Assembly (NCBI GenBank): GCA_030591685.1
Contig: JAUVAX010000018.1
Location: forward strand, 1-43,223
Direction: 5' to 3'
DNA length: 43,223 bases
From: Pseudobdellovibrionaceae bacterium
GTDB lineage: Bacteria > Bdellovibrionota > Bdellovibrionia > Bdellovibrionales > UBA1609
The position numbers were made by a program, and so were the translations under genes. Below the pieces are notes generated by a model. It had not been told where the DNA came from and did no database searches. It worked only from the letters and a program-made list of their open reading frames with translations. Positions 1 through 43,223 of this stretch are shown piece by piece. Each line of letters starts with the position of its first letter. The stretch's first letter is position 1.

Positions 1-27
1 AAGAGTAGTAAGAGTAGTAAGAGTAGT
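1..27. repeat. 9-bp tandem repeat (AAGAGTAGT)x3, truncated by window start
   Basis: Read directly from the sequence. Confidence 0.85.
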
Positions 28-156
28 TTCTCTTTTTGAATGTCTTTAAAGGCAAGTCAAAGTGACGCTTATTTTTATATTTTTTTATATAAAAATATCT
101 ATTTTATTTTTCACTTAATATTATAAAAAACAAATCCTAAAAAAAACATCTAGACT

Positions 157-183
157 CCTGAAATTTTAAAAAAATGCCGATTG
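157..183 (+). promoter_or_regulatory. Putative sigma28 (FliA) promoter of flagellin
   Basis: -10-like GCCGATTG at 176-183 upstream of flagellin; the -35 element is a poor match. Confidence 0.5.
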
Positions 184-243
184 GTGTTATAGAAGAAGTA
201 CAAACTTCTTTATAAATTAACCCATGTACAGAATGTACATTAA

Positions 244-293
244 GCCAAATGGATGGCACTGCATCAAGGAGGATGAAGTTATGCAAGGAGGAT
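244..293 (+). promoter_or_regulatory. CsrA-type binding sites in the flagellin 5' leader
   Basis: Hairpins GCCA-AATGGA-TGGC (244-257) and CATC-AAGGAG-GATG (262-275) carry GGA in their loops, and a third AAGGA overlaps the Shine-Dalgarno. Confidence 0.6.
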
Positions 294-297
294 AAAT

Positions 298-1131
298 ATG
301 GCGCTAAGGATAGCTACCAATGTGGCATCATTGAATGCCCAAAAAAACTTAACGCGTACAAAACAACAGCTCGATAAATCTCTAGCCCGATTAAGTTCAG
401 GTTACCGAATTAATCAGGCTGCTGATGATGCTGCCGGACTGGCTATAAGTGAAAACTTAAAAGCACAGATTCGGGGGTTAAAACAAGCTAGCAGAAACTC
501 AAACGACGGGGTCTCAATGATTCAAGTTGCAGAGGGTGGATTAAACGAAATCAGTAGTATTTCGATTCGTTTAAGAGAGTTAGCTGTACAATCCGCATCA
601 GACACCATTGGGGACACAGAGCGAAAGTTTTTAGACGTTGAATATCAGCAGTTAAAATCTGAAATTCAACGTATTGCGGAGTCTACAACTTTTAACGGGC
701 GAGATCTGTTAAACGGAACAGGTGGCATTGTTGACATCCAAGTGGGTGTACATAATGACGCTTTTAAAGATCGAATCTCGTTTAATGCTTCGGCATCAAA
801 CTCATCACTTGAAGCTCTTGGGCTAACAGCAGAATCTGTAGCTACAAAAGAGCAGGCACAGATGAGCATTGATATTGCAGACACAGCAATGGTTTCGGTA
901 AATGCAATGAGGGCTAATTTTGGAGCACTACAAAATAGGTTGAATTCTACGATTTCAAACCTAGGTATCGCTCACGAAAACCTATCAGCGGCTAACTCAC
1001 GAGTGAGAGATGCTGATATTGCCAGCGAAACAGCTGAGCTAACTAGAAACAACATCTTAATACAAGCTGGTGTTTCAGTGTTAGGCCAAGCCAATGCTAG
1101 CCAACAGCTCGCATTAAAATTACTCGGATAA
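298..1131 (+). CDS. fliC: Flagellin (277 aa)
   Basis: Conserved flagellin termini (MALRIATNVASLNAQ..LSSGYRINQAADDAAGLAIS and SRVRDADIASETAEL..LKLLG); strong RBS. Confidence 0.97.
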   Translation: MALRIATNVASLNAQKNLTRTKQQLDKSLARLSSGYRINQAADDAAGLAISENLKAQIRGLKQASRNSNDGVSMIQVAEGGLNEISSISIRLRELAVQSASDTIGDTERKFLDVEYQQLKSEIQRIAESTTFNGRDLLNGTGGIVDIQVGVHNDAFKDRISFNASASNSSLEALGLTAESVATKEQAQMSIDIADTAMVSVNAMRANFGALQNRLNSTISNLGIAHENLSAANSRVRDADIASETAELTRNNILIQAGVSVLGQANASQQLALKLLG

Positions 1132-1134
1132 GTA

Positions 1135-1164
1135 GATATGGTGGAGGATAACCTCCACCATATC
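1135..1164 (+). other. 13-bp perfect stem-loop after flagellin, with no U-tract
   Basis: GATATGGTGGAGG-ATAA-CCTCCACCATATC. Confidence 0.8.
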
Positions 1165-1194
1165 CTCAATAAATATTTTTTAGGAGGTCACAAA

Positions 1195-1290
1195 ATGAAA
1201 GTTTTAGCTAACGAATGGTCCATGAGTCTATTTTGCTTTGCAATAATAACTACCGGACTTTGGATTTTTATAAATACAACCGTTATATAA
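1195..1290 (+). CDS. Small hydrophobic peptide, 31 aa (MKVLANEWSMSLFCFAIITTGLWIFINTTVI), absent from the ORF track
   Basis: AGGAGG RBS 7 nt before the ATG, one TM-length hydrophobic stretch, and a terminator follows. Confidence 0.65.
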   Translation: MKVLANEWSMSLFCFAIITTGLWIFINTTVI

Positions 1291-1313
1291 ATAATAAATT
1301 GTAATCCCATCTA

Positions 1314-1347
1314 GGCCCACATTATTTTTTAAAAATGTGGGCTTTTT
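1314..1347 (+). terminator. Intrinsic terminator after the small ORF
   Basis: GCCCACATT...AATGTGGGC followed by TTTTT. Confidence 0.7.
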
Positions 1348-1414
1348 ATTAAAAAAGTACTACCTCTAAATAGTCATAAATGCTACAAATCCTCTTTTAT
1401 CACAGGAGTACTAA

Positions 1415-2260
1415 ATGCCCTTTGTATACGACACTATTTTTTTAAACCAAAAGTATATACCTAAAGAAAATGCTCAAATCAGCTTTTTAGACCGTGGTTT
1501 TTTATTCGCTGATGGCATTTACGAAGTCATTGCCATAAAAAATGGGGATTTATTTTTACTCGATCAGCACCTCGAGCGATTAAAAACAAATCTCAATGAG
1601 TTAAAAATTAATCTACCAGCAAGCCTTCAACTAAAAGACGTTTGCTCTCAACTTATAAGTAAAAATAATATTAAAAATGATGCCATTTTATATTTACAAA
1701 TAACTCGTGGCGCGGGCCACTCAAGAAGCCATGTGTTTGACGACTCCACCCCCCCGACTGTTATTGGGTTTATTCAATCAGCAAAACTACCCACCATTAA
1801 CGACCTTAAGGTCGGGTTTCACGCCACCTTAGAGGCTGACGTACGCTGGGGTCGTTGTAATATTAAATCCATCTCACTATTGCCTAATATTTTAGTTAAA
1901 ACCACCGCTCACAAAAGTGGGGCCATTGAGTGCCTACTACACCGAGGTAAAATTATTACCGAAGGGTCTGCGAGTAATGTTTTTATTGTTAAAAATAATG
2001 AGGTCTTCACCCCACCACAAAGTGATTTTATTTTGCCTGGCATAACAAGGGACTATTTAATAAAGGGTTTAAAGCGCGAAGGCATCCCCATTAAAGAAAC
2101 CCCTATTACTGTTGATGACCTAAAGTCTGCAGACGAAGTCTGGATCACCAGCACTACCCGCGACGTCACCCCCATTACAAGCATTAATGAACATAAAATT
2201 GGCTTCGGCACCCCCGGACCCCTATGGGAGAGGGCCATCAAGCTTTTTATAAAAAACTAA
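1415..2260 (+). CDS. dat: D-amino-acid aminotransferase (PLP class IV)
   Basis: Motifs DRGFLFADGIYEV, RWGRCNIKSISLLPN, ITEGSASNVF and ILPGITR. Confidence 0.85.
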   Translation: MPFVYDTIFLNQKYIPKENAQISFLDRGFLFADGIYEVIAIKNGDLFLLDQHLERLKTNLNELKINLPASLQLKDVCSQLISKNNIKNDAILYLQITRGAGHSRSHVFDDSTPPTVIGFIQSAKLPTINDLKVGFHATLEADVRWGRCNIKSISLLPNILVKTTAHKSGAIECLLHRGKIITEGSASNVFIVKNNEVFTPPQSDFILPGITRDYLIKGLKREGIPIKETPITVDDLKSADEVWITSTTRDVTPITSINEHKIGFGTPGPLWERAIKLFIKN

Positions 2261-2351
2261 AAAACAGGCGCGAATTTGTCTAATAATGTGACACCGGTTA
2301 AGTTAATACTCACTTTGAGACACGTAAGTGACTTAAAGTACATATGCTCCG

Positions 2352-2369
2352 CTGGCATTACCTGTGCAT
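2352..2369 (+). promoter_or_regulatory. Putative sigma54 promoter
   Basis: TGGCATTACCTGTGCA has the correct GG-N10-GC spacing, about 35 nt before the start codon. Confidence 0.55.
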
Positions 2370-2402
2370 ATTTAATTATTTAGAATTAAACATGGAGGGG
2401 AT

Positions 2403-3641
2403 ATGAAATATATAGCTATTCTAGCTACGTGCACTCTTTTTTTAGTGCCGTTTCAAAACTGCTCAGATATTGGATTTACAGGTGTTTCCGGCAAAGTCGA
2501 ACCAGCTTCTAACGATGCAGGAACAACCAGCTCTTCCAATGATGATGACGGCACTAATGTTTTAACTCAACAGACTCAGGGGCCTCCAGCATCCTGCAAA
2601 ATTACAACTAGTGAAGTTCTTAACCTTGTAGTCTCACAAAATAATATTAAACAATTTTCACTGAGATTTAACAACCCTTGCTCTGTACAAAAGTCAGTGA
2701 CTTTTAGTAATGTCCAACAAATTTCCGGGTCGGCAGGAAGTATTCGATTCTCCAGCGGTAATACATTGTTTACAAATATGGTTGGAGACGTTGTATATGT
2801 AGGAAACACTTTTGATATGGAGCCCGGCGACTCTATGTTATTTAATTTTTCTATGGATGGGTACTCATCTGAGGGGTACAGGGAAATGCTCTTAAATAAC
2901 GGCTCAGAGGCACAAAGCACAACACTTACAATTAACGTCCAAGAGAGTACCATAGATAACGGTGGCGAAACCCCAAATGTAATCGCATGTACGGCGCCAA
3001 ATGCATCCTCAGCAACACAAAACTACAGTAGTAGTTCGGGTTCTTATGGTGACTGTATTATACGAGTATGTGACATGGGCTATATGAGAAGATATGTAAA
3101 TTCAACCTATATATGTCAACCAATCCCAACTCAGTGCCTTCTTGAGGCAAGTTATATTTGGACTGGAAACCATAGTTCTAAGTCTTGTACCAAAAATTTC
3201 ACATCATCAGAAAGAAACTTACCCATTGGTAGCCTTAGAGAGATGATCGACAACTCTGTAACAACATCTAAAGCTGTAGACTTTAATGGAAGCAAATATT
3301 TTAAACACTGTTATGGGGCGCAAAGACAGTCTAATGACGATAACAACGGAGAACCTTACGTATACCCAATGATTGGTGTAGGGATTGGTGACCACCCTGA
3401 GCACCCAGAATATGCAAATAGTTATAGCCTTCCAAGTAATGGAGTATGTGAGCAAATCAGTGGCCCTGACTGCTCAGCTGTAGACATATTTTCAAGTGAA
3501 GCTGGCGGCAGCTTTCAATTTTACTCAGGCGAATTTGGAGCTATACAAACCGCTGTCATTAATGGCTACAGTAGGACCCAAATTTGTGGCGGGACATTCA
3601 GCGGCAGTAGCGTTTCAAGCTACTGGGGCGACATAGACTAA
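2403..3641 (+). CDS. Cys/Ser/Gly-rich surface lipoprotein, unknown function
   Basis: Signal peptide ending in FQNC; many cysteines; GGAGGGG RBS. Confidence 0.8.
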   Translation: MKYIAILATCTLFLVPFQNCSDIGFTGVSGKVEPASNDAGTTSSSNDDDGTNVLTQQTQGPPASCKITTSEVLNLVVSQNNIKQFSLRFNNPCSVQKSVTFSNVQQISGSAGSIRFSSGNTLFTNMVGDVVYVGNTFDMEPGDSMLFNFSMDGYSSEGYREMLLNNGSEAQSTTLTINVQESTIDNGGETPNVIACTAPNASSATQNYSSSSGSYGDCIIRVCDMGYMRRYVNSTYICQPIPTQCLLEASYIWTGNHSSKSCTKNFTSSERNLPIGSLREMIDNSVTTSKAVDFNGSKYFKHCYGAQRQSNDDNNGEPYVYPMIGVGIGDHPEHPEYANSYSLPSNGVCEQISGPDCSAVDIFSSEAGGSFQFYSGEFGAIQTAVINGYSRTQICGGTFSGSSVSSYWGDID

Positions 3642-3815
3642 AAAAAAAAGGGGGCCCGGCACTCTGTTTTATTAACCTCTCATGAATACGGCAGGACACA
3701 ATAAAAAAGAGTGGCCTGTCGTAGCCTTAAATTGTCATCAGGTATGTAAAAAAAACTAAATTTCAAACCTTAAAAGCCTATAAGCTCATTTATTTACAGC
3801 TCAAATGAAAATACA

Positions 3816-3832
3816 TTGGCCTAAATATTGCC
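3816..3832 (+). promoter_or_regulatory. Putative sigma54 promoter
   Basis: TTGGCCTAAATATTGCC has GG-N10-GC spacing with TTGC at -12. Confidence 0.6.
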
Positions 3833-3868
3833 CTACTAACAGGTAGTTAAACCTATAACGAGGTCAAT

Positions 3869-5587
3869 ATGAGCTGTAAAAAATATTTTTTGTTATACCC
3901 TCTTTTAATCGCTTCTGGCTTGATGTCAGCCTGCTCCCCCATTGGCGATACCGCTGGCATGAATCAAGGTGAACTCGGCGCTAAATGCACCCCCTTTAAT
4001 GGCCCACAAGAAGAGAACAAACTTAATAATGACTTTAAACTGCGTAGAGAAGTGTTAACAAACCTTAGCTTGGTTGAGAAAACACAAGAAAATGAAGATA
4101 GACCTTTTGTTACAACCCTTACAGATGAACTTAAAACTGAGCAAATCATTTTAGACATCAGTAAAAGCTCATCACCTAGCCTCTTTGAAAAAAGCACTTT
4201 AAAAATTAATGGCAAAACAATCACCCTCAACGACACCGAAGAGTATACCATTAAGTCGACAGCATGTGACTCCCAAGTACTTACGGCCTCTATTAATAAT
4301 GAAGATTTTGGTAACGGAGTATTAAAGTTAACCTACAAAAAATTAAACCCTCAGACCCTTCAAATGACTCGATCTGAAGTATTTAGTTCGTTTACCAAAT
4401 CTGAAACAACTATAAAAAGGTGGGCTAACTCGGTAACTAACATGCCCAAAAGAGAAACCATCAATGCCGACATTATAAGTTTTTTACTTGAAAAAAATAA
4501 AGTTCACAGCCTTGATGCCGCCATTACAGAGCCCATTAATGCCGCTGTTGAGCAGGCTAAACTCGATGCACAGGCAATGACAAAGGCCACCAACTCTTAC
4601 CACGCCCCCATGGCGAGCTTAACTGTTAATTTATTAAAAATTCTGATGAGCAATGTAAATTCAGAGGTTCAATTTATAACCGAAATCAATACACCAGATG
4701 AAATTAACACCAGCGACCTAAGTGACCCCGAGGCCCTACGAGAAGATACCGAGCTTTCTGAAAACTCTCAAAACGACCAAAATCAAACCGACGCCGATGG
4801 CCCTCAAAACAGTCAAAGTGATATCGCCCCCAGTGATGACCTTAATGAAAACCCTCAGGACGAACAGGTTAAAAAACCCGCCGATGCCTCTCAAAATGAC
4901 CCCGCAAAAGAGCTTACAGTTGAGAGCAATATTAAATCAGAAGAGGCTGATAAAGGTAATGACGAACAAGGCCCTGAAAGCACCACTGAAGGCGATGCCC
5001 CTCAAAAAATGATATTTTACTTTGACCCTCAGTCAGATGCAGACATTAACTCTGAGTCCCCCTTTAAACTCACCCAAACTGATGACTTAGCCCCAGAGGA
5101 GGAGAAAGAACAAACCCTACCTGAAGCCTCTAAAAGTGAAACCGCCGAAGGCGACAACACCTCGATAAAACAAGACGACGATAGCAAAAATGAAGATGAG
5201 CTTAACAGTAAGCCTGCTGAAAACACAACAAGTGCTGAAGTCTACATAGACTCCATAAAAGAGAATTTTGATTACAGCAAAGATTGGATTGCAAAAAACT
5301 GGTTTGGAGTTAAAGAAAAGTCCACTGTTCAAGAAGAAGACAGTCAAACTACGATTGTCGACGATAGTAAAACTACAACTCAGGTCGATGACATTAATTA
5401 CACCACTGATAAAGCCTCAACTGATCACTGGTTAGGCTACGGTAAAGACTATATCAAGTACCTTAAAGAAACTTCTGTAGAGCAAGGGGCAAAAGATGTA
5501 AGTGATTACTACGGCAGTATGTTTCAGTCTCTTAAAGAGTATGCTTCTGAAAAATCAGAGGGGTTTATTTCTTCACCTGAATTATAG
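3869..5587 (+). CDS. Lipoprotein with a long acidic low-complexity region
   Basis: Lipobox-like LMSAC; D/E/Q/S-rich central and C-terminal segment. Confidence 0.8.
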   Translation: MSCKKYFLLYPLLIASGLMSACSPIGDTAGMNQGELGAKCTPFNGPQEENKLNNDFKLRREVLTNLSLVEKTQENEDRPFVTTLTDELKTEQIILDISKSSSPSLFEKSTLKINGKTITLNDTEEYTIKSTACDSQVLTASINNEDFGNGVLKLTYKKLNPQTLQMTRSEVFSSFTKSETTIKRWANSVTNMPKRETINADIISFLLEKNKVHSLDAAITEPINAAVEQAKLDAQAMTKATNSYHAPMASLTVNLLKILMSNVNSEVQFITEINTPDEINTSDLSDPEALREDTELSENSQNDQNQTDADGPQNSQSDIAPSDDLNENPQDEQVKKPADASQNDPAKELTVESNIKSEEADKGNDEQGPESTTEGDAPQKMIFYFDPQSDADINSESPFKLTQTDDLAPEEEKEQTLPEASKSETAEGDNTSIKQDDDSKNEDELNSKPAENTTSAEVYIDSIKENFDYSKDWIAKNWFGVKEKSTVQEEDSQTTIVDDSKTTTQVDDINYTTDKASTDHWLGYGKDYIKYLKETSVEQGAKDVSDYYGSMFQSLKEYASEKSEGFISSPEL

Positions 5588-5789
5588 GTTTACTGTTTAA
5601 ATCAAGCACAGTAGGGGTATGAAAAAATACCCCTCTCCACACAACCTTGAAATTATAATAAATACAGAGCTTTACCTTAAAATTTGAGTTCTAGAAGTAG
5701 ATCATATGCGTTATGTCTTTGTTTTATTGATCCCCTCGCCTAACAAAACTATATACAGACTTAACTATAAAGCAACAAGGGGCCACAAG

Positions 5790-7232
5790 TTGAAACCATT
5801 TATATTATTATTCACTGTACTCATATTTTTAAACACAAACTCTATTGCGGCCACACAACCCTTTGCTAAGGGTGAGTATGGAGCTTTAAAATGGGAAGCA
5901 CTATTTACCCACCTCTCTGTACCGAGTCAGCCCTCAGAGCCTGTCTGCAGCTACCCTAATCACTCAAATGCATGGTGTAAGAGAAGTAATAAAGCAGAGG
6001 CTTCAAAAAAAGCCGGTATTGATGAGCGATTAAAAGAACTTGTTTTTAACCCCTACTATAAGTCTATTAGCATGGCTTATTTTTCGTTTTCAAATTCAAA
6101 ATTAATAAATGATGTTTTATGTAAGGCCGCTCAACAAAGAAAGGGAGACCTTAAAATCAACCTATTTATTGATAGCAGAGAGTATGTTGAAACCACAACA
6201 ATCATTGATGAAAAAACCGTTAAAGTGCGTCACCTAAAGCCTGGCTCTAACGTGGACCGCTTAAATAAATGCTCCGAGCACATTACTGTTGTTGGTCGCG
6301 GCAAGGGGCCCTTTGGCTCCTCAGGCGCTCACTTGTTACATATAAAGGTTATTTTAGCCAGTCCACTTAAAGTCAATAAACCTCTTCACATGTTAAGCGA
6401 CGCCTCAAACTCTGACCTTTTTACAGAGGGCTCTCAACCGCGTGTGTTTTTCACCTCTTCAAGCGCTAACATGTCGGGCTCAGGCACAAGCCTTCATTTT
6501 GAAAACTGGCTCATGTTTGACGACCAAATCGGCAGCCACCTGGCCCAGTCTCAGTTTTGTTTATTTTTTGGCCTTCAAAATGCCACTGGCAAAAAACCTC
6601 GAATTTCTTTTGCTAAAAATTATAAATCTTGCGTACAAAAAATTAAGGCGACTCCACAAATGGGACTACAATTTTTTGCAGTCCCTCATGTTAATAAAAT
6701 CCCTAAGCCGTACCCGGCCCTTAGATCACTCCTAGAGTCTGCACATTCAGAGGTTCTTGTGGCCATTCATAGGCTCACGACCGGTAAAATGACTCTCCCG
6801 CTTTTAGTCGCTGCAAACAACGGGGCCCAAGTTAAAATTATTTATGACGACGACACCCTTTGGGCTGGTAAATATGGGGGGCCTAAGATTGTACGGGCCT
6901 CGCACCCTGACGTTAAACAGCATCGAGCCCTTAGAGCCTCTGAAAATGTTGAGACCCTCTACATGGAAACCAACAATAACATTGGCCAACTTCACCACAA
7001 TAAATTTATTGTTATCGACAACCATACCCTTTTTCAAGGTGCCGGTAATTTTACGGCCACAGCCCTAAATGCAGGGGTTAAGGGTAACTATGAGCAGTTT
7101 TACATCATAACAGTACCCGAAATAGTCAACGCCTACAGGCAGGCTTGGAGGCGTTTGAGTGAGTTTGCCCTCACTTACAAAGAGCACCCTGGCTCTCAGC
7201 TTAAGGACCGCTACAAGTTTAAAAGGCCTTAA
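5790..7232 (+). CDS. Secreted phospholipase D-superfamily protein (nuclease or lipase); start probably TTG 5790
   Basis: HNKFIVID..GAGNFT motif plus a degenerate HIKVILAS..SSANMS motif; signal peptide after AAGGGG-TTG. Confidence 0.8.
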   Translation: MKPFILLFTVLIFLNTNSIAATQPFAKGEYGALKWEALFTHLSVPSQPSEPVCSYPNHSNAWCKRSNKAEASKKAGIDERLKELVFNPYYKSISMAYFSFSNSKLINDVLCKAAQQRKGDLKINLFIDSREYVETTTIIDEKTVKVRHLKPGSNVDRLNKCSEHITVVGRGKGPFGSSGAHLLHIKVILASPLKVNKPLHMLSDASNSDLFTEGSQPRVFFTSSSANMSGSGTSLHFENWLMFDDQIGSHLAQSQFCLFFGLQNATGKKPRISFAKNYKSCVQKIKATPQMGLQFFAVPHVNKIPKPYPALRSLLESAHSEVLVAIHRLTTGKMTLPLLVAANNGAQVKIIYDDDTLWAGKYGGPKIVRASHPDVKQHRALRASENVETLYMETNNNIGQLHHNKFIVIDNHTLFQGAGNFTATALNAGVKGNYEQFYIITVPEIVNAYRQAWRRLSEFALTYKEHPGSQLKDRYKFKRP

Positions 7233-7584
7233 TAGGCCCTCTACAGCTCAAACCTCATTTACTTAAGTATCTAGCCGTAATTATACTAAAAAGAGCTAGA
7301 GCGCCGCTCCCTGGCTCTTCTGAGCAAAAATACTTACTCTTATATAAACTCCGCACACCGGTATTAGCCACGTAAATCATAATAAGCATATATCACACAA
7401 AAAGTTACAAGGGCTTACACTTGACCAATGAAGCACCTGACGATTAACAGCAGGGCTTTGAAAAAAAAACATACAAATCTCACCGTAATACACACATGGC
7501 ACTTCTGTCGGTTGGCATATACTTTGTAATATTAGACTGCAATTAAACACAATTTATATTATTAACGATGAAAGGTTTTTTGTA

Positions 7585-8997
7585 ATGCGCGCTCAGAATA
7601 AACTGGCAACTCTGGTATTATTAGTATCATTTTTTGGCTCAATATCTTATGCCAAGATTATTGATATTAATTATGTATTTAATAATACTAAAATTTCTAA
7701 TATCAAAAAAGCAGAGATTTTGGTTTCAGCCGGGGAGCAATTGCTCGTACCTGCTGGCATTACATATGCTGATAGTTTGTTTAACACAGCTCTTTTAAAA
7801 GACCCCGGAAATATAAAGGCAAATTTCTACCGACGAATGTTGGCCCCCATTATGGTTTTCAAGGGTTACCATAGAAGAGTCAAAAACTTAACGTATTCTA
7901 AGGGTAGCAAACGTGACATTGAATCCTACAATAGCGCCTTAGAGGGCATGCCTAGTGAAGGTGGGTTTAAAGATTTTCTAAATGGCGAAAGCTGGCAAAA
8001 ACCCTTTAAAAACGTATCTGACATACAAAAACTAATGGATGATGCTGTTCGTAAATTTGATTTATTACGTTTATTTTTAAAGAAAACTTCAATAAAGCAA
8101 GCTACTATACCGATTGTTCATTTTTTAAATATTCATGAAGGGGAGAGTAATAAATCTTTTAACGATGTCGCAAAGCTTTGTAATGTTACCCAACTAAATA
8201 TTGGTAAATTTGAGATCGCCCCTTGTAAGTATATTTCGGTCGAGAAAAAAGTAGTTGATAACACAGATTTACAAGGCCTTAAGGGGATTACTGCCGGAAT
8301 GGAGATTCTATTTGCCATTTCATCCTCTTATAATTTAAATGGAGCACTTGATGTCGCCTCTGAAAATAGCAAAAGAGAAGACCAGCAGAAAGAAAAACTT
8401 ACAGATAAGGAACTTTTTAAAATCCTAAGAAATAATAAAAAATTCGGTAAACTCAGAAACCGCTCACATTTAGCGGTAGTACCTGACTTAGCTGGTGATA
8501 TTTATGCCGCTGTTAAATGGTACCGCAAATTAGACTCTAAATTATGTAAAAGAGACCACCGTGTTTACTACGGCAGTAATAAAGAATATTCTTGGACTGA
8601 TGATGTCAGTGTTGAACGCCCCAATAATCTACTTGATGGTGTTTGCGCGTCACCAAGAGATGAAAATGAGTGGCTTGACGTCTCTAAAAAAGTCGAGCTC
8701 GCCCTAAGTGGTTCATTTTTTATTTCAGAAGTTAAGCGCATTGACTATAGCCCAAAGAGTACTGTTGGCATGGTAAGAAAAAAGACTTATAAATTTAATG
8801 TCTTAGCTCCATTCTTTAACCCAGTAAACGATATTTCGGTGTTACTACCCTCTAAATTTGATAAGTGCGGAGATGCTGATAACATTGGTGATGACCCTAC
8901 ACTTTTAGGCATTTTCCCTGACGGTGATGCTCAAGACTATTCTGATTTTGAGAATAATAGTTATTATGATCAGCCAAAATCAACATCGTGCAAATAG
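7585..8997 (+). CDS. Secreted hypothetical protein (470 aa)
   Basis: Signal peptide ending SISYA; long ORF; scattered Cys. Confidence 0.8.
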   Translation: MRAQNKLATLVLLVSFFGSISYAKIIDINYVFNNTKISNIKKAEILVSAGEQLLVPAGITYADSLFNTALLKDPGNIKANFYRRMLAPIMVFKGYHRRVKNLTYSKGSKRDIESYNSALEGMPSEGGFKDFLNGESWQKPFKNVSDIQKLMDDAVRKFDLLRLFLKKTSIKQATIPIVHFLNIHEGESNKSFNDVAKLCNVTQLNIGKFEIAPCKYISVEKKVVDNTDLQGLKGITAGMEILFAISSSYNLNGALDVASENSKREDQQKEKLTDKELFKILRNNKKFGKLRNRSHLAVVPDLAGDIYAAVKWYRKLDSKLCKRDHRVYYGSNKEYSWTDDVSVERPNNLLDGVCASPRDENEWLDVSKKVELALSGSFFISEVKRIDYSPKSTVGMVRKKTYKFNVLAPFFNPVNDISVLLPSKFDKCGDADNIGDDPTLLGIFPDGDAQDYSDFENNSYYDQPKSTSCK

Positions 8998-9008
8998 GCT
9001 CTTAAGTC

Positions 9009-9392
9009 ATGAGCCGCGAGAACAATATATACGATCATGCGAAGAAGGTGCTATTTGTCGCCTTCTTTGCCTTCTCAATAAGTGCTTACTCTAAGGCCAC
9101 TGAAAATGTTTATAATTTTAAATTAAAAACCTGCAACAGTAAATCTTGTTATTTGCTAAAAACAAGTAAGGCTTCACGAGGTTTTTTAGATTCAATTTAT
9201 GTGTTAAATCGCTTACAGCTTTTGATTAAAAATAATAAAACTAAAAAAGTACAAACTGTTAATGCCAGCTCAGGGATTTATGACCCTGAATTAGACATGG
9301 TCCACATGCAGGCCCCTACCGACTGGAGCCCTGCTCAGCCCAGTGAGCTCATTGTTCACTTAAAAACTGGGGTTATTGAAGAGTTTAAATAA
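9009..9392 (+). CDS. Secreted hypothetical protein (127 aa)
   Basis: Hydrophobic N-terminus; begins 11 bp after the upstream gene. Confidence 0.7.
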   Translation: MSRENNIYDHAKKVLFVAFFAFSISAYSKATENVYNFKLKTCNSKSCYLLKTSKASRGFLDSIYVLNRLQLLIKNNKTKKVQTVNASSGIYDPELDMVHMQAPTDWSPAQPSELIVHLKTGVIEEFK

Positions 9393-9610
9393 TACTTTGC
9401 TTACCCTTTCATGTAATCCATAACGGAAACAAGGCTTAGTATTGAGGCTATGACATAGCCTACGATGCTGATGATAGGCATGTCCCCAGGCACTTTTGAA
9501 AGTGCTACAACAAGTGAGCTGCTTAAAATTAAGCTCCCAATAACAAGGCCTAAAAACAACAAATCTGACGAAGGGTTGAGGCTTCGCCTTAAGTCTTTGA
9601 TTTATTTTAT
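9357..9610. repeat. Diverged direct repeat, copy 1 (partner 10812-11064)
   Basis: Manual alignment covers the last 36 bp of the 127-aa gene, an 8-bp spacer and about 210 bp of the ubiB 3' end. Confidence 0.95.
9401..9601 (-). pseudogene. Orphan 3' fragment (66 codons plus stop) of the UbiB/ABC1 kinase gene
   Basis: IKDLRRSLNPSSDLLFLGLVIGSLILSSSLVVALSKVPGDMPIISIVGYVIASILSLVSVMDYMKG differs at 9/66 aa from the intact gene; preceded by an in-frame stop. Confidence 0.92.
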
Positions 9611-9758
9611 TAGGTGCCGACGACTCTGAATTATTGAATTAAAGTAACAATTTATGTAATTTTGACACTCTATATAGTGGAGAACAAAAATACCTCAACT
9701 TCAAATCCAAATTTTGGTATGGACTTTAAAAGTTTAATATAAATATAGGGTCCAAGAC

Positions 9759-10802
9759 ATGAAAAAATTAATAATTATATTTATCAGTTTTTTTTCAGTA
9801 AATATGTTAGCTAATGAAATAAATCCTCACACTGACATGTCACGATTAACTAATGAAACACTGCTACTAACAGTTGTTAAGGACATACATATTCCACCGC
9901 CATTGATGAGCTTATACAGTAGTCTCATTGCCTTTAGTAAGGGTAACATTATTAACAGTAGATTCTTAAGTGGCTTTGTTAGCTCATGGAGTAAAGATCA
10001 ACGTTGTGAGATCTTTATAAACACTCCCATGCTGACCCCTGGTGTTATTAAGAAAGGTACGGTTTATAAAGTCGTGATGGAGTATGGCGGCCCTTCTCAC
10101 ATCGTATTTAATGCAAAAACTGTTTCAAATAATAAGCAGGGGAGCACACTAGGCCGATTTGCAATTTTGTGCTCAAAAGGTGATATCGAAAACGCCAACT
10201 CCTGGTATACAGAGCATGTTAAAATCAAGTCTTATTACATTTATGAATTTATTAATGAGTTCGGCGGAAGCCTTATTTTATCCGGGAAAACCCTTAATAA
10301 GGACCAGTTTAACAGGTATTCAGATACAGCCGAAAATAATACCCAAGCTTACCCCGAATCAACCTCCCCTATGATTAGTGAGATCATTTTCAAAAAACGC
10401 TTACTTCTTCCTATACAGGAAGCCATCGGATTTAATCGCATTCATAATAACAAATATTTTTTTAGAAAGGGCTTGTATCTCGAGCGTGGTCCGGCCAAAG
10501 CTTATTATGATTTACCCCACGAACAAGAAGATATAATGTGTGCCATTATATTTAAGCGTAGTTTAGAAAAAGAATTAATTATTAAAAGTGGTTTTTCATT
10601 TAAACCCAAGCGTTCTTATATTATAGGAAGTTCTATTTTACTAGAAGGGGGCGGTTACGATGAGGAACCAAACTCAAAAATACAATACATTCGTTGTGAT
10701 AACTTAAGACGCGATGCCGGTAAAGGATTTCAAATGACCAAAGACCTTGTTACTCAGGCTTTTGGGGTGGACAGGGTGATTGTTCGAGGACCGGTCAAAT
10801 AA
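9759..10802 (+). CDS. Secreted hypothetical protein (347 aa), cargo between the direct repeats
   Basis: MKKLIIIFISFFSVNMLA signal peptide; no family recognised. Confidence 0.8.
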   Translation: MKKLIIIFISFFSVNMLANEINPHTDMSRLTNETLLLTVVKDIHIPPPLMSLYSSLIAFSKGNIINSRFLSGFVSSWSKDQRCEIFINTPMLTPGVIKKGTVYKVVMEYGGPSHIVFNAKTVSNNKQGSTLGRFAILCSKGDIENANSWYTEHVKIKSYYIYEFINEFGGSLILSGKTLNKDQFNRYSDTAENNTQAYPESTSPMISEIIFKKRLLLPIQEAIGFNRIHNNKYFFRKGLYLERGPAKAYYDLPHEQEDIMCAIIFKRSLEKELIIKSGFSFKPKRSYIIGSSILLEGGGYDEEPNSKIQYIRCDNLRRDAGKGFQMTKDLVTQAFGVDRVIVRGPVK

Positions 10803-10811
10803 AGTCGTAAA

Positions 10812-11064
10812 CACTTAAAACTGGGGCTATTGAAGAGTTTAAATAATACTTTGCTTACCTTTTAATGTAATCGATCACAGCGACGAGGCTTAACACCGAT
10901 GCAATAGCATAGCCCACAATACTTAAGATAGGCATATCCCCAGGTACTTTTGAAAGTGCTACTACAAGTGAGCTACTTAAAATCAAACTCCCAATAACAA
11001 GGCCCAAAAACAGTAAGCTTGATGAGTGGTTTAAGCTGCGCCTTAAGTCTTTTATTTCTTTAAT
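10812..11064. repeat. Diverged direct repeat, copy 2 (contains the functional ubiB 3' end)
   Basis: Aligns to 9357-9610, with 40 mismatches in the 201-nt ubiB-coding part (manual count). Confidence 0.95.
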
Positions 11065-12519
11065 ACTAATACTCATTGAATGATCAGGGCTGTTCCATTT
11101 ACGAAGCACTTGTTTAAGTTGCCGAGGCATACCGACAAGTAAATTATTTGTGTCTTTAGCTAAATAAGACAGGTCCTTTAAGAGTTTAGTTTTATCATAC
11201 TTAGCCCCAGCCACCTCTTTGGCAAAATCAAGGGCAAACTCTAGGGCGTCGAAATCTTTTTTTACCATTTTACCGAGGGCCTCGACGTTGACTACGGACT
11301 TAAAAAACATCACAAGCTCTGCTGGGAGCATAAGGTTATTGCGAGCCGCAATAGAGGTGGTCTGCATTAATAACCGGCCCGTATTAATATTATCTAGCGT
11401 TAGGCCATAAAAAGGCGCCACGAGGTCCCTTATTTGTCGTGATAAAATATCTACATCTACCGGGCCATTATAAGGTGATAGCTCTATGTATTCATAAGCA
11501 AAGCGTTCATAGTTTTCTGTTGCTAGGGCTATAAACATATTTGAAATTGAGTTTCTGGTTTTTGGGTTCAAGCGACCCACCTGCCCAAAATCAATAAGCC
11601 CTAATTGCCCCTCAGGGGTTACAAATAAATTACCCGGGTGCATATCCCCATGAAACAACCCGTCGGTAAAAACCATTTTAAAATAGCACTTTACCGCTGT
11701 GCTAATGAGTTTGTCTTTGTTGACATCTTTTTGTTCAAGGGCTCGTTTATTTGAAAGCGGCAGGCCCTCGAGCTGCTCCATAACTAAAACCTGCTCACCC
11801 GAGTGAGAGAGAAATACACTTGGTATTTTTATACCCTCAAAATCTTTAAAGTTTTTTTGAAATCTTTTTATATTATTGGCTTCAACGATAAAGTTTGTTT
11901 CAAGCTTTAGAGATTTAAAAAATTCATCGACAACACCTACGGGGTTATAAATATTAGCATCAGGCACGTATGCCGTAATAAGCTCTGCTAGTGCGTAGAG
12001 AACATTTAAGTCCTCAAAAATGATCTTTCTAATACCTGGCCTCTGTACTTTTACCACCACCGGCTCGCCAGTTCTTAAGGTCGCCTTATAAACCTGAGCA
12101 ATGCTGGCGGCCCCTATGGGGTCAGAGTTAAAGCTTGCAAAAATTTCTTCAAGGTCATCACCGTAGTGGTCCTCAACGACCTTTCTCATGAGTTTAAAAT
12201 CAACGGTGGTTACTTGATCTTGGAGTTTTTTAAATTCGTCACAAAACTCTATGGGTACTAAATCGGGTCGACCGGCCAAGAGTTGCCCTAGTTTTACAAA
12301 TGTAGGGCCCAGCTCCTCAAAGGCCATGCGTAGTCGCTCGGGGGTGGAGTGTTTGTTAACATCAATTTTAGTAAATTTATCGAGCACATATCGACCCATC
12401 GTGGCTCGCTCGGCGATGTTCTCAAAACCATGCCTGGCAAACACAGACAGGATCGTTTTAAAGCGTCCCACGCTTTTTATGGTGCTAAATGCTGACAGGT
12501 TTTTAGAGGCACGAATCAT
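10855..12519 (-). CDS. ubiB: UbiB/AarF/ABC1 atypical kinase family protein
   Basis: ELGPTFVKLGQ, AASIAQVY, VVVKVQRP, FHGDMHPGN and IDFG motifs; C-terminal TM helices. Confidence 0.9.
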   Translation of the reverse strand: MIRASKNLSAFSTIKSVGRFKTILSVFARHGFENIAERATMGRYVLDKFTKIDVNKHSTPERLRMAFEELGPTFVKLGQLLAGRPDLVPIEFCDEFKKLQDQVTTVDFKLMRKVVEDHYGDDLEEIFASFNSDPIGAASIAQVYKATLRTGEPVVVKVQRPGIRKIIFEDLNVLYALAELITAYVPDANIYNPVGVVDEFFKSLKLETNFIVEANNIKRFQKNFKDFEGIKIPSVFLSHSGEQVLVMEQLEGLPLSNKRALEQKDVNKDKLISTAVKCYFKMVFTDGLFHGDMHPGNLFVTPEGQLGLIDFGQVGRLNPKTRNSISNMFIALATENYERFAYEYIELSPYNGPVDVDILSRQIRDLVAPFYGLTLDNINTGRLLMQTTSIAARNNLMLPAELVMFFKSVVNVEALGKMVKKDFDALEFALDFAKEVAGAKYDKTKLLKDLSYLAKDTNNLLVGMPRQLKQVLRKWNSPDHSMSISIKEIKDLRRSLNHSSSLLFLGLVIGSLILSSSLVVALSKVPGDMPILSIVGYAIASVLSLVAVIDYIKR

Positions 12520-12526
12520 ACTTAAC

Positions 12527-12553
12527 TTATCGGTTTTTTTAAAAAAATTTTAA
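12527..12553 (-). promoter_or_regulatory. Putative sigma28 promoter; transcript probably leaderless
   Basis: Minus strand TAAA-N14-ACCGATAA ends 7 nt before the ATG; no Shine-Dalgarno. Confidence 0.55.
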
Positions 12554-12712
12554 AATTTGCGCCTCTAAAGCAACGACCCCGACTAGGCTTCAGGCCTGAC
12601 GATAAAAAATGAAAGCCCCGCAACGTCAGGCGACTCAATTGTTATAAAAAACAACTACAGCGGATTATGGTTTTATTTTTATTTTTTTTATAAGTCTAAA
12701 AGCTTTGCTTAT

Positions 12713-13252
12713 TTAAAAATCATCCCAATAGCGATGGTTTGAGTCCCATTCGCTATCATTATGCCTACCGGGGTTTTCACATATTGAAAAAGAGACCGGA
12801 GTCCATTTTTTATAGGTGTTTCTCCTTAATCGCGATGTAGATCGAGACCTTTTAATCATTAGCTTTTGATAGGCCAAAATTAAGTCCCCGCGAGTTGTCA
12901 TACGAAGGGTTACTTTTTTATCATCAGAACAAATGGGGCACTTAACAAGGCCCGAAAGGTCCCCTTGGTTCGTCTCGAGCTCTAAGAGCTCGTGAGGGCC
13001 TATGTTTTTGATCACATTGTTCGAGGGTGAGGGTTGAAAAATAAAACTAGGCTCCCAGTACTGTACGTACCTAAAGTGATTTCGAGCCGCATACAGCCCT
13101 GAGGAGCAGTGCCATAACTCACCCTCTTGTAGTGATTCACTTGTTGGCATTAGGGCCTCTTTGTACTGCCTTTCAAAAAGTTCGAAAGCCATAGGACTTG
13201 ATGCAAAAGTATTTAAGTTTAACGAGAATGCGATAAGTAAAATAATGTTCAT
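12713..13252 (-). CDS. Secreted hypothetical protein (179 aa)
   Basis: Signal-like N-terminus; G9 tract in RBS position. Confidence 0.7.
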   Translation of the reverse strand: MNIILLIAFSLNLNTFASSPMAFELFERQYKEALMPTSESLQEGELWHCSSGLYAARNHFRYVQYWEPSFIFQPSPSNNVIKNIGPHELLELETNQGDLSGLVKCPICSDDKKVTLRMTTRGDLILAYQKLMIKRSRSTSRLRRNTYKKWTPVSFSICENPGRHNDSEWDSNHRYWDDF

Positions 13253-13397
13253 AATCCCCCCCCCGGAGAGTATCTAAGGGGGAAACTACAAAAAAAAGGC
13301 CCTTAACTCAAGGCCCGGCGCCAAAATGGGTCTTTTTGCTTTGATTTTCTACATTCACCCCTGCCGCAGCAAGGGCTTAAGGCCATGCAACAACAAA

Positions 13398-13433
13398 CTT
13401 ACCCTTGACTTACACGTTTCTTACCGTTAACTT
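13398..13433 (+). promoter_or_regulatory. lexA sigma70-type promoter with three CTTAC direct repeats
   Basis: TTGACT(13405)-17 nt-TAACTT; CTTAC at 13398, 13409 and 13420. Confidence 0.6.
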
Positions 13434-13452
13434 GAAAAAAGGAGTCTCTTTT

Positions 13453-14160
13453 ATGAAAAGAAAGCCAAAACCGCTCACACCAAAAGAAAAGTCAGTTCTT
13501 GAGTTTATCGAGCACTATTTTGTTACAAATGGTTACGCGCCATCATTTACTGAAATTAAAGAACATTTTGGTTTTGCCTCTTTCAACTCTGTACAACGCT
13601 ACTTAAAACAACTGCAGGGCAAAAATTATATCCATATGCCTGGCGGTAATCAAAAAAGAGCGATCACCTTACTTGTAGCTTCAAACTTTTTTAAAAGCCA
13701 TTTAAAAGAGACTTCTAGCGATGTTGCTTACGCCCAACCCTTAGGCTCGAAAGAGGCTCACCCTGAAAAATCTGAGTCTCTTTCGATACCCTTTTTAGGG
13801 TCTGTAGCTGCTGGGGCGCCCTTAGAGGCCACTTTTGATAATGAAACCTTAGATGTCCCCGCCTCACTCGTTAAGTACCCTAGTAAAACCTTTGCCCTTA
13901 GTGTTGAGGGTGACTCTATGATCGAAGACGGAATTTTAAACGGTGATATTTTACTCGCCTCCGAGCAAAGTGTTGCCAACAATGGCGACATTGTCATTGC
14001 TGTTGTTGAAAACGAAGCCACTGTTAAGCGCCTTTACTATAAAAAGGGCGAAAAAATGCTCGAGCTGCGACCAGCCAACTCAAAAATGAAAACCCTTTAC
14101 TACGAAGCCGAGCAAGTCACAATTAAGGGCCTTGTCACTGGGCTTTTAAGGCAGTTTTAG
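13453..14160 (+). CDS. lexA: LexA repressor (start probably ATG 13453)
   Basis: N-terminal wHTH (GYAPSFTEI), VAAG cleavage site, GDSM catalytic Ser, ATVKR catalytic Lys; AAGGAG RBS. Confidence 0.93.
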   Translation: MKRKPKPLTPKEKSVLEFIEHYFVTNGYAPSFTEIKEHFGFASFNSVQRYLKQLQGKNYIHMPGGNQKRAITLLVASNFFKSHLKETSSDVAYAQPLGSKEAHPEKSESLSIPFLGSVAAGAPLEATFDNETLDVPASLVKYPSKTFALSVEGDSMIEDGILNGDILLASEQSVANNGDIVIAVVENEATVKRLYYKKGEKMLELRPANSKMKTLYYEAEQVTIKGLVTGLLRQF

Positions 14161-14266
14161 TAAAAAACTCTTTCTCATAGTCTCTTTTCATTCCTTGCGA
14201 AAAAAGCCCCCTTCTTATAAACTCTATTACATATTTTTTAATATAACTCTTAAGGACTCCATTTAA

Positions 14267-15085
14267 GTGAAACTCTCTGTTTATAAAATGCACGGCACGG
14301 GTAATGATTTTTTAATTTTTGATGCCCGCTCTGACCAAAACACACAAGACCTGTTAACTCACCTGAAGGCAAAGTCTAGGCCTGAGTTTGTTAAGAGCAT
14401 TTGCCACCGAAACTTCGGCATAGGGGCTGACGGCTTTATTTTTATTGAAAACTCTAAGGACTGTGATTTTAAATGGGATTTTTATAATGCCGACGGCTCT
14501 AGTGCCGAAATGTGTGGCAATGCGGCCAGGTGCGTGACTCTTTGGGCTTATACTTTTAAGTTAACCGGTAAAAGTTTATGTTTTGAAACTCTTTCGGGTA
14601 TCATTAAAGGGTCTGTCGAGTCTGACAGTAAAGTTATTATCGACATGACTTGCCCCACACAAAAAAACTTTGAGCAAAATATTGAGATTAACAACAAAAG
14701 TTACCAATATGATTTTATAAACTCAGGGGTCCCCCATGTGGTCATCACCTTACCTAGTATTGAGCCCTCACCGGACCTTATAAGTATTTGTCGCAGCCTT
14801 CGGGCGCATGAAACATTTAAACCTGAAGGTGCAAATATCACTCTAGTAAAAGAGGTTAAAGCGGGAGTCATTGAGTCGGTCAGTTTTGAGCGCGGGGTTG
14901 AGGGCTTCACCCTAGCTTGTGGTACCGGTGCTGTCGCTGCCGCCATTAGCTATCAGCACACTCACTCAGGGCTCAGTACAGTTCAGGTAAATGTACCTGG
15001 CGGAGGGCTCAGTGTTGACCTAAGCCACTCACACCCAACTCTTATTGGCCCCGCAAAATTTATAATGAAAGCTCAACTCATATAA
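14267..15085 (+). CDS. dapF: Diaminopimelate epimerase
   Basis: KMHGTGNDF, GIGADG, NADGSSAEMCGNAARC, GVPH and ERGV..TLACGTGA motifs. Confidence 0.95.
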   Translation: MKLSVYKMHGTGNDFLIFDARSDQNTQDLLTHLKAKSRPEFVKSICHRNFGIGADGFIFIENSKDCDFKWDFYNADGSSAEMCGNAARCVTLWAYTFKLTGKSLCFETLSGIIKGSVESDSKVIIDMTCPTQKNFEQNIEINNKSYQYDFINSGVPHVVITLPSIEPSPDLISICRSLRAHETFKPEGANITLVKEVKAGVIESVSFERGVEGFTLACGTGAVAAAISYQHTHSGLSTVQVNVPGGGLSVDLSHSHPTLIGPAKFIMKAQLI

Positions 15086-15096
15086 GGATTTAAAAC

Positions 15097-16206
15097 ATGT
15101 CTACAGAAATTATGCACGAACTCACCGTTATTGAAAAAACACAAGAGACCTCTGATACAGCCACTTTTACGCTACAAATCCCTGCCGATAAGAAAACTCT
15201 TTTTTACTATAAGCCCGGGCAGTTTTTAACTGTCTTTATGACCATTGACAATAAATCTGTAGCCCGTAGCTACTCGTTTTCGTCATGCCCTATGGGCGAC
15301 CCCCACTTAAGCATAACGGTTAAAAGAGTCCCCGGGGGGATTGGGTCTAATTACTTGCTCGACCATGTACATAGTGGCGGCAAGCTGCTTGTGTCCCCTC
15401 CGGCGGGTCATTTTTTTAATATGGGGCAATCAGCTGAAGACGAGCTTGAGTACTATTTATTTGCCGCCGGCAGTGGTGTCACCCCGCTGTTTTCAGTTAT
15501 TAAATGGACCTTGCCGAGCTTACCAAAGCATAAAATTCATTTAATTTATTCTAATAAAACTCACGACTCTACAATTTTTTTAAATTCACTCAAGGACCTT
15601 GAAAAAAAATACCCCCAACTTAAAGTCACTTATTTTTACTCTCAACTTGAAGAGCCCCATCAAAGACTAACGGCTGATAACCTTAAACAAATACTCTCAG
15701 AGGCCTTTAGTACCCCTACAAAAAAATCATTTTACCTTTGTGGCCCCGAGGCCTATATGCAAACCATCGAAAACGAATTAAACACACACGATGTTGACCC
15801 TGCCTGGGTCCATAAAGAGAGCTTTTTTGCCCCCGAGGGTCAAGGCGAGGGTTTTAAAAGTAAGGCCCAAGAAAAGGGCATTTACATTGAGACGTTACCG
15901 GACGGTTTTAAACCCGAGGCCTGCGAGCAAATCACTGCCGACATTGATGGCGAGACTATCGTTGTTGACCTTAAAAATGAAACCGAAGAATCTATACTTG
16001 AGACCCTACTCGATGCCGGGCACACACCGCCTTTTTCATGTATGAGCGGCTCTTGCCAGGTCTGTATGTGTACACTTATTGAAGGCGAAGTCTTTCAAGA
16101 AAACGAGGGCGTACTTACTCAAGAGGATATTGATGATAAAAAGTTTCTCGCCTGCCAGGCCAAGGCTGTCTCTAAAAAATTAAAAATAGTTTTTGACGAG
16201 GATTAG
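15097..16206 (+). CDS. FAD/NAD-binding oxidoreductase with C-terminal 2Fe-2S ferredoxin (PaaE-like)
   Basis: RSYS, AAGSGVTP, YLCGP and C-x4-C-x2-C..C motifs. Confidence 0.88.
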   Translation: MSTEIMHELTVIEKTQETSDTATFTLQIPADKKTLFYYKPGQFLTVFMTIDNKSVARSYSFSSCPMGDPHLSITVKRVPGGIGSNYLLDHVHSGGKLLVSPPAGHFFNMGQSAEDELEYYLFAAGSGVTPLFSVIKWTLPSLPKHKIHLIYSNKTHDSTIFLNSLKDLEKKYPQLKVTYFYSQLEEPHQRLTADNLKQILSEAFSTPTKKSFYLCGPEAYMQTIENELNTHDVDPAWVHKESFFAPEGQGEGFKSKAQEKGIYIETLPDGFKPEACEQITADIDGETIVVDLKNETEESILETLLDAGHTPPFSCMSGSCQVCMCTLIEGEVFQENEGVLTQEDIDDKKFLACQAKAVSKKLKIVFDED

Positions 16207-16215
16207 ATTTGTTTT

Positions 16216-16692
16216 TTAAAGCCTCTGGTTGTCCTCAGTATCCGCGTGCTCCCATATACAATGGTGCTCTTCTTCGCAACGTTTACAGTGATGTGAGTTT
16301 AATATATGCCCCCTGACTAAGCTCACGCTCCCCAGAGTAACAAGTATAAACTCCCAGTGATGCCCTAAAAAATTATGGGCAAAAATTGTACCTAGAACAA
16401 CAAGGCCTAAACCCACACCTAGCCAAATCAGCGGCTGAAACTGCCCATGAACTTTAAACCCCGAATATACAGCAAAAGCCGTTGCCGGCAGTAAAAACGC
16501 CATTAAAGCAAAGTGAGTATTGTCCTCACTCAAGCCTAAAAAACTCGCCACAGCCGGAAAGGCGATAATCACTACTGGTAATAAAATACAGTGAACAATG
16601 CAAAGGCTTGATACCAAAACACCAAGCTTATCCCAAAACCTTATTGATTTTTTGGGGCTAATTATAGAAGGATTGTTTTTATCTAAACCCAT
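16216..16692 (-). CDS. MerC-domain membrane protein with His/Cys-rich tail (start 16692 or 16704)
   Basis: DKLG..SSLCIVHC motif, four TM segments, HHCKRCEEEHHC tail. Confidence 0.8.
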   Translation of the reverse strand: MGLDKNNPSIISPKKSIRFWDKLGVLVSSLCIVHCILLPVVIIAFPAVASFLGLSEDNTHFALMAFLLPATAFAVYSGFKVHGQFQPLIWLGVGLGLVVLGTIFAHNFLGHHWEFILVTLGSVSLVRGHILNSHHCKRCEEEHHCIWEHADTEDNQRL

Positions 16693-16749
16693 GAAACCTC
16701 TCATAAGTTACGCATACTGTCGTAAGTCATGGGCCGGGTCAACTTTTCT

Positions 16750-17436
16750 TCACCGTATGTTTTGAAAAAACTTTTTGAGCTGCATTATAATAGATTGAGG
16801 GATCTCGTGCCCCCCCTTAAACCCGGCCCAGTGCCCATGCAGGCCGCTTTCTGAAAGCATTTCATTTAAATCCTCGGCCCCACTAAACGGTAGTACTGCG
16901 TCTTGCTGACCATGACTTTGAAAAAATACCATGCCTTCGCAACTGGGGGCGCTTTTTCTCCATCCGGCCTCATCTATAAAAGTGCCGGAGAGTATAACAA
17001 GCGCCTCTGGCTTATCAGGTGCTGATAAGGTGAGCTCTGTTGTCATCATGGCCCCTTGACTAAAACCACCCACAATTAAAGTGTCATACTCTTCTCGTAA
17101 TTTTTCGTATAAGGGTCGAAGTTTTTTTTGAGCCCCATCAAGCCCCTCAGGCCTGCTAGATTTGAAATCTCTAAACTCACCCCTTTGCATAGCACGCTCC
17201 ATGGCCATGATATCTATATGAAACCAGGCTCTCCCCCCCATGGGGAGCTGTATAGCTGCATTTGGAAAGTACCAATCCATCTGTAAGCCTGAGCCTATAG
17301 CATCAGCCAATGGGGCAAGGTCATTATTATCAGCGCCAAAGCCATGTAAAATTAGGCAAGCCGCTTTAGCTTTATTTTTAGATTTTTTAACAACTGTTTG
17401 TAATCCACAGATATTCTCAACCACAACAACACCCAC
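16750..17436 (-). CDS. Phospholipase/carboxylesterase (alpha/beta hydrolase)
   Basis: LHGFGA, GFSQG nucleophile elbow, HGQQD and GGHEI motifs. Confidence 0.88.
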   Translation of the reverse strand: MGVVVVENICGLQTVVKKSKNKAKAACLILHGFGADNNDLAPLADAIGSGLQMDWYFPNAAIQLPMGGRAWFHIDIMAMERAMQRGEFRDFKSSRPEGLDGAQKKLRPLYEKLREEYDTLIVGGFSQGAMMTTELTLSAPDKPEALVILSGTFIDEAGWRKSAPSCEGMVFFQSHGQQDAVLPFSGAEDLNEMLSESGLHGHWAGFKGGHEIPQSIIMQLKKFFQNIR

Positions 17437-17521
17437 CTTTTAATTAAGGCTATAATTTTATTAAACAAATGTAACGCAAAACAACTAGCCCACATACGCC
17501 CATTAAGTCTACTATCATCTT

Positions 17522-17986
17522 ATGAAAAAGGTTTTATTTGTTTGTTTAGGTAATATTTGTCGCTCTCCGGCGGCCGAAGCTATATTTACTCAGCTCATTG
17601 AAAAAAACAACCTCACAGGCCAGGTCAGCTGTGACTCTGCGGGCACTTCACATATTCATGAAGGCACCCCCTCTGATCGCCGCATGACTGAACATGCGAA
17701 ACTGCGTAATTATGATATCACCAGCACCTCTAGACACTTTAACCCCCAGAGTGATTTTGAAACCTTTGACCTTATAATTACCATGGATAACCGCAATCAC
17801 AGCGACCTGTTTAATGTTGAGTTCTCTGAGGCGTATCACCATAAAATAAAAAAAATGACCGACTATTGCCAAAACCACGACGTCACACAAGTACCGGACC
17901 CCTATATAGGCGGCCCCCAGGGCTTCGAATTAGTTTTAAATATCCTCGAAGACGCTTGTGGTGAGCTTATAAAAACCTTTCGTTAA
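17522..17986 (+). CDS. Low-molecular-weight protein tyrosine phosphatase
   Basis: VLFVCLGNICRSP P-loop, DSAGT and PDPY motifs. Confidence 0.95.
   Translation: MKKVLFVCLGNICRSPAAEAIFTQLIEKNNLTGQVSCDSAGTSHIHEGTPSDRRMTEHAKLRNYDITSTSRHFNPQSDFETFDLIITMDNRNHSDLFNVEFSEAYHHKIKKMTDYCQNHDVTQVPDPYIGGPQGFELVLNILEDACGELIKTFR
17864..17986. repeat. 123-bp direct repeat, copy 1 (LMW-PTP 3' end; partner 20938-21060)
   Basis: Ungapped alignment with 8 mismatches. Confidence 0.95.
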
Positions 17987-18084
17987 GTGTCGCAATAGAA
18001 ACTTGAATTCAGCCTGGCACCTGAATGAAAAGTGGTTTTAAATACATGATGATCTGTTTGTTCATCTGAATTTGGGAATAGCGT

Positions 18085-18828
18085 ATGCTGTTAAAAGTTA
18101 TTTTTGGGTTATTGTTACTTTGTATTGATGCGTTTGCTGGTGAGCAATGTTTAGTTGGTGACCATTGGGTTGAATCTCATCATCGCCGGGCTTATGTAAG
18201 GTATGATGCTGTTCCCGTGAGGTCCACTACAGTGAACGGTCATTGCCGCAAGACCCCCCGTGGCTACGAAACATGGCATAGTAGGTTATCAAATGGTCGC
18301 CCAGGAATATGGGGCTATACGAGAGAGAAATCTAAAAAATGGTCCGTAGAAGAAACAGAACGATTTTTATCGGCAATTTCTGTTTTGCCAGATAAATTGG
18401 CTCACCTTAAGGGCGTATTTGTTTATCGAATGAAAGCGTCGAAAGATTTAGCAAACCCTGCAACCAGCAACGGAAGAGACATTGTATTGTACGACTTGGC
18501 CTTTCAGCATAAGGATTCATTGTCACAGATTATATCCCATGAATTATCTCACATCGTCTACAGGAAAACAGGGGTAGTTGATTTAGACAGGTTTAAGCGT
18601 TTGGCCGGCTGGAAACAGCTTAGCAAAGGCTCTAGCGTTTATACAGCGACCAAGAGGAAGATATTTATTCAGGAGGATAGTAGAGCCTCAATACCTGAGG
18701 ACTTCTCGAATCATTTAGAGCATTACCTATTTAAGAATGATTCACTGAAAGCTGAATCTCCATATGCATATAAATGGATTCAAAAAGAATTTGGTCTGAA
18801 ATTTAAATTCCAAGAGGAGGGGAAATGA
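18085..18828 (+). CDS. Secreted putative zinc metallopeptidase
   Basis: Signal peptide; HELSH (HEXXH) motif with a downstream EDFSNH. Confidence 0.7.
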   Translation: MLLKVIFGLLLLCIDAFAGEQCLVGDHWVESHHRRAYVRYDAVPVRSTTVNGHCRKTPRGYETWHSRLSNGRPGIWGYTREKSKKWSVEETERFLSAISVLPDKLAHLKGVFVYRMKASKDLANPATSNGRDIVLYDLAFQHKDSLSQIISHELSHIVYRKTGVVDLDRFKRLAGWKQLSKGSSVYTATKRKIFIQEDSRASIPEDFSNHLEHYLFKNDSLKAESPYAYKWIQKEFGLKFKFQEEGK

Positions 18829-19496
18829 GAATTGTTTCAAGTGTCTTGATAAGTTTTTTTGTTGCAGGGTGCGTAACATTATTCAATAAAAGTAAATCAG
18901 AGTTCACTGTTGATGAGCTTTTAAAGCTAAAAATTAGCGTTGATACTAGTGAAGTCATCAAGAAACGATTGGGCAACCCTCACGAGAAAATATTTTACTC
19001 TAGTCAGGTTAAGGGAGGGGAGAAATCAGAGAAGTGGATTTATATTTTCGAGAAGACGCCTAAATTATGGTTATTTTTCAAGGGGGGCATATTGGAGCAC
19101 GCATCCTTGGGAGTATGGGATAGAGATAATGTTTCCTCTGTAGGAGGTTTATTGTCTCAGTTAGAAGGTCAGACTTGGTCTATAGTAAAGGAACCAGTAA
19201 GAAATCCTCATTCTATGCCTAATATGTGTATGCTGGTGAGTGAAAGACTTGGCATCAATGTAAAAGTTAACAGTATGATGAGGAGAGTGGATGAAATAAA
19301 TCTATGGAACCCTAGTATTAAAAGGAAAATAAAGTGGTTTGATGATTCGGTACCAGAATTTTGCATTGCCAACCACTGCTCAAATGTGACTGACCCTAAT
19401 GCGTGGGAACATAATCACTGTGAATGGCTAGAGGAAATAGTGGCTAGACAAACAGTGGGTGTAGGCAAAAATCCGGCAACCAGGGTGTCGAATTAA
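18825..19496 (+). CDS. Lipoprotein, translationally coupled to the peptidase
   Basis: VAGC lipobox; ATGA overlap; EVIKKRLGNP resembles a BamE/SmpA-like motif. Confidence 0.75.
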   Translation: MRIVSSVLISFFVAGCVTLFNKSKSEFTVDELLKLKISVDTSEVIKKRLGNPHEKIFYSSQVKGGEKSEKWIYIFEKTPKLWLFFKGGILEHASLGVWDRDNVSSVGGLLSQLEGQTWSIVKEPVRNPHSMPNMCMLVSERLGINVKVNSMMRRVDEINLWNPSIKRKIKWFDDSVPEFCIANHCSNVTDPNAWEHNHCEWLEEIVARQTVGVGKNPATRVSN

Positions 19497-19665
19497 AAAC
19501 TTTTATTGGCCTAAATGTGATAAATTCTTTTATCGTTATAGTTTTCCCAGGCACGATTAACATTGGAGTGTCCCATTCAAATAGAGATGTTTTAGATGAG
19601 AGGCCTCTGGAGAGCATCAGATCAAAAAAACATTGTAAGCATGTGATACTATTAAATAAATTAGC

Positions 19666-19747
19666 TATTATCCCTATATAGTATAATTACATAAAAACCT
19701 TTTGATTTAAGATACTTACATGTTATTATCCCTATACGGCATAATAA
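19666..19747. promoter_or_regulatory. Two operator-like repeats before the HTH-MNT gene
   Basis: TATTATCCCTATA at 19666 and 19724; the second copy forms the palindrome TTATTATCCC-N5-GGCATAATAA. Confidence 0.65.
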
Positions 19748-19760
19748 TGAATGGGAGATT

Positions 19761-20321
19761 TTGATGAGTGAAGATCCAAGACAACCTAGCCGCCCTGCTA
19801 AGTTAACGGCTATAGGGGCAGCGCTTAAGGAAGAGCGCATGAGCCTTGGGATGACTCAAACTCAAGTCGCTGATCAGTTTGAAATAAGCTTAAAGGCTTT
19901 ACGTAATCTGGAGCAAGGAAAGGGGAGCGTTAGTTTTGCAAAAATTTTAAAAATACTAGCGTTATTTGGAAAAGAACTTCGAGTTGGTGATTTATTAATG
20001 TCTCCACGAAAGCGTTCTAAAACTCGACCTCGGCGTGAAAATATTTTGGAGATTCTGCAGCTAATTAAACCTATTTTAGGTAAAAAATTTAATATTCAGA
20101 GTCTAGCCTTGTTTGGCAGCTGTGCAAGAGACAAAGCTAAAAATAATTCCGACATTGACATTGCTGTGCAGTTTTCGAAGAAACCAAGCTTTACTCTCTT
20201 AGGCAAATTAACAGTTTTTTTAGAAACTCTTTTTGAGGGTAATAAAGTAGATTTGGTAGAGTTTGATAAAATGCTACCAGAGGTGCATAAAACGGCTCAA
20301 GAGGACTTTATTTATGTCTAA
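19761..20321 (+). CDS. XRE-HTH fused to a minimal nucleotidyltransferase (MntA-type antitoxin)
   Basis: LGMTQTQVA..LRNLEQG HTH; GS-X10-DID motif; VDLV. Confidence 0.88.
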   Translation: MMSEDPRQPSRPAKLTAIGAALKEERMSLGMTQTQVADQFEISLKALRNLEQGKGSVSFAKILKILALFGKELRVGDLLMSPRKRSKTRPRRENILEILQLIKPILGKKFNIQSLALFGSCARDKAKNNSDIDIAVQFSKKPSFTLLGKLTVFLETLFEGNKVDLVEFDKMLPEVHKTAQEDFIYV

Positions 20322-20691
20322 AAAATATAATAATAGTGCTTTTTCTTTAAAAGAAATGATTGGTGCCTGTGTAAAAATTCAAGAATATATATTGAACACT
20401 ACAGAAGAGGAATTCTTAAAAAAAAGAGAGTCCTTTGATGCTATATGTATGCAGTTTTCACATCTAGGAGAGCAAGTAAGCCGTCTAGAATCATCTTCAG
20501 ACAGAATAATTCAACATTATCCCGACGAAGTTAATTGGCACGGACTAAATGGTTTGAGAAACCGAATTGATCATGCCTATTTTGATGTGGATGCAGAAAT
20601 GATATGGAGTTTTGCAAATGATGAAGTTAAAGATCTTGAAGGTGAATTGCGAAGGATTTTAAAAAAGCGATTTGGGCAAAGTTACCCTTAG
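20314..20691 (+). CDS. HepT/DUF86 HEPN ribonuclease toxin (start probably ATG 20314)
   Basis: R-X4-H-X-Y motif (RNRIDHAY), LGE, and overlap with the MNT gene. Confidence 0.9.
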   Translation: MSKKYNNSAFSLKEMIGACVKIQEYILNTTEEEFLKKRESFDAICMQFSHLGEQVSRLESSSDRIIQHYPDEVNWHGLNGLRNRIDHAYFDVDAEMIWSFANDEVKDLEGELRRILKKRFGQSYP

Positions 20692-20937
20692 GTTTTGTTT
20701 GTTTGGTATAAACAGCGTTATATATAATGAAGTTTTGTGATAAAAGTAACCGTGGATCATGAAATACGGTAAACGGGGACTGAGCCTCAATCTCTGTCTT
20801 TTTTTAAAAAACAACAACCCCAATGATCTCTATCGGAGACTTTGATCTGCATGTAATCTATCGAAATCAATACAACATACCAGAAAAGTGCCTTAGTATA
20901 TTAAGTATGACTAAAATTACTATAAGCGTATTACTAA

Positions 20938-21060
20938 TATTGCAAAAATCACGACGTCACAGAAGTACCGGACCCCTATATAGGTGGCCCCCAGGGCTTC
21001 GAATTAGTTTTAAATATCCTCGAAGACGCCTGTGGTGAGCTTATAACAACATTTCGTTAG
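20938..21060 (+). pseudogene. Orphan 3' fragment of the LMW-PTP gene (direct repeat copy 2)
   Basis: YCKNHDVTEVPDPYIGGPQGFELVLNILEDACGELITTFR* differs at 3 aa from the intact gene. Confidence 0.93.
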
Positions 21061-21208
21061 ATTTGCTCCTAAACTGTATGGTAGAGACGGTGACATCGCT
21101 CTAACTCTTTGAACTCACGGCTTCAAATTTTACGATTACTACAATTCACCACAGTTCCAGGGGCTTTATTGGTCTTAAGTATAGCATCTGCCGTATAAGC
21201 ACAAACAC

Positions 21209-21278
21209 TTTACTAAGCCTAACCGTTAGTAAACATCCCTTTACTACTGGACTTCCTTATTAAACAGTGCTTTACTAA
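21209..21278. promoter_or_regulatory. 31-bp-period operator array upstream of fic
   Basis: TTTACTAA-N9-TTAGTAAA (21209), TTTACTAC-N9-TTATTAAA (21240) and half-site TTTACTAA (21271). Confidence 0.7.
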
Positions 21279-21282
21279 GCGT

Positions 21283-22443
21283 ATGGGACAACCAACAGGT
21301 AAATACGTTATAAATACTACAGCCGGAGAAGAGGTTAAGGCTTTTGTCCCCAACTCTCTCCCACCCATTCCAAGGATAGAGGCTGGTGAAGATATACAAA
21401 ATTTAATTCGACAATGTGAGATCTCGTTAAGTGAATTGAAGATTGCCACCAGCATGATCCCCGACAAGGGTTTGTTCGCTTACACCTTTGTAAGGAAAGA
21501 GGCTATTTTATCTTCCCAAATTGAAAACATTCAAGCAACACTTACCGATTTATTCAGCTTTGAATCCGAAATTATTGAAATTGAAAACTCGGATGAAGTA
21601 CAAGAGGTTTGCAATTATATTGATGCCCTTAAATATGCTCAAAGACAAATTAATTTATCAAAAGGCCTTCCTATTTCTAAAAGACTCTTCCAAGAAATAC
21701 ATAAGCGAATTATGAAAGGCGTTCGTGGGTCACAAAAAAAACCTGGTGAATTTCGCCAATCACAAAATTGGGTCGGCGGCACAAGGCCTGGCAATGCTCA
21801 ATACGTACCTCCGCCCCCCTCTGAGATGAACAAATGCTTAGACCAATTAGAAAAATACATTCACCAGAGCAATCAAGATCTACATCCTTTAGTAAAAATT
21901 GGCTTAATACATGTCCAATTTGAATCTATCCATCCTTTTTTAGATGGAAATGGTCGCCTAGGCCGTCTACTTATTGTTCTTTTATTGGAAAAATGGGGGC
22001 TATCAACAGCACTATCCTTCTACCCAAGTTTACATTTCAAGCGGCACCGAAATAAATATTATGACTTACTAACCGGCGTGAGGATATCAGGCGACTGGGA
22101 GGCTTGGAATCGTTTTTTTCTTGAAGCTATTAATATTTCTGCACAAGAAGCTACACTTTTAGCGCAAAATATTTTTGAGCTCCAACAAAAATTTAGAATT
22201 AAATTAATAAATCAAAAAGATATTTCTATGCCAACGATCAGACTTTTCGAGCTCCTACCAAGTCATCCTATTTTAAACATGAACCGAGTGGTGGAAATTC
22301 TTAACGTAACAAAACCCACAGCGAACAAGGCTCTAACTCAATTGCAAAACGCAAATGTTTTGCGAGAAACTACTTCGGGTCAGCGTAACAGGGTTTTTGT
22401 ATATAAAAACTACCTTGACCTCCTAACTAAAGATACAGGGTAG
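21283..22443 (+). CDS. Fic-family AMPylase with N-terminal inhibitory motif and C-terminal HTH-like region
   Basis: HPFLDGNGRLGR catalytic motif; SSQIEN matches (S/T)xxxE(G/N); C-terminal LNVTKPTANKALTQL. Confidence 0.92.
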   Translation: MGQPTGKYVINTTAGEEVKAFVPNSLPPIPRIEAGEDIQNLIRQCEISLSELKIATSMIPDKGLFAYTFVRKEAILSSQIENIQATLTDLFSFESEIIEIENSDEVQEVCNYIDALKYAQRQINLSKGLPISKRLFQEIHKRIMKGVRGSQKKPGEFRQSQNWVGGTRPGNAQYVPPPPSEMNKCLDQLEKYIHQSNQDLHPLVKIGLIHVQFESIHPFLDGNGRLGRLLIVLLLEKWGLSTALSFYPSLHFKRHRNKYYDLLTGVRISGDWEAWNRFFLEAINISAQEATLLAQNIFELQQKFRIKLINQKDISMPTIRLFELLPSHPILNMNRVVEILNVTKPTANKALTQLQNANVLRETTSGQRNRVFVYKNYLDLLTKDTG

Positions 22444-22447
22444 TTTG

Positions 22448-22479
22448 GTGCCTGTCTGAATTCGAATTCAGACAGGCAC
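22448..22479. repeat. Perfect 32-bp palindrome between convergent genes (REP-like element or terminator)
   Basis: GTGCCTGTCTGAATTC|GAATTCAGACAGGCAC. Confidence 0.9.
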
Positions 22480-22480
22480 A

Positions 22481-23740
22481 CTATAGCGGAACCTTTACGC
22501 TTGTGTGAATAGCAAAAGTATTTGTGTCAAAATCACCGGTCGAGCCATAATAGGCTGTTTTATTTTGTTCTGAGGCAAACCCATACTCAATTGTGGCCTC
22601 TAAAGTATATTGATTAAATGATTTACCAGCACCGAAGGCAAAATAGTATGAGCGGCCAGGGGGCGCAAAACTAGCAGAGGCCAAATGACTAGCCGTAACC
22701 GGGCTGGCTGAGGCGTACCCTCCCCTAAAAATCCACTCTTCAATACCTGAGTACTCAACTGCACATTTATATGTGATTTTATCTTTCCATGACTGAGGGA
22801 TTGAGCTGACCCCTGATACACCCGGGGTCAATTTAAAACTTTTGTTATCAGAGTACTTTGCAGAGCTTAGCCCCAAGAAGGTTTGCCAATGAGGGTTGAT
22901 TTTTTTAAAGTAATCAATCGACCATTTCTCCGGAAACGAGTTTTCTGCCAAAAGTGCCCCTGAAGACCCAGCAACAACACCCAAAGGCACACACCCAAGG
23001 GTGCAAACCTCTGAAGCAAAATTCCCCTTAACTTTAAAATCAACTTTTGAACGGAAAGAGAGCCCCACGCCCCAATCTTTTTTTGGCAAATACTGCACCC
23101 CCAGTTTAAAACCCTCGTAGTCTTCACTGGAGAGTTCTTTTAAATGAAGCGCTACAAGATTATTAGACCCATCAACGGACCATAGGTTTACGTCTGCCGT
23201 TACAAATGTGCTGCGCCAACCAAGCCCTACTGACAAAACGTCATTAACTTGATAGCCCACGCCTAGCGAAAGCTCTAAAATTTTTATATCTATTGTTTGA
23301 TCAGGGGTCATCCCATAGCTTGGTGAAAAATCTATGTTTTTATACTCAGCCCTTGCCCCGCCGACAGTGTAAACACCTCCGCCAATAGATATTTTATTAT
23401 TTAATTTGTACTTACCCATAATCCCAAAGTCTGGCGAGACCACCTGTGTGCCCTTTTCTTGCGGAGGGTTGGGGTTTATTGTATTCGGAACAATGGGGCC
23501 ATTAAATGTTGAAAAGCTCGGGGATAAGTTAATACTCACTTCCTGCCCTGAACCATGCACTAAACCTGCGGGGTTAAAAAAAACAGCTTCAGCACCCTCT
23601 ACACTCGCCGAGGCAGACCCGGCAAGTGCTGACCATTTTGCTGACCAAGGTGTCGCTTTTTCAAAACCGCCGGATTGAGCTAGTAAACTCTGATAAAAAA
23701 ATAAAAATCCCAGGGCTAAACATAGTTTTCTAAGCAACAT
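22481..23740 (-). CDS. FadL/OmpP1-family outer-membrane transporter (start probably 23740)
   Basis: AVFFNPAGL hatch motif, beta-strand pattern, signal peptide, AAGGAGAG RBS. Confidence 0.8.
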   Translation of the reverse strand: MLLRKLCLALGFLFFYQSLLAQSGGFEKATPWSAKWSALAGSASASVEGAEAVFFNPAGLVHGSGQEVSINLSPSFSTFNGPIVPNTINPNPPQEKGTQVVSPDFGIMGKYKLNNKISIGGGVYTVGGARAEYKNIDFSPSYGMTPDQTIDIKILELSLGVGYQVNDVLSVGLGWRSTFVTADVNLWSVDGSNNLVALHLKELSSEDYEGFKLGVQYLPKKDWGVGLSFRSKVDFKVKGNFASEVCTLGCVPLGVVAGSSGALLAENSFPEKWSIDYFKKINPHWQTFLGLSSAKYSDNKSFKLTPGVSGVSSIPQSWKDKITYKCAVEYSGIEEWIFRGGYASASPVTASHLASASFAPPGRSYYFAFGAGKSFNQYTLEATIEYGFASEQNKTAYYGSTGDFDTNTFAIHTSVKVPL

Positions 23741-23781
23741 CACTCTCCTTAATGAAAAGTTGAACTTAACAAAGATAACTC

Positions 23782-24231
23782 TTAAAGTCCCCATTTATCA
23801 ATAAGCTGACTGAGTTCGGAGAACTCTGAAATAATCGCCTCTTGTGAGAGAAGTGCCTTTTCATTTCTTAAAGCTTGTTTGGCCTCATCTACTTTTTTTT
23901 GATCGGGGGTGGTTTCTTTCCACGTGTACTCTAATATATAGGCCCCTTTAGATTTATACTCCATAGAAGATTGGGTTACGCCGGCATTTGACATTATATA
24001 AAACCGAACAACAACCTCTTGTTGATGGTTCAACCAAACTTGACCTGTGTATAAGCCTAAATCCTCTTTTTTATTAAGTAAATAGCTCTCTTCATTGCCT
24101 TTTGAATCTTTTATTTTAACGTAAACTTGCTCTTCTGTTAAAGTCGGCACACCTTTAAGCTCTATAGCGCAACCAATACTATCAGAGCTTAATTTTGTTG
24201 AGTCGACAAAAAGTGGGTTCAACTTGTTCAT
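23782..24231 (-). CDS. Hypothetical protein coupled to the ParA-family gene
   Basis: ATGA overlap with the parA stop; no family recognised. Confidence 0.7.
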   Translation of the reverse strand: MNKLNPLFVDSTKLSSDSIGCAIELKGVPTLTEEQVYVKIKDSKGNEESYLLNKKEDLGLYTGQVWLNHQQEVVVRFYIMSNAGVTQSSMEYKSKGAYILEYTWKETTPDQKKVDEAKQALRNEKALLSQEAIISEFSELSQLIDKWGL

Positions 24232-24977
24232 ACCCACAGTTCCTCTGAAAGGGCCGCATAGGCTTTAGCCCCTTTACTTGAAGGCGCATACTTATTTACA
24301 GGCACGTGTCTATGGTGTGCCTCTTCAACAGAAATATTATCAGGTATATAGTTGCTAAAAACCTTTACCCCGATTTCATCGCGTACTTTTTGTATCACGT
24401 CGTTTGTGATCTTACGGTTTCTGTAACGAGTAATCACTATACCTCGCACTTCTACCTTATGCCCCAGGCCTGTTCTTAAGTTATTGATCGTATCTAAAAT
24501 AAGCTCTATACCTTTTAGAGAAAAGTACTCTGGGCAAATAGGGATGATGACCTCCTTAGAGGCCAGCAAAGCGTTAACCGTTAATAGGCCCAATGATGGC
24601 GAACAGTCCACAATAACAACATCATACTTTCTTTTAACTGTGTCGATGGCTTTTTTTAGCAATCTCTCACGCCCATAATGTGCCGCTAACTGTATGTCTA
24701 CCCCACTTAATAGGATTTCTGCGGGCATCACATCAAACCCGAAATCTTTGGACGAATATATGGCTTGTTTTGCTTCGACTCTGTTGACTAAAACATCATA
24801 AACGGTGCTTTCGAATTCTCTTTCTCCAAAAATAGAGTGTGTTGCTGATGACTGAGGGTCTAAATCAACGAGTAATACTTTTTTACCCATTTTTGACCAA
24901 CTGGCCGCTACATTTATAGATGTTGTTGTTTTAGCGACCCCACCTTTTTGATTAATTACAGACACAACTTTGGACAT
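24228..24977 (-). CDS. ParA/Soj-family ATPase (no adjacent parB)
   Basis: NQKGGVAKTT deviant Walker A, DLDPQ and DCSPSLG motifs. Confidence 0.92.
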   Translation of the reverse strand: MSKVVSVINQKGGVAKTTTSINVAASWSKMGKKVLLVDLDPQSSATHSIFGEREFESTVYDVLVNRVEAKQAIYSSKDFGFDVMPAEILLSGVDIQLAAHYGRERLLKKAIDTVKRKYDVVIVDCSPSLGLLTVNALLASKEVIIPICPEYFSLKGIELILDTINNLRTGLGHKVEVRGIVITRYRNRKITNDVIQKVRDEIGVKVFSNYIPDNISVEEAHHRHVPVNKYAPSSKGAKAYAALSEELWV

Positions 24978-25233
24978 ACACACCCCTGACAAGTAGAACT
25001 CTAAATATATTCAAAATCATATAAGACCAAGTGCTCGCCTGTTAAGTAAAAAATGACTCGTTTTGATACCTAAGCCTTTTAAAAACAGAGCCTTAGTAAG
25101 CTTCACTCTTAGAAAATAAATATAATTCATTAGGCACTGGACCAAAGGCCAGGGAGCAAAGCCAATATGCCCTCATCCATAGCTACAGACAACGGGGCCA
25201 CTCAATATTTATTAACTAATAAGACCTTTGGCC

Positions 25234-25261
25234 TAAAATTCAAGCCCCACTCTCCCGATAA
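25234..25261 (+). promoter_or_regulatory. Putative sigma28 promoter
   Basis: TAAA-N16-CCCGATAA, 24 nt before the start codon. Confidence 0.55.
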
Positions 25262-25285
25262 AAAATTGTACAAAGGGAGAAAACA

Positions 25286-25810
25286 ATGAAAACCATTTGG
25301 GCTACTTTTTTAGTAACACTACTTTTAACAGCTTGCAGTCGGCCAACTAACCCAACTGTGAACCTTGATGACACTGTTGGCAGTGTCGTTGCGGCCTTTG
25401 ACATACAAAATGGTCAGTACTTTCATTATGCTGATGGTTATATGTGCCAGCTTAAGAATAATAAAAAAACACTCTCATACAAAGACTCCATTTACTTTGA
25501 TGGTAAACAAATTTGCCAAACAGGTGATTTATGTAACTCTAAAAGCAACTGTAAAGACGTTGCTAGTGTCACAGATTTACATATAAATAATGATCATCTG
25601 CAGATTGTCGCTTTTGGAAAAACATATCTTTATGGGCAGGATTTAACCCAAACCGGCGGTAAGCCTGACTTTAAAATGGAGCGTAAAATTGCATCTATTG
25701 CCAGCAGCACTGGCGACGGTGGTAACCGACCTTCAACAAGTATGATTATGTATATGATGTGGGCCATTGCTTTTGCCGCGACCTTTTATATGCAAGTGCC
25801 TGAGAGCTAA
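25286..25810 (+). CDS. Lipoprotein with a C-terminal hydrophobic helix
   Basis: LLTAC lipobox; C-terminal MIMYMMWAIAFAATFYM. Confidence 0.78.
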   Translation: MKTIWATFLVTLLLTACSRPTNPTVNLDDTVGSVVAAFDIQNGQYFHYADGYMCQLKNNKKTLSYKDSIYFDGKQICQTGDLCNSKSNCKDVASVTDLHINNDHLQIVAFGKTYLYGQDLTQTGGKPDFKMERKIASIASSTGDGGNRPSTSMIMYMMWAIAFAATFYMQVPES

Positions 25811-25830
25811 TATTTAACCGAAGTTAAATT

Positions 25831-25861
25831 AAAAAAGCCTGAAGGACCTTCAGGCTTTTTT
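25831..25861. terminator. Bidirectional intrinsic terminator
   Basis: AAAAAAGCCTGAAGG-A-CCTTCAGGCTTTTTT between convergent genes. Confidence 0.88.
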
Positions 25862-25865
25862 ACAT

Positions 25866-26441
25866 TTACATGTTTTCGTTCACAAAATCCCAGTTTACTA
25901 ACTCCCAAAAAGCCTTAATGTAATTCGGGCGTGCGTTTCGATAGTCGACATAGTAGGCGTGCTCCCACACATCAATCGTTAAAACAGGGGTTAGTCCCTG
26001 GGTTATGGGGCAACCGGCATCATCTGTATTTATAATTTCCAATGCTCCGCTCGCGTTTTTAACAAGCCAAGTCCAACCCGAACCAAAGTTTGTGGCAGCA
26101 CTATTTGAAAATTTCTCTTTAAACTTTTCAAAAGAACCAAAGGCCTCATCTATAGCACTAGAAACAGTCCCCGTAGCCTCACCACCCTTATTTGGAGCCA
26201 AACAGTTCCAATAAAAAGTATGATTATAAACCTGAGCGGCGTTGTTAAACAGGCCTCCACTTGATTTTTTAATAATATCCTCAAGAGGCATGCCCTCAAA
26301 CTCAGTGCCCTGAATACCGGCGTTAAGTTTAGCTACGTATGCGGCATGATGTTTACCATAATGAAAGTCTATAGTTTCGGCAGATATATGTGGGGCAAGA
26401 GCTGATCGGTCCCAAGGTAGTTCTGGTAATTTATGTTCCAT
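25866..26441 (-). CDS. sodB: Fe superoxide dismutase
   Basis: [20 protein letters not shown] and DVWEHAYY motifs. Confidence 0.95.
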
Positions 26442-26621
26442 TGCGTTCTCCTTAAATTAAAAAATTGAATAATGATTCTATCCTTTACGGGACATTATGT
26501 CCAGCCAAACCAAAAGCAATACTCATCCTTCATTTTTTAGATTAAAAAATGTGCGTTTAACTAAGCCGGCTTTAACTACAAAGCGGTGGCTATGCGTCAT
26601 ACATAATTTATCTAAACGTCT

Positions 26622-27623
26622 TTAACTGGGCAGTCTTCCCGAGAGGATCTCAGCCATGGGCCTCGTTACCTCAATGCGTGATAAAATTATTTTTAATATA
26701 GCCGTTATAGGAACAGCCAAAAACATACCCGGCAAGCCCCAGATTTGCCCCCAAAATATTAAAAACAATAAAATAGTTATTGGGTGCAGGTCTAAAGATT
26801 CGCCCATAATTTTAGGTTCAATAATGTTTCCAATAGCAAATTGCAACGAGCCACATCCAACAAGGACCACCATAAACTGCCACCCGAGCCCGTACTGCAA
26901 CAGCACAACGGGCAAGGGCAATAGGGTTGCAAATATAGACCCAAAATTGGGTATAAAGTTAAATAAAACCGTAAGAAGAGCAAACATAAAGGCCAACTCC
27001 ACGTTTAATAAACCTAAAATAATGCCCACTAAAAGGCCCGTCATCACAGACATAGTCAGCTTTGTGACAATATATTTAGAGATTTTTAACTGTAGCATTA
27101 CTAACAGCTCGCCCTGTTGCCCCTGAGAGCGTGACCCAAGAATTAAAAATAAACAAAAAATCATAATAAGTACAAAGTTACCCATAAATCCGGCCAAGGC
27201 ACCGGTCATACTTTTAACAGCGCCAAAGAGTTGAAAATCCTGAAGGCGTTCGTCTATATTGATGTCCCCCATTGAAAGCCCATAAGAGGCTAAGTAAGTC
27301 TCAAAATTAGCCGCCAATGCCACAACACGCTCCTTATAAACGTCGGCGCTGTCATAAAAACTACCTATAGAGCTAGAGATTATAAATACTAGCCCTAAGC
27401 TCAGAGCCATAAACCCTAAAAACACAAACAATGCCGCCGGTAAACGAGGGAGCTTAAGTTTACCCTCAATCCAGTCAATTAAAGGGTCCGCTGCTGAATA
27501 TATAAAGATGGCAAACACAAACGGGACAAGGACCTCTTTCATAAAATGCAAAGCAAAAGCTAAAGCAAATATTAACAAACAAATTAAACAAAAATATATG
27601 TTTCGCAATAGTTTTTCAGTCAT
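26622..27623 (-). CDS. AI-2E family transporter
   Basis: Multi-TM protein with NFIPNFG, IEPKIMG..L.LHP and WG..GMFLAVP motifs. Confidence 0.9.
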   Translation of the reverse strand: MTEKLLRNIYFCLICLLIFALAFALHFMKEVLVPFVFAIFIYSAADPLIDWIEGKLKLPRLPAALFVFLGFMALSLGLVFIISSSIGSFYDSADVYKERVVALAANFETYLASYGLSMGDINIDERLQDFQLFGAVKSMTGALAGFMGNFVLIMIFCLFLILGSRSQGQQGELLVMLQLKISKYIVTKLTMSVMTGLLVGIILGLLNVELAFMFALLTVLFNFIPNFGSIFATLLPLPVVLLQYGLGWQFMVVLVGCGSLQFAIGNIIEPKIMGESLDLHPITILLFLIFWGQIWGLPGMFLAVPITAILKIILSRIEVTRPMAEILSGRLPS

Positions 27624-27830
27624 AAGCTCTCCAAAATAAAGTCAAAGGGATCGTCTCATAATAAATACATTATAGCATCTTTATAATCCTGACCAATGAC
27701 CACCTGTTCGCAAATTTATTAATTAAGGCCAAAGTACTTATTTAAATTTGTGATGTTTTTACTTTTACGGACCTTGACTTGTTATAGTTTTCACACAAAT
27801 TAAGTTTGTTAACCAATAAAGGAGAGTCAC

Positions 27831-28304
27831 ATGAAACACCTAAGCCCGTTTAACAAAAGATTAACTCATTCATTTTTTGCTGACTTTGATGGAGCCTTTG
27901 ATAATTTTTTGCAAACGCCCCAGCTTGGTGAAGCCAACTTTCAACCCAGAACTGACATTGAAGAGCATAAAAACCACTACCTACTTAGCCTGGACTTACC
28001 AGGGGTTGAGGACAACGACATCAACATTGATGTTGACGGCGACCGGCTCACTATCACTGGTGAGAGAAAAAAGGAGCATCAATCAGAAGATGAAAATGGC
28101 TATAAAAGGTATGAGCGTTTTTATGGAAACTTTATGAGAAGCTTCTCTCTGCCGAACGCGATTGATTCAGACCAGATTGATGCTAACTTTGAATCGGGAG
28201 TGTTACACATACTTATCCCAAAAAGAGGTGAAACTAATAAGTCAAAAGTAACGGTAAAAGCCGGAGAAAAAGAAGGTTTACTAGCAAGGTTAATTGGCAA
28301 ATAA
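27831..28304 (+). CDS. Hsp20/alpha-crystallin small heat-shock protein
   Basis: DLPGV, ERFYGNFMRSFSLP and GVLHILIPK motifs. Confidence 0.93.
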   Translation: MKHLSPFNKRLTHSFFADFDGAFDNFLQTPQLGEANFQPRTDIEEHKNHYLLSLDLPGVEDNDINIDVDGDRLTITGERKKEHQSEDENGYKRYERFYGNFMRSFSLPNAIDSDQIDANFESGVLHILIPKRGETNKSKVTVKAGEKEGLLARLIGK

Positions 28305-28365
28305 AACTCAATTAAAACACTACACCCACCCTTAGTTAAGTTAGCATCTCTGTTGTGCTAACTTT

Positions 28366-28400
28366 AAGAGGCTGCTTTAAAAAAGCAGCCTCTTTTTTTT
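28366..28400 (+). terminator. Intrinsic terminator after hsp20
   Basis: AAGAGGCTGCTTT-AAA-AAAGCAGCCTCTT followed by a T-run. Confidence 0.88.
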
Positions 28401-28840
28401 ACCCATATTTAAAATAAAATAAGTACGAAATGTTTACATGTAAAACTTCGCCTCAAAAAACTCCGCTCTGCACTAAAGAGAATACCGCAAAAAAAGTATA
28501 GTTTTAATGCTCAAATTAAGCCCCTTATGCTTAACCTGAGCCTATTGGGCCCTATCCTGTCAGCGCCCAAAAAAATCATCTATTTTTAATGCTACAGCAT
28601 TAAAAGCACCTTGTTTTTGACAAAAATAGCTCACTAAAATGCACTAGTTTCATGGTTTCAGGCCATGGCTCCTAGGCAAAAAAAACACTTCTCTACATGG
28701 GGACAAAAACACTAGTGTTTTCAGGCCAATCAGAGGTTGTAAAAAATTCACAGCACCTTTTATCGCCCACAAAATAGTGTTACTTTTTTGCATGTAAAGA
28801 GATGACGACCCAGACTGAATAATGTTTTTAGGAGCAAATA

Positions 28841-29665
28841 ATGAAGACCAAATTTAAGGCTATAATATCCCTTTTGCTAACAACGACCATAAGTATTGCG
28901 CTTTATGCTACTGACCCCACCCCCAGCGATGAGGTTATAAAATTCACCTTAGCTAGTTTTTTAGACAGCCATGTCTTTCCGAACATTGACACCCCCGAAT
29001 TAGACTTAGCCACTCATTATAGTTTTTCAAACTCAGGAGTTGTATCAAAAAAAATAAGGCTCAGAGCTGAGATCCCACAAACAGGCCCTATAAAATATAA
29101 AGTTTATGAAAACAAAGAAATTGAAGACTCAGAACTTTACGCCTTGGCCGGTGAAAAAGATGCTTATTTGATCGCCTACATTACCACTCAAGGTGAAACC
29201 GGGTTTCTTGGAGAAACCGGGAGCATTGATCTTTTCACAATCAAAGACCCCCTTAATGAAGACAATCATTTTGAATACCCGATTACTTTGCAAAGCAAAA
29301 AAATCGGTAATATTTATTTTAAGCTCGTCTCTATTAAGGGTGACTTGAAGTTTACTTATATTGATAAAAAGTGTGCCACTCATAAGTATAACGACCCCGT
29401 ATGCAACCCAAAGCTTTTAAAAAACTCTAATAGCGGGGACCTTATCGATATTAACGGTGAGGAGTATAAGGTTAAAACATCAAAAGCCCTTTTTTCTGTG
29501 ACATACAACATTAACGCAGAAACCCTAGTTAAGCAGGGAGATGCCGGGCATAGAAAGTTTATACCAAAAGACATTCAATTAAAGGGGTCCTTTAAGTTCA
29601 AAGACGGCAAAACAAAGTATGAATCTGATTTAATATACAACCCACAATTCTTAGACCGAGGTTAA
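28841..29665 (+). CDS. Secreted hypothetical protein (274 aa)
   Basis: Signal peptide; AGGAG RBS. Confidence 0.8.
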   Translation: MKTKFKAIISLLLTTTISIALYATDPTPSDEVIKFTLASFLDSHVFPNIDTPELDLATHYSFSNSGVVSKKIRLRAEIPQTGPIKYKVYENKEIEDSELYALAGEKDAYLIAYITTQGETGFLGETGSIDLFTIKDPLNEDNHFEYPITLQSKKIGNIYFKLVSIKGDLKFTYIDKKCATHKYNDPVCNPKLLKNSNSGDLIDINGEEYKVKTSKALFSVTYNINAETLVKQGDAGHRKFIPKDIQLKGSFKFKDGKTKYESDLIYNPQFLDRG

Positions 29666-29666
29666 T

Positions 29667-30386
29667 TTGAATTTTATTCTCATTGCCACCCTGGCCTTTT
29701 CTCAAATCATTCACTTTTCTTTTTTAGAGAGCTCTCAACGCTTTTTCGACAACTCCCCCTCTGTTGTGTACCCCGTTGTAAAATCTGTTTTTTTTAATTT
29801 AGACCGTCTTTTAACGACTCGATCTAGCATCCCTTTTTATTTTAAAAACTGCCAACTTTACAACAAGCACTCTCGGCTTGTTGCCTTTAGCAAAGAGGGC
29901 GTAGGCTTATGTTTGTATAAAAATATACTCCGTGAGCAGTTAAATTTATCGCGTGATGGTAAATATGAAATTAACACCAACATGGTTATTAAGAGATCTC
30001 AAAAAGAGGTCCCTGTTATTATAAGATCTCGCATAGCTAATGTTTTAGGTCACCTCGGCAACTGGAGTGATTACGTGTTTGATAATGACTTTGATATCCA
30101 GTTTGCAACGCCGGTGTTGCTTTCAGACCTTTATTCTCTTGAGGCATTGAGCTCTGTGTCTCGCTCTGAGTCCATTGACTTAAGTATCCTTGCCATTAAC
30201 CGTATAACTATTACGACCGTTATTTCTTCTGGCAATGAGGATTTGCCCCTAATAAAAACTTTTAATATTAATATCTACACCCCCCAAAGGGAGGCTCCCC
30301 TTATTAGCAGCACCATTGATCTTGACTATACTGTCGGCGCAGATAATGACTATTATTTAAACTTTAAAACAAAGAGCGGCCTATGA
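29667..30386 (+). CDS. Hypothetical protein (239 aa), probably exported
   Basis: Starts 1 nt after the upstream stop; hydrophobic N-terminus. Confidence 0.7.
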   Translation: MNFILIATLAFSQIIHFSFLESSQRFFDNSPSVVYPVVKSVFFNLDRLLTTRSSIPFYFKNCQLYNKHSRLVAFSKEGVGLCLYKNILREQLNLSRDGKYEINTNMVIKRSQKEVPVIIRSRIANVLGHLGNWSDYVFDNDFDIQFATPVLLSDLYSLEALSSVSRSESIDLSILAINRITITTVISSGNEDLPLIKTFNINIYTPQREAPLISSTIDLDYTVGADNDYYLNFKTKSGL

Positions 30387-31492
30387 AAGGGTTAGTTTTG
30401 TGCTCTATCGCCATATGTATTTTTTTAAGCTTTGAGTCTTTTGCTAAGTGCAGCCTTTCGCCAAAAAACTTAACCTTTACAGATGATAAGTTTTCATCTG
30501 TTTACGATAAAAATGTTGAGCGTGAAATTAACAAGTACTATTTGCGCGAGTATAATGAGTTTGTGCAGTACTATAAACAGGCTAAAAAAGCCCACAAAAA
30601 TGTGGCGTCTTTTAAAAGAAAAATTAAGGCTTTAAATATAAAACTCTCAGCCACTATTTCAAAAATTGAGCGAAAAAAGAAGGACCCTTCTACTTCAAGT
30701 AAAGTTCTTAAAATCAAAGCCACTTTAAGCGAATATAACGAATATTTAAATATTTTTAAAACCCAAGAGCATGAAATGAGAGCTTTCATGAAACGCCTTC
30801 ATGACCCACTTATAACCCAAATGGATATTAGTGAACTCGAGGTGACTCCTGACAACCGAGTTGTTGGTCATTTTTCAATTGAAGGGTTTTTGCGCCCCTC
30901 TGCCGGCTCTGTACTTTCTTTGCCAATGGGAGTTGCCAGGTTCAATGTTTCTGAAAAATCTATTATTTATTTATGCGTAAACTTTGATAAGTTCAATGCC
31001 GAAAAAAACCATGTCACTTTGCGTTTTTTAAAAACTAACAGAAACCAGCCAAAAAACATTTCTGAATATATTTTAAACCCCTACGGTAATTTATCACGAA
31101 TTAAAAATATTTTTACTCGGCCAAAGGTACGCATCGACCCCTCTAATATTACAGCACATATTGCTGATGCTGTAGTGACCCCTATAGATGCTATTTTTGC
31201 TCACCTAGCCCCTTTGAGATTTGTGACGTATATTTTGCACTCCATCGGAAAAACCGTAGACTATGCTCTTAAGGATATAATTTTAGATAATGTTGGCATT
31301 GGAGCAAAGTCCTTAACCATAAGCAATGATCACATTCGAATGCAGTTTGGAGTAAAAACACTTTTTGGCCTTGTAAAATTTAATAATATCTTTGAGTATA
31401 CAAGTGAGGGTGATTACTCTATTGGATTAAACAAATTCACCCTAAACCCTTATGATGAACACTACGCTAGAAATAATACAGCAGTCGAGTAA
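30383..31492 (+). CDS. Secreted hypothetical protein with a coiled-coil-like segment (369 aa)
   Basis: ATGA overlap; signal peptide ending ESFA; K/E-rich helical region. Confidence 0.75.
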   Translation: MKGLVLCSIAICIFLSFESFAKCSLSPKNLTFTDDKFSSVYDKNVEREINKYYLREYNEFVQYYKQAKKAHKNVASFKRKIKALNIKLSATISKIERKKKDPSTSSKVLKIKATLSEYNEYLNIFKTQEHEMRAFMKRLHDPLITQMDISELEVTPDNRVVGHFSIEGFLRPSAGSVLSLPMGVARFNVSEKSIIYLCVNFDKFNAEKNHVTLRFLKTNRNQPKNISEYILNPYGNLSRIKNIFTRPKVRIDPSNITAHIADAVVTPIDAIFAHLAPLRFVTYILHSIGKTVDYALKDIILDNVGIGAKSLTISNDHIRMQFGVKTLFGLVKFNNIFEYTSEGDYSIGLNKFTLNPYDEHYARNNTAVE

Positions 31493-32264
31493 GTATAGAC
31501 TTTTAATCTTTATAAGTTTTCTTATATTATTTTTATCTCTACAGGCGGTTAATCCCCGTGTTTTATTAACTCAAGGCCGCCTCAAACGCTGGTTTAATAA
31601 TTTATCTTTAAGTTTACTCAACACCCTGTGCTTAAAATGGATATTTCCGGCCCTGGCCGTCCAGGTGGCTCTTAGCACCTACGATACGCAACAGGGGCTT
31701 TTACACACCCTCTCTGACAGTGCATACGCTAATATTGCCTTTACGGTGTTGTTTTTAGATTTTGCCATTTATTTACAACACATTATTACCCATAAGGTGC
31801 CCTTTCTTTGGCGCCTACACCGAGTACACCATACAGACAAGGACCTCGACGCCACCTCTGGCAGCCGTTTTCATACACTTGAAATCATAGGCTCAATGTT
31901 TGTTAAAATATCCCTTATTAAAGCTCTGGGGCTTCACCCTATAGGTGTACTTATTTTTGAAGTTTTACTTAGCAGCAGCGCACTTTTTAACCATTCTAAC
32001 ATTTATTTACCCATGTGGTTAGATAAGTACCTACAACGACTTATAGTCACACCAGATATGCACCGAATTCACCACTCAGAACTTCAAAATGAAACCGACA
32101 GTAATTATGGGTTTTTTCTCTCTGTTTGGGATAGAACTTTTAAAACTCACACAAAAAAGCCCTTTGAGGCCCAAAAAGATATTGTCATTGGGCTCAAGGA
32201 GTTTGACGCCCATGAGTCAACAGAGCTCCATAAAATGTTAATTTGTCCTTTTCGTAAAAAATAG
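31452..32264 (+). CDS. Sterol desaturase / fatty-acid hydroxylase family protein
   Basis: His boxes HIITH, HRVHH, HSN and HRIHH; NYG motif. Confidence 0.9.
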   Translation: MMNTTLEIIQQSSKYRLLIFISFLILFLSLQAVNPRVLLTQGRLKRWFNNLSLSLLNTLCLKWIFPALAVQVALSTYDTQQGLLHTLSDSAYANIAFTVLFLDFAIYLQHIITHKVPFLWRLHRVHHTDKDLDATSGSRFHTLEIIGSMFVKISLIKALGLHPIGVLIFEVLLSSSALFNHSNIYLPMWLDKYLQRLIVTPDMHRIHHSELQNETDSNYGFFLSVWDRTFKTHTKKPFEAQKDIVIGLKEFDAHESTELHKMLICPFRKK

Positions 32265-32417
32265 CCCCTTAGTTACACTCTTACTACAATGTTCACTTAT
32301 GGAGCTTGGCACTGCGACAGCTCAAGGGGGTTGATCTTTTACTTTTATTGTTTTACTTTTTTAAAAAAGAGACCTTAGTGCTTTAAATATTTATCTTTTT
32401 TTTTGGGGGGGGGCCCT

Positions 32418-33278
32418 ATGCTTGTTCAACATTTTTTTGATACGTCTACAAACACATTTAGCTATATTGTTTACGACCAGGCCAGTAGTGATGCGGTTAT
32501 CATCGATAGCGTCTTAGATTTTGACCCCATTTCACTAGAGTACAGTACAAACTCTGCTGACCTGCTTATTGATTTTATTAAGCAAAAGCAATTAAACCCC
32601 CTTTATATCCTTGAAACCCATCTCCACGCTGACCATTTAACAGCCTCTCAGTATTTAAAAAAAACCTTCACTAGTGCTAAGTCAGCGGTCAGTGAACGCA
32701 TTACAGAGGTGCAAGACACCTTTAATACCATCCTCGATTTAAATGTTAAAAATGATGGTTCTCAATTTGATGTACTTTTAACTGATGAGGCGCAGTTTGA
32801 AGCCGGGAGTTTAAATATTAAAGTCATTAACACCCCCGGGCATACCCCCGCTTGCTTATGCTTTATAATTAATGAGAGCGTTCTATTTGCAGGGGACACC
32901 GTGTTTTATCCCGAGTTTGGCACGGGGCGCTGCGATTTCCCAGGGGGGAGTGCTGAGCAAATGTACTCCTCAATAAAAAATAAAATCTACTCGCTAAACC
33001 CCAGTACTGTTATTTATGTGGGGCATGATTACCCCCCCGCCTCTTCTGAACCAAGACCGATGACAACAGTCGCGGATCAAATGCAAAAAAATATCCATAT
33101 AAAAGCTGACACCACAAAAGATGAGTTTATAGCTTTCAGAACTCAAAGGGACCAACAACTTAAAAACCCCCGCCTTCTTTTTCAAAGTGTTCAATTTAAC
33201 ATGAATGGCGGAGAAGCCCCTATCAACGTAAATGAGGCCCGTTTTTTTAAGCTTCCCCTGTTAAAAGCAAAAAAGTAG
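32418..33278 (+). CDS. MBL-fold hydrolase, persulfide dioxygenase-like
   Basis: ETHLHADH, TPGHT, GTGRCDFPGG and GHDY motifs. Confidence 0.88.
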   Translation: MLVQHFFDTSTNTFSYIVYDQASSDAVIIDSVLDFDPISLEYSTNSADLLIDFIKQKQLNPLYILETHLHADHLTASQYLKKTFTSAKSAVSERITEVQDTFNTILDLNVKNDGSQFDVLLTDEAQFEAGSLNIKVINTPGHTPACLCFIINESVLFAGDTVFYPEFGTGRCDFPGGSAEQMYSSIKNKIYSLNPSTVIYVGHDYPPASSEPRPMTTVADQMQKNIHIKADTTKDEFIAFRTQRDQQLKNPRLLFQSVQFNMNGGEAPINVNEARFFKLPLLKAKK

Positions 33279-33405
33279 TCATTATTAAATCACTTTAGCC
33301 CCAAAGACCTTTAGGTATCACCTGAATTTGTCGCCTAAGTTTGTCACCTCGGCTTTTTGATGTTTCACCAAAAGACTCTTTATATTTTTAGGCCCACTTT
33401 TAACA

Positions 33406-34845
33406 TTACAAATAGGGGCTTAATAGCCTTAACAACCCATCTCTTAATTTTTTAAATGCGTTTCTGTTATTATACTGTTCATAAGTGATTAACCTTGATT
33501 GACCTCTAAGGCCTTCGAAATGGATTTTCATTTTATTTGCTAAATCTGGGCATAAGCACTCAATGTTCAGTTCAAAATTTAAAAGCAGGCTACGACTGTC
33601 CCAATTACTAGACCCAATATTTACATAACATTTATCAACAATAAAAATCTTACTGTGGTCAAACGGCGGTTTAGAAAGAAATATTTTGGCCCCCACCACA
33701 ATTAAATCTCTAACTGAACCCATCATCGCGTAGTGAATTAACTGGTGATCCATGACCTCAGGGGTGACCACCTCAACCTCGACCCCTCTAAGTACCGCGG
33801 ATTTAAGTGCTGCCATTATACTTGTTGGCGGTAAAAAGTAGGGTGTTAAAATTTGTATCGACGACGACGCCATTGAAATAGCATGCAGAAGTTGCCAAAC
33901 GGTCCTCTCTGAGCCCTCACCGGGGCCATCGGGGACAACTCTGGCCATACAGTCCCTATGCCCCTCGATTTTAAATTGTGGGTACCAATGGCTCTCGTTG
34001 AGCACCTCCTCAGTAGTAAAAGCCCAGTCATCAGCAAAGACCATTTGCATAGGGTGCACTATAGACCCTGAAATTTTAAAATGAATGTCTCTTACGTAGC
34101 CCTCGTTATGCCCGGTATGTCGACTTGAAATATTCATGCCCCCTGTAAAGGCCGTAACTCCATCAATTATAAGGAGCTTACGGTGATTGCGCAGGTTCGC
34201 ATAGGGACCACTAAATAAACTACTCATGGGTAAAAAGGCCTCGGCCTTAATGCCAAGATTTTTCATTTTACTTACAACGCCCTCAAAGGCCCCCTCTGAC
34301 CCAACATGATCAACAAGAACCCTTACCTGCACACCCCTATTTTTTGCCTCTACGAGGTGTTTAATAAATTCAGCCCCCACATCATCATCTTCAAAAATAT
34401 AACTCATTAGAGTTATTGATTTTTCAGCCCTCGACATACTTGTAAGCATCTCTTTAAAGGCCACGTCCCCGCCAATGAGCTCTTTAATTTTTGTATCTCT
34501 ATAAAAAGGGGACAAGTTTAGGTTTTCACCCATTTTAAACAGAGTTTGCCTTTGTGATTTTTTTAAAAATTTTAGGCCTTCAGGGTCTGTTACAATGTCA
34601 TGGCCATACCCCTTAGAGAGTATTGACTCTTTTTTATTTAATTTTAAAACTTTTCTGTTAATTCTATTAATACCAAAAACATAATACATAAAGGGCCCAA
34701 AAAGCGGCGAAAATATTATTAACCCCAGCCAGGCCAAGGCTGCTCGTGTGTTTTTTTTATAAAGCACAACATGCAGACCCGACCAAAATGTAACAACAAA
34801 ATATAATATCAAACTTAAAATATTTAGTACGTCGTAAAAATCCAT
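33406..34845 (-). CDS. cls: Cardiolipin synthase
   Basis: Two N-terminal TMs; HRKLLIID..GGMN and HSKIFIVD..GSSN motifs. Confidence 0.9.
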   Translation of the reverse strand: MDFYDVLNILSLILYFVVTFWSGLHVVLYKKNTRAALAWLGLIIFSPLFGPFMYYVFGINRINRKVLKLNKKESILSKGYGHDIVTDPEGLKFLKKSQRQTLFKMGENLNLSPFYRDTKIKELIGGDVAFKEMLTSMSRAEKSITLMSYIFEDDDVGAEFIKHLVEAKNRGVQVRVLVDHVGSEGAFEGVVSKMKNLGIKAEAFLPMSSLFSGPYANLRNHRKLLIIDGVTAFTGGMNISSRHTGHNEGYVRDIHFKISGSIVHPMQMVFADDWAFTTEEVLNESHWYPQFKIEGHRDCMARVVPDGPGEGSERTVWQLLHAISMASSSIQILTPYFLPPTSIMAALKSAVLRGVEVEVVTPEVMDHQLIHYAMMGSVRDLIVVGAKIFLSKPPFDHSKIFIVDKCYVNIGSSNWDSRSLLLNFELNIECLCPDLANKMKIHFEGLRGQSRLITYEQYNNRNAFKKLRDGLLRLLSPYL

Positions 34846-35019
34846 TTTTTTACCTGACCTTTAAACAAATGATATATTTTTTTACTCTAACACATATAGC
34901 GCCCGCCTTCAGCCCCCCTTTATTTGCCTTTGAATGGGCCTTTTTGAGCCTATAAATAGGCCTCGCCTTTTTGGGCCCTTGCTATTACAATCTGCTTTTT
35001 AACTCAGTAAAGGGCATCC

Positions 35020-35646
35020 ATGCATAAAAGTGATTTTATTATTAACTCTCCAAAAAGCCCTAAAGCCATTTTTTTATTTGCCCATGGCGCGGGGGCCCCG
35101 ATGGACTCTGACTGGATGACCGAGTTGTCTTTAAACCTATGCGAGCAAAACATTGAAGTCCGTCGTTTTGAATTCCCCTATATGAAACAAAGAAGGCTTG
35201 AGGGTAAAAAAAGACCACCTAATAAAGCTCAAGTCCTAATAGATACCTGGCACGAGGCCATCAAAGCCACCCCAACTACCCCCCACTTATTTATAGGGGG
35301 TAAATCTATGGGGGGGCGCATAGCTAGCCTTATAGTTGATACCACGCCCGCAAAGGGTCTTATCGCATTAGGTTTTCCACTACATGCACCTAAAAAAATA
35401 AATCAAATAAGGGCTGAGTTATTAACTCAAGTAAAATCCCCCTCATTAATTCTTCAAGGAGAGAGAGACCCCATGGGGACCCCCGAAGACTTCACCGCCT
35501 TAAGTTTAAGTAATAACATTCAACTCAAGATTCTGGCTGACGGAGACCATAGCTTTAAACCTCGTAAAAAATCAGGTCACACTTTAGAGCGTCACCTCTA
35601 TGAGTGCTCTTTATTTATTTCGTCTTTTATTGATAAAAATATTTAA
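35020..35646 (+). CDS. Alpha/beta hydrolase
   Basis: AHGAGAPMDS, GGKSMGGR, QGERD and GDH motifs. Confidence 0.88.
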   Translation: MHKSDFIINSPKSPKAIFLFAHGAGAPMDSDWMTELSLNLCEQNIEVRRFEFPYMKQRRLEGKKRPPNKAQVLIDTWHEAIKATPTTPHLFIGGKSMGGRIASLIVDTTPAKGLIALGFPLHAPKKINQIRAELLTQVKSPSLILQGERDPMGTPEDFTALSLSNNIQLKILADGDHSFKPRKKSGHTLERHLYECSLFISSFIDKNI

Positions 35647-36167
35647 CAGCATCTCCGAGGCAAAGCCGACTCGGGACAGGCTTTTTGAGGTAAAATGGGC
35701 GGGCTTTTTTGACAGAGAACCGTTAGGTTCTCAGATGAGATGACGAAAGAAGAGTCGGTCTTAAAGCCCCTAATTGGGCTTTTGTTATATCTAACTTACA
35801 AAACTTATTTGCATATGTGAAATTCGATATTTTCATTTATACCATAAGCTATACTTATGCCATGGCCTCAGAACCCTATTTGTTTGGTTTAAAAACCCAT
35901 TGCTACATTAGAGTTTCTTATACGCAGGCCTTTGATCGCCTCTGTCTTTAATAACGATTTTTTATTATTTACACCCTCACTACCCCCCTTGCGACCCAAT
36001 TGGTGTAAAAATTTTACCCTCCTTCTCGGTTTGCTTAATTGTGATGCTGTAGTTTTTTTAAAAGAGTCTTCATTTTAATTTGAGCTTAACAGCTGCTCGG
36101 TGCTCCACTACAACTCACTCAACGGGGGCTTTATAAGACCCCTTAATATAATCTCTGGGGGGGGGAT

Positions 36168-37682
36168 ATGTTTAAAAATATTATATATGTATGCATAACT
36201 GTACTTTTTTTAGGTTGCTCTAAAGAAAATTCTGATAAATTACCCGAAGACAACCCACACACGAGCCACCCTAAATTTGAAACCGAGGTGAGCCCTGAGT
36301 TTCAAGCGCGAGCGCTCAGCGCCACTGAAGACCTTGATGCCGACTTAACCCCCAAGCTAGAGCTTGACTCAAGCATAGACTACTATGTGTATGCCTCTCG
36401 ATTAAATGTACGCTCAGGGCCATCAATTGATGACCCTATAGTGGGAGCTCTTAATATAAACAACAAAGTGCAACTCATAAGTGGCGAAGTTATTAATGGC
36501 TATGTCGAGATTGAGAATAATAAAAGTGGGCGTAAAATTACAGATCAAGATAACATTCGCCTCTATACGGCCTTTAAGTATTTAAGCGAAAAGAAAAACC
36601 CAGCAGAGCTGACCAAAAAAGCTTTTAAATACTTTATGATTCAAAACCTTGCCACAGAAAAAATGAGACTTTATGAAAAAAAATGCTCTGCAAACAACTG
36701 CTCTCATAAGCTTATATTAGAAACAGACATTGCTGTGGGCGAAGGTGGTGAAACCGAAACCATCGCTGGGTACTTTCATATCTCTGAGTGGATTAAATTT
36801 TACCAAGACGGTGCGGGGCTCTACCCCTCATGGTATCACCCTGACTACAATATGCCTCCAAAGCCAGGAGCCTCCGTAAGAAAGTGGGCCAAAAATAGCT
36901 ACCTCCCCTATAAAGGGGCTCAGGTGCGCGGAGCTTTTGGTTGGTACACAGCTAAGGTGGCCCCCAATGCTCGATACCAATGGACACATGGGACCCTCGG
37001 CTGGGGATCTGATAAAAAAGAATACATAGATGTCACACGAGGGTTCTGGGCTAATTTATTTTTTGACCCCAGAAGCCACGGCTGCACGCGCACCGACAAT
37101 GAAAGCATTGCCTTTATAAGAGAACTCTTAGAAGTGGGCACCCCTATATTAAAAGTTTACGCTAAAGAGGCCTACCAGGACCCCTCACGTTCTAAGTACC
37201 GTGAGAGCATGCAAACATGGGATTATATTTTAACTAAAAATGGATCCAGAACTAATGGGCAAAAATCTGGGCGTGAAACTGTTTTATCTCAAGGGACGCG
37301 TAAAAACCGCTGGCTTGAAGAGGGCACTTACGAGCTCGATGCCTACCCAAATGCAAAGGTCTTTCTTAAAGGGTCTGGTGGCGCCAAATCTAGTACAAAT
37401 GGTAACGTATACGGGCTGAATCACAGTGATATGCGCGGAGTCTTACTTGTAGATGCGGGGACTCTTGTTGACTACAAACACCCTTATAAGGTTTCTGTCG
37501 GGGGCTATAAACATGAGATTTTACCCTCATTTGCCAAGGCCAGTATAAACACTGAGTTTTTTATGCCTGACTGCCCTGTGCAAGCCCAAAGAGATCGAGC
37601 CACCTCTGGAAGACCTAGAGACCGAGGCTATGATCGACCTAAAACAAAAAACACTCGGTGCTCTGAGAGAAAGCCTATTTAA
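36168..37682 (+). CDS. Lipoprotein with an SH3-like domain and an L,D-transpeptidase-like domain
   Basis: FLGC lipobox; LNVRSGPS; THG...SHGCTR. Confidence 0.75.
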   Translation: MFKNIIYVCITVLFLGCSKENSDKLPEDNPHTSHPKFETEVSPEFQARALSATEDLDADLTPKLELDSSIDYYVYASRLNVRSGPSIDDPIVGALNINNKVQLISGEVINGYVEIENNKSGRKITDQDNIRLYTAFKYLSEKKNPAELTKKAFKYFMIQNLATEKMRLYEKKCSANNCSHKLILETDIAVGEGGETETIAGYFHISEWIKFYQDGAGLYPSWYHPDYNMPPKPGASVRKWAKNSYLPYKGAQVRGAFGWYTAKVAPNARYQWTHGTLGWGSDKKEYIDVTRGFWANLFFDPRSHGCTRTDNESIAFIRELLEVGTPILKVYAKEAYQDPSRSKYRESMQTWDYILTKNGSRTNGQKSGRETVLSQGTRKNRWLEEGTYELDAYPNAKVFLKGSGGAKSSTNGNVYGLNHSDMRGVLLVDAGTLVDYKHPYKVSVGGYKHEILPSFAKASINTEFFMPDCPVQAQRDRATSGRPRDRGYDRPKTKNTRCSERKPI

Positions 37683-38890
37683 AGCTCAAGTATTGACTCA
37701 AGGTCACTCTCTCTCACGGGTTTTGATCGGTCATCAATATTTATGAGGTACATGATGGCCCTGAGCTTAGTTTGGCTTTCAAAATCAGGGTTCAGTTGAC
37801 TGGCCACAAGTAATTTATTGAGCAGTATTTTTTGGTCTTTGTATTTTTCAGAAAAATAAAACCCCTCTCTTGTTGTCACACAGCCTCTTGTTGGCACAAA
37901 GGGGTAATGCTTAGACCAGGGGTTTAAGTTTCTCCACCCAGTACCATGTATCCTTAAATATTGCCGACCCATGTCGCGGGCAATAACAGCCTCTTGCCAC
38001 CAATCCTCACTGTGATGTGATTTTGGCATAAACCATTTTATATGGGCTTCACCCTCAGAGGGAGTAATGAAGTTTAAAATTAAACGCCTATAATCGCCAT
38101 ATGATGCTTTTTTATTTGTTTTTGGCATAACGCTATCAACAGTATAAACCCCGACGGGTGTTTGCCCATTAACTTTATAATAGGGTCTATTTTTTATAGA
38201 CTTAGCCAACATTGGTAAGCTCCACAACTGACCCGTTTCGCTTTTAACAAGTTCACCCCTATTGTTTTTTAAAAATAACCGACAGGGGTATTTGCGGTTT
38301 GTTCTACAGAAAATAAAAATTTGAGGCTTCCCCTTATAACGTCCCTCTTTGTAGTTTTCTACTTGATTGCTCTCAAAAACTAGTGATTTTATGGCTGCTT
38401 TAGATGGCCATTGAAAATCTTTTTTAAGATTTATTCTCTCACAGCTCTTGTTATTTAAAATACAATTGGTCAGCGCATCCCTGTAAGTTTTGATCGCACC
38501 AATTTTAATTTCAATATTTAAGCTTCGGCGAATAAGGGGGCTCCTGGTATATATCTTCAGGGCTTCATCAAGTTTTATTTTATCAGCGGCACTTAGTAAA
38601 CCCCAAGGGTAATTTTTTAAAATAAATTTTAAATCTGCAGTAGAAATTTTATCAAACTGTAATAAACTAATAAATGCATCTGTTAAAATTTGCCCCTGCT
38701 CTTCGCAAGTAAATACCGAGGGGGTCTCACATATTTTATAAATTTCAGAGGATTTTAAATTATTATAGATCTTGTCATAAAATTCTTCGCGCTCAATGTT
38801 ATTGCGAGCAAAAAGATTAATCGACAATAGAGTAATTATTAAACAGAGCACTCGCGCCAAATAAAAGGGCCTCACTTTAGTTAAATACAT
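37679..38890 (-). CDS. Secreted L,D-transpeptidase-like protein
   Basis: NGQTPVGVY and RIHGTG...TRGCV motifs; signal peptide. Confidence 0.65.
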   Translation of the reverse strand: MYLTKVRPFYLARVLCLIITLLSINLFARNNIEREEFYDKIYNNLKSSEIYKICETPSVFTCEEQGQILTDAFISLLQFDKISTADLKFILKNYPWGLLSAADKIKLDEALKIYTRSPLIRRSLNIEIKIGAIKTYRDALTNCILNNKSCERINLKKDFQWPSKAAIKSLVFESNQVENYKEGRYKGKPQIFIFCRTNRKYPCRLFLKNNRGELVKSETGQLWSLPMLAKSIKNRPYYKVNGQTPVGVYTVDSVMPKTNKKASYGDYRRLILNFITPSEGEAHIKWFMPKSHHSEDWWQEAVIARDMGRQYLRIHGTGWRNLNPWSKHYPFVPTRGCVTTREGFYFSEKYKDQKILLNKLLVASQLNPDFESQTKLRAIMYLINIDDRSKPVRESDLESILEL

Positions 38891-39111
38891 TTATACCCCC
38901 CAAATAATAAAAACACTTTGAACTTAAAGTTTATGTGCTGATATTTAAATTATAATCACCGAGGGCCCATATTTTTTATTAAATTCGTGATTGACGCGTT
39001 GCTGCCCGTCCTGGTGTCGATAGGGTCGGCCCCATTGCTTGTCGGCCCGAATGGTTATATTATTTTTTGGAATGATTCGTGCGATTTAAACCTACTTTCA
39101 AGGAAGCATCT

Positions 39112-40383
39112 ATGCCGTTTAGAATACCTCGCCCAAAGGGCCTTACGAGCCAAATAATTTTCGCTATGATTTTAGGTCTAGCTGCAGGGTTAATACTCAA
39201 TGATATCGGAGGCGGAGGACAGGCCCAAAAATGGTTAACAGATGGGTTTTTACTTGTTGGTGGTAAAATTTTTATTTCTAGCCTAAAACTTTTAGTCGTA
39301 CCCCTTGTTTTTGTATCTTTAGTTTGCGGTACAGCAAGTTTAGACGACATCACTAAACTTGGGCGTGTCGGGGGTAAAACTCTGGGCTTATATCTTTTAA
39401 CCACAGCTATTGCGATTAGTATTGCCCTGGTCCTTGCACTGCTCATACAGCCCGGCGCTGGGTTTAACCTGCCAACGGATGTAACCTTTACAGCCAAGGC
39501 TGCACCGAGCCTTGTTCAAACAATTATAAATATTTTTCCAACAAACCCTGTTTGGGCCATGGCCAATGGCAAGATGCTTCAAATAATTGTGTTTTCTGTT
39601 CTTCTGGGTATGGCGATCACCCTCTCTGGAGAGCCCGGAAAACGAGTACTCCATTTCTTTAAAGACTTTAATGACGTCATCATGAAATTAGTTATGATGA
39701 TCATGCTTATTGCCCCCTACGGTGTTTTTTGCCTTATTGCACGGGTCTTTGCCGATCAAGGCATTAGCGCCATAGCACCACTTGCAAAGTACTTTTTTGT
39801 TGTACTGTTTGCACTGTTACTACACGTGAGTTGCACCTACTTTGGGTTACTTGCACTTTTAGGCCGATTAAACCCTATTCAGTTTTTCAAAAAATTTAAA
39901 AGTGTACCTATGTTTGCCTTTAGTACCGCCAGCAGTGGCGCCACTATCCCTGTCACACTTGAAAACGTTGAACACAAGCTTGGTGTAAAAAACTCTATTG
40001 CTTCGTTTACAATCCCTCTCGGGGCTACCATTAATATGGACGGCACAGCCATCATGCAGGGGGTTGCCACCATATTTATAGCACAAGCTTATGGGATTGC
40101 CCTGGGCGTTGACCAGTTACTTATGGTTATTGTTACAGCTACTTTGGCCTCTATTGGTACTGCGGCTGTGCCAGGAGTAGGGCTTATCACCCTGGCTATG
40201 GTTCTTAACCAAGTGGGTCTGCCCGTAGAGGGCATTGGACTTATTATAGGTGTGGATCGACTATTAGACATGGCTCGAACAGCAGTCAATGTCACAGGTG
40301 ACGCTGCTGTCACCTGCATTGTCGCCAAAACCGAAAAGTCTATGAATATGACAACCTTTAATAAACCTAATAATTTAAAATAA
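39112..40383 (+). CDS. Dicarboxylate/amino acid:cation symporter (start probably 39112)
   Basis: FSTASSGATIP, GATINMDGTA and DRLLDMARTAVNVTGD motifs. Confidence 0.93.
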   Translation: MPFRIPRPKGLTSQIIFAMILGLAAGLILNDIGGGGQAQKWLTDGFLLVGGKIFISSLKLLVVPLVFVSLVCGTASLDDITKLGRVGGKTLGLYLLTTAIAISIALVLALLIQPGAGFNLPTDVTFTAKAAPSLVQTIINIFPTNPVWAMANGKMLQIIVFSVLLGMAITLSGEPGKRVLHFFKDFNDVIMKLVMMIMLIAPYGVFCLIARVFADQGISAIAPLAKYFFVVLFALLLHVSCTYFGLLALLGRLNPIQFFKKFKSVPMFAFSTASSGATIPVTLENVEHKLGVKNSIASFTIPLGATINMDGTAIMQGVATIFIAQAYGIALGVDQLLMVIVTATLASIGTAAVPGVGLITLAMVLNQVGLPVEGIGLIIGVDRLLDMARTAVNVTGDAAVTCIVAKTEKSMNMTTFNKPNNLK

Positions 40384-40400
40384 CAGAGTCAGGTATAGTA

Positions 40401-40428
40401 AGTGAGGCTTTAAATAAAAAGCCTCACT
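40401..40428. terminator. Stem-loop between convergent genes
   Basis: AGTGAGGCTTT...AAAGCCTCACT. Confidence 0.75.
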
Positions 40429-40454
40429 ATTTATTATTTAATAGCACACACGAC

Positions 40455-42581
40455 TTACACAATCTCTATGGTCTCTATTTGGCCTTTATATAAATACCTC
40501 AAGCCAGTTTGGTCACAGTACTCAAGCACCTCTAAGTTATTAGAGGCCCCGGTCACTAAAATAGATTTATCTTTAATCTCAAGCTGCTCAATGATTTTAA
40601 TTCCATTAAGTTTTGAGTTGTCGAACTCATAATCAACCAAATATAACACCTCAGGCCCAAGGCTGTTAAGCTTACGCAGCTCATCTAAGTCTTCATCTGG
40701 GCTTGAAAAGTATTTTAGATCAACAGAGCAATGCTTTAGTTTTAACTGCCAGGCTTTAAATATTTCTTCATTATCATCGATCACAACAACAGTACTTATG
40801 TTTTTTAAAACAATTTGAGAAACATACCAGCTGGGCTTTCGGGTGATGGGTATCTCTATAACCACCTCAGTACCAACACCTTGCTTAGACTCAATGTAAA
40901 TCTGCCCCCCCCAACTTTCAATGAGGGCTTTTGCATGGTAGAGCCCCAGGCCCGTCCCTTGAAGTTTATTAAACGTGGCCTCTTTGCCGAACACAAAGGG
41001 GAGGTGGGTTTTACTAATTCCGCTCCCATTATCTTGAATGGATATAATATTATGAATTTTATTAGCCTCCAGGTGAACTAAAACCTGGCCCTGCCCACTC
41101 ATTGAATCCGTTGAGTTGTTAATTATATTCGACATAATCCTGTAAAGCTCGATGGCATCAATTTTTGAAAAAGTCAGTTGAGCCTCTGGCTCGATGGTTA
41201 AATTAAGTTCAATATTTGAGGCTACAGAGATTTGCATTATTTTCTCCTCAACCACCTCTTTTAACCTTTGAGCAATCACAACAGGCCTTGTTACGGCATT
41301 AGACACTAGGGTTGTTTGCTGCTTTTGAAGCTCATCACTTCGACTTAAAAGCTTGTTTGCTATCCCCTCAATGCGTTGAGTGACCGATTGTATTATACCA
41401 CGGGTTTCATCGGGGAGCCCCTTTGTGGCCTTAACCAAAATACTTAATGCTGAAAGCGGGGAACGTATATCATGAGCAATTTGTCTGTTGGACTCTGCTA
41501 TGCCACGCTCCCTCTCAATATGTATTTGCTCTTTTTGATAATTTTTTAATGATTTTACCATTTTATTTAAATTGTTTTCTAGCTGATTGATCTCCTTAGA
41601 GCCTGATTCGTTAAACCTATAGTTTAAATCATTAGTACTCATAATGTTCTTTAAGCCACTGTTTATATGGTCAATTTCTGATATTAAAAGTTTTGAGAGC
41701 CGCTGAGAGAGGATAAAACTAATAAACACAAGCGCCAAAAAAAGTACTGATGACACTTGTGCTGAGGTTATAATTTTTTGTTTCAGATTGTCCCTAGATA
41801 CATTCAGTACAAGTTTATAATAGTAATCACCCTTTGCATCCATCAGGCCCTTCTCTTTGCACTCGCAGCAGGTCCTCCCATTTTTAGTGGGGATAATTTT
41901 AATAAATACATCGTTACCCTGAGTGTCCGAGAGAACCCTGTTCTTAAACTCCTCACTTTTTTGCTCTGCCATTTTTTTACCAGAGGCCGTATACAAAGCC
42001 ATCCCGTTCAACTTTGGATTAAAGGAAAGTATATTTTTAAAAGCCTCCCCTAAGAAAAATGTTTGGCTGCCCATGTTTAAAACATATCTGCCAGATAATA
42101 TCGACTTTACTAAAAACTTATAGGTTTTATTTGTAATCCTTGAAGGCATAATGGGCGTTTCTACAATTTTTAAGTTTTTTACAAAAAAGTTTTTATACTC
42201 TTTGCACAGACTAAAAAGATTTATTTTATCTGTAGAAAATTTTTTGTTCGTATTTCTTACAAACTCACCCTTAGAGTTTGCAATGCCCATCCCCGAAACA
42301 GAAAATAGTTTTGAAATGTCCGATAGTTCTTTATTTGAAATCATTCCTTTTGATTTAATAGTCTCTTCTACATGAAAGGCGGTGGCCTCCATGATTGTTT
42401 TCATCATTTCTTCAAACTGAAGGATGTTTGACGTTATACCATTAGAAATAGCTGTATATTTTGATTGAAATTCATTTTGATGAGATTTTTTTAACTCCAC
42501 AAAAGTGTAAGCGGTGATAAAGCTACAAACAATAAGTGAGGTTATAAAGATTGATAAAAAAAGTTTTCTTGAGAGTTTCAT
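40455..42581 (-). CDS. Membrane sensor histidine kinase (HAMP, HisKA, HATPase, receiver-like C-terminus)
   Basis: IAHDIRSPL H-box, NIINNS, DNGSG, GTGLGL and VIDDN motifs. Confidence 0.9.
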   Translation of the reverse strand: MKLSRKLFLSIFITSLIVCSFITAYTFVELKKSHQNEFQSKYTAISNGITSNILQFEEMMKTIMEATAFHVEETIKSKGMISNKELSDISKLFSVSGMGIANSKGEFVRNTNKKFSTDKINLFSLCKEYKNFFVKNLKIVETPIMPSRITNKTYKFLVKSILSGRYVLNMGSQTFFLGEAFKNILSFNPKLNGMALYTASGKKMAEQKSEEFKNRVLSDTQGNDVFIKIIPTKNGRTCCECKEKGLMDAKGDYYYKLVLNVSRDNLKQKIITSAQVSSVLFLALVFISFILSQRLSKLLISEIDHINSGLKNIMSTNDLNYRFNESGSKEINQLENNLNKMVKSLKNYQKEQIHIERERGIAESNRQIAHDIRSPLSALSILVKATKGLPDETRGIIQSVTQRIEGIANKLLSRSDELQKQQTTLVSNAVTRPVVIAQRLKEVVEEKIMQISVASNIELNLTIEPEAQLTFSKIDAIELYRIMSNIINNSTDSMSGQGQVLVHLEANKIHNIISIQDNGSGISKTHLPFVFGKEATFNKLQGTGLGLYHAKALIESWGGQIYIESKQGVGTEVVIEIPITRKPSWYVSQIVLKNISTVVVIDDNEEIFKAWQLKLKHCSVDLKYFSSPDEDLDELRKLNSLGPEVLYLVDYEFDNSKLNGIKIIEQLEIKDKSILVTGASNNLEVLEYCDQTGLRYLYKGQIETIEIV

Positions 42582-42600
42582 GATGAATTCCTTACAGAAC

Positions 42601-42628
42601 TCATCGACAGTTTAGGCTTTAAATTTTA
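42601..42628 (-). promoter_or_regulatory. Putative sigma28 promoter of the kinase gene
   Basis: Minus strand TAAA-N16-GTCGATGA. Confidence 0.45.
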
Positions 42629-42776
42629 AAAAGAAATGTCTAAATTTCTGGGCTAAATACTCAGGCTATAAAGGGTCTTCTGCCCCCCTTTAGCACCCTT
42701 AAGATCAAGACTAAAGTCTAAATGCAAAAGGGTCAAAAACAGGAGTTTGAACCCTAAATAGTCATATTCTTTGTTA

Positions 42777-43094
42777 TTAACTTTCAGTGGGGTAGCCTGA
42801 GGCATGCCAAGCATCCATACCCAATTCAGCAATACATACAATATTTGTAAACCCTGAGCTCCTTAGTAACTCGGCGGCTCTTTGCGCCCTACCACCCATT
42901 TTACAGTGCACATAAATTGTTACATATTTTTTTAAATCTTCTAATTTTTCAGGCAATTGCCCTAACGGGATATTTAAGCTACTCGGCATATGCCCGCTGG
43001 CATACTCGTCTGGGTTCCTAACGTCTAAGATTATTTCTCCACTTTTAAGCTCATGTAGTTTTTCATGTAAATCATGAACTGATATTTTTGTCAC
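42777..43094 (-). CDS. Rhodanese-like sulfurtransferase
   Basis: LDVRNPDEYASGH and HCKMGGRA motifs; AGGAGGGG RBS. Confidence 0.92.
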   Translation of the reverse strand: MTKISVHDLHEKLHELKSGEIILDVRNPDEYASGHMPSSLNIPLGQLPEKLEDLKKYVTIYVHCKMGGRAQRAAELLRSSGFTNIVCIAELGMDAWHASGYPTES

Positions 43095-43111
43095 TCACCC
43101 CTCCTGTTTGT

Positions 43112-43223
43112 TTATTTAGTTATTTAGTTATTTAGTTATTTAGTTATTTAGTTATTTAGTTATTTAGTTATTTAGTTATTTAGTTATTTAGTTATTTAGT
43201 TATTTAGTTATTTAGTTATTTAG
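43112..43223. repeat. Perfect 8-bp tandem repeat (TTATTTAG)x14, running off the window end
   Basis: Read directly from the sequence. Confidence 0.97.

Follow-up and report, generated by a model that had tools for sequence, protein, structure and literature searches.

How accessory genes come to lie between a host gene and a second, diverged copy of that gene's own 3' end, with no integrase alongside, is a question raised twice by the stretch of DNA analysed here (the window: 43,223 nt, contig JAUVAX010000018.1 of assembly GCA_030591685.1, from a Pseudobdellovibrionaceae bacterium). The first-pass annotation had described such arrangements at ubiB and at a phosphatase gene, and self-BLAST of the window recovers both: 9357–9610 against 10812–11064 at ubiB (254 bp, 82.7% identity, E 6e-69) and 17864–17985 against 20938–21059 at the phosphatase (122 bp, 94.3%, E 3e-48). 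As it also held, both host genes are intact, and the window is free of integrases, transposases and tRNAs: no integrase or transposase family appeared among the 41 of its 73 ORFs that were scanned, those omitted being overlapping shadow frames, and no tRNA was found in it. The features are as follows.

9009–9392, plus strand: ORF Y, 127 aa, no family match, convergent with ubiB, its stop inside the left copy
9357–9610, no strand: left copy, the real end of ORF Y and the orphan ubiB 3' end (9401 to about 9603–9610)
9613–9669, no strand: inward pair of TIR-like words (GGTGCC.. on plus, AGTGTC.. on minus) at the cargo/orphan joint, a loose match only
9759–10802, plus strand: cargo ORFan, 347 aa, no family
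10812–11064, no strand: right copy, the orphan last 11 codons of ORF Y and the working ubiB 3' end
10855–12519, minus strand: ubiB-like ABC1 kinase, full-length intact ORF, Pfam ABC1
17522–17986, plus strand: LMW phosphotyrosine phosphatase, full-length intact ORF, Pfam LMWPc, duplicated part 17864–17985
17986–18021, no strand: inward pair of TIR-like words (AGTGTC.. on plus, GGTGCCAGGC on minus), starting on the stop codon's final base
18085–18828, plus strand: cargo ORF with an HExxH word, 247 aa, Bdellovibrionota hypothetical family
18825–19496, plus strand: cargo ORF, 223 aa, no family match
19761–20691, plus strand: cargo toxin-antitoxin pair, HTH-nucleotidyltransferase (MNT-like) and HepT-like RNase
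20775–20786, plus strand: TIR-like word GGGGACTGAGCC, about 160 nt ahead of the orphan and directed at it
20938–21060, plus strand: orphan phosphatase 3' end, 41 codons, frame open, own stop
21089–22479, plus strand: downstream block with a GGTGAC word, a Fic gene (21283–22443) and a GGTGCC-type palindrome (22447–22479, z -8.9)

At ubiB the duplicated segment straddles two convergent stops, so that the right copy includes an orphan of the end of ORF Y and both joints lie inside genes. Over the last 68 codons of ubiB the copies differ by 23 synonymous and 10 non-synonymous changes, and 29 of the 41 differences fall at codon position 3 (p 8e-4 even against 45%, the share estimated for a copy that began identical and decayed); because these differences are mostly silent, the copies look, by their sequence, like two once-functional alleles. 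An in-frame stop at the 5' edge of the orphan places the joint between about 9603 and 9610, and the earlier statement that the orphans keep their reading frames, which stands for the phosphatase, needs that qualification at ubiB. The phosphatase copies differ across their 41 codons by five synonymous and three non-synonymous changes, with no stop in the orphan and five of the eight differences at position 3 (p 0.26). By itself this second pair is compatible with a target duplicated identically at birth and altered later by drift or by allele replacement of the working copy; such an origin is nonetheless very improbable, for the position-3 share rises above the drift expectation at ubiB and likewise at L045 (p 0.015) and L194 (p 4e-4).

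The 347-aa cargo ORFan at ubiB matched only itself, apart from one weak repeat match, in a search of 1.84 billion representatives, and the 247-aa cargo ORF at the phosphatase can be called a metallopeptidase only as a lead. The genome is the sole member of its genus, and DNA comparison with 30 relatives found matches in parts of ubiB and lexA only; metagenome scans for ubiB gave one match, at 27%, and ORF Y was not detected next to ubiB in the loci of 11 relatives (about 2–4 kb each). The phosphatase occurs in 70 of 108 family genomes, with a best identity of 58%, and among the family genomes no second C-terminal fragment of it was found at E<=1e-8, save one split gene.

The arrangement extends beyond the window. 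Among 1990 genes of the genome, seven have an orphan 3' end downstream of their own gene, five of them clear and two short and weak, and the control configurations of the same scan gave 1 (3' upstream), 2 (5' downstream) and 1 (internal upstream). The whole-genome search that had been proposed thus added three clear cases to the two of the window, and the five together have five different target genes, cargo of 0.7–3 kb, copies up to 98% identical and an identical run of 32–113 bp in every pair. The scanned cargo ORFs showed no recombinase family, and together with the synonymous bias the five cases bear out the suggestion of a recurring, integrase-free route that preserves the target gene and whose homology arm comes from a related lineage. 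The two candidates rejected as too short for clear cases (C73, 54 bp; C93, 33 bp) both lack a TIR core at the joint and, if added, would make the count of cases with a TIR at the joint, discussed below, 4/7.

Such a pattern might arise from misassembly of a strain mixture, and the 98 contigs of the assembly and a third, diverged ubiB allele in run X1 are in line with this; X1 may be the source sample of the genome, and the organism is absent from runs X2 and X3. We regard misassembly as scarcely credible, since contig overlaps of 127 bp exceed every identical run of the five pairs, an independent short-k contig of X1 covers 8359–10002, with the left copy and the ubiB joint, at 0 differences, and the tail duplications recur in other genomes. 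Decayed integrase-bearing islands with a replacement gene end would leave the same type of scar as that reported for e14 at icd/icdC (PMC13626634), where the element lies between a working gene end and an orphan C-terminal pseudogene that differ from each other at silent sites; the genome also has a single copy of a 180-aa tyrosine recombinase in addition to XerC-like and XerD-like genes. However, e14 is described there as a 15-kb prophage with site-specific excision and one fixed target. The diversity of targets, the small cargo and the close similarity of some copies make decayed islands highly doubtful here, as do the recombinase-free cargo and the lack of any serine resolvase match in the genome; its three tyrosine recombinases lie on contigs C47, C93 and C61, none of them at the five loci.

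Insertion with long target duplication is a class for which Nobusato 2000 is reportedly an earlier reference. In the description of Furuta, Abe and Kobayashi 2010 (PMC2853133), it comprises inserts <20 kb between direct repeats >30 bp with no mobile gene, the repeats often span a start or stop so that the gene survives, and the species are mostly competent; the survey concerned restriction-modification genes and proposed double-strand breaks as the cause. The architecture described in the first-pass annotation matches this known class: repeats of 254 bp around 1.2 kb and of 122 bp around 2.95 kb lie within those limits, and the window cargo has neither integrase nor transposase, though a case outside the window (C50) has a TIRYT transposase gene in its cargo. 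The present cases differ from those portrayed in that survey in that the copies are diverged alleles, a TIR lies at the joint, and the cargo is a toxin-antitoxin pair with genes of obscure kind, two of the cargo ORFs being family-less and none belonging to a restriction-modification family.

A parallel might also be struck with ISCR elements, which occur mainly in resistance regions: an IS91-type HUH enzyme with oriIS and terIS moves the neighbouring DNA, and a duplicated gene end remains after that DNA has been inserted through host recombination. The first-pass annotation had raised the possibility of HUH/RAYT enzymes acting in trans, and such enzymes were indeed found: the genome has eight full HUH tyrosine transposase (Y1) genes of the TIRYT kind, a little-studied group of transposases that act on single-stranded DNA, and two further Y1 fragments >100 aa with an open frame. 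H66, H68, Y127 and N131 are invariant in 50 aligned proteins, with HUH and Y---NP motifs present; a structure model (pLDDT 93) has TnpA-REP 4ER8 as its best PDB match, and a PDB search with a four-sequence profile gave no match. The inward repeat RG[GT]GACGGA(G) stands upstream of all eight genes and downstream of 7/7 testable ones. Repeat words are in excess genome-wide, GTGACGGAG with 26 observed against 0.94 expected and GGGACGGAG with 20 against 0.62; GTGCCAGGC is also enriched (13 against 1.26) and borders a TIRYT gene in L044, but not any of this genome's eight. The TIR-like words of the window are mostly of the GGTGCC/AGTGTC type, and no TIRYT gene with GGTGCC ends on both sides was found in this genome. 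The pairs at 9613 and 17986 fold no better than shuffles, with no hairpin at the former.

These units resemble TIRtrons, described as a Y1 HUH gene flanked by short inward repeats that also occur elsewhere as single, paired or clustered copies (Di Nocera 2013, PMC3733652; Quentin 2018, 10.1101/279083), in that the enzyme genes are framed by inward repeats and extra copies occur elsewhere; the C50 cargo holds a complete TIRtron. They depart from the published descriptions in a repeat (RG[GT]GACGGAG) that only loosely fits the GGGGWSAS consensus, in having Ala as the middle residue, which Quentin 2018 (10.1101/279083) does not list, and in the lack of a detectable C-terminal HTH family as in subclass 2.1, Pfam finding nothing but Y1_Tnp in the C50 protein. 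TIRYT relatives were absent from the metagenome scans, and a viral scan gave 0 matches.

New here is the position of the TIRYT end-repeat core: in four of the five cases, two strict and two loose, it lies within 18 nt of the cargo/orphan joint and is directed into the cargo. The strict cores stand 5 nt (C24) and 6 nt (C50) from the joint and the loose ones 2–9 nt (ubiB) and 18 nt (C84), against a background at gene 3' edges of 60/2257 (2.7%) for loose and 5/2257 for strict cores (binomial p 3e-6 and 5e-5, respectively, the loose definition having been picked partly after the joints had been inspected and the ubiB word being of the loose GGTGCC type). Loose doublets are barely enriched in the inward sense (113 against 91 outward), and only 2/36 testable strict TIRs in G000 adjoin an orphan; a random-position control landed only inside known orphans and gives no clean background. 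At the phosphatase no TIR core occurs within 25 nt of the cargo/orphan joint, the TIR-like pair standing instead at the gene's stop. Short tandem duplications accompany 37/305 strict TIR sites, against 5/694 core-only sites and 0/32 reversed controls. Of the 37, 15 end within the motif, and 14 of these 15 begin 7–11 nt upstream by offsets determined by hand, which suggests cutting at that position.

The reading we favour, to which we would give an even chance, is one-sided homologous capture with a non-homologous joint mostly made at a TIR, most likely by TIRYT. DNA of a close relative, perhaps taken up by transformation, would contain that relative's allele of the host gene together with a TIR end and one to a few accessory genes. 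Through host recombination the gene tail would be exchanged for that of the relative, and the opposite end would be joined non-homologously within the resident gene, leaving the old tail behind the cargo as the orphan. TIRYT, in trans or in the donor, may be the enzyme making the cut at the splice point, roughly 5–11 nt upstream of the repeat. Two Omnitrophota records carry a related TIRYT unit (proteins 75% identical), one after an intact comM end (L047) and the other after an orphan end (L045), which fits an orphan that is the resident end pushed aside. Bolder, and put forward only tentatively, is the proposal that the catalyst so far lacking for integrase-free gene capture is TIRYT. It would nick single-stranded DNA, either incoming or of the donor, a few bases outside the TIR and join that end into a host gene tail, the other end being anchored by host recombination.

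Host processes alone might leave the same scars, with the TIRs as bystanders or as later trimmers of the orphan. Homology-facilitated illegitimate recombination, reported to yield an insertion plus deletion with random or microhomology joints and proposed as a source of the orphan 3' ends in T6SS and Rhs arrays (PMC3240628, PMC5361080), likewise combines a single homologous anchor with a single non-homologous joint, and in E. coli a single crossover of re-circularised fragments is reported to give gene-end duplications of 109–950 bp (PMC3240628). The competence genes ComEC and DprA are found in the genome, the phosphatase joint and most cases in genome G318 lack a TIR, and G003 has two genuine insertions (in nirS and a lytic transglycosylase gene, in 20 tiles covering 0.4 Mb) with no Y1 match in that genome, neither cargo/orphan joint having a TIR core within 40 nt. 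Unlike the cases in those reports, the duplicated tails here are housekeeping ones with joints clustered at a transposase end. Against a host-only origin, two of the five joints have a strict TIR in like orientation, at 5 nt and 6 nt, near the start offsets of the tandem duplications, though TIRYT trimming afterwards would give this equally. We judge a host-only origin possible but rather unlikely.

The first-pass annotation had proposed small non-autonomous circles, cargo plus homology arm, that leave one lineage and integrate elsewhere by one crossover. One circle would account simply for both in-gene joints of the ubiB segment, which spans two convergent gene ends (both joints lie within genes at G318 L132 and L101 too); the identical runs of all five pairs would suit such a crossover, and one X1 contig omits the phosphatase cargo with its crossover within a 44-bp identical run. 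A short-k assembly graph would yield that contig just as readily, the X1 assembly (Logan) presumably having used k = 31, and cargo depth resembles flank depth. A linear one-sided capture leaves the same scar, no back-joint of a circle occurs among the X1 matches listed, and circles say nothing of the origin of the first joint; they are improbable as the vehicle, though combinable with one-sided capture. Contig C69, a candidate circle closed at a TIR, proved to be a second, collapsed exeA-like copy; it is nonetheless among the five loose matches in the scan for TIRs abutting an orphan.

Elsewhere, TIRYT-centred windows show no enrichment of tail duplications (2/29 once the TIRYT self-copy at L046 is removed, 0/5 and 0/20). 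G318 has 5/22 in motif-centred windows against 1/20 in tiles (p 0.19), with the same TIR-joint geometry in only 2/7 cases; G304 has 0/18, and a second Y1 family (G033/G001) gave 0 cases in 20 windows. Three G008 matches were rejected or set aside, two as IS630 and ISL3 transposase gene ends and the third with IS debris as cargo. The phosphatase joint, the unenriched transposase-centred windows and the G003 insertions all argue against a dedicated system.

Two open questions would converge in one-sided capture at a TIR: the mechanism of long target duplication, and the substrate and role of TIRYT, for which the TIRtron literature, in the sections consulted (PMC3733652, 10.1101/279083), gives no cleavage site and no tie to cargo capture or gene-end duplication. 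A literature search on the combination of TIRYT and tail-duplicating insertion found nothing relevant. If the bolder proposal on TIRYT is true, any conserved gene tail can be a landing site, with the gene repaired by a donor allele; TIRtrons would gain a function and long-target-duplication insertions a mechanism. Should the link to TIRYT fail, the loci would be recombination scars of an ordinary kind already described. Joint positions and duplication offsets together predict cuts at two places, one after GAC within the repeat and the other about 7–11 nt upstream. The downstream block with the Fic gene, just beyond the phosphatase orphan, is probably another TIR-bounded insert.

Self-BLAST of the window recovers both of the gene-end direct repeats described in the first-pass annotation, and both host genes, ubiB and the phosphatase gene, are undamaged as it had stated:

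9357-9610 and 10812-11064: ubiB direct repeat, 254 bp, 82.7% identity
17864-17985 and 20938-21059: phosphatase direct repeat, 122 bp, 94.3% identity

Its observation that tRNAs, integrases and transposases are lacking likewise stands: the window has no tRNA, and no recombinase family was found in the 41 ORFs scanned. The ubiB cargo is a single ORFan; in the phosphatase cargo an MNT-HepT-like pair accompanies two ORFs of unknown nature. One cargo protein (18085-18828) carries an HExxH word and belongs to a family of Bdellovibrionota that has no name, for which zinc metallopeptidases are a weak lead. The duplicated ubiB segment covers two convergent stops, such that the left copy holds the end of ORF 9009-9392 and the ubiB orphan (the second copy of the 3' end, beyond the cargo), and the right copy holds the end of ubiB and 11 orphan codons of that ORF. 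Between the ubiB copies there are 41 differences over 68 codons, with 29 at position 3, a share above both the one third expected under neutrality (p = 1e-6) and the 45% that, by our own estimate, would result if an identical copy decayed next to a functional one (p = 8e-4). Since this excess beats both baselines, the copies look, from their codon positions, like two alleles that each formerly worked. The phosphatase pair, with 5 of 8 differences at position 3, has too few to separate allele from decay. Among the matches listed, a third, diverged ubiB allele occurs in sequencing run X1 over 9305-9461 and 10965-11332, possibly representing a donor lineage.

An orphan copy of the last 150 nt was found downstream of 7 of the 1990 genes tested in the genome to which the window belongs (a Bdellovibrionales genome of 2.66 Mb in 98 contigs); controls on the same genes gave 1 (3' end upstream), 2 (5' end downstream) and 1 (internal segment upstream). 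Five cases are clear, namely ubiB, the phosphatase and three on other contigs:

Contig C24: 213 bp, 97.7% identity
Contig C50: 133 bp, 97.7% identity
Contig C84: 135 bp, 95.6% identity

The contig overlap of the assembly, 127 bp, exceeds the longest identical run of every one of the five pairs (32-113 bp). A short-k contig from X1, which is possibly the source sample, spans 8359-10002 with zero differences from the window. A second joins 17911 to 20986 within a 44-bp identical run, omitting the phosphatase cargo; because cargo depth in X1 approximates flank depth, this contig may reflect either an artefact of the assembly graph or a true empty allele, and we conclude nothing from it. Elsewhere, a pilin/gspE/secretin block (contig C69 with the ends of C47 and C48) appears to be flanked by two identical exeA-like copies, collapsed in assembly, and an exact 56-bp tandem repeat at the window's end (43112-43223), overlapping the start of contig C46, is probably an assembly edge.

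The tyrosine recombinases of the genome are only a XerC-like, a XerD-like and one 180-aa protein, all on other contigs, and a serine resolvase search gave zero matches in it. The genome encodes ComEC and DprA. The search for HUH/RAYT enzymes acting in trans, suggested by the first-pass annotation, found eight full Y1 genes, 65-94% identical to the C50 copy, and fragments besides. H66, H68, Y127 and N131 are invariant across 50 aligned proteins, and the structure model (pLDDT 93) is nearest to E. coli TnpA-REP. An inward RG[GT]GACGGA(G) lies upstream of all eight genes and 261-271 nt downstream of all seven testable ones, words of this type are the top enriched dispersed intergenic 9-mers of the genome, and homologues from other phyla are framed by similar ends. 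These features match the TIRtron elements, in which a TIRYT gene (a Y1 HUH tyrosine transposase) is framed by inward short end repeats (TIRs), as described in the accessible parts of Di Nocera 2013 (PMC3733652), Quentin 2018 (10.1101/279083) and Bertels 2017. Within the open-access literature searched, only the first two use the name TIRYT, and their accessible parts state no function for it. TIRs often begin on or a few bases from a neighbouring gene's stop codon (C47:46481, C49:5173, C50:26235, C71:4507, C73:132400 and window 17986).

At four of the five clear cases a TIR core lies near the joint of cargo and orphan, pointing into the cargo:

C24 joint: strict core, 5 nt away
C50 joint: strict core, 6 nt away, the cargo including a complete TIRtron
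ubiB joint: loose core (GGTGCC), 2-9 nt away
C84 joint: loose core, 18 nt away

Of 2257 ordinary gene 3' edges, 60 have the loose core and 5 the strict word within about 20 nt, giving p = 3e-6 (loose) and p = 5e-5 (strict), of which the strict value is the safer figure as the loose core was defined partly after the joints were seen. The phosphatase locus is the exception: no TIR core lies within 25 nt of its orphan joint, and its pair of TIR-like words begins at the gene's stop codon. Short exact tandem duplications mark 37/305 strict TIR sites, 5/694 core-only and 0/32 reversed ones, counts inflated by arrays and kin (sites include contigs C5, C10, C49, C55 and C62 and loci L048 and L056-L128). 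Fifteen of the 37 end within the motif, nine of them directly after GAC or GACG; all but one of the fifteen begin 7-11 nt upstream. We take this sequence pattern to reflect cutting followed by rejoining, roughly at the joint distance, a candidate footprint of TIRYT cleavage; slippage at a nicked site would leave a similar pattern.

Under a single search rule in other genomes, TIRYT-centred loci yielded cases at 3/29, 0/5 and 0/20. One was dropped as a TIRYT self-copy. The other two, both from Omnitrophota records, involve comM tails: at locus L047 a related TIRYT unit comes after the intact comM end, at locus L045 after the orphan end. In genome G318, 5 of 22 motif-centred windows contain 6 cases between them, against a single case in 20 further tiles (p = 0.19); rarA-, pgi- and permease-like genes are among the targets. 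Two of the seven share the geometry seen here, and one more has TIRs at both joints, pointing in the direction opposite to that seen here. Genome G304 gave 0/18 windows. Genomes G033 and G001, whose Y1 genes are of another short family (17 and 16 matches, respectively; L140-L159) with its own upstream word ATGACATTGCCC, gave 0/20. Genome G008 gave 3/20, every one tied to insertion sequences; in it, a 145-bp, 90% duplication across two convergent gene ends (L177:11083-14469) has one joint that coincides exactly with an IS-like end, a scar of the same type with a DDE element end where the TIR would be. Genome G003, in which no Y1 match was found, has two genuine cases among 20 tiles, and their cargo shows no recombinase family. 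Thus, gene-tail-duplicating insertions are common across this group, and a resident TIRYT is dispensable for them.

In the likeliest scenario, one end of a fragment derived from a close relative would recombine into a conserved host gene, the other end being joined inside the resident gene's tail such that the old tail stays as the orphan; surviving insertions would be those that spare the gene. That this second joint was often made in the present genome by TIRYT beside its repeat strikes us as an even call, and the link of the enzyme to these insertions is itself tentative, with the odds somewhat against it. The main rival, a host-only route with the repeats as bystanders or later arrivals, we consider less likely. 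The small non-autonomous circles inserting by single crossover, as proposed in the first-pass annotation, are a possible vehicle, given that re-circularised fragments yield gene-end duplications of 109-950 bp (accessible parts of PMC3240628), and circle and linear capture fit the present data alike.

We found no publication joining TIRYT or TIRs to such insertions in the open-access literature. Going by the accessible parts of the sources, the scar agrees in size and in its lack of mobile genes with insertion with long target duplication (PMC2853133). Its workings are like those of homology-facilitated illegitimate recombination (PMC3240628), and it resembles e14/icdC (PMC13626634) minus the integrase. 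Next to the phosphatase orphan, window 21089-22479 holds in order a GGTGAC word, a Fic gene and a GGTGCC-type palindrome, and is probably a further TIR-bounded insert.
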